DNA from: Longimicrobiales bacterium
GTDB lineage: Bacteria > Gemmatimonadota > Gemmatimonadetes > Longimicrobiales > Gaopeijiaceae
Direction: 5' to 3'
NCBI GenBank assembly: GCA_965238005.1
Contig: OZ250165.1
Span: 1,760,001 to 1,824,000, forward strand
Length of the DNA: 64,000 bases
Made by a program: the position numbers and the translations under genes
Part shown: one piece after another, positions 1-64,000 of the stretch
Layout of the letters: each line of letters opens with the position of its first letter
How positions within the stretch are numbered: position 1 is the first letter of the stretch
Notes under the pieces: model-generated
Databases searched by the model: none
The model's input: the letters and a program-made list of their open reading frames with translations, nothing else
What the model was told of the DNA's origin: nothing

Positions 1-176
1 CACGCCCAGCGATGCGCACAAAAGGGCAGAGGCGACGTCTCCGTGTGTGCACAGGACGACGGTTGCGACGCGTTCGTCGAGGGTCAGCTCATCTACGCCG
101 GGGCGCGCGCGCCTCAGCACCTCGACCACGCTCTCGACACCCCAGGTCTGATGAGTCGCATCGGGCCCACGGTGCA
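1..176 (-). pseudogene. Histidine phosphatase (phosphoglycerate mutase-like) C-terminal fragment, runs off window edge
   Basis: Minus strand reads ...HQTWGVESVVEVLRRARPGVDEL...VVLCTHGDVASALL. An in-frame TGA lies just upstream and there is no N-terminal RHG motif. Confidence 0.45.
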
Positions 177-251
177 CCGTCTGACATCACACTGAGGGGA
201 GGTCCATCCTCGACCTTGTGAGCCGGGCGACCGGCCCGGCGAGATACTGCG

Positions 252-2480
252 CTAATCTCCCTCCAGGCCTTGCCGCTCGCTGTCGAGCTCACCATCAGCT
301 TCCTCCGAGGGGAGCGACTTGCCGCACGAGGAGCAGTGGATCGCTGGGCTGCCCCACTCCTCGGACAGGATGTGCTGCGGGAGTCGTGTGGTGAGCCCAC
401 AGGCAGGGCAACTGATGTCCAGGGGCCGTAACGTACCACAATGCGCGCAGAATCGGTGATCCGACGGAAGCGCCTCACCACAGGCCAAACAGTGGACGGC
501 CTCCGATCCCTCTGTAGCGAGTCGCTCCCGTTCGCGGGCGCGATCAATGGCTGCACGGAGGCGCTCCGTAGCATCTCGCACGAGGGCCACGAGTCCGGTG
601 AGCGTCCGAGAGTGGTGTTCGGCCGCGCTCACGGCGCTGCGCAGATCCCCCTCCTCGGGTTCTCCCCCGCCGCTGGAGCGCTCCCGCTCGTGCCGTGCCT
701 CGGACAGTCGGTTCAAGATCTGTTCGAGCTGGGCTCGCTCCGGACGTTCACCTCCCTCGTCCATGGTTGTTCGAGCCTCGTGCTCCACCGCCGATGCGTC
801 GCCTAGAAGCTCCGCGATGGCGCTTCGCTCACGACGAAGCCGGTCGCTCGCCTCCTGCACAGCCGTTTCCAGGACCTTCACGACCCCTTTCAACGAATTC
901 CCACGGCCCTCAAGCAGATTGGAGCACCGCGTGGCCGCCGCCTGAAGGTCGGCGAGTCGGTGTAGGCGTGCCTCATGCGGGAGTGTCTCCCACCCGCCGT
1001 CGGGCTTCACCGCCGCCTTTGCCTTGGCCAGGGCTTTCTCGTGCAGATCCAGGAGCCTCTCGACCGCCGCCCGCTCCGCTTCGAACCCTGCCGGGGCGTC
1101 GTCCAAATCGTGGCGGGAAACCAGGTGCGTTTGCTCTTGCTCTCGAATCAGTATCCGAAGCACGTCTAGAGATTCGGTGAGCTCGTCCTCCCGGGCCTCG
1201 CGCTCCCGCCGCCCGGCCTTCTCTTCACTGTGCGACTTCCGTATGGCTGCCCAGGGTTCGTACGTCACCGTGAGGAAGGCGATGGCCACGACTGTTACAG
1301 TGAGGAAGACGATGGGGCGCTGCTGGTCGAGGAACACCCCACTGAAGACGGTGGCCAGGGTCAGCACCGCGAGCGGCATTATGCGCGTCACCGTGAACCA
1401 AGCGTCGGTGATGCGGACCCCGTGGAGCGTGAGGAGCGGCAGGCTTACCACGGCGGCCGTGGTCAGGGCGACCGTAGGAGAGCCCTGGTACCCCAGGACG
1501 GCGAAGATGCCGAAGAACATCGAGTAATTGAGGGCCAGCAGCAGGAAGTGGCCCCAACGGAAGTCGTCCAGCCTTCCGGGAGCCTGGCCCTCGCTCAAAT
1601 ACCAGAAGCCGCCACCGAACACCAGCACTGCCAGTCCCGCGAGCTGTAGGACCAGAATGACCCTGCCCAACGGGCTCGTGCCTGCTGGAAGCTCCACGAC
1701 GATGGACTTGTTCGTGATGAGGGCGTCGAAGCGCCAGCTCAGCAACGAGCCGTCTCGCTCAGCCGGCTGCAAGGCTCCGGGTGGCACGACGGCGCGAGGC
1801 GCGTTGCGGAGCCGGAGGTCTACCTGGACTGTGCCCGAGCGCCCTCGACCCACAACGTCGTAGACAAACGCGTCGCGTCCTTGGGCCGTATACGTCACGA
1901 CGGCGGTCACCGTGGCCCCCGGCTCGACGGATCCGGTCCACTCGATGCCTTCGAGCCCGTAGCTGACCTGGGGGGGATCGCTCAGGTTGCCTTGCGCATC
2001 CAGAAACTGGAGGGATACCCCACGGGCCTCGTTGATGTCAGGCGGGAAGGGAAAGCTCAGGGTGATGGTGTCCACCACCGGATCCGCGTTCCTCACCACG
2101 AACGTCGCGCTGTAGTCGGCAACGTAACGAGTGAAAACGCGGAACCCATCGAGGACATGCGATGCCCGGAGGTCCAGCTCTATCGTGGACGACTCGATCA
2201 CGGGCGGCAGCCCTCGCCCGCCGCCGGGACGTTCCCCTGCGACGGCGCTGGGAGGAGCTTGGCGGATGGGCTCGTCCGGCATATCGGCCATTTCGTCCTG
2301 TGTGCTCGCGAGCCGCGACAACATAGAGGGTATGGCCACCGCTGCGATAACCGAGATGATTACCACCACGATCAGCAGCTCTATGAGCGTGAAGCCGCCA
2401 CCCAACCAGCCGTGGCTTCGTCGTAGACCTGCCACCAATGTTCTTCTGCAGTGACGGGCGGTTCGGCTTGCGTGCTTCAT
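252..2480 (-). CDS. Prepilin-type N-terminal methylation leader fused to CreD-like membrane domain, coiled coil and double zinc ribbon
   Basis: GFTLIELLIVVVIISVIAAVAIP class III leader; soluble beta-rich region; about 6 TM segments (HFLLLALNYSMFF...); long helical region; four CxxC pairs at the C-terminus. Confidence 0.75.
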   Translation of the reverse strand: MKHASRTARHCRRTLVAGLRRSHGWLGGGFTLIELLIVVVIISVIAAVAIPSMLSRLASTQDEMADMPDEPIRQAPPSAVAGERPGGGRGLPPVIESSTIELDLRASHVLDGFRVFTRYVADYSATFVVRNADPVVDTITLSFPFPPDINEARGVSLQFLDAQGNLSDPPQVSYGLEGIEWTGSVEPGATVTAVVTYTAQGRDAFVYDVVGRGRSGTVQVDLRLRNAPRAVVPPGALQPAERDGSLLSWRFDALITNKSIVVELPAGTSPLGRVILVLQLAGLAVLVFGGGFWYLSEGQAPGRLDDFRWGHFLLLALNYSMFFGIFAVLGYQGSPTVALTTAAVVSLPLLTLHGVRITDAWFTVTRIMPLAVLTLATVFSGVFLDQQRPIVFLTVTVVAIAFLTVTYEPWAAIRKSHSEEKAGRREREAREDELTESLDVLRILIREQEQTHLVSRHDLDDAPAGFEAERAAVERLLDLHEKALAKAKAAVKPDGGWETLPHEARLHRLADLQAAATRCSNLLEGRGNSLKGVVKVLETAVQEASDRLRRERSAIAELLGDASAVEHEARTTMDEGGERPERAQLEQILNRLSEARHERERSSGGGEPEEGDLRSAVSAAEHHSRTLTGLVALVRDATERLRAAIDRARERERLATEGSEAVHCLACGEALPSDHRFCAHCGTLRPLDISCPACGLTTRLPQHILSEEWGSPAIHCSSCGKSLPSEEADGELDSERQGLEGD

Positions 2481-2882
2481 GGGCTGACATCCCCGGCAGG
2501 TGTGACTTGAGCATTCGCCGGACCCTCAAATTCCATACCGACTCAGTCTCCACGGCCCCGAATACCGCGAGCGACCTTGCCTACAGTGGTGTTGTGCACC
2601 GGAGATTCCCGGTGGGGGAGCTCGGGCTGCTGAGGCTTTCTGCCCGACCCCGTGCAGGTTGCGGGATTTTACCGGTCAGCGTAAGCCGTCTGGTGCAACC
2701 GACTTGTCAAACGGCCGATGAGTCGGCGTCTCCATCGTCCTGTTTTCGGGTCGTACCATCGACGAGGGGGATCGCTGAGTGGCTACGGTGTACTTGGCGG
2801 ATGACGTCAGGCACGAGTGCAAGGTCGCGGTCCCATGAAGGAGCCGCGGAGTCTTTTGACTAACGAGACGGAGGTGAGCGCC

Positions 2883-3467
2883 ATGCTCGAGACCACCACC
2901 CGTAGCCGCTTCTTCGGCGGCGCGGCCACGGCCACCCTGGGGCTCCTCATGCCCCGCCACGGCGCCGGGTCTGCGGCCCTGCCGGTGGCCCGCCAGGAGG
3001 CGGGCCCCGAGGCCAGGCTCCGTCGGCTCGGAATCGAACTCCCCCCGCCGCCGCAGCCCGTGGCGACGTACGTGACTGCGGTCGTCGTCGGGAACGTCCT
3101 GTACGTGGCAGGCCACACGCCGAGGCTTCCGGACGGCTCGGCGGCCTACCAAGGCAAGGTCGGGGAGGACTTCACCGTGGAGCAGGCGCGCGAGGCAGCC
3201 AGGACCGCGGGCCTCAACATCCTGTCCACGGTTCGCAGCACCCTTGGAAGCCTCGACCGCGTCGTGCGGCTCGTCCGCACCTTCGGCATGGTCAACGCCG
3301 CGCCGGGCTTCACGCAGCACCCACAGGTCATCAACGGGTTCAGCGATCTTATGGTCGAGGTCTTCGGACAAAGCGCGGGCAAGGGCACCCGCGCGGCGGT
3401 GGGCATGGGGTCGCTGCCGTCCGGGATGGCCGTTGAGATCGAGACGTTCTGGGAGGTTCGGGGGTAA
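2883..3467 (+). CDS. RidA/YjgF/UK114 family protein with N-terminal export-signal-like extension
   Basis: LGIELP...VATYV...LYVAGH...NGFSDLMVEVFG...RAAVGMGSLP...VEIE. GGAGG RBS precedes ATG 2883. Confidence 0.85.
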   Translation: MLETTTRSRFFGGAATATLGLLMPRHGAGSAALPVARQEAGPEARLRRLGIELPPPPQPVATYVTAVVVGNVLYVAGHTPRLPDGSAAYQGKVGEDFTVEQAREAARTAGLNILSTVRSTLGSLDRVVRLVRTFGMVNAAPGFTQHPQVINGFSDLMVEVFGQSAGKGTRAAVGMGSLPSGMAVEIETFWEVRG

Positions 3468-3603
3468 CGGCACTCAGAACGAGGAGGGGCGGCACGTCGC
3501 CGCCTCCCCGGCGGGGGTGGTCAACAAGTTGACATGGTGCGGCAGCTTATGCCCAAATCCGTTGTGAAGATTCCCTGATCGTAGCTGGCGTATAGATTTA
3601 GTC

Positions 3604-3819
3604 ATGACCTTGGACACGAAGCGAGACGCAGCTGAATCCCGGCGAAACGCTCTGGCCGTGTTGAGCGGAACCGCGTGGCTCCAGCAAGCTCTGGAACTCA
3701 GTCAGTTCGTGGCCGAGTTCAGTTCTGCTGGGGCTGCCGCTCGCGCGACGGCGTCGCACAACCGAGGCAAAATCCGCGCTCCGGACTCCTCACCTGCCCG
3801 TGGGTCTGGAGACCGTTGA
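3604..3819 (+). CDS. Small protein coupled to downstream nucleotidyltransferase (putative antitoxin-like partner, possibly degenerate)
   Basis: 71-aa ORF MTLDTKRDAA...QALELSQFV; its stop overlaps the TTG start of the next gene. Confidence 0.45.
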   Translation: MTLDTKRDAAESRRNALAVLSGTAWLQQALELSQFVAEFSSAGAAARATASHNRGKIRAPDSSPARGSGDR

Positions 3820-4167
3820 AGCTCGAGCAACTCTTGGGCCTGGTTGTCGGGTCCCTCAATGAGATCGGGATTCCGTATATGCTCACGGGCTCCCTAGCCA
3901 GCTCTTACCACGGAGCCCCTCGGGCCACCCAGGACGTTGGCCTCGTGGTTGAGGCCGAGGCTCCCGCTCTAATCCGGTTGACAGGCAAGCTCCAGGCCGA
4001 AGGTCTCTATGTCAGTGAGGCCGCGATTCGAGACGCCGTTGCATCTCGGGGCCTCTTCAACGCGATCGACTCGGCTTCGGGTTGAGCGTTGGGTGGGTGA
4101 GTTGGAGCTACGAGAGCAATGGGCCGCCGCTCGCGATCTGGCTCGCTCTGACATGGAACCTTCATGA
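3816..4167 (+). pseudogene. Nucleotidyltransferase-family protein with internal deletion
   Basis: IPYMLTGSLASSYHGAPRATQDV N-terminal motif stops at 4085. A plausible C-terminal tail (VERWVGELELREQW...) follows immediately in another frame. Confidence 0.65.
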
Positions 4168-4212
4168 CACTTATCAGGCCTTCAGCTCACGGCGCGGGTA
4201 GACATGGGGGTG

Positions 4213-4809
4213 CTACATCGTGCAGGCCATCTCGCCGGGCGCCGAGGGTTCCACCTCAGCGAAGGTTGGCGTCAACGCATCACCGTAGTACAGCGCGCAA
4301 CCCTCAGACGGACCAAGGGCCGCGTGCGTCGCCCATGCCGTCCAACCAGTCTGAGACGAATATAGGACGACCGTAACGCCCTGGGACTGGACGAAACTGA
4401 GATCCTCGAAGGAGGACGTATAGGCATATTGGTCCGCGTAGTAGATCTCCTCCTGTGACGCCAAGTTCTTCAGGTCCGACTTGATGGCCGCAACGTAAGC
4501 GCGCTCTCTGCCACAAGACCAGGGCGGCATCAGTGCGGCCGCAAGGATACACAGGCCGAAGGTCCAGAGCGCGGCACGGACAAGCCCCACTCGCCGGCCG
4601 AGGCACAGGGCCGCGATGGTGAGATCGAGGGCGCCAATCCCGAAGCCGAGCAGCGGCAGCCCCCAGATCAGGTGGACCGTAATCGCGCCCACCATGGTCA
4701 CACCTGCGAGGGCCCGAAGGGAGTGCCATATCGGGCCGCGCGCGTCGGAGTACTGGTTACCTCTCATCCCTGGATTCTCCGTTTTGAACTGGCGTGATGC
4801 CGTCATCAC
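4213..4809 (-). CDS. Membrane protein with type IV pilin-like globular domain
   Basis: About 3 TM helices, then AYVAAIKSDLKNLASQEEIYYAD...WTAWATH...C...C, resembling pilin C-terminal domains. No GFTLIE leader. Confidence 0.6.
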   Translation of the reverse strand: MMTASRQFKTENPGMRGNQYSDARGPIWHSLRALAGVTMVGAITVHLIWGLPLLGFGIGALDLTIAALCLGRRVGLVRAALWTFGLCILAAALMPPWSCGRERAYVAAIKSDLKNLASQEEIYYADQYAYTSSFEDLSFVQSQGVTVVLYSSQTGWTAWATHAALGPSEGCALYYGDALTPTFAEVEPSAPGEMACTM

Positions 4810-4928
4810 TCAAGAACAGGAAAGGGGCCTTGAAGTGATCATTCCAATCAAGAATGCTCTCCTTGCGCTTGATCGGGGAGCGCGGGACCTTCTCCAGCCA
4901 GGCCGCCGACTACTCTTGGGAGCGTACC

Positions 4929-5516
4929 GTGCAAGAAGGCGAAGCGCCGGACCTGACTCATCACCTCGCCAAGGCAAGAGCGGGCGATTCCGAGTCGTCT
5001 GCGCTCGTGGGTGATGCCGTCTCCGCGGAACTCCAGCGCCTGGCGCACGCGCATAGGATCCGTTGGGGCGGGGACTACACGCTCGACACGTCCGCACTCG
5101 TCGGGGAGGCGTGGATGAAGCTCTTCCGGGGCTCACAGGGCGGCTGGAACGACCGGGCCCACTTCTACCGGGTGGCGGCACGCGCCATGCGCCAGGTTCT
5201 GGTCAACTACTCAGAGATGCGGAAGGCCCAGCGCCGTCACGCCCCGGGGGGCGAACACCAACTGGACGAGAACGTGCCGCTCGTCGAGCACGATGCCCTG
5301 GTGTTGGAGCTGCATGAACAACTCGAGCGCTTGGCCGAAGAGCACCCACGCCACGCTCAGGTCGCGGAGCTCCGCTACTTTGTCGGTCTCACGATCGAAG
5401 AGACCGCCGAGGTCTTGGACGTCTCACCCGTCACGGTACGCAGAGATTGGGCCTTCACGAAGGCCTGGCTCAAGGCGAAGCTGGACGAAATGGAGTCCCA
5501 TGTCGGAGAGGACTGA
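4929..5516 (+). CDS. ECF-type sigma factor (kinase-associated type)
   Basis: TLDTSALVGEAWMKL, DRAHFYRVAARAMRQVLV, ELRYFVGLTIEETAEVLDVSPVTVRRDW. Start codon approximate. Confidence 0.9.
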   Translation: MQEGEAPDLTHHLAKARAGDSESSALVGDAVSAELQRLAHAHRIRWGGDYTLDTSALVGEAWMKLFRGSQGGWNDRAHFYRVAARAMRQVLVNYSEMRKAQRRHAPGGEHQLDENVPLVEHDALVLELHEQLERLAEEHPRHAQVAELRYFVGLTIEETAEVLDVSPVTVRRDWAFTKAWLKAKLDEMESHVGED

Positions 5517-7203
5517 GGACCCAGTTGAGCGCAGCGACGATCCGCTGACCGAGATCTTCCATGCGGCTCGGGACCTGCCCCCCCAGGAGCGACGGGCGTA
5601 TATCGAGCAGGCATGTACCGACGATCCCGAGCTTCTGAAGGAATTGATTCCGCTGATCGAGGCGCTCGACACCGACCGGGGGCGGCCGGGCCTCGAGACG
5701 GGAGCAGTGTACTCCGCTGTCGCGGCCTCGATGACCGGGAGTGGGATGATCGGACGGAGGATCGACGACTTCGAGTTGACCGAACTGCTCGGGGTGGGTG
5801 GCATGGGCGCCGTATATCTCGGGGTTCGGGTGGATGGCGGCTTCGAACAACGCGCCGCCGTCAAGTTGCTCCCCATGGGGATGGACACTCCTATAGCCCG
5901 GTGGCGATTCCATGAAGAGCGCCGTCACCTCGCAGCACTGTCTCATCCTTCTATCGCCCAGATCTACGCAGGCGGCGTGACTGAGGATGGGACTCCCTAT
6001 CTGATCATGGAGTTCGTAGACGGCCGGCCCCTCGACCGGTTCTGCGACGACCACCGGCTAACTGTCCGTCAGAGGCTGGAACTGTTCCTATCGGTCTGCG
6101 CAGCGGTCCAGCACGCCCATGAGCGCCTGGTCGTCCACCGTGATCTCAAGCCCTCCAACGTCCTCATCACCGCCGAGGGGCTACCCAAGCTTCTGGACTT
6201 CGGAATCGCCAGGGCGCTCGACGAGCACAAGCGCGCCCCCCCGGGCGAAGTGACTCGTCAAGGGCCGGCCTACACCATGTCGTACTCCAGCCCGGAGCAG
6301 ATCTCCGGCGAGGAGCTCACTACCGCCGCGGACGTTTTTTCGCTCGGAGTGGTGCTGTTTGAGCTCCTCGCAGGGGAACGGCCCTTCGGTGCCGAGCTGG
6401 CGCGGGATCCCGAGGACGCCATGAGGAGGTTTACGCGGCTGCCCTCCACCGGCGACGAAACTGCGGACCGGCGCTCGATTCCGCTGAAGAACCTTCGCCG
6501 CACTCTCAGGAAGGATCTCTCCTGGATCGTAGGAAAGGCGCTTCGCAACAACCTGGACGAGAGATACCAGACGGTCGCGGCTCTGGCCCACGACATCCGT
6601 CAGTACCTCGAGCGTCGGCCGGTCGAGGCCGGGCCACCCAGCTTGGCCTACCGACTCGAGCGCCTCGTCGCTCGGAGACCAACCGAGGTGGCTCTGGGCA
6701 TGCTGATCGTGTTCTTCGTTGGATTTTCGCTCGCCCAGACCCTGCAGGCTCGACTCGAGGGGCGGCGAGCCCGCGCGTTCAATGAGTTCCTCACGTCGAC
6801 TGTTCTCGGGCTCGCTCCGTTTCAGGATGCATCGGCCGCGTTGACTCTCGGGGAGACAGTGGACTCCGCCGTGGCGATTCTCCGGCAGGCTCCCCTGCGC
6901 TCCGAAGGGGCGCAGGCAGATGCGCTCGGAGCCATGGGAGGCGCGTATCTGAGGCTTGGTCGCCCCTCGGATGCCCGGCTCCTACTCCAGGAAGCGGTGG
7001 CTCTCCGTAGCGGTTCTCGGTCCGACTCGACGCTGGCAGAGCTTCATCACTACCTGGGCCTCGCGCATTTGGAGCTCGCCTTCGCCGACTCCGCGGAGCA
7101 CTACCTCCGAAGCGCGTTCGACGGCTACCCGCGTGGGCCCGAGAGTGCGGACCTCCGTGCGAGAGTCGCTAGGCTTCTCGACAGTCTCGCTGCGGGTTCG
7201 TAG
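5500..7203 (+). CDS. Hanks-type Ser/Thr protein kinase with TM and TPR-like tail
   Basis: LGVGGMGAVY, AVK, HRDLKPSN, DFG, YSSPEQ; overlaps the ECF sigma gene. Confidence 0.92.
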   Translation: MSERTEDPVERSDDPLTEIFHAARDLPPQERRAYIEQACTDDPELLKELIPLIEALDTDRGRPGLETGAVYSAVAASMTGSGMIGRRIDDFELTELLGVGGMGAVYLGVRVDGGFEQRAAVKLLPMGMDTPIARWRFHEERRHLAALSHPSIAQIYAGGVTEDGTPYLIMEFVDGRPLDRFCDDHRLTVRQRLELFLSVCAAVQHAHERLVVHRDLKPSNVLITAEGLPKLLDFGIARALDEHKRAPPGEVTRQGPAYTMSYSSPEQISGEELTTAADVFSLGVVLFELLAGERPFGAELARDPEDAMRRFTRLPSTGDETADRRSIPLKNLRRTLRKDLSWIVGKALRNNLDERYQTVAALAHDIRQYLERRPVEAGPPSLAYRLERLVARRPTEVALGMLIVFFVGFSLAQTLQARLEGRRARAFNEFLTSTVLGLAPFQDASAALTLGETVDSAVAILRQAPLRSEGAQADALGAMGGAYLRLGRPSDARLLLQEAVALRSGSRSDSTLAELHHYLGLAHLELAFADSAEHYLRSAFDGYPRGPESADLRARVARLLDSLAAGS

Positions 7204-7284
7204 CGCCCCTCCGACTTTACGGAGCGTCTGCGTCGTCTTCCGCGGTGCGTCGTCGGGCTCGGTGGGGATCACACTTTCCGTGGA

Positions 7285-8560
7285 TCAGGAGCGACCATGC
7301 GAGTCCACGGCGAACGAACCACCAGGTCGGTGTACACGTTTCGATTCTCTGCCCCTCGTCGGACTGGTCGCCCGCGCGAGGTACTGGCGAAAGAACTGAG
7401 GACGGTCCCTCCCGAGACTCAGATGTTCGGGACGGATGGACACCCCCGAGGCGGTGACCACTGCCCTAGCCAGGCAGTTCTCCAACTCTCGGACGTTCCC
7501 TGGTCAGTCGTGACTGGTGAGGGCCGCCAGCGTGTCGTCGGCCAGGGTAGGAGGGTCGCGTTGGAGAGAATGGCTCACGCGCCGTACGAGATGCTCCGCC
7601 AGCGCCCGAATGTCGTCCGGTCGCTCGCGGAGGGGCGGGATATCGATATCGATCACCCTGATGCGGTAGTAGAGGTCGGTGCGGAACGCCCCGCTCTCCA
7701 GGAGTGCCTCCAGATCCCTATGCGTGGCGACGATCACCCCGCGCTTCGGTGCGTCTCGGGTGATCCGAGCCGACCGCATAGATCTCCTGCTCCTGGAGGA
7801 CGCGCAGGAGGCGGCTCTGGAACTGATCGCTGGTCTCCCCGATCTCGTCCAGGAAGATGGTGCCCCGACCGGCCGAGACGAATCGCCCCGCACGGTCGCT
7901 CGAGGCACCGGTGAACGCGCCTTTCACGTGTCCGAAGAGCTCGGACTCGAGCAGGCCCTCTGGCGGGGCCGCACAGTTCACCGCCACAAATGGCTCGGCT
8001 GAGTCTGCGGAGTTGTGATGGATCGACCGGGCCACCAGCTCCTTTCCGGTCCCGCTCTCCCCCCGGATGAGCACGGTGACGCGGTTCCCCGCGGCCTGTC
8101 CCACGCGCTTGAAGACCTCGATCATCCCTGGCGTGTGCCCGATGATGTCGGTACCTGGGGGAGTCCCGTCCGCGACATCTATAGGTTCGGCGGGTACCTG
8201 CCGCCCCGAGCGTTGCTTCGGGATCTTTCCGACGACCTCACGCACCTGATGCAGGTCCAGTGGCTTGACCAGAAAATCCACGGCCCCATCCCGCATGGCG
8301 GTCGCCACCGTCGGAAGATCCTCATACGCCGACATGACGATCACGGCGATGTCGGGGCTCCGTTCCCGGAGGAGCCGCAGCAGCTCGAGCCCGTCCATAC
8401 CCGGCATTCGCACATCGACGAGGGCGACGTCCGGGTCGACTTCAGCGATCACCTGGAGCGCCCCTTCCGCACTCGCGGCGGTGGTCACCGTCACGTTCGG
8501 TCCGTCCAGCGCATCGAAGAGGGAGCGCCGGATTCGCTCGTCGTCATCGACAATGAGAAA
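7285..8560 (-). pseudogene. Sigma-54-dependent response regulator (NtrC/AtoC-like), disrupted
   Basis: REC domain (LIVDDD, DVRMPGMDG), GESGTGKE, GAFTGA. Frameshift near 7750, TGA replacing Trp of WPGNVREL at 7504-7506, no start codon, no HTH. Confidence 0.85.
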
Positions 8561-8645
8561 GGAAGAAGAGAACCTGATTGCGAGATTCGGCGACGACTAC
8601 CGGGGCTACATGGAACGTACCCGCCGCTTCTTTCCGCAGCTGTGA
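8553..8645 (+). pseudogene. C-terminal fragment of isoprenylcysteine carboxylmethyltransferase-family gene
   Basis: EEENLIARFGDDYRGYMERTRRFFP motif; fused back-to-back with the truncated NtrC 5' end. Confidence 0.6.
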
Positions 8646-9041
8646 GGAGGAGTGAGAGAGAGGGTGATCTGGCGGTCGCCCATCCTCAGGATCACCCATA
8701 ACAACCCCCTGACCCTCTGTCAGGTATGGGCTGATTCACCTCACTTGACGCTTGGATGAAGTCACTCACGACGGAACCCGCCTTCACCGCCCGCGAAGCG
8801 ATCTCGAGCCGCACCGTCCCCTGGCGCCAGGCGAAGAAGGCGACGTACAGGGTCTCATCCATCTTGGCGGTGTCGGTGGCGAAGAATCGTATTCTGCGAG
8901 AACCGGGCGATAGGTGCGATCGCTCACGGATGCCGAGGTGGCTGTCCGGTACCCGGTGCCACTCCAGCTGGCCGCAGAATCGTCTCTAAATTATGTATGC
9001 AGTGCAGGATCTCTGTCTTCCCCTAGGAGGCTAGGGCACCG

Positions 9042-9566
9042 TTGGACTTCTCCTCTGTGCTTCGCTGGAGTCGCGCATTTGCTTTCACGGTTCTCGTACC
9101 CGGCACCGTGACCGTGCTCTTGCCCTATTACATCCTTGACGGCAGCGCGTCACTCCAGCAGGTGCGGTGGGAACCGCTCGTGATCGCAGATGGGTTGGTG
9201 CTCTTAGTGGGCGTCGGGGTCTACGGTCGCTGTCTGTGGGAGTTCGTGCAGAAGGGCCAGGGTATTCCTGCGCCCATCGATCACCCCAAGGAACTGGTCG
9301 TCACCGGCCTGTATCGGTATGTGCGCAATCCGATGTATCTCGGGGTGTTTGCTATCCTCATCGGTGAAGTGCTCACCTTGGGGTCACGGGCGCTGTTCGT
9401 TTATGCGGCTGTCTGGCTTCTGGTAGTGCATATCGTCATCCTGGTGTACGAAGAGCCGAACCTCCGCGCTCGATTCGGTGAGAGTTACCAGCAGTACTGT
9501 GCGCACGTGCGGCGTTGGGTGCCCGGGCGGTCCTTCGAGGGCGGAACCAACCCATCCGCACAATGA
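9042..9566 (+). CDS. Isoprenylcysteine carboxylmethyltransferase (ICMT/PEMT) family protein
   Basis: LVVTGLYRYVRNPMYLG and EEPNLRARFGESYQQYCAHVRRW. Confidence 0.9.
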   Translation: MDFSSVLRWSRAFAFTVLVPGTVTVLLPYYILDGSASLQQVRWEPLVIADGLVLLVGVGVYGRCLWEFVQKGQGIPAPIDHPKELVVTGLYRYVRNPMYLGVFAILIGEVLTLGSRALFVYAAVWLLVVHIVILVYEEPNLRARFGESYQQYCAHVRRWVPGRSFEGGTNPSAQ

Positions 9567-9578
9567 CATGGTATTTTG

Positions 9579-9625
9579 GACATGCATCTCCATACGTATA
9601 CTTACGATACGAAGATTCGTACACC
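9579..9625. repeat. 47-bp dispersed motif, copy 1 (copy 2 at 38351-38397)
   Basis: 37/47 ungapped identity between the two copies; TACGTA core. Confidence 0.7.
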
Positions 9626-9754
9626 GATCGCCGACGCGGGCCACGCCAGATCCTGCACCCCTTTTTCGTGACTCTCCGGATAGCGTAAGTTCCTGGTTTG
9701 AAAGCCGGTCAGACCGCCGAGCGGGATTCGCTTGCCGCGGGAACAAGAGCATCG

Positions 9755-9880
9755 CGCCGCATGCACCTGTCCCCCCACGCTGATGTGCCAGAGATCCTCG
9801 CCCGTGGGGTCATCGACAGCGAAGAAGTAGCCGTCCCCGCTCCCCGAGAAGAGGAGCTCGCCTGAGGTCGTCAGGATGCG
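9755..9880 (-). pseudogene. Fragment of PQQ-dependent dehydrogenase / beta-propeller C-terminus
   Basis: ILTTSGELLFSGSGDGYFFAVDDPTGEDLW motif with no flanking gene. Confidence 0.55.
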
Positions 9881-9933
9881 ACAAACTCAGTTTCGGCCCG
9901 GAATGGAAGAGGTGCAATGACGTCTTCAGGACC

Positions 9934-10050
9934 TTGATGATCAAGAGTGAGGGGACCGCGATCCCAGCGCATGGGCGCTGCTACAACCTCACGGTCGGGA
10001 ATATCTACGAGGAGAATCTGAGAACGATCTGGAATTCGCCCTGTGTTGGG
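9934..10050 (+). pseudogene. SPASM-domain fragment of a radical SAM gene
   Basis: CYNLTVGNIYEENLRTIWNSP. Confidence 0.5.
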
Positions 10051-10142
10051 GATGTCACGTGGCCCTCTGCAACCGGAGTCGATGCGCCACCCAGACAGCG
10101 ATCGGCTTGGCCACGTCCGGGGAATTCGAGTCAGGAGAGAGA

Positions 10143-11210
10143 ATGCGTGTATCGAACATGATCCAAGCCGTCGACACTCACGCGTGCGGTGAGCCCGGGC
10201 GTGTCATCGTCGGAGGTGTGCTGGACGTTCCTGGGGAGACCATGTTCGAGAAGATGGTCTACCTCCGGACCCAGGCCGACGACCTTCGCCTGCGGATGCT
10301 GAGGGAGCCCCGCGGTTACCCCGCCGCCAACTGTAATTTGATCCTGCCCCCGACCAGACCGGAGGCCGACGCCGGGTACGTGATCATGGAGCAGGTGGAA
10401 TATCCGGGCATGTCGGGCACCAACACCATCGCCGTCACCACCGTCCTCATCGAGACCGGCATGGTCGACGTCGAGGAGCCGATGACGGAGCTCGTGCTCG
10501 AGGCTCCGGCCGGACTGATCGGGGTGCGCGCCGAGGTACACAAGGGGAAGGTCAAGGCAGTGACCTTCGAGAACGTGCCCGCGTTCGCCGTGCATCTCGA
10601 CGCCCCCGTGGAAGTCCCCGAGCTCGGCACCGTAACGGTGGATGTGGCCTACGGCGGCATGTTCTACGTCATCGCCGATGCCGAGCCGCTGGGTCTCGCG
10701 TTGACCCCTGACGAGGCCGCCGATGCGGTGCGGGTGGGTGAGATGATCAAGGCCGCAACCCATGAGCAGCTCGACTGCATCCATCCGGACAACCCAGAGA
10801 TCCGAGGGGTGACCATCGCCCAGCTCTCCGCCCCGCCGCTCGGCCCGGATGCAGACCGGAGGAACACGGTGATCGTCTCCACCGGGAAGCTCGACTGGGA
10901 TCGCCCGTCGACCTGGAAGGGCGTTCTGGACCGCTCGCCGTGCGGCACAGGCACATGCGCCAAGATGGCCGCTCTGCACGCCAAGGGGGAGCTGCCGCTA
11001 GACCGGGATTTCCGGCATGAGGGCATTCTCGGCACGATCTTCACAGGCCGGCTCTTGAGGGAGACCAAGGTAGGAGAGTATCGAGCCGTGGTCCCGACAC
11101 TGACCGGAACCGCGTGGATCACCGGCTTCGCACAGTACGTGGTCGATCCGGAGGACCCGTTTCCCAACGGCTTCACCGTGGGCGACATCTGGAGCTCCCA
11201 GGACGAGTGA
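10143..11210 (+). CDS. Proline racemase / hydroxyproline epimerase family protein (Ser/Cys type)
   Basis: VDTHACGEPGRV, EPRG, GMSGTNTI, DVAYGG, DRSPCGTGT. Confidence 0.92.
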   Translation: MRVSNMIQAVDTHACGEPGRVIVGGVLDVPGETMFEKMVYLRTQADDLRLRMLREPRGYPAANCNLILPPTRPEADAGYVIMEQVEYPGMSGTNTIAVTTVLIETGMVDVEEPMTELVLEAPAGLIGVRAEVHKGKVKAVTFENVPAFAVHLDAPVEVPELGTVTVDVAYGGMFYVIADAEPLGLALTPDEAADAVRVGEMIKAATHEQLDCIHPDNPEIRGVTIAQLSAPPLGPDADRRNTVIVSTGKLDWDRPSTWKGVLDRSPCGTGTCAKMAALHAKGELPLDRDFRHEGILGTIFTGRLLRETKVGEYRAVVPTLTGTAWITGFAQYVVDPEDPFPNGFTVGDIWSSQDE

Positions 11211-11228
11211 CGGGGGAGGGGGGCGACC

Positions 11229-11633
11229 GTGATCTACCTCGTCCTGGCCGATCTGGTCCTTCTCCTCCACTTCGCGTTCCTCGTCTTCGTCACAGTGGGC
11301 GTGGCACTCGTGTTTCGCTGGTCGAGGCTGGCTTGGATCCACGTCCCCTGTGTCTTCTGGGGCGCGTGGATCGAATTTCGGGGGTGGATCTGTCCCCTCA
11401 CTCCCCTGGAGAATGGCCTCCGGAGGTTGGGTGGTGAGGCCCGATACCCAGGAGGCTTCATCGATCACTACCTGGGTCCGATCATCTACCCGTCCGGTCT
11501 GACCCATAGGACACAGTTGCTCCTCGGGATCGCTCTGGTCGTGTTCAACGTCGGGGCCTATGGGCTGATGGCCTGGCGCCGCCTGCGAGCCGCTGAGGGG
11601 GACCAGCTCGACCGGATCAGCCGAGAGTATTGA
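11229..11633 (+). CDS. DUF2784-like membrane protein
   Basis: LADLVLLLHFAF...WICPLTPLENGLR...GFIDHY. Confidence 0.8.
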   Translation: MIYLVLADLVLLLHFAFLVFVTVGVALVFRWSRLAWIHVPCVFWGAWIEFRGWICPLTPLENGLRRLGGEARYPGGFIDHYLGPIIYPSGLTHRTQLLLGIALVVFNVGAYGLMAWRRLRAAEGDQLDRISREY

Positions 11634-11738
11634 CCAGGATGGCCCCTTGAGCGTGGCCGGCGCCCCAGCGCGCCACCGCCTCTGCGGTGCCGAAGAAGCG
11701 AATCGAGTAAATTTCTCAACTACGAGAAAAGCCCAGGG

Positions 11739-13114
11739 GGTAGTGTCCCTAGATTTGTGTAAAAGCGGATAAGCTGGACAGGAGGGAAAGAAAAACGGAA
11801 GCTCCTCTGTTGTTGTTCACTGTCACATGAACCCGGGAGTCCGGGTCTGCAGAGCAGGCTCGGAACCGGAGAGGAGCTTCCGATGCAAGAGATTGTGGAG
11901 ATCGGTCGGGCCACGCAAGACGAGCTACGCGATGATTTGCGCGAGCTGTTTCAAGGCGCGATCCGGCTGACGCTCGAGATGGTGCTGGAAGAGGAGCTGA
12001 AGGCCATGGTAGGTGCACGCCGCTTCGAGCGGGTGGGAAGCCGGAAGGACCATAGGAACGGCACATACCTGAGGCGGCTGCTGACGAGCCTGGGGCAGAT
12101 CGAGGTCGCCATGCCCCGGAGCCGGGACAACGGTTCGCCGGCCGACGTGATCGGCCGCTACCAGCGCAGGAGCCCCGAGCTCGACGAGATGATGGTCGAG
12201 GCGTATGTGAGCGGCGTGTCACAGCGCAAGATGGGCGACGTCACCGAGGCGCTGATGGGCGAGCGTGTTGGGCGCTCGACGGTGAGTCGTGTGGCAAAAC
12301 GGCTCGACGAGGCCGTGGAAGGGCTGCGCCGTGCGCCGATCGAGGGGCCTCACCCCTATCTGTACCTGGACGCCACGTTCTTGGACGCCCGCTGGGCCCG
12401 CAAAGTCGAGAACGTGAGTGCGCTCGTGGCGTATGCAGTGGGCCCTGAGGGTCACCGACGGCTCCTGGCCGTCACGCTGGGCGCTGAGGAGTCGCAGCAG
12501 AGCTGGTCGGAGCTCCTCGAGCAACTCCAGGACCGCGGCCTCGGCGGTGTCGAGCTCGTGATCGCCGATGAGCACGCAGGCCTGGCAGCTGCGGTCCGCC
12601 GCTTCCTGCCCGAGGCACGCCGTCAGAGGTGTACGGTCCATCTGCAGCGTAATGTGGGGGCGAGGGTCCCCCACCGCCTACGCAAGCGCGTGGCGCGTGA
12701 GGTCTCGGTGATCTTCCAGACATCCGGACTCGCCGAGGCGAAGAAGCTCCTGGGCGAGTTCGGCGCACGCTGGAAGAAGGAGCTGCCCGAGGCCGTGGAG
12801 GTCCTGGAGCGGGGCTTCGGGGCAGCGACGCAGTTCTACGCGTTCCCCGAGGCGCACTGGCCCCGGCTGCGTACCACCAACAGCCTCGAGCGGCTGCACG
12901 GCGAGATCAAACGCAGGACCAAGGCCGCCGGCGCCTTCCCGGACCGGGCCAGCGCCCTCAGGCTCATCACGGCCGTCGCACTCAGGACCACACACGTCTG
13001 GGGCGACCGGCGTTACCTCGACCTGTCACTCCTCCAGAAACAGGAGGTCGCCCAAGCAGCCTAGCCGAAGGCGAGGAGCTTCCTCCGCTTTTACACACAA
13101 ATCGGGACTTGACC
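11739..13114 (+). mobile_element. IS256-family insertion sequence, intact
   Basis: Imperfect terminal IRs (GGTAGTGTCCCTAGATTTGTGTAAAAGCGGA / GGTCAAGTCCCGATTTGTGTGTAAAAGCGGA); 8-bp target duplication GCCCAGGG at 11731-11738 and 13115-13122. Confidence 0.95.
11883..13064 (+). CDS. IS256 family transposase
   Basis: YLYLDA, QRCTVH, RTTNSLERLHGEIKRRT. Confidence 0.95.
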   Translation: MQEIVEIGRATQDELRDDLRELFQGAIRLTLEMVLEEELKAMVGARRFERVGSRKDHRNGTYLRRLLTSLGQIEVAMPRSRDNGSPADVIGRYQRRSPELDEMMVEAYVSGVSQRKMGDVTEALMGERVGRSTVSRVAKRLDEAVEGLRRAPIEGPHPYLYLDATFLDARWARKVENVSALVAYAVGPEGHRRLLAVTLGAEESQQSWSELLEQLQDRGLGGVELVIADEHAGLAAAVRRFLPEARRQRCTVHLQRNVGARVPHRLRKRVAREVSVIFQTSGLAEAKKLLGEFGARWKKELPEAVEVLERGFGAATQFYAFPEAHWPRLRTTNSLERLHGEIKRRTKAAGAFPDRASALRLITAVALRTTHVWGDRRYLDLSLLQKQEVAQAA

Positions 13115-13603
13115 GCCCAGGGATCACACTATCAAACGGCGGACCCCAGCCACACTCTCCCCACGCCATCCCCAGCCCGCCAGGCCGGAGCCCACGGCCC
13201 GATCATCTCCCCGACTTTATGACAACCGTTACCAAGGGATTGGATAGGTCATCCAACATGAACGCGCGGGGTGCGCTCAAGGTTCCCGCCGGTTTCTGAA
13301 CGTCAGCCGCTTGGATGTCGAACCACCATCGCAAAGTCGTGACGTTGACGGCGATATGACGCCCCAAAAAGGCCCTCTCGTGGTACGGTGAGGATGGAGC
13401 GGACGGGAGCGGGGTCGGTGACGAAGGGGTAACGTGTTCCGCACCGATCGCTTTCCGGTGGCCCATAGAGCGCCGCTCTGTGCATCACTGCGTCAGATGG
13501 GTCCGAAACCGCGCGAGGGCCGGTCCGCCGACTCAGTCCCTTGCTCTTTCCCCATTTTGTCCCGGTATTTGTTGGACGGTCGTTCCCAGCAAAAAGAGAG
13601 GCT

Positions 13604-15589
13604 ATGGACCAGTCCAGGGAGAATGCCGAAACGCAAGACACATCGGCGATGGGGGCCAGAACGTCGGTTCTTCGCTGGCCACCTCCAGGGCTGGAACGAC
13701 TACAGGGCGACGTCTGGAACGTAGTTCGTAGCGGCACCCTTGCCGCACTGATCCTGGTCTTCCCGCTTCTTCTCTCCATCTCACTGAGGCAGGACTTCTG
13801 GAGTCTGGGCCCACTCGGCAGCGCCTGGTGGGTCATCCTCATCACTACCGGCGTGGGTATGGGTCTGTTTCTGGAGACGTTCGTCACGCTCATGCGCCTT
13901 CTCCGGCGTGCCAGCAAAGCCGTCGACAGGGGGTATCAATGGCGCATTGTGGCGCAGGTAGCCTGTGATGAACGTCGTGACACGGGTTTTCTCCTTCAGG
14001 GAGCCAGGTGGTACTCCGTCCTCGAGGAGGAGCAACAGAGCAGGGTAGCCGGACTGCGACTGATGGGCGCGGCCGTACAGGTGGCGTCCATCTTGTGGCT
14101 CGCGGCCGGCTTCGCGGTCTCGGTGCTCCTGGCGGCACAGGGGACCTTCACAGCGACCGGCGTAATCGTTTTCACTCTGGGCCCGGCCGCCGTATGCCTC
14201 CTCGTCGCCCTCCTGGCGAGGGCGGCCGAGGGGAACCTGGTTCGACGGGCCCGCAGGGAGTGGTTCAGCCAGCCGTGGGCGGAGCAGCTGGAGGTCAGCG
14301 AGGTGGAGGAATGGCAGAACCGTCTGGCGGGAGACCGTGGATCGAGCGCGCCGCACATTCCATCGACGCGCAATGCGAGGGTCCTCCGGCTGTCAGCCAT
14401 GGGAGTGGGCGTTCTGGGCGTCTTGGCTTTGCTGCCTCCCTTCACCCTGGCCCCCACGTCGGCCCTCGGGCCTATCATGGCCTCGGGAGCGATCCCACGG
14501 TTCGCTCAGACGCAGGAGAGGGCTGCCAGAGCGGAGGCGTATCGCCCGTATCGAGTCTCTGAAGATCCTGCCATCGGCGCCGTGGAGGCGGGCCAGCTCC
14601 TTCAGACCCTCATGTATGTCGGTCGCGGGGAGGGTACCGTGCTGGGCGAGGTGCCACCGCCCAAGCGCTACTTCGAGCCCTGGTTCCCACTGCTCGACCG
14701 CACCGGGGGACCCACGGGCGTCGATCCGAGACGTTGGGGGAAGGACCTGCTGCCGCGAGCCCGCACCTTGTCGCCGGATGAAGTCGAGTTTCTGGCCGGT
14801 ATCGCGTCGCATGAAGCGCACAGGGACTTCTCACGCCTCGCGTCTGCGCCTGAGCTCGACGTCATGGCTGGGCGCTGGAAGATTCCGTTCGAGGATGTGG
14901 GAATCGCCACCCTCCCGGTACCGCGTTTCAACCATCTCACCCAGGGAGCCCACGCCCATTTGGGGAAGGCCATTCACGAGCTCGCCCTCGGGGACGAATC
15001 TCGCGCCGACGCGACGATTCGGGAAGTACTCTCAGTGGGCTTTCTCATCGCCGGCGACGGACCCACGCTCATCGACAACCTGATCGGCTTCGCGCTGGTG
15101 AATCTGGGAGCAACAGCCCTCGAGACCTTCTACGAGACGACAGCGCGGTCCACGGACCTGGCGGCGTTGCGCCAGGCTCGTGACGCCGCCCTGCGGGCCG
15201 CCCACATGCTGACGCAAGAGCGATCCGAGACCCTGGAGAGCACGCTGGCCGAGCTTCCGGCGATCGCGGCGAGCCCCGTGGCCCTAAGGGGTCTCCGATG
15301 GGAGTTCTTCACCCTGACCAACACCATCGCGCCCTGCATCAACCTGAACCGGATCGTGTTCGGGCCCGACGCGGACTACGCCCGATGGGTGGAAGAGGTG
15401 AGACGGTCCCTCGTCAGGTGGCCCTCGGAGGAGGCTCTTTTCGACCTGGCCCTGGACGGATACTTCGGGGCTCCCTCGGATCCGGGCAGCTCCACCCTCC
15501 TCGGCCGGACGCTGGGCGTCGCCATGGGCGGATCGGACGCCCCCGGCAGCTGCTCGGCCGTCTTCCGACGACTCAGTACGGGCCGGTAG
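13604..15589 (+). CDS. Hypothetical multi-pass membrane protein with large soluble C-terminal domain
   Basis: Long ORF with about 5 TM segments; GAGAGG RBS before ATG 13604. Confidence 0.7.
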   Translation: MDQSRENAETQDTSAMGARTSVLRWPPPGLERLQGDVWNVVRSGTLAALILVFPLLLSISLRQDFWSLGPLGSAWWVILITTGVGMGLFLETFVTLMRLLRRASKAVDRGYQWRIVAQVACDERRDTGFLLQGARWYSVLEEEQQSRVAGLRLMGAAVQVASILWLAAGFAVSVLLAAQGTFTATGVIVFTLGPAAVCLLVALLARAAEGNLVRRARREWFSQPWAEQLEVSEVEEWQNRLAGDRGSSAPHIPSTRNARVLRLSAMGVGVLGVLALLPPFTLAPTSALGPIMASGAIPRFAQTQERAARAEAYRPYRVSEDPAIGAVEAGQLLQTLMYVGRGEGTVLGEVPPPKRYFEPWFPLLDRTGGPTGVDPRRWGKDLLPRARTLSPDEVEFLAGIASHEAHRDFSRLASAPELDVMAGRWKIPFEDVGIATLPVPRFNHLTQGAHAHLGKAIHELALGDESRADATIREVLSVGFLIAGDGPTLIDNLIGFALVNLGATALETFYETTARSTDLAALRQARDAALRAAHMLTQERSETLESTLAELPAIAASPVALRGLRWEFFTLTNTIAPCINLNRIVFGPDADYARWVEEVRRSLVRWPSEEALFDLALDGYFGAPSDPGSSTLLGRTLGVAMGGSDAPGSCSAVFRRLSTGR

Positions 15590-15672
15590 CTTCCCGTCGC
15601 TCGGCTTGATGGGAGGGACACTAAGGCCGCAGATTGACGTTGCGTACCAGCATGTCTTGGTGAGGGTCGTCC

Positions 15673-16071
15673 ATGCTGGAGTCTGCCGGCAAAATCGGAA
15701 CTCAGCTCGCCGTTCTCTTCGCGGTGGCGTGTGGGGGGTCATACGGGTCGACGGTCATGCAGGTAGCAGGCTCCTACGATGGGCAGTGGCTGGTGGAGGG
15801 AAGCGACATCTCGGGGATTCTGGACATCGCACAGACCGGCACCGAGCTGCTGGCCACTTTCAATGCCGTCAGCATCGGCCTCGCAGCACAGGGCTCGGGG
15901 ACGATCGGCGATGATCGAATCGAGCTTACCTTGAGCTACAGTTTCCAGTGCCCCGGCACGGCGGTCATGAGGGGCCGCATCACGGCGGAGAACATGCGCT
16001 ATACGGGCGACATCACTGCCTCCGACTGCACCGGCGAGGCGATCGGCACATTCTCCTTCGTCCCTCGTTAG
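15673..16071 (+). CDS. Putative lipoprotein
   Basis: Hydrophobic stretch ending AVAC, followed by a beta-rich domain. Confidence 0.6.
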   Translation: MLESAGKIGTQLAVLFAVACGGSYGSTVMQVAGSYDGQWLVEGSDISGILDIAQTGTELLATFNAVSIGLAAQGSGTIGDDRIELTLSYSFQCPGTAVMRGRITAENMRYTGDITASDCTGEAIGTFSFVPR

Positions 16072-16163
16072 AAGGCTGTTGAAGAGGTACAGTGGGCCGC
16101 GTTGCGGACCTACCACGGTCTGTTAGGTTCCACCAGGTTCGGGCCGGGAAAGGGCCGGCTCCA

Positions 16164-16239
<76 letters not shown>

Positions 16240-16333
16240 GACCTAACACATTATAGGACAATTAGTTAGCGGTTAGGGCTTGTGCAGTAGGCCCATAAAC
16301 AGTAACGTCTAACAGTAACAAGGAGACGCTGCT

Positions 16334-17428
16334 GTGCCCAAGCTCTATACCCGCAATCAGGGCGGAAATCTCCGCTATTATGCCGACCTCCGAGACATCG
16401 GTGGCGGCCAAGTGGCACTCAAGCCTCCTGGCGCGAGTCGCGCCACCACCGACGAGATCGAGGCCCACAAGCTCCTCGCCGCCAAGATCGAACATATCCA
16501 GGGCACGGTGCCAGCGACTGGCTCTGCTCGCCTCAAACCATTCGTGGATGAGTTCATTCGCCAGAATCCCGGCGAGGTGACGGAGCAGTGGATTCACGAC
16601 ACTGAGCTACGCCTGCTCAAGGCCGTCGCGTACTTCGGTGCGGATCGTGACCTGATCACCATCGAGCCCAAGCACATCCGTGAGTGGTTGAACAAGAAGC
16701 TCGCTCATCTCGCCAACGGCACCCAGCGTCATTATCTGCATGCGCTCTCAGGGCTCTACCGTTACGCCCAGGAGCTTGGAGTCGTGCCCGTGGGGTACAA
16801 CCCTGTCGGCGGCCTCTATCGCAAGCCACCCATCGGTAAGAAGCGCCAGCGCACGGATGAGTTCTACGAGATCGATGAGGCTGCCGGATTCCTCGACGCT
16901 GCTCGACGGCTCGATCTACACCACCCGCTGATCGCCACCTACCTGCTCACAGGTGGACGCAGACGAGAGATCCTTGGGCTGCTGGTGGGCGATATCGACT
17001 TCGAGAACGAGCTGGCTCGCATCCAGCCCAACCGGTATCGCGGGCTCAAGCGAGTGTGGAGTGAGCGAGCCGTGCCGCTGTGGCCACAGCTTGAGGAGAT
17101 TCTCGGGCTCTACCTGAAGGGGCTAGACCGATCAGGAGATGAGCTTCTATTCCCCAGCCGAACGGGGGAGATGATCACGGATCTTCGGAAGCCCATGGGC
17201 ATCATTGCTGCTGAGGCAGGAATGCCTGAGCCACGACTCACCAAGTTCCGCCACACCTACGCCACGGCACGCCTGCAGACCACAGATGGCGGCAAGCAGA
17301 TTGCGCTCTGGACTGTGGCCAAGGAACTGGGGCACAAGAATGTGTCGCGGGTGGAGGACACGTATGGCCACCCGAGCCACTACAGGCCACGAGGCGAAGT
17401 GGTGGAGTACTGGATCGATCAGGAGTAG
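16334..17428 (+). CDS. Tyrosine recombinase / integrase
   Basis: TGGRRREIL (R), GLK, TKFRHTY (HxxR with His replaced by Thr), LGH, DTYGH (Y); adjacent to attL. Confidence 0.93.
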   Translation: MPKLYTRNQGGNLRYYADLRDIGGGQVALKPPGASRATTDEIEAHKLLAAKIEHIQGTVPATGSARLKPFVDEFIRQNPGEVTEQWIHDTELRLLKAVAYFGADRDLITIEPKHIREWLNKKLAHLANGTQRHYLHALSGLYRYAQELGVVPVGYNPVGGLYRKPPIGKKRQRTDEFYEIDEAAGFLDAARRLDLHHPLIATYLLTGGRRREILGLLVGDIDFENELARIQPNRYRGLKRVWSERAVPLWPQLEEILGLYLKGLDRSGDELLFPSRTGEMITDLRKPMGIIAAEAGMPEPRLTKFRHTYATARLQTTDGGKQIALWTVAKELGHKNVSRVEDTYGHPSHYRPRGEVVEYWIDQE

Positions 17429-17480
17429 AGCAGGGGACGACTGCGAAGTATGCGAAGTCTGATCCCCCTCCTCAAATCCC

Positions 17481-18939
17481 GAAGCTGTCCCAACCGTAGT
17501 TGAAGGTTCCTGATAGGGGAGAAAGAAAAGTGGTGGCTCCGGGGGTCCCGGGCCGATAGGCTCGGGTAGGCAAAAACCCCAACACGGAGCCACCACGATG
17601 AAGAGAACGTACGAGGTAAGGGATCGGGCGGACAAGCGCGCGATCAGGGAGTTCCTGAAGCGGGAGGGGCAGTTTCTGCTTCCGATGCTTGAGCTCGTGG
17701 AGCAGACGGAGGTCGCGATCGACGAAGTCATCCAGGTGATGGGACGAGCGACGATCGAAGCGGTGCTGGAGATGAGCGCCGAGGGTGTGGCAGGCGTGAA
17801 GCAGGCAGGTCGGTCACGAGCGGAAGACGACACGGTGTGGTATGGCCGGCAGGGTGGTGTGGTTTACCTGTCGGACCGGAAGGTGCGTGTGGAGCGGCCA
17901 CGGCTCAGGCGCCGGGGCGCCGGGGAGGGTGGCGAGGTCGAGGTGCCGGCGTACGCAGCGATGCGGAGACCGGGCGCCGTGGCGGATCGGATGCTCGAGG
18001 TCCTGATGGCGGGGGTGAGCACGCGGAAGTACGGCCGTGTGATCGGTGAGATGGCCGACACGGTCGGGGTGAGCAAGTCGGCGGTGAGCCGTGAGACGGT
18101 CGAGGCCTCGGAGCGCGTGCTGAAGGAGCTGATGGAGCGCCGGCTGGATGCGTGGGACCTCCTGGTGATCTACCTGGACGGGATCCAGATGGGCTCGCAC
18201 CCTTGCTGGTAGTGTCCCTAGATTTGGACTCAGACGGAAAGAAGCACGTGCTGGGCGTGAGGGAAGGAGCGAGTGAGAACGCCGAGGTGACCAGCGCGCT
18301 CCTAGAGGATCTGGTCGAGCGCGGCCTGGACCCGGGCAGGCGGCGGCTGTTCGTGATCGATGGCTCGAAAGCGCTCAGGAAGGCGATCGAGAAGGTGTTC
18401 GGCCAACGTCACCCCATCCAGCGCTGCCGCAACCACAAGCTCCGCAACGTGCTGGGTCATCTGCCGAAGGATCAGCATCCTCAGGTGAAGGCGGCGTTCC
18501 GGGCGGCGATGAAGCTGGACGCGAAGCAGGGCGAGCAGAAGCTCGAGCAGCTCGCCCGATGGCTCGAGCGCGACCACCCCTCGGCCTCGGCCAGCCTACG
18601 CGAAGGCCTCAGCGAGATGTTCACGATCAACCGGCTCGGCCTCCCGCCGCGGCTGAGGAAGTGCCTGGGCTCGACCAACCTGATCGACAGCACCCACTCG
18701 GGCGTAAGACAGAAGACCCGCAGGGTGACCAACTGGAAGAACGGAGCGATGGCCTTGCGCTGGGCCGCGGCCTCGTTCGTGGAGACCGAGAAGAGCTACC
18801 GGAGGATCATCGGCTACGACCAGCTCTGGATGCTCAGGGCCCACCTCGACGACCATGAACCGGTTGCCGAAATGAGAAAGGCAGGCTAACAAGGAGACTC
18901 TCCGGAGCCACCACCTTCAACTGTCAGCGGGACACCATC
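17481..18939 (+). mobile_element. Second IS256-family element, transposase frameshifted
   Basis: IRs GAAGCTGTCCCAACCGTAGTTGAAGG / GATGGTGTCCCGCTGACAGTTGAAGG; 8-bp TSD CAAATCCC at 17473-17480 and 18940-18947. Confidence 0.92.
17598..18889 (+). pseudogene. IS256 transposase, frameshift near 18200
   Basis: Two overlapping ORFs (17598-18212, 18152-18889) with YLDG, IDG, QRCRNHK and STNLIDS motifs. Confidence 0.88.
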
Positions 18940-19062
18940 CAAATCCCGCCGATGCCCCCCAATTGAGCCTCATACGCACCCTTTAGATATTGATACCCTT
19001 GCGAGGCTACATGGACGACTGAAAAGAATGTTCAGCGGATAATGTTCGGGAATTGTAGAGGC

Positions 19063-19193
19063 GGGCATATCAGCCCCACCGGAGAGGTGACGTAGTGGAG
19101 TATCGAGTGGATCAAGAGTAGAGCGGGGGAGGAGTGCGAGAGTCACTCGTGGCCTTCGCAGTGGCCCGATGCCCCCCAATAGAGTCTCATATC
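19063..19193 (+). pseudogene. Remnant 3' end of a second, related integrase gene plus its downstream sequence
   Basis: Encodes HRRGDVVEYRVDQE* versus RPRGEVVEYWIDQE* of the intact integrase; downstream CCGATGCCCCC..AAT.GAG.CTCATA is also shared. Confidence 0.7.
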
Positions 19194-19218
19194 CTATGGA
19201 TGTTAGAAACTACCCTAG

Positions 19219-20820
19219 GAGTCTGCGCCGCAGAAGCACAGCTGACTGAGCCGAATGGTCATCGAGCCGTCCGCGGCGAGGCGGATCCGGGTGATTGGGA
19301 GGTTGAGGACTTGTGTCTGCGACGGATCGGGAGAGCGGAATGGATGCGTTGGGGGGGGCAAGAGAGCTACGAGAGCCCTCGCGCCGGCAGATGCGGGTGA
19401 ACCCTCGTGCAGTCATGCCGCCTGAAGGGTGTGCAGCCGCTTCACATTGAGTGCCAGGCACACGAGGGTCCACTCGGCCCGGACCTTCTCGAGGCCCCGG
19501 AAGCTGAATCGTCGAAAGCCCATCACTTCCTTGATCCAGCCGATGGGCGCCTCGGCCTGCGACTTTCGCCGTGCGTAGCGTCTGCGGCCATCTTCGCTCG
19601 CCAGCTTCTCCGCCATGCGGACTTTCGCCGGATATTCCTCCTTGTCAACCGTGGGGGCGGCCTTGCCCTCCCGGGCCAGCGCCACATACCCGTCGATGTC
19701 TCGCTCTTCCAGTTCCTCGAGATCCCGCTCGTTGCAATAGCCCGTGTCCGCCAGCACCTGCGCCGGCGTCTCGCCGTACGCTTGCGCCACCGCGTCGACC
19801 ATGGGCACCAGCTGGCCCTGGTCGCTCGCGTTGTCCGTCACCTCGGCCCCGACCACCAGCTGGTTCTCCCCCTCCACGACCGTCTGTGCGTTGTAGCACT
19901 GCTGGAACCCCTCCGAACTCGTCTTCATGATCCGGCTCTCAGGGTCCGTGAAGTTGCTCTGCGCCGCCTCGTCCGGCTCTCCGTACTCCCGCTTGTAGGG
20001 CCTGCCGCCCTTCGGGTTGCGCGTCTGCCCCGGCTTGCGGCCCCGTGCGTCGTCCGCCGCTCTCTGCTCGGCTTCCAGGCGCGCCTTCGCCTCCCGGATC
20101 GCCGCCAGCCGGTCCTCGCGCCGCTTGAGCTCCTCCGGCACCTCGTCTCCGCATGCTTCCTCGCCGTAGCGCTCGTCTTCCGCTTCGTCCACCGCCTCGG
20201 CCCTCTCCAACAGCCCCCGGATCTCCGCCTCCAGCCGAGGCTCCCCGGTCACCATCCGGCCGTAGCTCATCGCCTTGCGCTTGTTCGCGTTCGCCCGAAC
20301 CTTCGTCCCGTCCACCGACACCCTGCCAAGCCCCGCCAGCCCCAAGGCCCGCGCGAGCATCACCACCTCCACAAACACCGCCCGGAAATCCCCGAGATGG
20401 CGCTTGCGGAACTCGCACAGCGTCCGGTGCTTCGGGAAGTTCTCCGCCGCCAGCATCCGAAACGCGACATCCTCCTCCAGCTTCCTCGCCATCTTCCGCG
20501 ACGAGAAGGTGCCCGTCGCATACGCGTAGATCAGCACCTTGACCATCATCCGAGGGTCGTACGGCGAGTTGCGCCGCCCGTCCCCCCGGTACCGCCCGTA
20601 GAACGCGCTCAGCTCCACCGCGTCCACCAGGTCGCTCACATGGTGCGCCAAATGACCCTCCGACACCCACTCCCGAAGATCCGGAGGCAGCAACAACATC
20701 TGCTCCGGATCGTACGGTCGAAATGTCGTTCCCATTCACCCCCCTCGGTGATCCGCAAGCCTTCCCAATGCCTTCGCTACCACCAAAGATAGCCGCCGCA
20801 GGGTTCTGCGGCGCAGACTC
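19219..20820 (-). mobile_element. IS1182-family element, copy 1
   Basis: 17-bp IR GAGTCTGCGCCGCAGAA; CTAG duplicated on both sides. Confidence 0.95.
19413..20735 (-). CDS. IS1182 family transposase
   Basis: YDPRMMVKVLIYAY, SSRKMA, VDGTK, TDPESRIMK, QCYNAQ, ADTGY. Confidence 0.93.
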   Translation of the reverse strand: MGTTFRPYDPEQMLLLPPDLREWVSEGHLAHHVSDLVDAVELSAFYGRYRGDGRRNSPYDPRMMVKVLIYAYATGTFSSRKMARKLEEDVAFRMLAAENFPKHRTLCEFRKRHLGDFRAVFVEVVMLARALGLAGLGRVSVDGTKVRANANKRKAMSYGRMVTGEPRLEAEIRGLLERAEAVDEAEDERYGEEACGDEVPEELKRREDRLAAIREAKARLEAEQRAADDARGRKPGQTRNPKGGRPYKREYGEPDEAAQSNFTDPESRIMKTSSEGFQQCYNAQTVVEGENQLVVGAEVTDNASDQGQLVPMVDAVAQAYGETPAQVLADTGYCNERDLEELEERDIDGYVALAREGKAAPTVDKEEYPAKVRMAEKLASEDGRRRYARRKSQAEAPIGWIKEVMGFRRFSFRGLEKVRAEWTLVCLALNVKRLHTLQAA

Positions 20821-21002
20821 CTAGGCGAGGCTGGATGAGTGGTTGGATTTAATGGTCCGTGATCATTCCCAAGGGGTGGTCATCGTCTAAGTGGGTTGCA
20901 GCCTCACACTCCTTGGACGCATGTTGCCCGGCGGTCCAGCATACTGGAGTTGACCCGCTTTGGTGGACACCTCAGTAGTGAGGGAGACAGGAGGAGTCCA
21001 CG

Positions 21003-21317
21003 ATGCCAAGAACACATGCGCCGTACCCGCCGGAGTTTCGGCGGCAGATGGTCGAGTTGGTCAGGTCGGGCCGCTCCGTGGAGGAGCTGGCCCGGGAGTT
21101 CGAGCCCTCAAACGGGGCGATACGGAACTGGGTCAAACAAGCTGACTTGGATGAAGGCCGTCGCAGTGACGGGCTGACGACGGAGGAGCGTGGGGAACTC
21201 AGGCAGCTTCGGCGTGACAACAAGCGTCTGCGCATGGAGCAGGAGATTCTAAAAAAAGCCGCCGCCTGGTTTGCTCGGGAGAGCAACTCGATCCCGGAAC
21301 GGGGTTCGAGTTCATGA
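21003..21317 (+). CDS. IS3 transposase OrfA
   Basis: YPPEFRRQMVELV HTH and EILKKAAAWFA. Confidence 0.9.
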   Translation: MPRTHAPYPPEFRRQMVELVRSGRSVEELAREFEPSNGAIRNWVKQADLDEGRRSDGLTTEERGELRQLRRDNKRLRMEQEILKKAAAWFARESNSIPERGSSS

Positions 21318-22165
21318 AGACGAATCAGGCCGACTTCCCTGTGCGGGCGATGTGCCGTGTGCTGGATCTCTCCCCCAGCGGCTACTACGCCTGGTTGGAT
21401 CGCGAGCCTTCGGCTCGGGCGAAGCGAGATGAGGAGCTCACAGAGCGGATCGAGACGGTCTGGCGCGAGAACCGAAGGGTCTATGGCCGGCCCCGCATCT
21501 ACGCGGACCTCAAGGAAGCTGGCGAGCGGGTCGGTGAGAAGCGGGTGGGCCGGCTCATGAAGCAGGCCGAGATTGTGGGAGCTAGCCGGAGGCGGCGCGG
21601 CCCGAAGACGACCAAGCGCAACGAGGACGCCCGTCCCGCGCCGGATCTCATCGAGCGGGACTTCAGCGCAGACGGGCCAGACCAGTTGTGGGTGGCCGAC
21701 ATCACCTACATCCCGACCTGGGCGGGGTTCTTGTACCTCGCGGTTGTGCTCGACGTCTGGAGCAGGCGGGTGGTCGGGTGGTCGATGGCTACGCACCTGC
21801 GCACCGAGCTCGTCCTGGACGCGCTGAACATGGCGACCTGGCAGCGCCGGCCCGAATGCGTCATCCATCACAGTGATCAGGGAACCCAGTACACCTCGAT
21901 CGCCTTCGGCCTACGCTGCAACGATGTCGGTGTGCGGCCCTCGATGGGCTCCGTGGGTGACGCCTACGACAACGCGATGTGCGAGAGCTTCTTCGCGACG
22001 CTCGAGTGCGAGCTACTCGACCGGCAGCGCTTCCGGACCCAGGCCGAGGCGAAGATGGCCGTGTTCGACTTCATCGAGGGCTTCTACAACCCCCGGAGGC
22101 GACACTCGGCACTGGGTCAGCTGTCGCCCATCAACTTCGAGCGTCGCCACGGAGCGGCAGCATGA
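21314..22165 (+). CDS. IS3 transposase OrfB (rve DDE)
   Basis: WVADITYI, HHSDQGTQY, DNAMCESFF. Confidence 0.93.
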   Translation: MKTNQADFPVRAMCRVLDLSPSGYYAWLDREPSARAKRDEELTERIETVWRENRRVYGRPRIYADLKEAGERVGEKRVGRLMKQAEIVGASRRRRGPKTTKRNEDARPAPDLIERDFSADGPDQLWVADITYIPTWAGFLYLAVVLDVWSRRVVGWSMATHLRTELVLDALNMATWQRRPECVIHHSDQGTQYTSIAFGLRCNDVGVRPSMGSVGDAYDNAMCESFFATLECELLDRQRFRTQAEAKMAVFDFIEGFYNPRRRHSALGQLSPINFERRHGAAA

Positions 22166-22376
22166 GAAACCTGCGTGGCCAAGTTGCCCTTTACTCCCCC
22201 GCTGCGCGGGGGAAGCTTTCCTCTCCCCAGCGAGGGGGACAGACTATAAACCTCAGTGTTCACCCGTCCACTGAAACGGGACAGCTCCATTCAGGCCCTG
22301 CCCTTGTACTGGCCGCAATCTCCACAGAAGTCATTCATTTAGACAGCTTCAGGATAGGTAGTATCTCCGACTGCAT

Positions 22377-23594
22377 TTATTTACCTTCTTTAAATTTAGC
22401 AGCTTCCTCAGATCCACCGGTTGCGTCACCCTCGCTATAAGAATGTGCTCCAGCTCCTGCAAGCTTTCCGCCTTCTACGATCAGATACTCATCTCGTATC
22501 GGTTTATCATCAAACCAACATTCTAATATTTCCCTAACGCCTGCTGCATATCGAGCTTGAGCTGCGAGTGAAGTTCCAGATGTGTGTGGCGTCATTCCAT
22601 GGTTTGGCATTGTTCTCCATGGATGGTCTTTTGGTGCCGGCTGCGGAAACCAAACATCTCCTGCATAACCAGCCAATTGACCAGTCTCAAGTGCTTTTGC
22701 GACTGCATTGCGGTCACAAATTTTTCCACGAGCCGTATTAACAAGATAAGCTCCATGCTTCATCTTACTAATCATCTCTTCATCAAAAAGATGTTCCGTC
22801 TCAGGATGAAGCGGACAGTTAATCGTAACAACGTCACAGACTTTAACCATCGACTCAACGCTATCATGAACAGTTAAGTCAAGTTCTCTTTCCACGTTCT
22901 CCGGAAGTCTGTGTCGATCGAAATAATGTAGATGTACATCGAAAGGTTTCATGCGTTTTAGCACTGCCAAACCAATCCGACCTGCTGCAACAGTACCTAC
23001 ATGCATTCCTTCAACATCATAAGATCTAGATACACAATCAGAAATATTCCATCCACCCTTGATAACCCAGTTGTATGATGGAATATAATTGCGAACGAGG
23101 CCCAAGATCATCATTACAACATGCTCGGACACACTGATACTGTTGCAATAAGTAACCTCAGTTACAGTAATATCGTTATCGATTGCTGCTTGTAGATCCA
23201 CATGGTCTGAACCGACACCTGCCGTAATGGCCAGTCTTAACTTTGGCGACTTGGCAACTCTTTCTGCAGTTATATAGGCTGGCCAAAACGGCTGTGAAAT
23301 AACAATGTCGGCATCAACAAGTTCTTTCTCTAACACAGAATCTGGGCCATCTTTATCATATGTAACAACAAATGTATGACCGAGATCTTCTACGAACTTT
23401 CGCAGACCTAGTTCACCGGAAACACATCCAAGAAGGTCTCCAGGATTGAAATCTATTGCGTTTGGTGATGGCATTGTTTGTCCATCAGGATAATTAGATA
23501 ACTTGGGAATACCAGGACGGGCGTATTTTGGTGGATATCCATCTACAGGATCATCATATAAGACGCACACAATCTTTAGTTTTTCTTTGACCAT
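22377..23594 (-). CDS. fdh: NAD-dependent formate dehydrogenase (metal-independent)
   Basis: KIVCVLYDDPVDGYP, SQPFWPAY, AAGRIG...YFDRHRL, GYAGDVWFPQPAP, MTPHTSGTSL; markedly AT-rich. Confidence 0.95.
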   Translation of the reverse strand: MVKEKLKIVCVLYDDPVDGYPPKYARPGIPKLSNYPDGQTMPSPNAIDFNPGDLLGCVSGELGLRKFVEDLGHTFVVTYDKDGPDSVLEKELVDADIVISQPFWPAYITAERVAKSPKLRLAITAGVGSDHVDLQAAIDNDITVTEVTYCNSISVSEHVVMMILGLVRNYIPSYNWVIKGGWNISDCVSRSYDVEGMHVGTVAAGRIGLAVLKRMKPFDVHLHYFDRHRLPENVERELDLTVHDSVESMVKVCDVVTINCPLHPETEHLFDEEMISKMKHGAYLVNTARGKICDRNAVAKALETGQLAGYAGDVWFPQPAPKDHPWRTMPNHGMTPHTSGTSLAAQARYAAGVREILECWFDDKPIRDEYLIVEGGKLAGAGAHSYSEGDATGGSEEAAKFKEGK

Positions 23595-23943
23595 TTTTTG
23601 CACCTGTTTATCTAGTTGTGCAGTAGGGATAGGAAAAACAAAGGCCCATTGCCGGATCGGGATAACGTGAGGGCCAGGACCAAGCTGGTCAAGAGGAGGT
23701 CTTGACGAGCGTGCTCACCGCGTCGGTGATCTTCGCGCTGGGGCTGCCGTTGGTGTTGCTCTAGACTCGCAGATCAGCAAGCCGATAACGGCCCTCTAAG
23801 CCACGAGGACGCTCCAGCCTACCCCGAATACCAATAAGGCCCGAAGACGCATAGACGGCGATTCTGGGCGTCAGACGAGGTCTTGCTTGCGCCTACCGGA
23901 CCGCTTTCGGATGTTGACCTCGGTCTGATCCCGGAGTGCGCCC

Positions 23944-24315
23944 GTGTCCGATCCAGTCGCCCGCCTGAACGCCGCCCTAGAAGGCCGCTACGCCATCGAG
24001 CGTGAACTCGGTGAAGGCGGGATGGCCACGGTCTATCTCGCTGATGACCTCCGGCACGAACGCAAGGTCGCCCTGAAGGTTCTGAAGCCTGAATTGGCGG
24101 CTGTGGTCGGAGCCGAGCGTTTCCTCTCCGAGATCAAGACCACCGCAAACCTGCAGCACCCGAATATCCTGCCGCTTTTCGACTCGGGCGAGGCGGAGTC
24201 ATTCCTGTTCTATGTCATGCCGTTTGTGGACGGCGAAACCCTCCGCGACCGGATCGACCGGGAGAAGCAGCTTCCGGTGGACGAGGCGGTCAGAGTCGCG
24301 ACCGAGGTGGCAGGC
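23944..24315 (+). pseudogene. Truncated Ser/Thr kinase N-lobe
   Basis: GRYAIERELGEGGMATVYLA...VALKVLKPEL; similarity ends before HRD. Confidence 0.85.
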
Positions 24316-24563
24316 AATGCGAGAACGTATTCCTGCAAGTGCAGGACGGCGTCGTGGATGCGTCCGTGTTTCTGAGCTACGGGTACGGTGAAGACCGAGT
24401 CTACAGAGGTGCAGCGTTCAGGACCTTGTGGCAGGCGCGACGAGACATGTTCAACCCCGATTTCGTAGCCGCCTTCGAGGCTGAGTACGAGCTCGCGCCG
24501 TAGCTCGACACCGCCGAGTGCTGGGTGAAGAGCCGTGAACGTTCAGTGACCTTTTGAATCCCA

Positions 24564-24989
24564 TCAGCTCCGATTCATCACGATCCGCAAGGTCGCGGAC
24601 ACCGAAGACCCACTGCCGAAGTCGAACTGCTGGTTCGCGTTCGTCAGGATCAGCACACTACCGTTACGCACGGCGTCGAAGGCCACGCCCCCGAGCGTCA
24701 GCGTTGTTCCGGCCGAGTTCAATGAGCCGGAGTCGGAGCTGCTGCCGCCGAGCCCGTCGTTGAACAGGGTGCTCGCACTACCGCTCGCGTCGACGGTGAG
24801 TGTGAAGCTTGCACCGTCGCGCTGAATGACGTCGACGACGTTCTGAGAGTTCGCATTGTCTGTGAACTCGTAGACGGAAGCCACCCACGTGCCTTCCAAG
24901 TCCACGGCCTCGATACCAGTCCCGTTGTCACCGCACCCGACGGCTGCGAAGGTCAACGCGATAATCGGCGGCAGACGATTGAGCTTCAT
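24564..24989 (-). CDS. Putative lipoprotein (lipocalin-like beta fold)
   Basis: MKLNRLPPIIALTFAAVGC lipobox; LEGTW motif. Confidence 0.7.
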   Translation of the reverse strand: MKLNRLPPIIALTFAAVGCGDNGTGIEAVDLEGTWVASVYEFTDNANSQNVVDVIQRDGASFTLTVDASGSASTLFNDGLGGSSSDSGSLNSAGTTLTLGGVAFDAVRNGSVLILTNANQQFDFGSGSSVSATLRIVMNRS

Positions 24990-25147
24990 GTCAGACATCT
25001 CTGATCGGGAAAAAAGGTGATTGGTCCGACAAGGGAGCAAACCCCGTGCCGAGCCGTGAGATCCGCGACAGGTCTTCGTCCTCGCGCGCGTCAGGCCGTC
25101 CCGTGGACGGGCCCATCACTCTGAACAGTACCATTTTCCGGTCCTAG

Positions 25148-26749
25148 GAGTCTGCGCCGCAGAACCCTGCGGCGGCTATCTTTGGTGGTAGCGAAGGCAT
25201 TGGGAAGGCTTGCGGATCACCGAGGGGGGTGAATGGGAACGACATTTCGACCGTACGATCCGGAGCAGATGTTGTTGCTGCCTCCGGATCTTCGGGAGTG
25301 GGTGTCGGAGGGTCATTTGGCGCACCATGTGAGCGACCTGGTGGACGCGGTGGAGCTGAGCGCGTTCTACGGGCGGTACCGGGGGGACGGGCGGCGCAAC
25401 TCGCCGTACGACCCTCGGATGATGGTCAAGGTGCTGATCTACGCGTATGCGACGGGCACCTTCTCGTCGCGGAAGATGGCGAGGAAGCTGGAGGAGGATG
25501 TCGCGTTTCGGATGCTGGCGGCGGAGAACTTCCCGAAGCACCGGACGCTGTGCGAGTTCCGCAAGCGCCATCTCGGGGATTTCCGGGCGGTGTTTGTGGA
25601 GGTGGTGATGCTCGCGCGGGCCTTGGGGCTGGCGGGGCTTGGCAGGGTGTCGGTGGACGGGACGAAGGTTCGGGCGAACGCGAACAAGCGCAAGGCGATG
25701 AGCTACGGCCGGATGGTGACCGGGGAGCCTCGGCTGGAGGCGGAGATCCGGGGGCTGTTGGAGAGGGCCGAGGCGGTGGACGAAGCGGAAGACGAGCGCT
25801 ACGGCGAGGAAGCATGCGGAGACGAGGTGCCGGAGGAGCTCAAGCGGCGCGAGGACCGGCTGGCGGCGATCCGGGAGGCGAAGGCGCGCCTGGAAGCCGA
25901 GCAGAGAGCGGCGGACGACGCACGGGGCCGCAAGCCGGGGCAGACGCGCAACCCGAAGGGCGGCAGGCCCTACAAGCGGGAGTACGGAGAGCCGGACGAG
26001 GCGGCGCAGAGCAACTTCACGGACCCTGAGAGCCGGATCATGAAGACGAGTTCGGAGGGGTTCCAGCAGTGCTACAACGCACAGACGGTCGTGGAGGGGG
26101 AGAACCAGCTGGTGGTCGGGGCCGAGGTGACGGACAACGCGAGCGACCAGGGCCAGCTGGTGCCCATGGTCGACGCGGTGGCGCAAGCGTACGGCGAGAC
26201 GCCGGCGCAGGTGCTGGCGGACACGGGCTATTGCAACGAGCGGGATCTCGAGGAACTGGAAGAGCGAGACATCGACGGGTATGTGGCGCTGGCCCGGGAG
26301 GGCAAGGCCGCCCCCACGGTTGACAAGGAGGAATATCCGGCGAAAGTCCGCATGGCGGAGAAGCTGGCGAGCGAAGATGGCCGCAGACGCTACGCACGGC
26401 GAAAGTCGCAGGCCGAGGCGCCCATCGGCTGGATCAAGGAAGTGATGGGCTTTCGACGATTCAGCTTCCGGGGCCTCGAGAAGGTCCGGGCCGAGTGGAC
26501 CCTCGTGTGCCTGGCACTCAATGTGAAGCGGCTGCACACCCTTCAGGCGGCATGACTGCACGAGGGTTCACCCGCATCTGCCGGCGCGAGGGCTCTCGTA
26601 GCTCTCTTGCCCCCCCCAACGCATCCATTCCGCTCTCCCGATCCGTCGCAGACACAAGTCCTCAACCTCCCAATCACCCGGATCCGCCTCGCCGCGGACG
26701 GCTCGATGACCATTCGGCTCAGTCAGCTGTGCTTCTGCGGCGCAGACTC
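25148..26749 (+). mobile_element. IS1182-family element, copy 2 (inverted relative to copy 1)
   Basis: Same IRs, 1602 bp, CTAG at 25144-25147 and 26750-26753. Confidence 0.95.
25233..26555 (+). CDS. IS1182 family transposase
   Basis: Protein identical to 19413-20735. Confidence 0.93.
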   Translation: MGTTFRPYDPEQMLLLPPDLREWVSEGHLAHHVSDLVDAVELSAFYGRYRGDGRRNSPYDPRMMVKVLIYAYATGTFSSRKMARKLEEDVAFRMLAAENFPKHRTLCEFRKRHLGDFRAVFVEVVMLARALGLAGLGRVSVDGTKVRANANKRKAMSYGRMVTGEPRLEAEIRGLLERAEAVDEAEDERYGEEACGDEVPEELKRREDRLAAIREAKARLEAEQRAADDARGRKPGQTRNPKGGRPYKREYGEPDEAAQSNFTDPESRIMKTSSEGFQQCYNAQTVVEGENQLVVGAEVTDNASDQGQLVPMVDAVAQAYGETPAQVLADTGYCNERDLEELEERDIDGYVALAREGKAAPTVDKEEYPAKVRMAEKLASEDGRRRYARRKSQAEAPIGWIKEVMGFRRFSFRGLEKVRAEWTLVCLALNVKRLHTLQAA

Positions 26750-27451
26750 CTAGGACTCCTTTACGACCTCGATCGAGCCTGTGATGGCAGCCTCGATCCC
26801 CGACTGGTCGGCAGGATCATTGGGATCGAGCGTACCGCCGCCGGACCCGACGAACCACTGGCTCAGGTCGAAGTCCAGAGACACGAGAGTGACGAGTATA
26901 TCATCCTCCGTGACGCTGAGTGGCGTGGCGAACGCCAACTCCATATCGATGTCGAGCGGAGCCGTGAACTCGAAAGCTTCTGGCGTGCCATTCCGAACGA
27001 CCTCGCCGGTGACCAAGACGCTGGCATCTGCCAACGAAGGCCAGAGGTCGATCAGGGCCTGCTCTTCGGGGTGGCCGATCTCAAGCTTGTCGATCGAGAC
27101 TTCGAGTTCCTTGTAGATGCCGGACGGTACGTCCGTATCGAACGCCAACGTCGGCTCCCCTGCCAGATCCAAGGGGATGACCACGGACCTCTCGAAGATC
27201 CAGTCCACGGTCTGATCGAGCCCTGCGGTCTCCAGTTTGAGGCCACCCAGGACGAGGACGGCTTCACCGATCTCGATCGACGTAATGCCAGGTGCCAGCA
27301 TCGGACCGCTTGCGGTGGCGGGTGCCGATGTTTGTGAGACCCGGACCTGGACTTGGAGCTGATGCTGGCCGGTTGGGCCAACAGAATCTGAGCATCCGCC
27401 GATGAGGGCGGACCCAAGCACGACGTAGGCTGACGGTCGGCGCAGTCTCAT
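26750..27451 (-). CDS. Putative lipoprotein
   Basis: MRLRRPSAYVVLGSALIGGC lipobox; acidic beta-rich body; TAG stop coincides with the IS target CTAG. Confidence 0.7.
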   Translation of the reverse strand: MRLRRPSAYVVLGSALIGGCSDSVGPTGQHQLQVQVRVSQTSAPATASGPMLAPGITSIEIGEAVLVLGGLKLETAGLDQTVDWIFERSVVIPLDLAGEPTLAFDTDVPSGIYKELEVSIDKLEIGHPEEQALIDLWPSLADASVLVTGEVVRNGTPEAFEFTAPLDIDMELAFATPLSVTEDDILVTLVSLDFDLSQWFVGSGGGTLDPNDPADQSGIEAAITGSIEVVKES

Positions 27452-27818
27452 TGAGTTCTCGCGACTAAGGGATTGGCTTCGTTTCAAGCATATGGCGCAA
27501 GTCTCATGCCGGCCTCGGCTATCCTCCTCCGCGTCACCGACGTAGAGCATCAACCCTTCCGCTCGATGGGTTCGTCAGCGTGATCATCTGTCTGGGATCT
27601 TGCGAAGCGAAGGGAAGAAGAAATGTTCAGTCATAAGATGCATTTTTCCACTTCTTGCGCTGCTGAGCATGGGTGGCCCTCGAGCTCGTCAGCATGACGG
27701 GACCGGATGCCGCCCGAAAGTCTGCTAATCGCGTCTTCGACCTGGGTCGCGTCAGTCTCTTCCAGCCATCGCCCAACCTCAGCATCACCCATAGCTTGAG
27801 CATATGGGTATAGCTTCC

Positions 27819-28090
27819 TCAGTGGGGGTACGCATCCACCGGATGAAACGAGCTTTCACCGAGCGTTTCGTGGAGCGATGAGGCTGTGAACTTCGACGAT
27901 ATGGGACGCGTTTGGCGCGAAGAGGGAACTGGAGCGTTTCTGCGGGGGCGGATCGAGGATCTCTCGACCGTGCGCGAGCGGGCGACTGAGGTAGCCGCGA
28001 AGGTCCGGCGGCGCGCTCTGCGGGAAACGGTTGCCGCCATCGCCATGATCCCGTTCTTCATCTACGCCGCCATCACGGCTCCTCGACGAC
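27819..28090 (+). pseudogene. Junction fragment of an ECF sigma factor 3' end and the 5' part of its downstream membrane partner
   Basis: SVGVRIHRMKRAF...* followed by MNFDDMGRVWREE...RETVAAIAMIPFF, then loss of coding character. Confidence 0.5.
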
Positions 28091-28367
28091 TGGAGATCCG
28101 TGTTAAAGCGGGAGGTCGACCCACACACGCGTGTAGTCGAAATACCGATTCTCCGTGTATGGATCTCCGGTTTTCTTGGGTTGATTCTCCTCGGGATGAT
28201 GTTTCTCATCGGCATGCCCAGATGAGTTGTGGGGCCGCTTGCGGCCTGTGGGTGGCGAAAACCTCGTCTGCTGCGAAATTACTGGCCTTTCACGGTTCGC
28301 AGGTGGGAACGAATTTCGCAACGGAGGGATAAAGAAACGCCCAACCCGCAAGAGCACGGAGTCGAGA

Positions 28368-28751
28368 ATGAGACACACTCGAAGAAAGTTTCTCGCGACC
28401 ATCTTGACCGTTCTCGCCACCAGCGCGTTGTCGTGCGGCGGCGGCGGCGACGAGGGCTCCGACGGCCTCACCCCACCGACCGATGTGGACTGCCTTTCCA
28501 ACGGAGCTACGGCGGACATTGGGGGATTTGGACCAACGAGCCACGCGCTGTCGGTCTCCCCAGAAGACGTGCGGGCAGGCGTGGCCAAGACCTACGAAGT
28601 CTTTAGCCCGAGCAACCACCCACACAACGTGACGCTCACGGCCGACCACTTCGCCTCGCTCCAGGCCAATCAGTCCGTAACGGTCCCCGTCAGCATCTTC
28701 CAGGGCCGATTTAGTGACCACACTCACAACGCAGTGGTCAGCTGCCTCTGA
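28368..28751 (+). CDS. Tat-type lipoprotein with His-x-His motifs, copy 1
   Basis: MRHTRRKFL twin-arginine motif, ALSC lipobox, NHPH and DHTH, two further Cys. Confidence 0.75.
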   Translation: MRHTRRKFLATILTVLATSALSCGGGGDEGSDGLTPPTDVDCLSNGATADIGGFGPTSHALSVSPEDVRAGVAKTYEVFSPSNHPHNVTLTADHFASLQANQSVTVPVSIFQGRFSDHTHNAVVSCL

Positions 28752-28875
28752 CGAGTGGAGCTAATCACCTTGCTGCGCGTGCCAGCGCCTGGTCCATGCC
28801 CGACGCCAGCGTCTCGGAGTCTCGTCGAAGAGCTGTGAAGCGTTCCGCAGGTTTGTTCTCGACGAATGCCCGGCC

Positions 28876-29130
28876 ATGGAGACGATGCAATGCATCTGTG
28901 AGGGCTCGAAACACTTCGGAGGAACGACGGGCGAGAGTGTTACCATGACGCGGGAACACGGTGGAGCCTTCTCCTCCGGCTTCACCAAGGGCTTCGACAT
29001 CTCGCGGCTGGAAGTCGAGAGAAGCGACGGGTCCACAGTGTTCTTTGACGTCGAACTCGATACCGTCCTTCAGTTCTGGGAGGACTTCTTCGAGAAGTCC
29101 CTTGAGCCGCGAGGTGACCTGACCGTCTAG
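28876..29130 (+). CDS. Hypothetical protein, probably an N-terminally truncated fragment
   Basis: 84-aa ORF ending FWEDFF; the copy at 37608 is frameshifted by a 1-bp insertion. Confidence 0.4.
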   Translation: METMQCICEGSKHFGGTTGESVTMTREHGGAFSSGFTKGFDISRLEVERSDGSTVFFDVELDTVLQFWEDFFEKSLEPRGDLTV

Positions 29131-29368
29131 CGAGCCCCAGTAGCCGCACAACCTAACCGCACATATCAGGATTTTCCCACTAGCGCGGATATGCTGTGCG
29201 TGGCCGGCGGGTGAGGGTGGCGTAGCCCTCGGCTCGGAGGTTGCCATCTCAAGCTGCTCATGGGCATGGTGATCGGGTAGAGAAACGCGGAGACGTTAGG
29301 TGGAAGCTTCGAGGCGTCATGCCCGGAGTGCGCAGGTCGTCGCAGGCGTGTGAGGTGGAGGGGCCCTA

Positions 29369-30033
29369 TTGGCTGTATCAGACTTCATAGTCCAGTTGTC
29401 TCAATGGACGGTGAGCTTAGGTGTAGGCGTAGGCGTAGGCGCTGTCGCGTGGCTTACGCGCTCGCTGTTCCGCCAGTTACTCGACAAAGATCTTGAGTCC
29501 TACAAGGCCGAGCTACAGCGATCCTCCATCGAGCACGCGACACGATTTCACCGGCTCCATGAGCGTCGTGTCGAAGCAATCGACGGACTCTATCGGGGCC
29601 TCGTTCGGGCGCAGAACGCCTTCATGAATTTGAGCGGCGGCATCATCGGCGATGGGGGGGATACGATGAGCGACTGGAGAAGGCAGGCGCAGCCGGGCAA
29701 GAGCTTCTCGAATTTTTCAGCGAGAACAGGCTCTACTTCGACGAGCCCATCGTTCAGGGATTTGGAGCCATCGACAGAGTTCTCCACGACGCTTGGTATA
29801 CCTTCGCGTTAGAACGCCGGGATAAGTCCGATTATCCTATTCCTCAAGACGAGCGAGAGAGATACGTCAAGGTCTGGCGAGACGCTCGCGACGGTGTGAA
29901 CAAGAGGGTCCCGGAGCTACTGGATCAACTGGAGACCGAGATGCGGCTGATTCTTGGAGCTTCAGCTCGACGGCTATTCCCCGACGGAGTCGAAGGTCCC
30001 CGGCATGTGTTGACTAGACCACCGGACGAGTAG
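29369..30033 (+). pseudogene. Membrane-anchored hypothetical protein, frameshifted near 29690
   Basis: TM segment then RFHRLHERRVEAIDGLY; a plausible continuation ELLEFFSENRLYFDE... lies in another frame. Confidence 0.55.
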
Positions 30034-30058
30034 GCTTCACGGTCCGAGCCTTCTAGAA

Positions 30059-30708
30059 ATGGAGGGATTCGTGCTCAACTCTCAGGAAAAAAACCTTCTG
30101 TCGGAGATCGCCTCAGCAGGGGGCATCTCCTTCGTTGATTCGGACTGGGAGCTTCTCAATGGAATCGGACTCGTCCGAGCCATTCCCGAGACACGGAAGC
30201 AGGGTGGAACGAGATCAACCACGGCCTCGGGCGAGGCGTGGTCCAGCTATCAGCCAAAGGGTATGCCTTCGTTCCTGTCAATCGGATTGAGGAGCAATTC
30301 GGCAACACCCTTAGGGGTAATTATCCAGAAGCGAACGAGACGTTTCTACGGTTTGCGACGACGTATTGGACCCTTGAGTGCTGGGTCGCGGACAATGTCG
30401 AGAGTGACTTGGAGACCGAACCCATGGGCAAGGTCTGTTTGGCGGCTATTGAAGACAACCTGGGTTCGATTTTCTTTCCGACTCCTGGCCCGGTGAAGAT
30501 TGACCCAGACCAGCGGGAAGATGCTCAGCGACGTTTGATGACCAAGTTTGACGCGCCTATCGATATCGAAGACTTCATGCGTGGCAATCCCATCCTCATT
30601 CGTGATCGCCAGCGTGAGGCTGGAGGCGGAGGCGGAGGCTGTGCAGTTGCACTCATGACACTTCCAGCAGCGCTCATTCAGTCGGGGCTAGGCAGATTTG
30701 GCGCGTAA
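30059..30708 (+). pseudogene. Hypothetical protein, probably one frameshifted gene, with C-terminal GGGGGGC + hydrophobic tail
   Basis: Overlapping ORFs 30059-30496 and 30238-30708. Confidence 0.4.
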
Positions 30709-30849
30709 GATTTCCATGAAAAAGGATCAGAGCAATGCATCTTACCCGAGAAGAGAATCCAGACGAGATCCGAAGGTTTGAGTACATCAAACCAGCACCT
30801 GTATTTGGCGCACCGCGATCAGTATTCGATAGCCTTCGCAGCAACCCCA

Positions 30850-32155
30850 CCCATGGACGAGGCGGAGCTTGCGACCTGCACCCGCCACACTGACCGGGAA
30901 ACGCCTCCGAAAGAGCCGGTACGGGAAGCCTGGATGCCGATTGGCCGACGGGGCGGCAAGAGCCGGAACGCGGCGATCGCAGCCCTGTTCCTCGCCATCC
31001 GGTTCGACTCTTCTCGACTGGCCCCTGGCGAGACGGCGATCGTCCCCCTTCTCGCCGCAGACCGGCGCCAGGCACGCCAGGTTCTTGGCTACCTCAAGGG
31101 GCTCTGTGAGCTGGAGGAGTTCGCCTCTTACGTCCAACAGGGTACTCAGGGAGCGCGTCGAGCTGCATAACGGGGTCAACATCGAGGTTCACACTGCGAG
31201 CTATCGCACCACGCGGGGCTATACCTGCATCGGCGTGGTGTGTGACGAGATCGCGTTCTGGCGAACCGACGACGGATCGGCGAATCCGGACGTTGAGGTT
31301 CTCCAGGCGCTCCGTCCCGGCATGGCCACCGTACCGGACGCTCTCCTTCTCGGTCTCTCGTCGCCCTACGCGGCGAGGGGCGAGCTTTACAACGCTGTCG
31401 AGCGGTCCTTCGGAAAGGAGGACCCGCGCGTGCTCGTGTGGAACGCGGCCACCGCTTCAATGAACCCCGAGGTGCCCGCTCACATCATCGAGCGCGCCTT
31501 CACGGAGGATCCGGTGTCAGCCGCCTCCGAGTATGTACAGGACGGCCGGGTCCAGTTCCGACGGGACGTCGAGGCGTTCCTGGACGCGGGGGCGGTCCGA
31601 GCCGTGACGGTGGAGGGGAGGCGCGAGATCCCGCCGCGAAACGGCGTGCGGTACACCGCCTTCGTGGACCCGAGCGGCGGGTCCCAAGACTCCTTCACTC
31701 TCGCAATCGCGCACCGCGAGGGGGAGCTGGCGGTGCTCGACGCGGTGCGTGAGGTGCGCCCTCCGTTTTCCCCGGACGAGGTGGTACGAGACTTCGCCGC
31801 GTTCCTTCGAGCGTACCGGATCTACACGGTGACGGGCGACCGCTACGCAGGCGAATGGCCCCGCGAGCGGTTCCGGAGACACGGGGTGAAGTACGAGCCC
31901 TCCACTCGCACGAAGTCGGATATCTATCGCGAGGCGGTGGCTCCGGTGAACGGTGGGACCGTTGCTCTCTTGGACCTCCCGGTGCTCCGCGCGCAGCTCC
32001 TCGGCCTGGAACGCCGGGTGGCACGGAGCGGAAGGGACTCCATCGACCACGCCCCCGGGGGACGCGACGACGTGGCGAACGCTGCAACGGGCGCGCTCAC
32101 GCTTCTGACCGCTGCATGTGCTAACGGGGCTTACGTCATGACCCTCCACATCTAA
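30850..32155 (+). pseudogene. Phage terminase large subunit-like gene, frameshifted and probably 5'-truncated
   Basis: Walker A GRRGGKS, Walker B VVCDEIAFW, LSSP motif, nuclease FVDPSGG...GDRY...DDVANA; frame change near 31135. Confidence 0.8.
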
Positions 32156-32179
32156 GGACCGCGTGAAGGACGACAGACG

Positions 32180-32407
32180 ATGAAGAGCAATGACAAAGAG
32201 GGAGGCGACATGATGGATGGGTCACCGATAGAAGCGGGCATTGAGCAGGCTCTCATGAGTCTGGAGAGAAAGGGCCTCGTGGAGCGAACCGGCGAAATAC
32301 GAGACGGTCGTGAAGAATGGAGACTAACCCGGTTCGCCCAAGACCTCAGTGAGTTTAACCCGCAACTCGAAGCTCTGATCTGCCGCGATGGACCGTTCCT
32401 GAACTGA
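32180..32407 (+). CDS. Small winged-helix-like protein
   Basis: ALMSLERKGLVERTGE...WRLT; RBS present. Confidence 0.5.
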   Translation: MKSNDKEGGDMMDGSPIEAGIEQALMSLERKGLVERTGEIRDGREEWRLTRFAQDLSEFNPQLEALICRDGPFLN

Positions 32408-32644
32408 AGAGCACATGCGGAACCTCCCGACGCCCCTCAAGAGGAACCCCCTTTTTTCTGGATGTTAGAGATACCCCCTGCGCGGTCATGTTGCTGCTGA
32501 GAATTAATGATCAGTGGATAATGGTTTGGAGATCCGGCAGAGGAATCAGGCTGAGAAGATTCATGCCGCTGAAGCATGAGGCCGTGAGTTCGACTCTGGT
32601 CGCTGTCAGCATCGGCAGCGGCGAGTACCGTTAGGTTTACGGTC

Positions 32645-32881
32645 ATGGACTTGACGCCTGATGAGCAACCTGTCGTCCGTCGTGCTGTGGCGGCATACCA
32701 CGAGACGAAAAAGGGGCACGAGGGGCCATTCAGAGGCACGACTGCCGACGAGATTCTCGAAGAATTGAAGCCGTCTCCCGTCCGTTGGGTTGAACTCGCC
32801 GCGTTCGTGATCCGAACGGCAGAAGGACCCAAACGAAGGAATCGATACCGTCGTGCACGTCGCGTGCGGTTGGCATCTTGA
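32645..32881 (+). CDS. Hypothetical small basic protein
   Basis: 78-aa ORF only. Confidence 0.35.
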   Translation: MDLTPDEQPVVRRAVAAYHETKKGHEGPFRGTTADEILEELKPSPVRWVELAAFVIRTAEGPKRRNRYRRARRVRLAS

Positions 32882-32965
32882 TCGCGCAGTAGAATCGCAA
32901 ATCCGCTGGGATGCGAACCTAGTCGCGGCGTCTGGGCTCAAGGGAGCGGTAACGGGAACACACGC

Positions 32966-33775
32966 GTGAGGCACCATACTCCCGAGGATCGCGAGTTCTT
33001 CGTGGAGCGGTACGGCCGACCGATCTCAGATGCGGCGCGGAAGCTTGAGCGAGCGGTGTTCGGGCACGAGGTTGGACTAAACGGATTCACTACCGTCGCT
33101 CAGGCTCACCGTCTCTCCGATCTGCTTGAGTTGGGGTCCCAATCAACCTTGCTGGACGTCGGCGCGGGGCGTGGGTGGCCGGGCCTCTATATCGCGCGGT
33201 CAAGCCAGTGTCGAGTCGTGTTATCTGACATTCCGATCGAGGCTCTCCGGCAAGCTCCATACTACGCAGAACAACAAGGAGTCGCCGGGCTGGTGAGCGC
33301 CGTTTGCGCGGACGGCGTGGCTCTGCCCTTTGTCCCTGCCTCTTTCGACGCACTGGTCCATACGGACGTGCTGTGTTGAGCCCAAGACAAGCTCTCCGTG
33401 CTGAGAGCGTGTCGCGAAGTTACCAAGCCGGGCGGGCGAATTGGTGGGTATACGATTCACACGCCGAGCGGTCTCGATCGAGATGCAGCGAAACGTGCGT
33501 CGGAACTGGGACCGAGCGAGGTAGGTGCCGGTCAATCACCGGCCGATTTACTCCGAGCGGCCGGTCTTGTGGTGTACGTCGACGAGGACGTGACCGATGC
33601 ATTCCACGAGAGTCTCGAAGCATTTCGAGCTGCAATGGATGAGCTGGAGGACGACTTGCGCCGCGAAGAGGGCGACGCCGTTTTCGAGGAGTGGCAGGAG
33701 AGGCGAACCAACATGGTTCAAGGGGTCTCGGAGGGGCTACTGCGGCGGTCACTTTTGGTAGCGGTTAAGGCATAG
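32966..33775 (+). CDS. Class I SAM-dependent methyltransferase with in-frame TGA (candidate selenoprotein, DVLC-U)
   Basis: LLDVGAGRGWPG motif I, ADGVALPF...FD, then DVLC-TGA(33377-33379)-AQDKLSVLRACREVTKPGGR in the same frame; 269 aa on readthrough. Confidence 0.8.
33386..33413 (+). promoter_or_regulatory. Putative bacterial SECIS hairpin
   Basis: GACA-A-GCTCTC-[CGTGCT]-GAGAGC-G-TGTC; 17 nt between UGA and the loop; G at loop position 2. Confidence 0.6.
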
Positions 33776-34385
33776 CTGCGTACTCGGGGCCGGTTCGCAT
33801 TGTGACCACGATCTCCCGCAACATCCTACACGCCCACAAGCAGGTGTGGACGCTCTCGATCCTGGCGAGTGATACCGTGAATCGACGCTTCGAGGTACGC
33901 AGAGGCGGTGGAAGAGGACGGCGCGTTCATCGATTACTACTCAACGTTCGTCTTCTCATCAGTCCCATGTTTCCTACGTGCTTGCAAGGGTGGCAAGATC
34001 ACGTCATGGTGGTGAAGGCGCTCACTCTTCGTTGACTTGCCTAGAGCTGGCGAGGAGTTCTGCGAGCGCAGGCTCGGCGAGGATCTTCGAGATATGGCGA
34101 GGCGTGCGGTATCCCGAGCTTGAGGCGTCCGATCCGGGCGGCCTCGCATATGCCGGGCTCGTGCGTCTCGTCTTGTTTGATGGAGTCGTAGCTGAGGCGT
34201 CTGGCTGAGCGGCTGCCATGCGCCGGATGGGGACACCATGGAAAAGGCTCCCGTGACCTACAGGGTGGTTGGCGCCAAGAAGCCCGAGGTGCCTTGAGAG
34301 AGAGACCTTAGAGACCCTTTCCGAGTCCGGCGCCCTGCTTGAGCGCGCAATCTCGGAGTGCTCGATCACGACTAGGAGGACTACG

Positions 34386-36638
34386 ATGCTTCGCCCGCGC
34401 GCCCAACCCCCGCTGACCTCCATCCTGGCCCTGGCCTCGGTAGTGAGCCTCGCGTGCGGGGATTCGACCACGTCACCGCCAGAATCGCCCGTGGTAACCT
34501 CAGTGGTCGTGACCCCCGGCGCGCACACGTTCGTGGGTCGCACGGGCACGGTGGCGCTGAGTGCCCAGGTAACGGCTTCGGACGGAAGCACGGTCTCCGG
34601 TACGAGCGTCACCTGGACGTCGTCTGACCCCGGGGTGGCCACGGTAAGCCCATCCGGCACCGTCTCGGCGGTGGCGGCGGGGAGGGTGACCATCACGGCC
34701 ACGGTCGAGGGGATTAGTGGAACCGCGGAGGTGACGGTCGGTCGACTCGTCACGACAGCCGGGGGCACGGTCGCGTCGGCGGATGGAGCCATCCAGCTGA
34801 TCATTCCGCCCGGAGCCCTGGCGACGGACGCCTACATCACTCTGGACGAGCCGTCCAATCTGCCCGGAGATCCGGATGAAATCCCCGGGGCCGCGGTGGA
34901 CATCGGCCCATCCACGCTCGCTCTACAAGGCGACGTCGAGCTCCTGGTAGGATACACGCCGCTCTCCATTCCCGTCGGTAAGTCGCCCCTTTCCCTCCGC
35001 GCCTTCCATCTGGAGGCTGGCGAATGGGTCAAGGTGGCGAAGAGCCTGGCTGAGATCGACGCAGGCCGTGTGCGCTCCACCGTGGCCCAACCGGGCGTAT
35101 ATGGCCTGCTGATCGACCGTCTCAGCAGCGACGCAACGTCCATGATGGCCAACTTCCTCACGGCCCGTGGAGCTACGGGGGCTCTGCTACCGCTGGCCAG
35201 GCACAAGCCCCGGGATCTGGATCTGGACGACCAGGCCCTGATCGACGCCCTGGCAGAGGAGTTGGGCACCGACCGGGTCGCCGTCGCGACCGTCGATCCT
35301 GCCGTGTACGACGCGACGCCCCCGGCAGTGGATCCGGCAGACCTGGAGATTCGAATCTTCGGAAGCGCCGACCTGTCCCCGGATGAGAGCGGGGCGGAGC
35401 AGGTGGCCGACCCGGACCCGCAGATCGCGGCGGGCGTGAAGGCGATCCTCGATCTCATGCGCAGTCTTGACGGATTCAACCTGCCCGAGGGCCAGCTTTC
35501 CGACATGGAGTTCGCCTGGCGCGACACGGAGTTCCACGAGGAGGGAGCCCAGTCTGGGGGCTTAATGGTGCCGGCCGATGCGGACGCCATTTCCTTCCCT
35601 CTCGGCCCGGCGAGTCAGTTCGGGTTGTTCACTGTGGATTTCAGTGTCGTCGTGATCTACGACGGTCACAGTCACACCGTATTCACGGAGGAGGACGCCC
35701 AGAACCTCAGGAACGGCGACATCCTCGACGCGGACGGGACCCTCAGCGGATCCGCCAAGACCGCGCTTCACGAGTTGATCCACATCACCCTCAAGATCCG
35801 GCTTCGGGAGAGCAAGGACGACGACGACGACCTGTTGGTGGCTGCGCTCGAGGCGGCCTTGGTTGCCAAGATCAACCTGGAGCTGGACCGGAAGGCCAAC
35901 GGCGGCGTCGCCAGCCCGAACCGGGTCAGCGCTTACTCGAGCAGGCTCGAGACCGTCATTGAGCGGGGCGGCGCGGACTGCCTCCACTTGGTCGGCCTTC
36001 CCGACGCGGCCGGTATGCTGATCGTCACGATTCCCGAGTCAGTGGAGGCCGACGGAACATTCACCGTCAGCGTTACCGCCCAGGGCACTGACGGGCTGCC
36101 GCTGTCCGGCACAGACGTCTACATCAACCAGTCCCACTTCGACGGGGACAACAACCCCGTCTTCGGAGTTGAGGATCCCGACCGACCGGCGCCCGTGGTC
36201 GTGAAGACGGATCTGGGCGGGGATGCCAGCCTCGAGGTCCAGGCCACGTCCACCACCGGCAGGGTCAACATCCGTGTGCAGGTCGGGGGCAAGACGTTTA
36301 CCGGCTCCGTGAACGTGACTCCCATGCAGACATACCGGATCAAGGCGGCGGCCGCTCCGCCGCTCACCACGTACACGCTGTCCCCTGGAATCCCAGTGGG
36401 AGCAAGCTTCTTCGCGTGGTCCGGGGCGAACTGCGGATCGGTGACCGGCTCCACAACGAGCACCATGGTCTGGGATCATGGCGGATCAGACTGTGCGCAC
36501 GCGGGTGAAGCGCATCCCGACGCCACAATTTCGCTGCTTCTTACGGGGACGTTCCCAATCTCGGGGGGGTCGTTTGAGCTGCGCTGCGTGTACACCGGTG
36601 CGGCGTCCGGGGAAGGCCCGGAGTGCACCCGAATGTAG
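34386..36638 (+). CDS. Ig-like (Big_2) domain lipoprotein with HExxH motif
   Basis: SLAC lipobox, VTWTSSDPGVATVSPSGTV, ALHELIHI, further Ig-like C-terminal domains; AGGAGG RBS. Confidence 0.8.
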   Translation: MLRPRAQPPLTSILALASVVSLACGDSTTSPPESPVVTSVVVTPGAHTFVGRTGTVALSAQVTASDGSTVSGTSVTWTSSDPGVATVSPSGTVSAVAAGRVTITATVEGISGTAEVTVGRLVTTAGGTVASADGAIQLIIPPGALATDAYITLDEPSNLPGDPDEIPGAAVDIGPSTLALQGDVELLVGYTPLSIPVGKSPLSLRAFHLEAGEWVKVAKSLAEIDAGRVRSTVAQPGVYGLLIDRLSSDATSMMANFLTARGATGALLPLARHKPRDLDLDDQALIDALAEELGTDRVAVATVDPAVYDATPPAVDPADLEIRIFGSADLSPDESGAEQVADPDPQIAAGVKAILDLMRSLDGFNLPEGQLSDMEFAWRDTEFHEEGAQSGGLMVPADADAISFPLGPASQFGLFTVDFSVVVIYDGHSHTVFTEEDAQNLRNGDILDADGTLSGSAKTALHELIHITLKIRLRESKDDDDDLLVAALEAALVAKINLELDRKANGGVASPNRVSAYSSRLETVIERGGADCLHLVGLPDAAGMLIVTIPESVEADGTFTVSVTAQGTDGLPLSGTDVYINQSHFDGDNNPVFGVEDPDRPAPVVVKTDLGGDASLEVQATSTTGRVNIRVQVGGKTFTGSVNVTPMQTYRIKAAAAPPLTTYTLSPGIPVGASFFAWSGANCGSVTGSTTSTMVWDHGGSDCAHAGEAHPDATISLLLTGTFPISGGSFELRCVYTGAASGEGPECTRM

Positions 36639-36659
36639 TGAGCCCATGTTCTTACGCAG

Positions 36660-36718
36660 CGGAGCCGGTGGGACTCGAACCCACAAGTCCGTTAGGACGC
36701 CGGTTTTCGAGACCGGTG
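36660..36718 (-). other. 3' fragment of tRNA-Ser(CGA), att-like remnant
   Basis: Minus strand CCGGT-CTCGAAA-ACCGG anticodon arm, variable arm, GTGGGTTCGAGTCCCAC T arm, CGGCTCCG; no 5' acceptor strand or D arm. Confidence 0.8.
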
Positions 36719-37024
36719 AGGGCATGCCCTCTAGATCCGTCGAAGGCTCTGATGGCACTCCCACGCTGGCCGCCTTGGACTCGGATCTCCCTCACATGAG
36801 CAGGCGATTGCCACCGACAGTGGCGTCGAAAGCGGGCCTGAGCCCACCCGTCAAGAGAACGCACCAGAGCGGGTAGTAACGAGTAGACGATCTGGTAAAG
36901 GTCTTCGTTCCCCGTGGCATGCCAGGAACTCCATTTTCTGTGCTCTCGAATTCTCAACGGGATTGCCGACCTCGAGCACGTGCGTTCGTTACGCCGGCGT
37001 AAGGTGAGGGGGTACCGCCGTTAC

Positions 37025-37921
37025 CGCAGGTGGGAACGAATTTCGCAACGGAGGGATAAAGAAACGCACCAACCCGCAACAGCACGGAGGTCGAGAATGA
37101 GACACACTCGAAGAAAGTTTCTCGCGACAACCTTGACCGTTCTCGCCACCAGCGCGTTGTCGTGCGGCGGCGGCGGCGACGACGAGGGCTCCGACGGCGT
37201 CACCCCACCGACCGATGTGGACTGCCTTTCCAACGGAGCTACGGCGGACATTGGGGGATTTGGACCAACGAGCCACGCGTTGAGGATCTCCCCAGAAGAC
37301 GTGCGGGCAGGCGTGGACAAGACCTACGAAGTCTTTAGCCCGAGCACCCATGCACACAACGTGACGCTCACGGCCGACCACTTCGCCTCGCTCCAGGCCA
37401 ATCAGTCCGTAACGGTCCCCGTCAGCATCTTCCAGGGCGCCTTTAGTGACCACACTCACAACGCAGTGGTCAGCTGCCTCTGACGAGTGGAGCTAATCAC
37501 CTTGCTGCGCGTGCCAGCGCCTGGTCCATGCCCGACGCCAGCGTCTCGGAGTCTCGTCGAAGAGCTGTGAAGCGTTCCGCAGGTTTGTTCTCGACGAATG
37601 CCCGGCCATGGAGACGATGCAATGCATCTGTGAGGGCTCGAAACACTTCGGAGGAACGACGGGCGAGAGTGTTACCATGACGCGGGAACACGGTGGAGCC
37701 TTCTCCTCCGGCTTCACCAAGGGCTTCGACATCTCGCGGCTGGAAGTCGAGAGAAGCGACGGGTCCACAGTGTTCTTTGACGTTCGAACTCGATACCGTC
37801 CTTCAGTTCTGGGAGGACTTCTTCGAGAAGTCCCTTGAGCCGCGAGGTGACCTGACCGTCTAGCGAGCCCCAGTAGCCCCACCACCTAACCCGCACATAT
37901 CAGGGATTTCCCCACTAGCGC
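37025..37921 (+). repeat. ~890-bp direct repeat, copy 2
   Basis: Matches 28298-29186. Confidence 0.95.
37097..37483 (+). CDS. Tat-type lipoprotein with His-x-His motifs, copy 2
   Basis: Paralog of 28368-28751 with several substitutions (THAH instead of NHPH). Confidence 0.75.
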   Translation: MRHTRRKFLATTLTVLATSALSCGGGGDDEGSDGVTPPTDVDCLSNGATADIGGFGPTSHALRISPEDVRAGVDKTYEVFSPSTHAHNVTLTADHFASLQANQSVTVPVSIFQGAFSDHTHNAVVSCL

Positions 37922-37977
37922 TGACACCTGCTGCGTGGCATCGTGAGTCCTTGTACTGCTGCTGGAGGGAATGCTTG

Positions 37978-38199
37978 ATGGCCAAGCTCCCACACTGGAC
38001 CTCACCCGCTGCAACTGTCGTGATCGCCTCAACCGTTGAGGATGTCGCGGCCTTTTTCGATCGCTCACCCGTGACGGTGCGCGGCTGGATTCGCGGTGGG
38101 CGGTTGCGAGCGTACCGATTCCGGGGCAGGGAATACCGGATCACGGAGTCAGCCGTGGAGGAATTTCGGCAGCGGCAGCGAGGCGACGGCCAGCAGTAA
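37978..38199 (+). CDS. Excisionase-like helix-turn-helix protein
   Basis: TVEDVAAFFDRSPVTVRGWIRGGRLRAYR...EYRITESAVEEF; ends 100 bp before attR. Confidence 0.85.
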   Translation: MAKLPHWTSPAATVVIASTVEDVAAFFDRSPVTVRGWIRGGRLRAYRFRGREYRITESAVEEFRQRQRGDGQQ

Positions 38200-38298
38200 C
38201 AAGCATAGTAACAGCGCCCACCATCGCGGGTGATCGCCCACGAGCGTCACCCCCAGCATTCAAGCGGCTATGAGCGTTGGTGAGCGTCCATCCTAATT

Positions 38299-38342
38299 CT
38301 TCTAATCCGTAGGTCGCAGGTTCGAGTCCTGCCGGGCGCGCT
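38299..38342 (+). repeat. attR core (44 bp tRNA-Arg 3' duplicate)
   Basis: Identical to 16196-16239. Confidence 0.95.
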
Positions 38343-38350
38343 TCTTCTTC

Positions 38351-38397
38351 GACATGCACGTCCGTACGTATACTCACGACGCAGAGATACGTACGCC
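38351..38397. repeat. 47-bp dispersed motif, copy 2
   Basis: 37/47 identity to 9579-9625. Confidence 0.7.
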
Positions 38398-38561
38398 TCT
38401 CCGAAAGAGCAACTCGGGGGCGACTCCCGCACCGTGAATCCGAGACAAAAGCCCCCGGTGTGGGCGGCCAGGAGGACCAGTGCTGCTGCGGCCCGCCGCG
38501 CTCAACGCCCTCTGGGCCAGGAGCATGGCCGGAACGAACGCCATGCCCGATCGTGTCCCTT

Positions 38562-41500
38562 CTACGGGGTCCGGCAAGTGCCGGTAGGCACGCCCTGAAT
38601 GAACGTCGCGATGCTTGCCAATGCGATGTCCGGGCTGAGGGGATTCACCGACTGGAGGAAATCCGCCACGTCGGATGCGAGTGACACCATCCCCATTCCC
38701 CCGTTCAGCCCCTCGACGGATACGGTGCTGCTGCCCTCCTGGTGCAGATGGATGGATTCGGAGTCACCCACGGTGATCGTGTTCGAGCGGATGTTCGTAC
38801 ACAACGTGGTCAATTGGTCGCCGGTCACGTTGATCCCCGGGTCTATGGAGCTCAGATTGAGCGAGATGATCTCGGTCTCGACCGTCAAATCCAACTTGGA
38901 ATTGTCGGACAGACTGGAGCCTAGTAACGCCTGCACGCCGAACGACCCACCATTGATGTTGTTCCCGGAGGTTCGTACGATCGCGTCCGCCCCACCATTG
39001 AAGAACATGTCGATCCCAGTCGAGAAGAGCGGGCCGCCGGAGATCGTGTTCCCGGTGATCGAGCCGCTCATCAGCCCAGAGCTGGTGCTCCGCAGGTCCA
39101 CAGCGTTGAAAGAGTTGCCGGTGAACCCGTTCCCCATCACTTGGAACGTCAGGGTTCCGCCGCCAGAGTTGTCGAGGGAAATCCCATCGCCGTTGCTGGT
39201 GAACGAGTTGCCGCCCTGTACCGTCAGAGCGAGCGTGGACGAGGCGGTACTGAAGCCGCTGAGACCGAGTGAGTTGGTGTCGAACGTGGTCCCCGTGACC
39301 GTAGCGGTCACCGAGGCGTTGGTGCCGGTCTGGATGTCCACTCCGATCCCGCCCTTCGACGAGGAGTTGCTGAACGTGCTTCCCGTAATCGTCAGCGCCA
39401 GCGGCCCTACGTCGTTCTGAACGTTGACATTGTTCTGAGTCGACCCGTCCACGGTCGAGTTGGAGATGGTCGCAGACCCCACGTGATCGATCAGTTGGAC
39501 CCCCGCATCCGCGAAGTTCCCGCTGTTGGTGACGTTGCTGTTCTGCAGCGTGAACGTCCCGCTGGTGCTGTTCAGGCTGATGCCGGCGGTCGTGGAGTTG
39601 TTGATGTCCAGGCTCGTGAACGTGAATGTGCCGCCGCCGCCGCTGATGTCGATGCCCCTGCCGGTCGTGTTCAGGATCGATCCACCCGAGCCCGCCGCAC
39701 CGGTGCCGGTAACCGCGAAATCGCCGGATCCCGTGTTGTTCAGCACGATGCCGTTGGTGGCGCCGCTCACCGACACCGACTGGAACGTGAAGCCGCTCCC
39801 GCCGATATCCGTGTTCTGGATGTTGATTCCGATGCCGATCGTGGTGCTCACGGTGTTGGTGCCCGTGACGTTGACGGTGCCGCCGCCGGTGGCGGAGAAA
39901 CCGGTGTTCGGGCCGGTACCCAGGGTGAGGTCTCCGCTGAAGTTGATCGTAGCGCCGGTGTTGTTGAGCAGGTTGATCCCGGCATTGACGGACACCGAGC
40001 ACGTGTCGCACAGCTCGGTGATCGGGCCGCTGAAGGTCATCGTTCCGCCGGTGGTGTTCTGAACGAACACGACATCGCTCGAGCGGGTCGACGTAATCGA
40101 CCCGGCGTAGGACATATTGGTGCTACCACCCGTGATGCGGATGGACGACCCAAGCGTGCTGGTAATACTCCCCCCACTCATGGTCAGATCGCCGGTCGTG
40201 CCATTCAGGCGGATCCCTACGGACGAGAAGCTGGAGGAAATGACCGACGCGAAAGTCATTTCCAGGTCCACCGCAAAGACGTCGATCGCCGAGCTTAACA
40301 AGGATTCCAACCTGCTGCTCGGGTCCGTGACCCGCACCGTGCCGGCACCCGAGATCGCGAGGGCGGGCACGTTTCCCGTGGTAATGTCCAGCGTGCCGAA
40401 CGTAATCGTTCCCGTGGGGTTATCGATCGCAACTCCGCCAGTCGGGCCGCCGAGACGGGCGAGTACAGGATCCTGCACCGGCTGGAACACCGGCGCCCCT
40501 GCCGCAGCCATAGCTAACGCAGGCGGAGGCATCGTCACGTCCGCGAAGGTCACTGGCGCTGTACCGCCGATGATGTCCACTCCCGAGCCCGACGGGTTGT
40601 CGATGGTGACCGGCGTATTCACGGTGATGGCGCCGGCCGCGCTGAAGATGTCGATGCCCGATCCTCCCGCGTCGGTGATCGAGCCTCCGTTGAACGTCAC
40701 CGTGCCGCCGGTGGTGCTCTGAATGACCAAGACCCGCTTGAAGGCGGCAACGTTCGAAATGCCACCCGCACTCACGTTGACGTCGACCGTCGGCGACCCA
40801 CCATTCACCCGGAACGCGTCATCGGACCCGCCCGCGATCGCCAGGTCGGTGAACGTGAACGTGCCGCCTGAACTCTGGATGTTGACGCCAAAGGAGCCCG
40901 ATCCCTGCACGTCCAAGCTGTTGAACGTGAATGTGCCCGCCGCGGTGATCAGAGAGATTCCGGCGCCGGCCGGATTCGAGAGGTTGACCTGATCCACCGT
41001 GCCACCGGAGATCCCCGATCCGGAGATTGCGGCTCCTAGTGGTGCGTCATCTGAACAGCCCTGACACCGTGTTGCCGCTGCCCAGCGTAACCGCGTCACC
41101 CAGCACGTTGACGTTGGTGATCTTGGGCGCCACACCGGCCGGCACGATCGTGCCGAGCCCCGCGATCGTGAGCCCTACACCCTCACCCAACAGCTTCTGG
41201 TTGTCGAGCAGCGTAATGCCGCTGTCGTAGTGCAGCGCCGTGCCATCGCCCGTGTGGAAGAAAATCGTATGGCCGGCTGCCGGACCCACGACCAAATCGA
41301 AGTCGACAATGCTCCCGAACGGATCCTCGGAGGCGCCAGTGCCGCTCCCGAGCCCCGCCCGGTTGTCCAGATACCACACCATATCAACGATGTCGATCGT
41401 AACGGTGGCCGTGGCTCCGCCCGCCACCGTGTACTGGAACGAGTCCGTGATGTTGTCATTGAGCGGCGGCGTGTACAGGAACTCACCGTCCGGCTCGATC

Positions 41501-43504
41501 GTCACCGTGCCACCCTCGTTTGTGCTGAACGGGCCCAGGCTCGTCACCGTGAGGCTTGGAGTATTCGTCGTCAGCGAGTGCGTCTTGACCGCCGCTATCT
41601 CAGGGGGCGGGGCGGGGAAGGGCGGGGCTGGCGCTCCGACGCCGAAGTCTCCGCCGATCAGCTGCGTGTTGCCCGCCGTCTTGAACGCGTGGTCCTCGGG
41701 GACGCTCACCACGGGCAGGGCGACGATGCTGGCGGTGCCTGAGTTGTTGCTCGGATCGTCCTCCTGGTGCTCCAGCACCGCAGCCGTGGCCGTGTTCGTG
41801 AGCGTCTCGCCGGCGTGGCCTTCCACGACGACCGCCGTCAACGTGAGGCGGATCAGGCTCCCCGGCTCCAGACTCTGAATCGTCCACTCGCCAGTGCTCG
41901 GATTGAAGCCCAGGTCGGCCGAGACGAAGTTGAGACCGTTGGGCAAGTGGTCGGTGACCACGATCTGGTCGGCACGGTCGGGCCCATGGTTGAGGACGGA
42001 GATCGTGAACACGACCTGGTCTGTCTCACGGACTTCGACCTGGTCGGCCTCCTTGGTGACCGCGATGTCGGCGACCCGTTGGCCCACGTCCACGAGTGCG
42101 GAAGCCTGGTTGTTCAACGGATCGTCATTCTGCTCGGTCAGCTGCGAAGCCGAGGCCACGTTCTCGAGCGTCTGACCCCCGGTCCCCTGACCTACGGTAG
42201 CGACGATGGTGAGCGTGGCGGCCTCCCCATTCGTGAGGGTCCCCACGTCCCAGGCACCAACCGGGGAATAGCTCCCGTGGGACGGCGTCACGGTCTCGAA
42301 CAGCAAGCCGAGGGGCTGGGGGTCGAACACGGTGACGCCGGTAGCCGTGGCTGGACCGTTATTGACCACCGTGACCGTGAAGGTTACCTGGTCCCCCTCC
42401 AGCGCCGTCGGCTTGTCTACTACCTTGCTCACGGCGAGGTCGGCCGTCATGAGCATCACCGCGAAGTCCTCACTGGCAGCCGGATTGAGCCCCTGAGCAG
42501 TGGCGACGAGGCGGAACAGTCCACCTTCGGGAATCACCAGGCCCTCGAAGGTGGCAAGACCCTCAACGGCGTCGACCGTCGTGGTCCCGCTGAGCTCGGC
42601 CGCTTGCGGTGCGACGACGACGGCGGGAGCGGTGGCGGCGGCCGCAGCGACCAGGGCCGCAGCGCGATCCTCAAGCTCGAGAGTTACGGCACCCACGTAG
42701 CTTCCGACGCGATCGCCTCGGGCGTCCACCGCTTCGACGCTGGGAGCGGGATCGAGGGGCTCACCGACCTCTACCGAGCTCGGCTGGCTCACGAAGGCCA
42801 GGCCGATGGGTCGCGCCAGGACTACGACGCTCGTCTCGTCCGATTGGGCTCCCGCGGTCACGGAGATTCGAGCGGTCCCCGGAAGATGCGCCTGAAGGAA
42901 GCCGCCCTGGGTCACCGTGGCGATGGAGGGGTCCGCACTCTCCCACACCAGCGTCGGGGCGCCCGGCTTGCTCAGCTCGACGTGGGCCTGGAGCTGCAGC
43001 CCATCGCCTTCCGTCACCGGACCCGCCTCCACGAGGGTGACGGACGTCACGAAGTTGTTGGCCACTGGCCCCTGCACGACCTCGACCTGCTGGACGGCAA
43101 CCTGACCGGTGAGACTGAACCCGGCAGTGATGCCGGAGTACTCCACCGTCTCGATTCCCTGAAAGACGCTGATGAGCTCGGTGACCAGATAGACCGGAGG
43201 GTCGTCGGGCGGAATCACGACCTCGCAGTCCACGACCCAGACTTCCAAGGTCGGATCTACATCTGTGACGCACACCGCGATGATGGAATCGTCCGACACC
43301 CGCTTCACCGTGATTCGAATGCGCGTGATGTCTGCGGTCTGCTCGGCTGTCGTCCCCTCGGGAAACACGGTACTCAGCGCTACGACCGCGCGGCCGGTGG
43401 AGGACTGGTCTACGGGAGACGACCCGTCGGTGCAAGAGTAGAACAGGAAGAGAGAGAGAGAGAGAGAGAAGCCCACAAAGGGCCAGGAGCCGTCGGTACA
43501 CCAT
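38562..43504 (-). pseudogene. Giant surface lipoprotein/adhesin (Big_2, two DUF11-like repeats, Ig/cadherin-like, long beta-helix), out of frame at two sites
   Basis: ORFs 41047-43476 and 38562-41135 join by a frameshift near 41050. FYSC lipobox; ADLAVSK...TFTVTVVNNGP repeats; G/S/T/N-rich beta-solenoid. ATG 43504 is out of frame across (CT)10. Confidence 0.8.
43449..43468 (-). repeat. (CT)10 dinucleotide tract inside signal-peptide coding region
   Basis: AGAGAGAGAGAGAGAGAGAG on the + strand. Confidence 0.95.
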
Positions 43505-43793
43505 GAGACCGTCGCACGCTGGGGAAGCGGAGGCTCGCTTCCGATTGATGTGTCGCCACTCCTTGCAATCTCGCGTGCGCGGGGGCATCCGGCAAACGTT
43601 TTCGCCGCTCCGACACGGGACCTACGGCCACCTCTTGCGAGTAACCGGGTGAGGAATAGACTTGGAAGTCCTTGGCCGTCCCGTCGGATCCAACGACGCC
43701 GCGATCGAAGAGAAGGCGAAACACTGTTGCCAAGACCGAGTATTACAAAACATTACATAACCCCATGCGACCAAGACCCCAGACGCGGTCCAG

Positions 43794-44426
43794 ATGAGAC
43801 TCTTTTCACAGTGGTTTCGTAACGAATCGGCCACTTCCCGCGCGCGCTCCGACGAGCGGGAAAAGCTGTTGGCCGATCTCGAAGCGGAGGCAGCACGCGC
43901 TCCCCTGGGCTTCCAGGGAACCTCGCTCAACCGGGCCGGAGACTTGTGCCTCAAGGCCGGAGACCGGTCTCGGGCACTGCAGTACTACGGGCGGGCCATC
44001 GATGCCATGCTTGAAGACGGACACCGCGAGCCAGCCCGCGGGATGGCCAAGAAGATCATCCGGATCTACCCCGAGGCGGTGCGTACGCTTTGCACGCTGA
44101 CCTGCCTGGGGTCACGCCACACCGCCATGGCCCTGGTTCATCTTCGAGAGTACTTGAAGGCCGCCAAGGCTGGGAGGCGCGCGGATCTGGCCAGAGAGCA
44201 GATCCTGGAGATGGCACGAACGGTAACCCAACGGGACTTCCTGAATGCCGCAGCGGAGGCGCTGGAGGGGCTGGAGGCCGAGGATGACGCTGCTCAGGTC
44301 CGCGATTGGGCGATGAGCGGCGGTGCGCCGGACGCCGTATCCGACCCCGACAAGCTGGCTACCCACTGCATGCAAGCGGCCGTTGGGTCCAACGCTGCCC
44401 GAAGGGCGGAGGGTGCCTCGGCCTAG
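43794..44426 (+). CDS. TPR-like helical hypothetical protein
   Basis: LNRAGDLCLKAGDRSRALQYYGRAID. Confidence 0.65.
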   Translation: MRLFSQWFRNESATSRARSDEREKLLADLEAEAARAPLGFQGTSLNRAGDLCLKAGDRSRALQYYGRAIDAMLEDGHREPARGMAKKIIRIYPEAVRTLCTLTCLGSRHTAMALVHLREYLKAAKAGRRADLAREQILEMARTVTQRDFLNAAAEALEGLEAEDDAAQVRDWAMSGGAPDAVSDPDKLATHCMQAAVGSNAARRAEGASA

Positions 44427-44443
44427 TAGGTCCACCCGGCACC

Positions 44444-45580
44444 TCAGCTCCCGGCAGTTTCCTGGAAGAGCACCAACACGTGGTCCGGCTCGTCGTTCCA
44501 GTCCCGGATGAGCGAGGCGAACACACGACCCCGCCTGGCACCCCCCTCTTTGTCCCTCAGGGTTTGGGCCTCATCCAGCGGCTCGGCTGCGCCGGCGGCC
44601 AGTGCCCCCACGGAGGCGCGGGCCTTGGACTGGTCGTCGGCCTCCCAGAGCTCGGCATACTCCGTCTCGAGAAGGTCGTCCTTCTCGTATCCGGACGCCC
44701 GGCAGAAGGCCCCGTTCACGTCCAGGATCACACCGGAGAGATCCACCAGGAGCATGCCGATTCCACCGTGCTCGAAGATGGTCTGGAAGCGGGCCGCGTC
44801 CTCGTAGAACCCTCCAGCCCGCCACGCGTTGGAAACGTCCTCGACCGTTCCCTCGACGTAAACTACCTCTCCGTCCGGTCCACGCTGGATCCGGGCCGTA
44901 TTGCGCACCCTGATCTGGCGACCGTCAACGCAACGGAGCTGCGTCTCGAAGCCTCGGACCATGTCGAACTGGTCTAGCCTGGACTTGAAGTGCTCCTGGT
45001 CGGCCGGATTCACGTAGAAGGTGGCGGAGTAGGTTTTCTCCAGAGTGGCCGGATCCGGATAGCCGAGAATCCGCACCAGCGCCGGGTTCGCATCGAGGAA
45101 GCGGCCTTCGGCCGTGCACCGAAACACTCCGATGGGTAGGTGATCGAACATGCCGCGATGGCGCTCTTCGCTCTCCCGGAGGGCCTTGAGCGTCTCCAGA
45201 CGATCGAGAGCGTACCGGATGGACCGCTCCAGCTCCGCCGGGCCGATCTCCCCCTTCACCAGATAGTCCGCCGCTCCGGAGTGCATGGCCTCCATGTCCA
45301 CGGTGTGGCTGCCGCGTCCCGTAAGCATGATGACAGGAGCCTGGAGCTGGCGTCGCCCGGCTTCCCTCAAGAGGTCGAGGCCCGTGCGGTCCTCCAGGAA
45401 GTAGTCCACGATGTAGATGTCGTAATCGTCCTGGATCAGGGCGTCGCGGCCTTCCTCGAACGTCGCCACCCAGTCCAACTCGATCTTGGGCCGCTGAATC
45501 TGCTCCAGCATGGCGCGCGTCACGACAAAGTCGCCTTGGTCGTCGTCGATCAGGAGCGCGCGGACGGTCTCTCGGTTCAA
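44444..45580 (-). CDS. REC-PAS-PAS signalling protein
   Basis: LLIDDD...VDY...MLTG...DYLVK receiver, then two PAS domains; no kinase or DNA-binding output. Confidence 0.85.
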   Translation of the reverse strand: MNRETVRALLIDDDQGDFVVTRAMLEQIQRPKIELDWVATFEEGRDALIQDDYDIYIVDYFLEDRTGLDLLREAGRRQLQAPVIMLTGRGSHTVDMEAMHSGAADYLVKGEIGPAELERSIRYALDRLETLKALRESEERHRGMFDHLPIGVFRCTAEGRFLDANPALVRILGYPDPATLEKTYSATFYVNPADQEHFKSRLDQFDMVRGFETQLRCVDGRQIRVRNTARIQRGPDGEVVYVEGTVEDVSNAWRAGGFYEDAARFQTIFEHGGIGMLLVDLSGVILDVNGAFCRASGYEKDDLLETEYAELWEADDQSKARASVGALAAGAAEPLDEAQTLRDKEGGARRGRVFASLIRDWNDEPDHVLVLFQETAGS

Positions 45581-45666
45581 GAGCCCCTCTCTCTGCGGAT
45601 GAAGTCGGGTGAGCGGATTCGGCGACGGGAGCTGAACTCACTTTCCATGATATGCCGGTGCCCTAG

Positions 45667-47267
45667 GAGTCTGCGCCGCAGAAGCACAGCTGACTGAGCC
45701 GAATGGTCATCGAGCCGTCCGCGGCGAGGCGGATCCGGGTGATTGGGAGGTTGAGGACTTGTGTCTGCGATGGATCGGGAGAGCGGAATGGATGCGTTGG
45801 GGGGGCAAGAGAGCTACGAGAGCCCTCGCGCCGGCAGATGCGGGTGAACCCTCGTGCAGTCATGCCGCCTGAAGGGTGTGCAGCCGCTTCACATTGAGTG
45901 CCAGGCACACGAGGGTCCACTCGGCCCGGACCTTCTCGAGGCCCCGGAAGCTGAATCGTCGAAAGCCCATCACTTCCTTGATCCAGCCGATGGGCGCCTC
46001 GGCCTGCGACTTTCGCCGTGCGTAGCGTCTGCGGCCATCTTCGCTCGCCAGCTTCTCCGCCATGCGGACTTTCGCCGGATATTCCTCCTTGTCAACCGTG
46101 GGGGCGGCCTTGCCCTCCCGGGCCAGCGCCACATACCCGTCGATGTCTCGCTCTTCCAGTTCCTCGAGATCCCGCTCGTTGCAATAGCCCGTGTCCGCCA
46201 GCACCTGCGCCGGCGTCTCGCCGTACGCTTGCGCCACCGCGTCGACCATGGGCACCAGCTGGCCCTGGTCGCTCGCGTTGTCCGTCACCTCGGCCCCGAC
46301 CACCAGCTGGTTCTCCCCCTCCACAACCGTCTGTGCGTTGTAGCACTGCTGGAACCCCTCCGAACTCGTCTTCATGATCCGGCTCTCAGGGTCCGTGAAG
46401 TTGCTCTGCGCCGCCTCGTCCGGCTCTCCGTACTCCCGCTTGTAGGGCCTGCCGCCCTTCGGGTTGCGCGTCTGCCCCGGCTTGCGGCCCCGTGCGTCGT
46501 CCGCCGCTCTCTGCTCGGCTTCCAGGCGCGCCTTCGCCTCCCGGATCGCCGCCAGCCGGTCCTCGCGCCGCTTGAGCTCCTCCGGCACCTCGTCTCCGCA
46601 TGCTTCCTCGCCGTAGCGCTCGTCTTCCGCTTCGTCCACCGCCTCGGCCCTCTCCAACAGCCCCCGGATCTCCGCCTCCAGCCGAGGCTCCCCGGTCACC
46701 ATCCGGCCGTAGCTCATCGCCTTGCGCTTGTTCGCGTTCGCCCGAACCTTCGTCCCGTCCACCGACACCCTGCCAAGCCCCGCCAGCCCCAAGGCCCGCG
46801 CGAGCATCACCACCTCCACAAACACCGCCCGGAAATCCCCGAGATGGCGCTTGCGGAACTCGCACAGCGTCCGGTGCTTCGGGAAGTTCTCCGCCGCCAG
46901 CATCCGAAACGCGACATCCTCCTCCAGCTTCCTCGCCATCTTCCGCGACGAGAAGGTGCCCGTCGCATACGCGTAGATCAGCACCTTGACCATCATCCGA
47001 GGGTCGTACGGCGAGTTGCGCCGCCCGTCCCCCCGGTACCGCCCGTAGAACGCGCTCAGCTCCACCGCGTCCACCAGGTCGCTCACATGGTGCGCCAAAT
47101 GACCCTCCGACACCCACTCCCGAAGATCCGGAGGCAGCAACAACATCTGCTCCGGATCGTACGGTCGAAATGTCGTTCCCATTCACCCCCCTCGGTGATC
47201 CGCAAGCCTTCCCAATGCCTTCGCTACCACCAAAGATAGCCGCCGCAGGGTTCTGCGGCGCAGACTC
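45667..47267 (-). mobile_element. IS1182-family element, copy 3
   Basis: Same IRs; CTAG at 45663-45666 and 47268-47271; only about 3 differences from copies 1 and 2. Confidence 0.95.
45860..47182 (-). CDS. IS1182 family transposase
   Basis: Protein identical to the other two copies. Confidence 0.93.
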   Translation of the reverse strand: MGTTFRPYDPEQMLLLPPDLREWVSEGHLAHHVSDLVDAVELSAFYGRYRGDGRRNSPYDPRMMVKVLIYAYATGTFSSRKMARKLEEDVAFRMLAAENFPKHRTLCEFRKRHLGDFRAVFVEVVMLARALGLAGLGRVSVDGTKVRANANKRKAMSYGRMVTGEPRLEAEIRGLLERAEAVDEAEDERYGEEACGDEVPEELKRREDRLAAIREAKARLEAEQRAADDARGRKPGQTRNPKGGRPYKREYGEPDEAAQSNFTDPESRIMKTSSEGFQQCYNAQTVVEGENQLVVGAEVTDNASDQGQLVPMVDAVAQAYGETPAQVLADTGYCNERDLEELEERDIDGYVALAREGKAAPTVDKEEYPAKVRMAEKLASEDGRRRYARRKSQAEAPIGWIKEVMGFRRFSFRGLEKVRAEWTLVCLALNVKRLHTLQAA

Positions 47268-47639
47268 CTAGGTCTCGTCCAGCGGCTTCCTTCGAAGCGA
47301 CTTTCGAGCAGAGCGCTGTCGCTTGGCCTGGAGGCGGCGTTCGTGGGCGCTTCGAGGAACTCGTGTGGGTATACGACGCTTCGGACGTCTTTGCGAGACC
47401 GCTAACTTTCTGCGAAGTGCTCGCAGTGCGGCCTTCCTGTTCTCATGCTGGCTTCGGAGGCTCCGGCTGGTCGCGACGGTGCCGCTCGGTATGTGGGTGA
47501 GGCGCACGCCGCTGTCCGTCACGTTCTGGTGCTGCCCGCCCTTGCCCCCGGACCTGAACGTGTCGACCCGGCACTGGTCGATGAGCTCGTCGTCCGATTC
47601 CGGAATCGGAACCAGGGGATCCGAACGGTGTTCAGCCAT
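47268..47639 (-). CDS. Peptide chain release factor-like protein (ArfB/YaeJ-like ribosome rescue)
   Basis: [14 protein letters not shown] motif, RSQHENR, basic C-terminal tail. Confidence 0.85.
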
Positions 47640-47746
47640 CAGCAGGTCCTTGGACGGCGCGCGCCCTGTTGCGATCTTTATCAGTATAGCGGTGACCGGA
47701 GCACGGACTGGCACGATCGCTCACGCTTTCTGACGCGAAACCTTAG

Positions 47747-48862
47747 ATGATCTTCGAGCGAACCGACACCCCGGGAGCACGCTTCCTCTTGATGGGAGCG
47801 TGCTTCGTCGTTGTCGTGGCCGGACTGAGGCTGGGTGCCAACATGCTGCTCCCCTTCGCCCTGGCGCTCTTCCTCGCGGTCATGAGCATGCCCCTCATGT
47901 TCTGGCTCCAACTCCGTCGCGTCCCGGCGCCGCTGGCGGTTCTGCTGACGATGCTGGTCATCGGCGCGCTTTTCGGGGGAATCATCCTGCTTGGCACCCA
48001 GTCCGTGGCGGAACTCCAGACACAGCTTCCGGGCTATCAGGAGCGCCTGCGCATCCTGTACGCGTCGTGGGTGGCGGGACTGAGCGCTCGATTCGGCATC
48101 CCTTTGGACCAGTATCTCACGTTGAGCCTCATCGACCCCGGTGCCCTGATCGGACTCTTCGGTCAGGCAGCGACAAGGGTGGTCGGGTTCCTGGGGAACA
48201 CCTTCCTGGTCCTTCTGGTCATGGCGTTCATCCTCGCCGAGGCGACGGTATTCCCGTTCAAGTTCAGGGCGATCCTGGGGCAGCAGGCCGGTAACGGGCG
48301 CCGCATGACCAAGGTGATCCGGGAAGTTCAGGAGTACCTCGGTATCAAGACGGCCGTGAGCCTCACTACGGGCCTACTCATCGGCCTGCTGGCTTGGCTC
48401 CTCGGGCTGGATTTCCCCATCCTGCTGGGCCTCATCGGGTTCGTGATGAACTACATCCCCACCGTGGGATCGATCCTGGCCGCCGTCCCTGCTCTCGTGC
48501 TGAGCCTCCTCCAGTTCGGATCCCTGGGCCACTTCCTTGTGGTGGCCGGAGCCTACGGGGTGATCAACATGGTGTTCGGCAACATCATCGAGCCGAACCT
48601 CATGGGCCGGCGGCTGGGTCTCTCCACCCTTGTGGTGATCCTCTCGCTGTTGTTCTGGGCCTGGTTGTGGGGACCCGTTGGGGCGCTTCTGGCCGTTCCT
48701 CTCACCATGGTGGTGAAGATCATGTTGGAGAACACGGAAGATCTCCGTTGGATAGCGATCCTCCTCGACAAGTCGCCACCGCAGGCCTTCGGAGCCATCG
48801 GTCCGCGCGGTCCGTCGAGTCCCGACAGCCCGGCGAGTCCGGGCGAGATGGGAGCAGCCTGA
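47747..48862 (+). CDS. AI-2E family transporter
   Basis: Multi-TM; NYIPTVG, NIIEPNLMG, WGPVGALLAVPLT. Confidence 0.92.
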   Translation: MIFERTDTPGARFLLMGACFVVVVAGLRLGANMLLPFALALFLAVMSMPLMFWLQLRRVPAPLAVLLTMLVIGALFGGIILLGTQSVAELQTQLPGYQERLRILYASWVAGLSARFGIPLDQYLTLSLIDPGALIGLFGQAATRVVGFLGNTFLVLLVMAFILAEATVFPFKFRAILGQQAGNGRRMTKVIREVQEYLGIKTAVSLTTGLLIGLLAWLLGLDFPILLGLIGFVMNYIPTVGSILAAVPALVLSLLQFGSLGHFLVVAGAYGVINMVFGNIIEPNLMGRRLGLSTLVVILSLLFWAWLWGPVGALLAVPLTMVVKIMLENTEDLRWIAILLDKSPPQAFGAIGPRGPSSPDSPASPGEMGAA

Positions 48863-49365
48863 TGCCCAGGGTCCCGTTCGAGACGCTCCCGGACGAGTCA
48901 CGCCTCTGGGTCTTCGGTGTGGGCCGAGAGCTCGATGCGGCCGAAGAGGAGTCCTTCCTGGGCGCCGTGGACCGGTTTCTCGACACCTGGGCGGCGCACG
49001 GCATGCCACTCCGGTGTAGCCGGGACTGGCGCCATGGCCGATTCCTGCTCGTGGCGGTAGACGAGGCGTCCGAGCCCCCTTCGGGATGCTCCATCGACGC
49101 CATGGTCGGCGTGCTCAAGGACCAGGAGAGGGTTCTGGGCGTCCCCATCGTCGACAGCTCGCCCGTCTGGTTCCTGCACGATGACGAGGTTCGGCGATCG
49201 TCGCGGTCGGACTTCAGGCGACTGGTCGAAGAGGGCGCGATCGGCCCCGAGATCGTGGTGTTCGACAACACGGTCGCGCGTCTGACCGAAGAGCGAGCGG
49301 GCCGCTGGGAGCGACCGGCCCACGAAAGCTGGCACCGGAGGGTCTTCTTCCGGGACCTCGATTAG
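48862..49365 (+). CDS. Conserved hypothetical protein
   Basis: LPDESRLWVF...WAAHG...PSGCSID; start overlaps the upstream stop. Confidence 0.75.
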   Translation: MPRVPFETLPDESRLWVFGVGRELDAAEEESFLGAVDRFLDTWAAHGMPLRCSRDWRHGRFLLVAVDEASEPPSGCSIDAMVGVLKDQERVLGVPIVDSSPVWFLHDDEVRRSSRSDFRRLVEEGAIGPEIVVFDNTVARLTEERAGRWERPAHESWHRRVFFRDLD

Positions 49366-49374
49366 AGGGCCTGC

Positions 49375-49409
49375 AAAAAGCGCCCCGGCCAGTGTGCCGA
49401 GGCGCTCTC
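49375..49409 (-). terminator. Rho-independent terminator downstream of csp
   Basis: Minus strand AGCGCCTCGGC-loop-GCCGGGGCGCT followed by a T run. Confidence 0.7.
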
Positions 49410-49449
49410 CAGATCCGATGTACCGCTGAGCGGCGCTAGGAGAATCGGG

Positions 49450-49656
49450 CTAAGCGATCCTTGTCACATTCTCGGCGGCGGGACCCTTGGGACCCTCTCC
49501 CATCTGGAATTCTACGCGGTCACCCTCGGAAAGGCTCTTGAAGCCTTCCCCCTGGATCACGGAGTAGTGTACGAAACAATCGCGATCACCCTCGTCCGGG
49601 GTTATGAATCCGAACCCCTTACTGTCGTTGAACCACTTAACGGTCCCGTGGGCCAT
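49450..49656 (-). CDS. Cold-shock protein
   Basis: [27 protein letters not shown]. Confidence 0.97.
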
Positions 49657-49758
49657 GCACCAACTCCCTTTAATCGTTTGCCGGGCGACGCACCTTACGA
49701 GCGCCCCTTTTGTCCTATACTTGGGACGGCGCCACTCTACCGGGTTTCGATGTGTTGG

Positions 49759-50817
49759 TCAAGTTATCCAAGTGGGGAGATCATGACCTCCACCCCGGGC
49801 GGTGGCTTGCATCCGGTACTGGTGACGGAGAAAGCCGGCGGTCTCTCGCTCAGCCCAGAAGGATGGACTCCACGGCCCAGCCCCCTCGACGAACCCGACG
49901 TGCCCACCTCTATCGGTGACCACGAGCGTCAGGTGCGGGTTGGCTGCGATGATCGCCCGGGGGATCGCCGAGGAAGGGAGGAACGGGTCGTTGAGGGAGT
50001 GAAGGAGGAGGGTCGGGGTCTGAATCCTGGAAACGAACCGCCTCGAGCTGCATAGCTCATAGTAGTCCTCGGCTCCGGAGAAGCCGTGGAGGGGGGCGGT
50101 CACCGCGTCGTCGAATGCTCGGATTGTCGCCCTGTCACCCACGGCGCTCAAGTCGAGCAGGTTCTCCAGCAACGCCCTTTTTGCACGCACCTTTCTCATG
50201 AGAGAGCGGACGAAGTAGCGTGTATAGAAGCGAGCCATGACGCCCTGCGCGAGAGCCGTGGCACCTGTCGAGAGGTCGTAGGGAACGGAGATCGCGACGG
50301 CGGCCGAGATGGCAAGACTGCCGCCGTCGGTCTGCTCTCCGAGGAACTTGAGAAGGACATTTCCTCCTAGGGAAAAACCCACCGCCATGAGCGGTCGTTC
50401 GGGGAACCGGTCCCGGAGGAGCCGGACCACCAGGGCCACGTCCTCCGTTTCCCCGGAGTGGTAGAACCGGGGGGCCCGATTGATCTCTCCGGAGCAGCCC
50501 CGGAAGTTGAGACCCACGGCCCGCATGCCCCGGTCGGCCAGGGCCACGAACATCTGGACGACGTACCCCCTACGCGTGTGTCCCTCGAGGCCATGAAGCA
50601 CGAGGACCACAGGCGCCGCAGGATCGGTCTCGGGCATCCAGGCCAGATCCAGGAAGTCGCCGTCCGGGGTGTCGATCCGCTCGGCCGTCACACCGAGCTG
50701 CGGCTTGGCGCGCAGCAGCTTCCCTGCAAGGGTTTGGGTATGGGCGCCGGGAAGCCACCACGGTGAGTGAAACGGCGTGGCGATCCAGGTCTCCTGCGTG
50801 GGCCGGTCCGTGCTCAA
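49759..50817 (-). CDS. Alpha/beta hydrolase, YheT-like
   Basis: LHGLEG, NFRGCSG, GFSLGG, GGHVGF; TTG start overlaps the tag stop. Confidence 0.88.
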   Translation of the reverse strand: MSTDRPTQETWIATPFHSPWWLPGAHTQTLAGKLLRAKPQLGVTAERIDTPDGDFLDLAWMPETDPAAPVVLVLHGLEGHTRRGYVVQMFVALADRGMRAVGLNFRGCSGEINRAPRFYHSGETEDVALVVRLLRDRFPERPLMAVGFSLGGNVLLKFLGEQTDGGSLAISAAVAISVPYDLSTGATALAQGVMARFYTRYFVRSLMRKVRAKRALLENLLDLSAVGDRATIRAFDDAVTAPLHGFSGAEDYYELCSSRRFVSRIQTPTLLLHSLNDPFLPSSAIPRAIIAANPHLTLVVTDRGGHVGFVEGAGPWSPSFWAERETAGFLRHQYRMQATARGGGHDLPTWIT

Positions 50818-51386
50818 GGGGCTCCGTCGTCGGCCCGCGCCCATGGTGGATCGAGGTGGAGGATCCGGGCGTAGACGGGACAGTTGGGGTCGTGGGCACC
50901 CGGCAGGTAGCCGATGCTCGTCAGGAACTCGCCAGTGATCTCGCCGCCGGTGAAGCGGAAGGACTTCTTGAACAGGCGGACCCAATCGGCCTTCGGTCGG
51001 GGATGGTGGCTTTCCAACCACCGGGCGAATGAGGCGTGCGACTCACGGATCTCGAGGATACGTCCAGCGTTGTGGATGGCGGCATCGACCTTGAGACGAT
51101 TGCGGATGATCCCGGGGTCGACCAGGAGTCGGCTGCGGTCGGCATCCCCGTAGCTGGCGACTCGGGCTAAGTCGAAGCCGTCGTATGCCCGCCGGAAGGT
51201 CTCTTTCTTCTTCAGGATCGTCAGCCACGAAAGCCCGGCTTGGTTCATCTCCAGGACGAGTCGCTCGAAGAGGAGGTGGTCGTCGGTGACGGGGAAACCG
51301 TACTCCTCGTCGTGGTACGGTCCGTGGAACGGATGGCCCTCGGCGGCGGCGCAGTAGCCCCGCAGCGCGGGTGTGGACTCGGTCAT
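50814..51386 (-). CDS. tag: DNA-3-methyladenine glycosylase I
   Basis: YHDEEYG, QAGLSWLTILKK, GIIRNRLK, H...C zinc site. Confidence 0.93.
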   Translation of the reverse strand: MTESTPALRGYCAAAEGHPFHGPYHDEEYGFPVTDDHLLFERLVLEMNQAGLSWLTILKKKETFRRAYDGFDLARVASYGDADRSRLLVDPGIIRNRLKVDAAIHNAGRILEIRESHASFARWLESHHPRPKADWVRLFKKSFRFTGGEITGEFLTSIGYLPGAHDPNCPVYARILHLDPPWARADDGAP

Positions 51387-51557
51387 CTCGGGAATGTAAC
51401 GGGGGTGATCCAGAAGTGGGACGCCGATCCCGTATCACACCATCGCAACCCAATGGCCGTTCGCGGCGTCACACTCATAAGGGACGGGACGGCCCGGGGC
51501 CCCACTCGGCCATGCTCGTCCAGGGATCCTGCGAAGAAGAAGGGGAGGAAGGGACGA

Positions 51558-53171
51558 ATGTCGATGTCCAGTCATGACCAGGGCCCTCGGGGCCCTCAGC
51601 AAAAGGGCGAGGATCAGACCCACTCCGGGCCCGAGCGCAGAGGCATGCACCCGGAGGACGAGAAGCTCATCAGCAAGCCCGTGTCTCGTCAGGACGAGAT
51701 GACGCGTGTGGCCATCGCCGGCTTCCTCGGGCTCTTCTTGGTCACCATGGCCCTCGCACAGTCTCGACACAGCCCGGAGCCCATTCCTGAGCCTCAGATC
51801 ATGCCGGCCGTGGCCGAGCTGCCCCCTCCGCCTCCTCCGGAGATCGCGGAGATGCTGCCCCCTCCACCGCCCGCCGTGGCTCCCATGCCCTCCTCCGGCG
51901 ACAACCGGCTGTACGGCCGGGTCGTGACCACGAGGGGCCGGGAATACGAGGCGTACATCCGCTGGGACAGGAATGAAGGCAGCTGGGCCGACCTCCTGGA
52001 CGCGAACAAGAGGGTTTCGTCGAGGAGCTTCGAGCGTGCCATGCACGACGAGGAGAGGCGCGTAGGAGATGAGGAACGCCGGATGCGTGACGAGGCGCGA
52101 CGGGACCGAGACGTGGAGCGACGGGACCGAGACGTGGAGCGTTACAGCCGGTTGGGGCGGGACCGTCATGACCGCCACATCGAGGTGCGCGGCGTCCGGA
52201 TCTCTTGGAGGGACAACGACCTCTCCAGCAGCGTCTCGTCGGGAATTCGCTTCGGGCACATCCGCCGGATCGAGCCCCTGAACAGTCGCTCGGCCATTGT
52301 CTTCCTCAGGTCGGGCGAGGAGGTCCAACTCGACGGGAACGCCACCGACCTGGGATCGGGACTCCGTCGTCTGGTGGTGGTGGACGCGAACTATGGTGAA
52401 GTGGAGCTCCGCTGGCGCGACATTGACGTGGTCGAATTCATGGATGCGCCAACGGGAGACCTCGAGCAGGCCCGGGAGGAGAGCCTCTACGGAACCATGG
52501 TCACCAACTCCGGCATGGAGTTTACCGGGTACGTATCGTGGGACGTGGACGAGATCTTCCACTCGGACATCCTGGACGGTGAAGACCGGGGAATCGATCG
52601 GGAGATCCGTTTCGGGGATGTCTCGGTCATCGCGCGCAACAGCTCGGGGTCGGCACATGTGACCCTGCAGGATGGCGAAGAGCTCGTGCTCCGCGGCACC
52701 AACGACGTGGATTCCAGTAACAACGGGATCTCCATCTCGGATGTCGGGCTCGGACAGGTGAAGGTCGATTGGGACGAGTTCGAGGAGCTGCGCTTCCACG
52801 AGCCCGAGAGCCACATGGGCCGGGACGCGTTTGACGGAGGCCATCGCCTCTACGGCACGGTGACCACCCTCGACGGGGACGAGCTCACCGGCTACCTCCT
52901 TTGGGACAACGACGAGGCGTACAGTTGGGAGATGCTCAACGGAAAGGACGACGACGTGGAGTTCTACGTCGAGTTCGGTCAGATCCAGTCCGTGAGGCAC
53001 AGGTCGCAAAGGGGTGCCACGGTCACGTTGTTGGACGGGCGGACCCTGCAGCTCTCCGACTCGAACGACGTGAACGACGGGAATCGAGGGATCGTCGTCA
53101 CGAACGACGACGGCGACTCGACGCTGGTGAGCTGGGACGACTTCGAAGAGGTGCGCTTCCACAGCCGCTAG
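51558..53171 (+). CDS. Membrane-anchored hypothetical protein with three internal domain repeats
   Basis: TM, Pro-rich linker, three LYG.V.T..G....YI.WD..E repeats. Confidence 0.75.
   Translation: MSMSSHDQGPRGPQQKGEDQTHSGPERRGMHPEDEKLISKPVSRQDEMTRVAIAGFLGLFLVTMALAQSRHSPEPIPEPQIMPAVAELPPPPPPEIAEMLPPPPPAVAPMPSSGDNRLYGRVVTTRGREYEAYIRWDRNEGSWADLLDANKRVSSRSFERAMHDEERRVGDEERRMRDEARRDRDVERRDRDVERYSRLGRDRHDRHIEVRGVRISWRDNDLSSSVSSGIRFGHIRRIEPLNSRSAIVFLRSGEEVQLDGNATDLGSGLRRLVVVDANYGEVELRWRDIDVVEFMDAPTGDLEQAREESLYGTMVTNSGMEFTGYVSWDVDEIFHSDILDGEDRGIDREIRFGDVSVIARNSSGSAHVTLQDGEELVLRGTNDVDSSNNGISISDVGLGQVKVDWDEFEELRFHEPESHMGRDAFDGGHRLYGTVTTLDGDELTGYLLWDNDEAYSWEMLNGKDDDVEFYVEFGQIQSVRHRSQRGATVTLLDGRTLQLSDSNDVNDGNRGIVVTNDDGDSTLVSWDDFEEVRFHSR
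52097..52141 (+). repeat. 21-bp perfect tandem repeat (x2) encoding RRDRDVE
   Basis: GCGACGGGACCGAGACGTGGA twice. Confidence 0.9.
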
Positions 53172-53271
53172 TGTTCCGTTGCCGAAGTTCGCGAGCCACC
53201 AAGAGGGCCGGGGCGCCGTGGGATCAAGGCGGGACGACGCGGCGTAGCGCAAGCGCCTGACAGCTGGCGTG

Positions 53272-53304
53272 AGAGGCTCTCCCGGAGCTCCCGGGAGGGC
53301 CTCT
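53272..53304 (+). terminator. Intergenic hairpin, possible terminator
   Basis: AGAGGCTCTCCCGG-AGCTC-CCGGGAGGGCCTCT; weak U tract. Confidence 0.45.
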
Positions 53305-53396
53305 TCTGGTGGGGGAGGCCTCCGCGTACCCTTTCAGGGTCGCTGCATCCCGGCCAAGTTGACTCCTCGTCTGAGACTCTCCAGGGTCGTCTCGCC

Positions 53397-56000
53397 ATGA
53401 TACGCCACGCACGCCTCTCTTTCTTGATAACCGGATTGGTGGCCCTGACCCTCTGCGGCTGCTCCGGCGCCCGCTCCCCGCTCTTCACGGAGGAGGGGAT
53501 CTCGTGGGACCTGGCCGAGCTCCGTTCGGCGACGCTCGAGGAGGTCCGCTACGACTACCGACTCCGAGTTCCACGGGAGCGCGAGTCGGCCCTGGAGGGG
53601 TCCGTGACCATCGAATTTTTATGGTCAGACGCCGAGCGTACCGACGTGATCCTCGACTTCAAGGACCCACTCGAGCGGGTGACAGCCGTTCGGGCCAATG
53701 GGGTCCCGGTGGATTGGGAGGCCGTCAACGATCACGTGGTGGTACCCGCCAGGGCTCTCGAAGCGGGTTCACGCAACCAGATCGAAGTCGACTTCGCGGC
53801 CGGGGACGAGGCCCTCAACCGCAACAACGCCTTTCTGTACACGCTCTTCGTACCCGATCGGGCTCATTTCTCGTTGCCGCTCTTCGATCAGCCGAACCTG
53901 AAGGGCCGGTTCACCCTCACACTCGACGTCCCGGAGGGGTGGGTGGCCGTGGCCAACGGGAGGGAGACGGCAAGGGAGGAGGCGGCGGGAGGGGAGGGGG
54001 GAGCGACCTACCGTTTCGCGGAGACCGAGCCTATCCCCACGTACCTCTTCGCCTTCGCGGTGGGCGACTTCCGTATCGAGACGGCCGAACGCGCCGGCCG
54101 CACGGTGAGGATGTTCCACAGGGAGACGGATGACGAGAAGGTGGCGCGGAATCGTGAGGCGATCTTCGACCTCCACGAGGTGGCGCTGGAGTGGCTGGAG
54201 GAGTACACGGGCATCCTGTACCCCTTCGGGAAGTTCGACTTCGTACTCATCCCGCCTTTCCAGTACGGCGGCATGGAGCACCCGGGCGGCATCTTCTACC
54301 GCCAGTCCAGCCTGATGCTGGACGAGTCCGCTACGCAGTCCCAGTTCCTGGGGCGGGCCAGCGTCATCGCCCATGAGACCGCTCACATGTGGTTCGGTGA
54401 TCTGGTCACCATGAACTGGTTCGACGACGTCTGGACAAAAGAGGTGTTCGCCAACTTCATGGCGGCGAAGATCGTCCATCCGTCGTTCCCGGAGATCGAT
54501 CACGACCTCCGTTTCTTCCTGGCCCATCACAACACGGCCTACGGCGTCGATCGCACCGACGGCGCCAACTCCATCCGCCAGCCCCTGGAAAACCTGAAGG
54601 GGGCCGGTAGCCTTTACGGGGCAATCATCTACCAGAAGGCTCCCATCGTCATGCGCCAGCTCGAGTTGCTCCTCGGGGAGGAGTCATTTCGTGACGGCAT
54701 GCGCGAGTACCTGAGTGCGTTCAGCTACGGAAACGCGACATGGCCCGAGCTCATCGCCATTCTGGATCGCCGCTCCGAGGCCGACCTGGCGGCGTGGAGC
54801 CAGGTGTGGGTGGAGGAGCCCGGGCGCCCCGTGATCATCACGCAGATCCTGGACGACGGCGAGGGCGGCGTGGACCTGCTCAGGGTCTTCCAGGAAGACC
54901 CTCACGGGCGGAATCGCATCTGGCCTCAGCAACTCGAGGTGCTCCTGGCCTACGACGACGAGACCTTTCGGGTCCCCGTCGATCTCTCGGGCTCCGCGGC
55001 CCCACTGGACGACTGGATCGGTCGTCCACGCCCGAACTTCGTGCTCCCCAACGCCGCGGGGGTGGAGTATGGGCACTTCCATTTGGACTCGCTCAGCCTG
55101 CGGTATCTCATGGAGAACCTCCCCGAGGTGGAGGATCCCCTCATCAGAGGGATCGGGTGGGTGACGCTGTGGGATGCCGTCCTGGAGGGAGAGGTCGAGC
55201 CCACCGCATGGATGGACCTCCTTCTCAGGGGTCTCAGGACGGAGTCCGTGGAGCAGAACGTTCAACGCATCCTGGGATACGTGGGCACGGCTTTCTGGCG
55301 GCTCACAAGCGAGGGGGAACGACGGGAGTTAGCTCCGAGCCTGGAGCGCGTGCTGTGGGTGGGCATCGAATCCGCCTCGGCGCCCACACTTGGAGCGGCC
55401 TATTTCGGGGCCTGGAGACGCATCGTGATCTCCGATGACGGGGTAGAGCGCTTGAGGCGCATCTGGGACGAAGCCATGGAGGTTCCGGGCGTTCCGTTGT
55501 CGGAGCGGGACTTCACGAACCTCGCCGAGGCACTTGCCGTGCGCGACGTGCCCGATGTCGAGGAGATACTCACTCGGCAGGCCGAGCGCATCACGAACCC
55601 CGACCGGAGGGATCGCTTCGCCTTCATCCGCCCGGCTCTGTCCAGCGATCCGGCCGTGCGCGAGGCCTTCTTCGTACAGCTCGACGACCCGGCGAACCGC
55701 GAGCGCGAGCCGTGGGTTCGGTCGGGTCTTGCGGCCTTGCATCACCCGCTCCGTTCCGCCCACTCCCGCCGGTTCATCCTGCCGAGTCTGGCCCTCCTCG
55801 AAGAGATCCAGCGCACGGGAGACATCTTCTTCCCGAAAGGGTGGCTCGACTCCACCTTGGACGGGCACAGCTCGGCCGAGGCGGCTCTCATCGTCCGGAC
55901 CTTCCTGGAAGGACTGGGTCCCGACTACCCGCCGCGGCTGCGGGGAAAGCTCCTTCAGTCCGCCGACATGCTGTTCCGAGCCGCCCGGATGTCGGGCTAG
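53397..56000 (+). CDS. pepN: M1 family aminopeptidase, lipoprotein-type signal
   Basis: GGMEH and HETAH-x18-E zinc motif. Confidence 0.9.
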   Translation: MIRHARLSFLITGLVALTLCGCSGARSPLFTEEGISWDLAELRSATLEEVRYDYRLRVPRERESALEGSVTIEFLWSDAERTDVILDFKDPLERVTAVRANGVPVDWEAVNDHVVVPARALEAGSRNQIEVDFAAGDEALNRNNAFLYTLFVPDRAHFSLPLFDQPNLKGRFTLTLDVPEGWVAVANGRETAREEAAGGEGGATYRFAETEPIPTYLFAFAVGDFRIETAERAGRTVRMFHRETDDEKVARNREAIFDLHEVALEWLEEYTGILYPFGKFDFVLIPPFQYGGMEHPGGIFYRQSSLMLDESATQSQFLGRASVIAHETAHMWFGDLVTMNWFDDVWTKEVFANFMAAKIVHPSFPEIDHDLRFFLAHHNTAYGVDRTDGANSIRQPLENLKGAGSLYGAIIYQKAPIVMRQLELLLGEESFRDGMREYLSAFSYGNATWPELIAILDRRSEADLAAWSQVWVEEPGRPVIITQILDDGEGGVDLLRVFQEDPHGRNRIWPQQLEVLLAYDDETFRVPVDLSGSAAPLDDWIGRPRPNFVLPNAAGVEYGHFHLDSLSLRYLMENLPEVEDPLIRGIGWVTLWDAVLEGEVEPTAWMDLLLRGLRTESVEQNVQRILGYVGTAFWRLTSEGERRELAPSLERVLWVGIESASAPTLGAAYFGAWRRIVISDDGVERLRRIWDEAMEVPGVPLSERDFTNLAEALAVRDVPDVEEILTRQAERITNPDRRDRFAFIRPALSSDPAVREAFFVQLDDPANREREPWVRSGLAALHHPLRSAHSRRFILPSLALLEEIQRTGDIFFPKGWLDSTLDGHSSAEAALIVRTFLEGLGPDYPPRLRGKLLQSADMLFRAARMSG

Positions 56001-56004
56001 GCTT

Positions 56005-56559
56005 CTACAGCTTGGGCAGGGTCACACCGACCTGATCCTGGTACTTCCCGTTCCGATCGACGTAGGCCACGCTCGGCTCCTCATCGCCCTCGAAGAAGAG
56101 GAGCTGAGCGATGCCCTCTCCTCCGTAGATCTTCGCGGGGAGCGGCGTGGTGTTCGAGATCTCCAGGGTGAGATACCCACACCAGGTGGGCTCCAACGGG
56201 GTCACGTTCACGATAATGCCGCACCGTGCGTAGGTGCTCTTTCCCACGCACACCACCAGGACGTCCCGCGGAATCCGGAGGTATTCCTCGGTGCGTGCCA
56301 GCGCGAACGAGTTGGGCGGGATGATGCACTCTTTCTCGTTCACGTCCACGAAGGAGCGGTCGTCGAAATGCTTGGGATCGACGATCACGTTGTGAACGTT
56401 CGTGAAGACCTTGAACTCCGAGGCGACGCGGATGTCGTAGCCGTATGAGGAAAGCCCGAAGGAGATGTTGCCATCCTTTACCTGGTTGGCCTCGAAGGGC
56501 TCGATCATCCCGTGCTCCTCGGCCATCCTGCGGATCCAGTTGTCGCTCTTGATTGGCAT
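56005..56559 (-). CDS. dcd: dCTP deaminase
   Basis: [31 protein letters not shown]. Confidence 0.95.
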
Positions 56560-56719
56560 GTCGGCGTGGCTCGGAGGGTTTCGAGTAAGACTCGGCTCTG
56601 ACGCGAGAACAAGGCCTCGGAAAGTGGGAACGGACCCCTCTTCCCAGGGTACCGGGCGCTCAAAATACGACCGCTTGGGACAGTACTGCAAACGGGCTTC
56701 CAAGGGCCCCAGGCGCGGC

Positions 56720-56749
56720 TTGACACTTCTTCGAGCCTCGGAATACCTT
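56720..56749 (+). promoter_or_regulatory. Putative sigma70 promoter of nuo operon
   Basis: TTGACA-18 nt-TACCTT, 50 nt upstream of nuoA. Confidence 0.6.
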
Positions 56750-56761
56750 TTGTCGTCCAAC

Positions 56762-56779
56762 AAGTGAACGATTTCACAA
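56762..56779. promoter_or_regulatory. Rex-like operator
   Basis: AAGTGAA-CGAT-TTCACAA versus Rex consensus TTGTGAA-N4-TTCACAA. Confidence 0.6.
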
Positions 56780-56798
56780 GCCACCTCAAAAGGCTGCC

Positions 56799-57155
56799 AT
56801 GTCGGGATCATACATCCCGCTGTTGATCCTCTTCGGCGTGTCGGTCATCAACGCGCTCGGAATGGGCATTGCCTCCCACGTTCTCAACCCCAGGCGACCC
56901 ACTCCACACAAGGAGATGCCCTACGAGTCGGGTATGATTCCGCTTGGCGACACCCGGGTGCGTTTTTCCGTCAAGTTCTACCTCGTGGCCATCAGCTTCA
57001 TCGTCTTCGATCTGGAGACCATTTTTCTCATTCCCTGGGCCGTGGAGATGCGGGAGCTCGGCTGGGGGGCATTCGTAGCGGTCAGCATGTTCGTGGCCGT
57101 ACTGGCAGTGGGGCTTATCTACGAGTGGAAGAAGGGAGGACTCGAATGGGACTGA
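56799..57155 (+). CDS. nuoA: NADH-quinone oxidoreductase subunit A
   Basis: [22 protein letters not shown]. Confidence 0.96.
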
Positions 57156-57865
57156 ACGAGGGCGATATCAGGGGCACGCCGAGCGTGGCGGACGCCCAGG
57201 CGATGGGCCACACGGGTGGCCACAGGGGGGGGCTCATGGGTGCCGGTGGCCCTACGTTCCTCACCACAAAGGTCGACTTCGTCGTGAATTGGGCCCGCAG
57301 GAACTCCTTGTGGCCCATGCCCTTCGGAACGGCCTGTTGTGCCATCGAGATGATGGCTTCCGCCGCCTCCCACTTCGATCTGGCCCGCTTCGGCATGGAG
57401 CGAATGGCGTTCAGCCCGCGCCAGGCCGACGTTCTCATCTGCGCCGGCCGGGTTCCGTACAAGCTCGCACCCGTTCTCCGGCGGATCTACGACCAGATGA
57501 TGCAGCCCAAGTGGGTCGTCTCAATGGGCGCCTGCGCCAGCTCGGGCGGCGTGTTCGACGTCTACTCGATGGTGCAGGGAATCGACACCGTCGTTCCCGT
57601 CGACGTCTACGTGCCCGGATGTCCTCCCCGTCCCGAGGGCCTCATCTACGGCCTCATGATGATCCAGGAGAAGATCCGAGGAGAAACTCTCGCGGAGCAT
57701 CACAACCTGAGGGCGGAGGATCCTGATCGGGTCGGATTCCCAGAGGTGAGCGCCGAAGAAGTCACGGCCCTGTCCGGTCCGTTCGGAAACTCCACCCAGC
57801 AGGAGCGCCTCGCCGGCCTGGCCCAGACCAAGCGTCCGGACCGGTCCGAGGATCTGCTTCCGTAG
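57146..57865 (+). CDS. nuoB: NADH-quinone oxidoreductase subunit B
   Basis: [23 protein letters not shown]. Confidence 0.96.
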
Positions 57866-57876
57866 GCGGGCTGGGC

Positions 57877-58578
57877 ATGGCAGAAGACAACGGCCCCACG
57901 TTCGACGTGGTGGAGGAGGGGCCGGAGGCTTCCGATGGTCCCGTCGAGACTCTACGGGGCACGGCCGATCAGGCCCTGGAGCACCCCTCCGTCACCGCTT
58001 TGAAGGACCGCTTCGGCGAAGCCGTTCTTCACCACGAAGTGCAGGCGGGTGACCAGCACGTCGTTTTCATCGAGCCCACGCAAAACGCCGAGATTCTGGG
58101 CTGGCTGAAGGACGATGCGGACCACGATTACGATCTGCTCGTGGATGTCACCGCCGTCGACTACGGTGGAGGACGACCCATACAGGTGGTCTACCAGCTC
58201 TGGTCCGTGACTCATCGACGGGCCCTCAGGGTCAAGTGCGAGCTGGAGCTCGAGAGGCTGGCCATCGAGACGGTGACGTCGCTCTGGCACTCGGCCGATT
58301 GGCTCGAGCGAGAGGTCTACGACCTGTTCGGCGTGGACTTCACGGGACACCCCGACCTTCGACGGATCATGATGCCGCAGAACTATGCCGAGGGGCATCC
58401 CCTCCGGAAGGATTTCCCGCTCCGGGGGCGCTTCTCGCGGGCCGAGCAGACGAAGCGTGCCCTCTCCCAGGACTACCACGACTACTACACGGAGGAAATG
58501 CTGGAGATGGGCGGCGCCCCGGGCCTCCTTCCGCCGGAGCCGGACGAGCCGGACGCAGACGTGGAGGACGCTCCGTGA
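57877..58578 (+). CDS. nuoC: NADH-quinone oxidoreductase subunit C
   Basis: EREVYDLFG, GHPLRKDFP. Confidence 0.96.
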   Translation: MAEDNGPTFDVVEEGPEASDGPVETLRGTADQALEHPSVTALKDRFGEAVLHHEVQAGDQHVVFIEPTQNAEILGWLKDDADHDYDLLVDVTAVDYGGGRPIQVVYQLWSVTHRRALRVKCELELERLAIETVTSLWHSADWLEREVYDLFGVDFTGHPDLRRIMMPQNYAEGHPLRKDFPLRGRFSRAEQTKRALSQDYHDYYTEEMLEMGGAPGLLPPEPDEPDADVEDAP

Positions 58579-59774
58579 TCCCCAACTCGTCCGTGGAGCC
58601 CATTATCGGCTCGGAGCACATGCTCATCAACATCGGGCCCCAGCACCCTGCGACGCATGGAGTGCTTCGCTTAATCTGCGAGCTCGACGGCGAGACGGTT
58701 CTCCGGATCATGCCCGACATCGGCTTCCTGCACTCGTCCTTCGAGAAGCTCGGTGAGTACCGGACCTGGAACCAGATCGTCCCCCTGACGGACCGGATAG
58801 ACTACCTGGCGCCGCTCATCTACAACTGCGTCTATGTCATGGCCGTCGAGAAGCTCATGGGCCTCGAGGTCACGGAGCGCTGCAAGGTCGTACGGGTCAT
58901 CTGTATGGAAATGGACCGGATCTTCAGCCACCTCCTGTGGCTCGGGACCATGGCTATCGACGTGGGGGCGTTCACCCCCTTCCTGTACGCCTTCCAGGAG
59001 CGGGAGCGCATCTACCAACTCCACGAGTCGTTCACGGGCGCGCGCATCACCACGTCGGCCACGCGGATCGGCGGCATGATGGCCGATCTCCCCGACGGCT
59101 GGACCGAGTCGCTCAAGGACTTTCTGGAGACGTTCCCGGACACCCTCGACGAAATCGACTCTCTGCTGACCACGAACGGGATTCACCTCGGGCGGACGCT
59201 CGACGTGGGGGTCATCTCGGGGAAGGACGCCGTCAACCACGGCTTCACCGGTCCCAACCTGAGGGCCTCGGGCGTGCCCTACGATCTCCGCAAGGACCAG
59301 CCGTACTATGACTACGAGACCTACGACTTCGAGGTGCCGATAGGCGAGAACGGCGACTGCTACGACCGCTACCTGGTCCGCATGGAGGAGATGCGCCAGA
59401 CCGTTCGCATCCTGCACCAGGCCCTTGACCGGCTCCCCGACGGTCCCATCAACGTGGACGATCCCCGGGTGTCCCTGCCCAGCAAGACGGACTGCATGAG
59501 CGACATGGAGTCGATGATCCACCACTTCAAGCTGATCACCGAGGGCATCCCCGTGCCGGCGGGGGACTGCTACTTCGCGGTGGAGGGCTCCAAGGGTGAG
59601 CTAGGGATGTACGTGGTGAGCGACGGCGGCGAGAAGCCGGTCCGCTGGAGAATCCGACCCCCGTCCTTCGTCAACCTGTCGGTGATCTCCAAGCTGGCCG
59701 AGGGCCATCTGGTCTCCGACCTGATCATGATCAACGCCAGCCTGGACATCGTTCTGGGCGAAATCGATCGATGA
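58575..59774 (+). CDS. nuoD: NADH-quinone oxidoreductase subunit D
   Basis: GPQHPATHGVLRL, DRIDY, GEIDR. Confidence 0.96.
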   Translation: MIPNSSVEPIIGSEHMLINIGPQHPATHGVLRLICELDGETVLRIMPDIGFLHSSFEKLGEYRTWNQIVPLTDRIDYLAPLIYNCVYVMAVEKLMGLEVTERCKVVRVICMEMDRIFSHLLWLGTMAIDVGAFTPFLYAFQERERIYQLHESFTGARITTSATRIGGMMADLPDGWTESLKDFLETFPDTLDEIDSLLTTNGIHLGRTLDVGVISGKDAVNHGFTGPNLRASGVPYDLRKDQPYYDYETYDFEVPIGENGDCYDRYLVRMEEMRQTVRILHQALDRLPDGPINVDDPRVSLPSKTDCMSDMESMIHHFKLITEGIPVPAGDCYFAVEGSKGELGMYVVSDGGEKPVRWRIRPPSFVNLSVISKLAEGHLVSDLIMINASLDIVLGEIDR

Positions 59775-60466
59775 GTGAGATTCCCTTCAGGAACCCCGGC
59801 TGGGCCGGAAACACCGGGGAGTACGACCTCACGGAAGAACAGGTCCGTGGGCTCGACTTCGTGGGTGTGCGCGCACTGGAGGGTGGCCATCCCGCGGGCG
59901 CCTCGAGCTATCCGTACATGCTCGAGGAGAAGGACCCGGACGCGCCTCTCTTCGAGGGTCCGTATCAAGAGCGCTTCGAGAAGATCCTGACGCGCTACCC
60001 GGACCAGCGAGCCGCGCTGATTCCGGCCTTGAATCTGGCCCAAGAGGTACGCGGTCACATCTCTCCCGAAACGATGGATCGGGTCGCCGAGCTGCTCGGC
60101 CTGTCGGCGGCCTATGTCCGGGGCGTGGCCACGTTCTATACCATGTACAACAAGCGGCCCGTGGGGCGGTACCTGATCCAGGTCTGTACCAACATCAGCT
60201 GCAACCTGTGTGGCGGCGAAGACGTCCTGGAGGCCTTCCTCAGGTACACCGACACCGAACTGGGCGCAACGTCCGCCGACGGGGCGTTCACGACCATCGA
60301 GGCGGAGTGCTTGGCGGGTTGCGGCTTTCCCACCTGCGTGCAGATCAACTCCAGGTACTTCGAGAACGTGACGCCCGGTGAAGTGCCTAAGATCCTCGAG
60401 CAACTGAAGAGCGATAACGGTGGCGCTCCCAACGCGGCTCGCCCCACTTCCTCAACAGGCCTCTAG
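59771..60466 (+). CDS. nuoE: NADH-quinone oxidoreductase subunit E
   Basis: VATFYTMY, CTNISC...CLAGC. Confidence 0.95.
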   Translation: MSEIPFRNPGWAGNTGEYDLTEEQVRGLDFVGVRALEGGHPAGASSYPYMLEEKDPDAPLFEGPYQERFEKILTRYPDQRAALIPALNLAQEVRGHISPETMDRVAELLGLSAAYVRGVATFYTMYNKRPVGRYLIQVCTNISCNLCGGEDVLEAFLRYTDTELGATSADGAFTTIEAECLAGCGFPTCVQINSRYFENVTPGEVPKILEQLKSDNGGAPNAARPTSSTGL

Positions 60467-60468
60467 GC

Positions 60469-61761
60469 ATGGGCTACCCGTACAGTCATGACAAGGAAGT
60501 CCCGATCCTCTCCAAGTACTTCGGTGATCCGGAAGCCCGGACGCTGGAGGGCTGGAAGGCCAGGGGCGGATACCAGGCCCTGAAGAAGGCCCTGGACATG
60601 AGTCCCGAGGACGTCGTGGAGACCGTGAAAGACTCGGGACTCCGAGGCCGGGGAGGGGCAGGGTTCCCCACGGGTCTCAAGTGGAGCTTCATGCCCAAGG
60701 ACAAGTCCAGGGCCCACTACCTGTTGTGCAACGCAGACGAGTCGGAGCCCGGGACCTTCAAGGATCGCGAGCTCATGCGCTGGGTGCCTCACCTGGTCAT
60801 CGAGGGATGCGTCATCGGAGCCTACGCCATGGGCGCCGAGCACGTCTACATCTACTGCAGAGGCGAGTTCTTCGAAGCCAACCAGGTCCTCGCCCGTGCC
60901 GTCGAGGACGCGTACGAGGCCGGAATCCTCGGCGACGACGTCATGGGCTCGGGCCAGAAGATCGACCTGACCGTGTACGTCGGTGCAGGGGCCTACATTT
61001 GCGGAGAAGAAACGGGCCTCATGAACTCCCTGGAGGGACGTCGGGGGGAGCCGCGGGTGAAGCCACCCTTCCCGGCGGCTGTGGGCGTTTTCGGGATGCC
61101 CACCACCATCAACAACGTGGAGACCCTTTGCGCCATCCCCTCCATCGTCGAGAACGGCGGTGAGTGGTACAGACAGTGGGGCACGGAGGAGAGCTCCGGC
61201 ACCAAGCTCTTCTGCGTGAGCGGCCACGTGAACCGACCGGGTAACTACGAGTTGCCTCTGGGATTCCCGTTGTACGAGCTCATCTACGACGTTTGCGGTG
61301 GAATCCCCGAGGGCCGGGCCCTTAAGGCGGTGATACCCGGTGGAAGCTCCGTCCCGCTCCTCTCGGCGGAGGAGTGCGAGACGTGCGAGCTCTCCTACGA
61401 GGGTGTGGTGGAGTCCGGCTCGATGCTCGGCTGTGCGTCGGTCATCGTGATGGACGAATCCACCGACATCGTCCACCAGGTCATGCGCATGGCGTCGTTC
61501 TACGCCCACGAATCCTGCGGCCAATGCACTCCCTGCCGCGAAGGCACCACCTGGGTCACCAAAATCCTCCGGCGCATCGAGGACGGCCGCGGCACCGAGG
61601 AGGACCTGGACACCCTCATCGAGCTCACGGACCAGATGACCGGCACGACCATCTGCGTGCTCTCGGACTCGGTGGCGGCTCCGGTCCAGTCCTCCATAGC
61701 GAAGTTCAAAGACGAGTATCTGGCGCTGATCCGCCGCGGGGAGAGAGTCGGGGTCGCGTAG
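60469..61761 (+). CDS. nuoF: NADH-quinone oxidoreductase subunit F
   Basis: GRGGAGFPTG, GAGAYICGEET, SCGQCTPCREG. Confidence 0.97.
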   Translation: MGYPYSHDKEVPILSKYFGDPEARTLEGWKARGGYQALKKALDMSPEDVVETVKDSGLRGRGGAGFPTGLKWSFMPKDKSRAHYLLCNADESEPGTFKDRELMRWVPHLVIEGCVIGAYAMGAEHVYIYCRGEFFEANQVLARAVEDAYEAGILGDDVMGSGQKIDLTVYVGAGAYICGEETGLMNSLEGRRGEPRVKPPFPAAVGVFGMPTTINNVETLCAIPSIVENGGEWYRQWGTEESSGTKLFCVSGHVNRPGNYELPLGFPLYELIYDVCGGIPEGRALKAVIPGGSSVPLLSAEECETCELSYEGVVESGSMLGCASVIVMDESTDIVHQVMRMASFYAHESCGQCTPCREGTTWVTKILRRIEDGRGTEEDLDTLIELTDQMTGTTICVLSDSVAAPVQSSIAKFKDEYLALIRRGERVGVA

Positions 61762-61827
61762 TGTTCCCTTACGGATGCACCGTGCCCTCGACTGGCCGAG
61801 ACACTTTGGTAACGGGACACTAAGGTC

Positions 61828-63438
61828 ATGGCCGAGAACGGACGGAACATCGAGAACGTCGCGCTGACCATCGACGGACAGGAGGTGACCGTCCCCAAGG
61901 GGACCACGATCCTGCAGGCCGCACAGGGCGAGGGGACCGAGATCCCTCACTACTGCTATCATCCGGGGCTTTCGTCACCGGCCATGTGCCGCCTCTGCCT
62001 GGTGGAGGTAGAGGGCGCTCCCAAGCTGCTCCCCTCCTGCACCACGCAGGTCGCCCAGGACCAGGTCGTGCACACCGCGAGCGAACAGGCGCTGCGGATG
62101 CGGACCGGGGTGCTGGAGTTCTACCTGGTGAACCATCCCCTGGACTGCCCCATCTGTGACCAGTCCGGAGAATGTGAGCTCCAGGACTACGTCTTCGCGG
62201 AGGGGAGGGAGCATGGGCGGGGCCGCGAGCCCAAGCGCGTGTTCGGGCGCGACGACTTCGGTGGTGACGTCCTCTTCTACGGTGACCGCTGCGTCATGTG
62301 CACGCGCTGCGTCCGGTTCATGAACGAGATGGAGCAGAACCCGCTATTGGCCGTGGTCGAGCGCGGCAGCCGCTCGGTCATCGACACCTTTTTCGAATCC
62401 GGTCTGGAAGAGGCGGATTGGGCGGGCAACGTGGTGGACATCTGCCCGGTGGGAGCGCTCGTCTCCAAGGACTTCCTGCACAAGGCCCGGGCCTGGGATC
62501 TCGAGCACACGCCGTCCGTATGCCCCAACTGCAGCCAAGGGTGCAACATCGAGCTCCACACCCGGGACAACCTCGTCCATCGGATGACGCCACGGCACAA
62601 CCCGGACGTGAACGGCCACTGGATCTGCGACTACGGCCGTGCTCGCTATGAGTGGCTCAATCGCGGCGATCGTCTCGAGGTGCCGGTGGTCCGGAGCTCG
62701 GGGCAAAGCACGGCCATGGGGTGGAAGGAGGCCCTGGCAGCCCTGAAGGACCGCCTGGAGGGCGGAAACGGGGGCGTGAAGGCCGTCGTGTCGCCGTTCT
62801 GGTCCAACGAGGACCTGGGGGCGGTAGCACGCCTGGTGGACTCCTTGGGCGGCGGAGAGGTCGTCTACCGGTCGCCCCGGAGCGATGAGGAGGTGGCCTT
62901 GGCCGGCTACGAGGGGCTCGCCCGTCGCAAGGACCTGGCTCCCAACGTTCGGGGGGCCGAACTCCTCGGCTTCACCCGCGTCGGCGACGACTCTGGGCAG
63001 GGCGGCCTGAACGACTTCGCGGGCCACACCGGAGTGATCCTGGTGCTGGGAGACTCCCTCGAAGACGCGCCGGAGGGATTCGGCGCCGAGGCGGAGGCCG
63101 TCGTCAACCTGGGAGCGTATACGTCGCCTCCTCTGGCCGCGGCAGACTTCGCCCTCCCCACAACCACATTCGCTGAGCAGGAAGGGACCTTCACGAGTCA
63201 TGCGGGCCGGGTTCAACGGTTCTGGCCCGCGTTGGACGGCCCAGGGACGGCGAGACCGGCCTGGCTTGTTCTGGGGGCACTCGTAGGGGCCCTCGAGGGC
63301 CACGATGGGCCACGCAGGGCGGATCAAGCCTTCCAGCTCCTGTCGGCGCAGGTGCCGGCCTACGAAGGGATCGACTACGAGGACTTGAGCCTCCAGGGTG
63401 CCCAGACCAACGCAACCGTGTCGTTGGCGGGGGACTGA
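61828..63438 (+). CDS. nuoG: NADH-quinone oxidoreductase subunit G (short form)
   Basis: IPHYCYH, CRLC, HPLDCPICDQSGEC, CVMCTRC, CPNCSQGC. Confidence 0.93.
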   Translation: MAENGRNIENVALTIDGQEVTVPKGTTILQAAQGEGTEIPHYCYHPGLSSPAMCRLCLVEVEGAPKLLPSCTTQVAQDQVVHTASEQALRMRTGVLEFYLVNHPLDCPICDQSGECELQDYVFAEGREHGRGREPKRVFGRDDFGGDVLFYGDRCVMCTRCVRFMNEMEQNPLLAVVERGSRSVIDTFFESGLEEADWAGNVVDICPVGALVSKDFLHKARAWDLEHTPSVCPNCSQGCNIELHTRDNLVHRMTPRHNPDVNGHWICDYGRARYEWLNRGDRLEVPVVRSSGQSTAMGWKEALAALKDRLEGGNGGVKAVVSPFWSNEDLGAVARLVDSLGGGEVVYRSPRSDEEVALAGYEGLARRKDLAPNVRGAELLGFTRVGDDSGQGGLNDFAGHTGVILVLGDSLEDAPEGFGAEAEAVVNLGAYTSPPLAAADFALPTTTFAEQEGTFTSHAGRVQRFWPALDGPGTARPAWLVLGALVGALEGHDGPRRADQAFQLLSAQVPAYEGIDYEDLSLQGAQTNATVSLAGD

Positions 63439-63439
63439 C

Positions 63440-64000
63440 ATGGACGTGCTCCAGCCCATTGCCGGCATCCCGCTCCTGGTGGCCTCCTCTCTCAAGATCG
63501 CCGTCATGTTCGGCGTGGTGATGCTTACCGTGGCGTACACGACGCTGGCCGAGCGACGCTTGTCGGCGTTCATCCAGGACCGCATGGGTCCCAACCGCGT
63601 GGGTCCCTTCGGGCTTCTCCAGCCCATCGCCGACGGCCTCAAGAACCTAGTGAAGGAAGAGACGCTCCCTGCCTCCTCGTCCAAGCTCTACTTCATGCTC
63701 GGGCCCATGCTTGCCATGGTCCCGGCGCTTGTGACGTTCGCCGTCGTGCCCTTCGCGGCGCCTCTGCCCACTCCCTGGGGAGTGGTGGACATGATCATCG
63801 CCGACGTCCCCATCGGCATCCTCTATATCCTCGCGTTGAGCTCGCTGGGGGTATACGGGATCGTCATCTCGGGCTGGGCGTCGAACAACAAGTACGCCTT
63901 CTTGGGCGCGCTGCGGGCCTCGGCCCAGATGGTGAGTTATGAAGTGCCCCTGGGGCTGAGCCTCCTCGTGGTCCTGATGCTCGCAGGGAACGTCACGCTC
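63440..64000 (+). CDS. nuoH: NADH-quinone oxidoreductase subunit H, partial (runs off window)
   Basis: ERRLSAFIQDRMGPNRVGPFGLLQPIADGLK, SNNKYAFLGALRASAQMVSYE. Confidence 0.95.
   Translation, partial: MDVLQPIAGIPLLVASSLKIAVMFGVVMLTVAYTTLAERRLSAFIQDRMGPNRVGPFGLLQPIADGLKNLVKEETLPASSSKLYFMLGPMLAMVPALVTFAVVPFAAPLPTPWGVVDMIIADVPIGILYILALSSLGVYGIVISGWASNNKYAFLGALRASAQMVSYEVPLGLSLLVVLMLAGNVTL

Follow-up and report, generated by a model that had tools for sequence, protein, structure and literature searches.

A predicted selenocysteine-containing class I methyltransferase with a vicinal Cys-Sec dyad in a Longimicrobiales bacterium and its homologs in four phyla

An in-frame TGA and the hairpin that follows it

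The forward strand of the window, by which we mean the whole 64,000-nucleotide stretch of DNA analysed here, carries at positions 32966 to 33775 what is predicted to be a complete selenoprotein gene of 269 codons, encoding a class I SAM-dependent methyltransferase with a GTG start, selenocysteine (Sec) as codon 138, and a TAG stop at 33773-33775. Two open reading frames in the same frame (32966..33379 and 33398..33775) are parted by the TGA at 33377-33379 alone, as the first-pass annotation had noted, and this TGA directly follows the TGT of Cys137 (33374-33376), the two codons making up the proposed Cys137-Sec138 dyad (33374..33379, forward strand). The read-through product is HTDVLC-U-AQDKLSVLRACREVTKPGGR and its frame is clean up to the TAG, in agreement with the earlier view that neither half shows other lesions. 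An AlphaFold2 model places the TGA within the Rossmann fold, after beta4 and before the following helix, which is the mid-fold break that had been proposed.

The TGA is also covered by an independent 507-nt metagenome contig, in which the codon is intact and there are no indels. Population variants in four metagenome runs comprise 6 synonymous and 14 non-synonymous changes, split about equally between the two sides of the TGA, and they come from low-depth, mixed contigs and are too few and too mixed to use; gaps in the contig coverage of the gene in individual runs carry no meaning. Neither of the two open reading frame fragments was present in a protein collection by exact look-up, a result that is silent on how annotation pipelines call the gene.

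Inside the coding sequence, on the forward strand at 33386..33413, lies a SECIS-type hairpin with precisely the elements first described for it: a lower stem of GACA (33386-33389) and UGUC (33410-33413), an upper stem of GCUCUC (33391-33396) and GAGAGC (33403-33408), a single A and a single G between the two stems, and an apical loop CGUGCU (33397-33402). The spacing also agrees with that description, as the hairpin starts 6 nt past the TGA, the UGA-to-loop distance is 17 nt and loop position 2 is a G; the upper stem begins 11 nt downstream of the UGA. The SECIS element of fdhF follows an 11-nt rule and has G and U bases in its apical loop. The window hairpin is like this E. coli fdhF type in being a coding-sequence hairpin immediately 3' of the UGA, with its upper stem at 11 nt and a loop G followed by U, but it is of another sequence and has no evident bulged U, and its binding by SelB is a prediction. 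Its design also resembles that of the SECIS elements of selD, the peroxiredoxin gene and fdhA from the same genome.

The folding energy of the 28-nt hairpin is -13.3 kcal/mol (z = -3.47), and a single shuffled sequence out of 200 was as stable. The 64-nt context is unremarkable for its GC content (z = -1.1; 32 of 200 shuffles as stable), and it is for this reason that the comparative data, rather than the fold of the context alone, provide the decisive evidence. A search of positions 33300-33520 against Rfam at E <= 10 returned no SECIS model, only two chance matches that both lie outside the hairpin.

Conservation of the TGA column and the selenium machinery

We scanned 90 loci, of which 82 have the motif (80 distinct genomes) and 8 do not; two of the Sec loci are one genome fetched twice. 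Three weaker matches in a sister family (L038-L040, E about 1e-38) have no stops and lack the motif, and they were left out of the family. Of the 82 motif loci, 49 have a TGA at column 138 or at the codon preceding it, and the other 33 are of a Cys-Cys type. These Sec-type loci, which come from the Gemmatimonadota, Acidobacteriota, Chloroflexota and Actinomycetota, include 41 with Cys-Sec, 6 with Sec-Sec (tandem TGA), and 2 with Sec-Cys, such that the TGA is exactly at column 138 in 47 loci and one codon earlier in 2 more. Conservation of the TGA, which had been put forward as a check, thus extends across four phyla, and within the taxonomic family of the host the TGA is at the identical column in all 7 carriers. 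The companion expectation of Cys at this position is also borne out, as an alignment of 40 full-length homologs shows Cys at column 138 in at least 90% of them (HTDVLCC) and an invariant C137; the read-through protein aligns over its full length to these homologs of ~270 aa. A natural Cys-form homolog carries only generic methyltransferase names in a protein atlas.

The hairpin follows the same division. Its consensus in Sec-type genes is a near-invariant GCUCUC-[CGUGYU]-GAGAGM located 11 nt past the TGA, with five or six of the six upper-stem pairs formed in 45 of the 47 genes that have TGA at column 138, while in the Sec-Sec and Sec-Cys forms the spacing from the first UGA is 14 nt. Among 42 aligned Sec forms the core CUCUC/GAGAG is invariant, and RNAalifold accordingly recovered only this 5-bp core with compensatory changes at none of the five consensus pairs. 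The suggestion of a conserved and covarying hairpin therefore holds in its first part, as the hairpin is kept and only in TGA carriers, but not in its second, because a sequence-invariant stem leaves no base-pair covariation, and the RNA evidence is one of sequence conservation. Fixation of the codons CTC, TCC and AGA is confined to the Sec-type genes: the Arg codon in the hairpin is AGA or AGG in 47 of 49 Sec-type genes versus none of 20 Cys-Cys genes (AGA accounts for 3.4% of Arg codons in the host), and the Leu codon is CTC in 49/49 versus 8/21. In the Cys-Cys genes at L068, L094 and L099 the peptide KLSVLR is encoded by other codons and the hairpin is lost. Comparison of the genes thus indicates that the hairpin is maintained by fixed synonymous codons and is absent in Cys-Cys forms.

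The TGA might also mark a dead or dying gene in which a Cys codon was converted by a single base change, as both TGT and TGC are one base from TGA, and the IS-rich surroundings, the population variants without a clear synonymous excess and a degraded-looking copy with extra TGAs in a relative (L035, from G005) would be in keeping with such decay. It is difficult to reconcile with an identical TGA in 49 of 82 loci from four phyla, with 47 of these 49 genes having no other stop within +-125 codons, or with a hairpin and fixed codons that co-occur with the TGA only. Moreover, in 15 related pairs chosen by hand, dN/dS is 0.10-0.44 for the half of the gene downstream of the TGA and 0.07-0.39 for the upstream half (0.26 and 0.13, respectively, when the window gene is compared with L041), indicating that purifying selection acts on the downstream half, and this half is equally conserved in the two forms, with a mean identity of 0.42 among Sec forms and 0.40 among Cys forms. 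The pseudogene reading is already contradicted for the family, and for the window gene we regard it as highly improbable.

Termination at the TGA would instead give a 137-aa N-terminal fragment, perhaps together with a separate 125-aa product from the GTG at 33398, which is usable as a start and is a Val codon that the Sec forms conserve. As Sec insertion always falls short of full efficiency, some termination product is to be expected in any case. Against a split gene are the location of the break between beta4 and the next helix of a Rossmann fold, where no uninterrupted homolog was found to be split, the fact that the conserved GTG belongs to the hairpin loop, the conserved Cys that homologs have in the TGA column, and a host with complete Sec machinery, and we give this explanation very little credence.

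The search of the host genome that had been recommended found all of selA (556 bits), selB (328 bits), selC and selD (371 bits), the last with its own TGA, and the host tRNA-Sec has the anticodon TCA. Comparable hairpins accompany the other selenoprotein genes of the host, which encode SelD (GAG-U-ASK), FdhA (RI-U-HSP) and a peroxiredoxin (TRG-U). Among the relatives, selA is present in 6 of 7 TGA carriers, with none found in G009, a MAG that is 78% complete, and it is present in all 5 tandem-TGA carriers searched. These data bear on a third alternative, in which suppression or local recoding leads to the insertion of Trp, Cys or Gly at the UGA and selenocysteine plays no part. The closest database protein (P0002) indeed has Trp at column 138 (VLCW), and in some systems Cys can stand in for Sec under selenium limitation. 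On the other hand, TGA is the commonest ordinary stop in the host (1219 of 2222 open frames of >400 codons), the hairpin matches the SECIS design of the host selD, fdhA and peroxiredoxin genes, carriers have selA, and the residue in the aligned homologs is Cys, the usual counterpart of Sec. Insertion of another residue is, in our estimate, very unlikely.

We propose that the hairpin, acting as a bacterial SECIS element, would recruit SelB with Sec-tRNA(Sec), both of which are encoded by the host, and that the UGA at 33377-33379 would then be decoded as Sec. From the sequence comparisons, this mid-gene TGA almost certainly encodes selenocysteine, and we put at close to nine in ten the probability that the window gene is one intact gene for a Sec-containing class I SAM-dependent methyltransferase. 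The core of the first-pass annotation, which proposed a selenoprotein methyltransferase of 269 aa, a Cys-Sec dyad following beta4 and a SECIS hairpin 3' of the UGA, is in this way supported by homolog comparison.

Fold, active site and relation to known families

The assignment of the window protein to the class I SAM-dependent methyltransferases is based on Pfam matches above cutoff, a GxGxG motif I, an acidic residue at the end of beta2 and a Rossmann-like fold. Both Methyltransf_11 (PF08241; 7e-14, 52.6 bits, cutoff 21.2) and Methyltransf_25 (PF13649; 8e-13, 49.3 bits, cutoff 27) match across the TGA (residues 63-159). The SAM-binding motif I is encoded at 33149..33184 on the forward strand (LLDVGAGRGWPG, residues 62-73); within it, D64, G66, G68, G70, W71 and P72 are invariant in the family alignment, as is D88 at the end of beta2. 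The AlphaFold2 model has a pLDDT of 91.2 and a pTM of 0.89, shows at motif I a strand (E61-65) followed by a loop, and is matched to methyltransferases by Foldseek with a probability of 1.00.

The closest solved folds are those of RebM, AtmM, MitM and phosphoethanolamine N-methyltransferases (PDB 3bus, 6uv6, 8zc8, 5wp4, 3uj*; TM 0.71-0.79), and the RebM/MitM/PMT-type enzymes are also the best sequence matches (E 1e-21 to 1e-27) and have in common with the window protein the post-beta4 active-site loop and the C-terminal lid. They differ in having His where the window family has Sec or Cys (RebM H140-H141, MitM IIHM, AtPMT TILHIQDK), identity is 16-27%, and there is no selenoprotein among them. 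As the window family has Sec or Cys instead of the active-site His after beta4, we do not place it within this group. Column 138 aligns with the active-site His of RebM, MitM and AtPMT1/2, with H140-H141 of RebM corresponding to C137-U138, and hence the substrate-facing position that had been postulated for the dyad holds. Alignment and modelled fold together place the Cys137-Sec138 dyad in the loop right after beta4, where RebM, MitM and the plant phosphoethanolamine methyltransferases carry their active-site His beside the SAM methyl group. A literature search on RebM His140/His141 gave nothing relevant. A third invariant Cys, C82 at the N-terminal end of beta2, is probably away from the active site, judging by the topology of the fold.

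Several methyltransferase-domain selenoproteins have been described, among them the Sec-containing ArsM proteins (NF008823, with a UxxG motif, and the fusions ArsM/AhpD, NF041537, and ArsM/DUF2284, NF041536). These are likewise class I SAM methyltransferase selenoproteins with a Sec/Cys pair close to the active site, but their UxxG is C-terminal while the Sec of the window family is in a CU dyad after beta4. The Cys positions of ArsM are presumably unmatched in the window family. P0001 scores far below the cutoffs of the two fusions (26.9 versus 510 for NF041537; 20.6 versus 575 for NF041536), and NF008823 is absent from its NCBIfam matches at E <= 0.001. The same applies to MduS (NF045649; 24.2 versus 380), MTase-UXPK-star (NF047649; 32.6 versus 460) and the DVU_1556 methyltransferase (NF045667; 44.4 versus 155), and no NCBIfam model reaches its cutoff. 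As they appear in a review table, MduS and the methyltransferase/UXPK-star double selenoproteins (Haft and Tolstoy, 2025, cited therein) are also methyltransferase-domain selenoproteins that were spotted through truncated gene calls, but their motifs are CxxU or UxxG and their two Sec residues lie elsewhere, whereas the window family has vicinal CU, UU or UC. A vicinal Cys-Sec pair and routinely truncated gene calls are, according to the entries in Table 1 of the review and a preprint (bioRxiv 10.1101/2022.07.06.499078), features of SaoL, SaoC, HgcA, MbdU and KCU-star. These belong to unrelated folds and families and are mostly from anaerobes, unlike the window family with its Gemmatimonadota, Acidobacteriota, Chloroflexota and Actinomycetota.

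An inventory of 119 selenoprotein families (review, May 2026) has no such entry, the word 'methyltransferase' is absent from the deep-Sep paper and the BSepDB text, no methyltransferase is given in the Actinomarina preprint, and one file of the BSepDB supplement (possibly not Table S2) has no match. An algal 'Methyltransferase' selenoprotein from Ostreococcus and Thalassiosira has been called a homolog of a bacterial selenoprotein, and two bacterial papers from 2005 and 2007 give no answer as to whether this is the window family. The window gene belongs to a family that is widespread in bacteria and does not seem to be included in current lists of selenium proteins.

Genomic neighbourhood and possible function

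The region around the methyltransferase gene is variable and rich in IS elements, and the gene itself is an accessory one. The further idea of a mobile island is plausible but unproven, the indications being the IS-rich region, a weak terminase match, a lower GC content and no synteny with relatives. That terminase match is the only one obtained with PHROGs for 11 nearby open reading frames, and Pfam searches with 20 open reading frames of the window gave no pointer to function. Clustering of the neighbours at the 82 loci yielded no real neighbour common to more than 11; the largest cluster was discarded as an antisense shadow reading frame of the methyltransferase gene itself. An ArsM-family gene adjoins the methyltransferase gene in 11 of the 82 loci, which hints at a metalloid or thiol substrate, and at L069 this neighbour has its own TGA in the UxxG motif. 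At some of the loci, ArsR-rhodanese and MBL-rhodanese genes are recurrent neighbours.

If Sec is indeed inserted, the methyl acceptor held or activated by the Cys-Sec dyad might be soft and thiophilic, for example a metalloid (As, Sb, Se or Te), a thiol or a selenol, a proposal that we make tentatively and at clearly less than even odds. The low pKa of the selenolate would make the step faster than in the Cys-Cys forms. Equally conditional on Sec, the dyad could serve not as a substrate-binding site but as a redox switch, with a selenenylsulfide gating the activity, or as a covalent methyl relay with a methyl-Sec intermediate, and the substrate would then be an ordinary organic compound. Selenenylsulfides can form from vicinal Cys-Sec pairs, as in thioredoxin reductase, the nearest folds are those of natural-product and phosphobase methyltransferases, and most loci are without a metal-resistance neighbour. 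Such a switch or relay is nevertheless rather unlikely in our view, as the bacterial CU dyads listed in Table 1 of the review (SaoL, SaoC, HgcA, MbdU) mostly involve metals or organometals, and ArsM-family, ArsR-rhodanese and MBL-rhodanese neighbours are present in some loci.

Taken together, these observations could point to a so far undescribed selenoprotein family with a wide phylogenetic distribution among soil and sediment phyla that are largely aerobic, in which Cys-Sec replaces the catalytic histidines of RebM/PMT-type enzymes and, in some Chloroflexota, Sec-Sec is produced from two tandem UGA codons with one SECIS element. The selenolate would bind a metalloid directly or relay the methyl group, a chemistry not known for this fold, and the Cys-Cys forms that are present today in Pseudomonadota may derive from an ancestral Sec form. 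In its entirety this picture is speculative and we hold it to be doubtful.

If confirmed, the proteins described here would add a large family to the prokaryotic selenoproteome, and they would do so in the Gemmatimonadota, Acidobacteriota, Chloroflexota and Actinomycetota, which selenoprotein surveys have hardly covered. The annotations of many genomes would share one and the same error, because standard gene callers would break the gene into two at the TGA and none of the NCBIfam models recovers it. How a single bacterial SECIS element serves two adjacent Sec codons could be examined in a natural setting with the tandem UGA-UGA forms. Finally, Sec would occupy the catalytic position of a very common fold in which the relatives use His, and the role of a selenolate beside the SAM methyl group would therefore be directly testable.

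An in-frame TGA within a conserved methyltransferase

The methyltransferase gene (32966..33775, +) appears in the window as two same-frame ORFs, 32966..33379 and 33398..33775, whose sole separator is the TGA at 33377-33379, directly after a Cys codon. When the TGA is read as selenocysteine (Sec, U) the product is a class I SAM-dependent methyltransferase of 269 residues (...FDALVHTDVLC-U-AQDKLSVLRACREVTKPGGR...) that continues without further lesion to a TAG terminator at 33773-33775. Residues 63-159, which span the TGA, match Pfam Methyltransf_11 (7e-14) and Methyltransf_25 (8e-13), and the piece downstream of the TGA, searched alone against Pfam, gives no match. The first-pass annotation described this same split and interpreted it as a Cys-Sec methyltransferase with a SECIS hairpin, a reading now supported by the Cys/TGA column among homologs, the hairpin and the Sec machinery of the host. 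We put the probability that this is a genuine selenoprotein gene at roughly nine in ten.

A search of a large protein collection returned 279 homologs (E ≤ 0.001), the best of which are uninterrupted proteins of ~270 aa with at most 48% identity, a set skewed against TGA forms, which gene callers would cut short. In a 40-sequence alignment the first dyad residue, C137, is invariant and the TGA column (U138) is Cys in at least 90%, inside the motif HTDVLCC. The closest database protein (P0002; 48% identity, on a 1417-nt contig) has Trp at this column (VLCW) and retains the Sec-type peptide KLSVLR; the Trp may be genuine (TGG) or may stand for a TGA that the gene caller of the source rendered as Trp. 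A search in six frames with stops read through, run on the host and 60 relatives, located the gene in 10 of the 61 genomes (E ≤ 1e-20). The seven carriers that belong to the host's family (6 genera and the host itself) each show a single TGA at the identical column, D[VA][LF]C-TGA. When one genome per species was scanned, 153 relatives were confirmed and the best 80 retained. The motif is present in 82 of 90 loci, comprising 41 Cys-Sec, 6 Sec-Sec (TGA-TGA), 2 Sec-Cys and 33 Cys-Cys (CC) forms, proportions that are not prevalences, since the loci were ranked by their resemblance to a Sec-type query and one of the search patterns favoured CC forms. Both of the residues anticipated at this column are thus found, with TGA there or one codon earlier in 49 of the 82 loci, corresponding to 47 distinct Sec-type genes because two Sec loci duplicate genomes already counted (L032 is identical to L045, and L033 to L042). 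By record titles, the Sec-type genes are from Gemmatimonadota, Acidobacteriota, Chloroflexota and Actinomycetota, and the CC forms are mostly from Pseudomonadota with some from Actinomycetota.

Judged by its pattern of conservation, the methyltransferase is not a dead gene. No other stop lies within ±125 codons in 47 of the 49 Sec-type genes, the exceptions being L035, with extra TGAs, and L046, with one stop. L035 (G005:C14, in a relative) has three TGAs in the region, its match stops at profile position 222 of 272, and it is probably a decaying copy. For the half after the TGA, mean pairwise identity is 0.42 among Sec forms versus 0.40 among Cys forms, and in 15 related Sec-form pairs, chosen by hand from the tree, dN/dS spans 0.07-0.39 before the TGA and 0.10-0.44 after it (0.13 and 0.26, respectively, for the window gene against L041). 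One 507-nt contig of an independent metagenome study reads across the TGA with no change and no indel. Population variants are few (6 synonymous and 14 non-synonymous) and weigh in neither direction.

The hairpin and the selenocysteine machinery of the host

The hairpin at 33386-33413, GACA-A-GCUCUC-[CGUGCU]-GAGAGC-G-UGUC, starts 6 nt past the TGA, with 17 nt from UGA to loop and G at loop position 2, exactly as first described. The 28 nt alone fold at −13.3 kcal/mol (z −3.47, equalled by 1 of 200 shuffles), the fold of the 64-nt context is unexceptional (z −1.1), and no Rfam model matches the hairpin. The upper stem, GCUCUC/GAGAGM, 11 nt after the TGA, has 5 or 6 of its 6 pairs in 45 of the 47 TGA-column genes, with the loop consensus CGUGYU, and of the 35 genes that have Cys there, three show 6/6 pairing, two of which (L061 and L086) carry a TGA one codon earlier and an identical hairpin. 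The key control comes from three CC genes (L068, L094 and L099), which encode the same peptide KLSVLR with other codons and without the stem. Arg in the 3′ arm is AGA in 43, AGG in 4 and CGA in 2 of 49 Sec-type genes versus CGG in 12, CGC in 7 and CGA in 1 of 20 CC genes; Leu is CTC in 49/49 versus 8/21 and Ser is TCC in 48/49 versus 1/5 of the CC genes with those residues. As AGA represents 3.4% of host Arg codons, the codon usage and the KLSVLR control together indicate that synonymous sites are frozen only where the TGA is present. For this reason RNAalifold finds an invariant 5-bp core alone, without compensatory changes, and of the covarying hairpin that had been sought the conservation in TGA carriers held but the covariation did not. 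In metagenomes, contigs of other species align to the window over 33374-33407 only, which is the Cys-TGA-hairpin stretch, and blastn alignments of the relatives' loci are often confined to the same surroundings.

Six Chloroflexota genes contain tandem TGAs that would specify a Sec-Sec dyad (L051:4379-4384, L054:4379-4384, L064:2177-2182, L065:2443-2448, L067:4403-4408 and L077:681-686), and L061 and L086 have TGA-Cys. All eight have one and the same hairpin, which places their first UGA at a spacing of 14 nt, and tandem Sec codons sharing one bacterial SECIS would be unusual.

The host genome (4.84 Mb, one contig) contains selD (371 bits), selA (556 bits), selB (328 bits) and tRNA-Sec with anticodon TCA, so that selA, selB, selC and selD, for which a check had been proposed, are all present. 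Host selD is itself interrupted by an in-frame TGA (GAG-U-ASK), FdhA has one TGA (RI-U-HSP), and a Sec peroxiredoxin (FFFRARTRG-U-TIQM) lies outside the window at about 1349-1351 kb. The elements after their UGAs, N8-GCUCGG-[CAUGU]-CCGAGC for selD, N15-GCGUAC-[CGUGAUCA]-GUACGC for the peroxiredoxin and N14-GGCCA-[GUU]-UGGCC for fdhA, and that of the methyltransferase, N11-GCUCUC-[CGUGCU]-GAGAGC, are by their predicted pairing of one common design. The peroxiredoxin loop begins CGUGAU, like the methyltransferase loops (CGUGCU/CGUGAU), and the selD loop is CAUGU; the common loop start may reflect a SelB recognition motif specific to this lineage. TGA is also an ordinary stop in this genome, since it closes 1219 of 2222 open frames of more than 400 codons. 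Among the relatives, selA is found in six of the seven TGA carriers, the exception being a genome that is 78% complete (G009), and it is above cutoff in all five Sec-Sec carriers searched of the six found.

Distribution and genomic context

In an IQ-TREE tree of 81 rows (L046 was left out for its stop), three deep clades hold Sec forms, one clade of 24 rows is all Sec, and, with a midpoint root only, 3-4 Sec/Cys switches are required. That the Sec form arose once would be the simpler reading, since all Sec clades have the same hairpin sequence. The methyltransferase gene is accessory: the host is one of 7 carriers among the 37 genomes of its family, and within one genus it occurs in the host and G002 and was not found in G001 (95% complete). 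The flanks of the window gene have nothing in common with the relatives' loci.

The surrounding region is rich in repeated and transposon-derived DNA. A repeat of 1.61 kb, which contains an ORF of 461 aa and an antisense one of 440 aa, has three copies in the window (19214-20825, +; 25143-26754, −; 45661-47272, +) and about 63 in the genome at ≥ 99.6% identity. The 461-aa ORF has no match in Pfam or PHROG, so the repeat probably represents a highly active IS of a type not yet recognised. Mutator transposase remnants include a Mutator-family transposase (17598-18889, +) that is likely frameshifted, as it is split into two overlapping ORFs covering profile positions 17-169 and 184-376 of 379, and a weak terminase-like ORF (phrog_9, 3.5e-7) lies right upstream of the methyltransferase. 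Local GC in the region is lower, at 0.595 versus 0.648. GC falls to 0.496 at 22001-24000 (0.60-0.67 elsewhere), over a D-2-hydroxyacid dehydrogenase gene (22377-23603, −), which suggests foreign DNA. A tRNA-Arg gene (anticodon TCT; 16164-16238, +) borders the IS-rich region and could have served as an integration site; this tRNA reads the rare AGA, the codon fixed by the putative SECIS stem. The mobile island of the first-pass annotation is hence plausible, given the accessory distribution, the unshared flanks, the IS copies, the tRNA and the lower GC, with transposase remnants and the terminase-like ORF also present.

Novelty, neighbours and the position of the probable selenocysteine

Methyltransferase selenoproteins are already known as a kind, including ArsM, MduS, MTase/UXPK-star, ArsM fusions and Ada-type MGMT. 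The protein scores far below every cutoff in NCBIfam (release of June 2026; best 44 bits versus 155), Table 1 of a May 2026 review (119 families and subfamilies; PMC13188914) has no entry for a CU-dyad (Cys-Sec) methyltransferase of class I, and none appears in the accessible portions of PMC9312934, PMC2398784, PMC12013277, PMC13326102 and the Actinomarina preprint. No description of the family was found in the literature covered. An algal selenoprotein called 'Methyltransferase' (PMC2375036) could belong to this family or to a different one. On balance we lean towards regarding the family as undescribed.

There is no universal neighbour gene among the 82 loci. An ArsM-family methyltransferase adjoins the gene in 11, and other neighbours are an MBL-rhodanese fusion (8), an MFS transporter (6) and an ArsR-rhodanese regulator (5). 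The ArsM-family neighbours score 191-228 bits on NF008823 (cutoff 263), a shortfall that is partly due to their truncation. At locus L069 four same-strand genes occur in the order MFS, MBL-rhodanese, ArsM-like and methyltransferase, and the ArsM-like gene (3167-4000, +), immediately 5′ of the methyltransferase, ends at its own in-frame TGA, beyond which read-through gives DLWSG-U-IAG, a UxxG motif, with a second TGA 56 codons on. This gene has Gly and Thr in SNGVINL and GTGNP, presumably at the sites of the other Cys residues of canonical ArsM. UxxG is listed as a Sec-ArsM motif, and the CU dyads of listed selenoproteins are mostly metal-related (PMC13188914).

The AlphaFold2 model (pLDDT 91.2, pTM 0.89) places C137-U138 in a loop directly behind strand 127-131. 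Its nearest solved folds (query-normalised TM 0.66-0.79) are phosphoethanolamine N-methyltransferases, a putative sarcosine/dimethylglycine methyltransferase, RebM, AtmM, TleD and MitM. Profile alignments put the Sec column on a His of MitM (IIHM), AtPMT1 and AtPMT2 (TILHIQDK) and RebM, and by residue count C137-U138 align with RebM H140-H141, histidines that have reportedly been subjected to mutagenesis. PDB titles name the PfPMT mutants H132A, D128A and Y19F, and His132 would be the equivalent of U138. Tyr-19/His-132 of PfPMT is termed a 'catalytic latch' in the accessible part of a secondary source (PMC10084581). MitM, AtPMT1/2 and RebM thus have an active-site His where this family has Cys or Sec, so that the family has swapped the one for the other. 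As to function, our tentative best guess is that the acceptor is thiophilic, being a metalloid or else a thiol or selenol. The Cys-Sec dyad could well serve instead as a redox switch or as a methyl relay.
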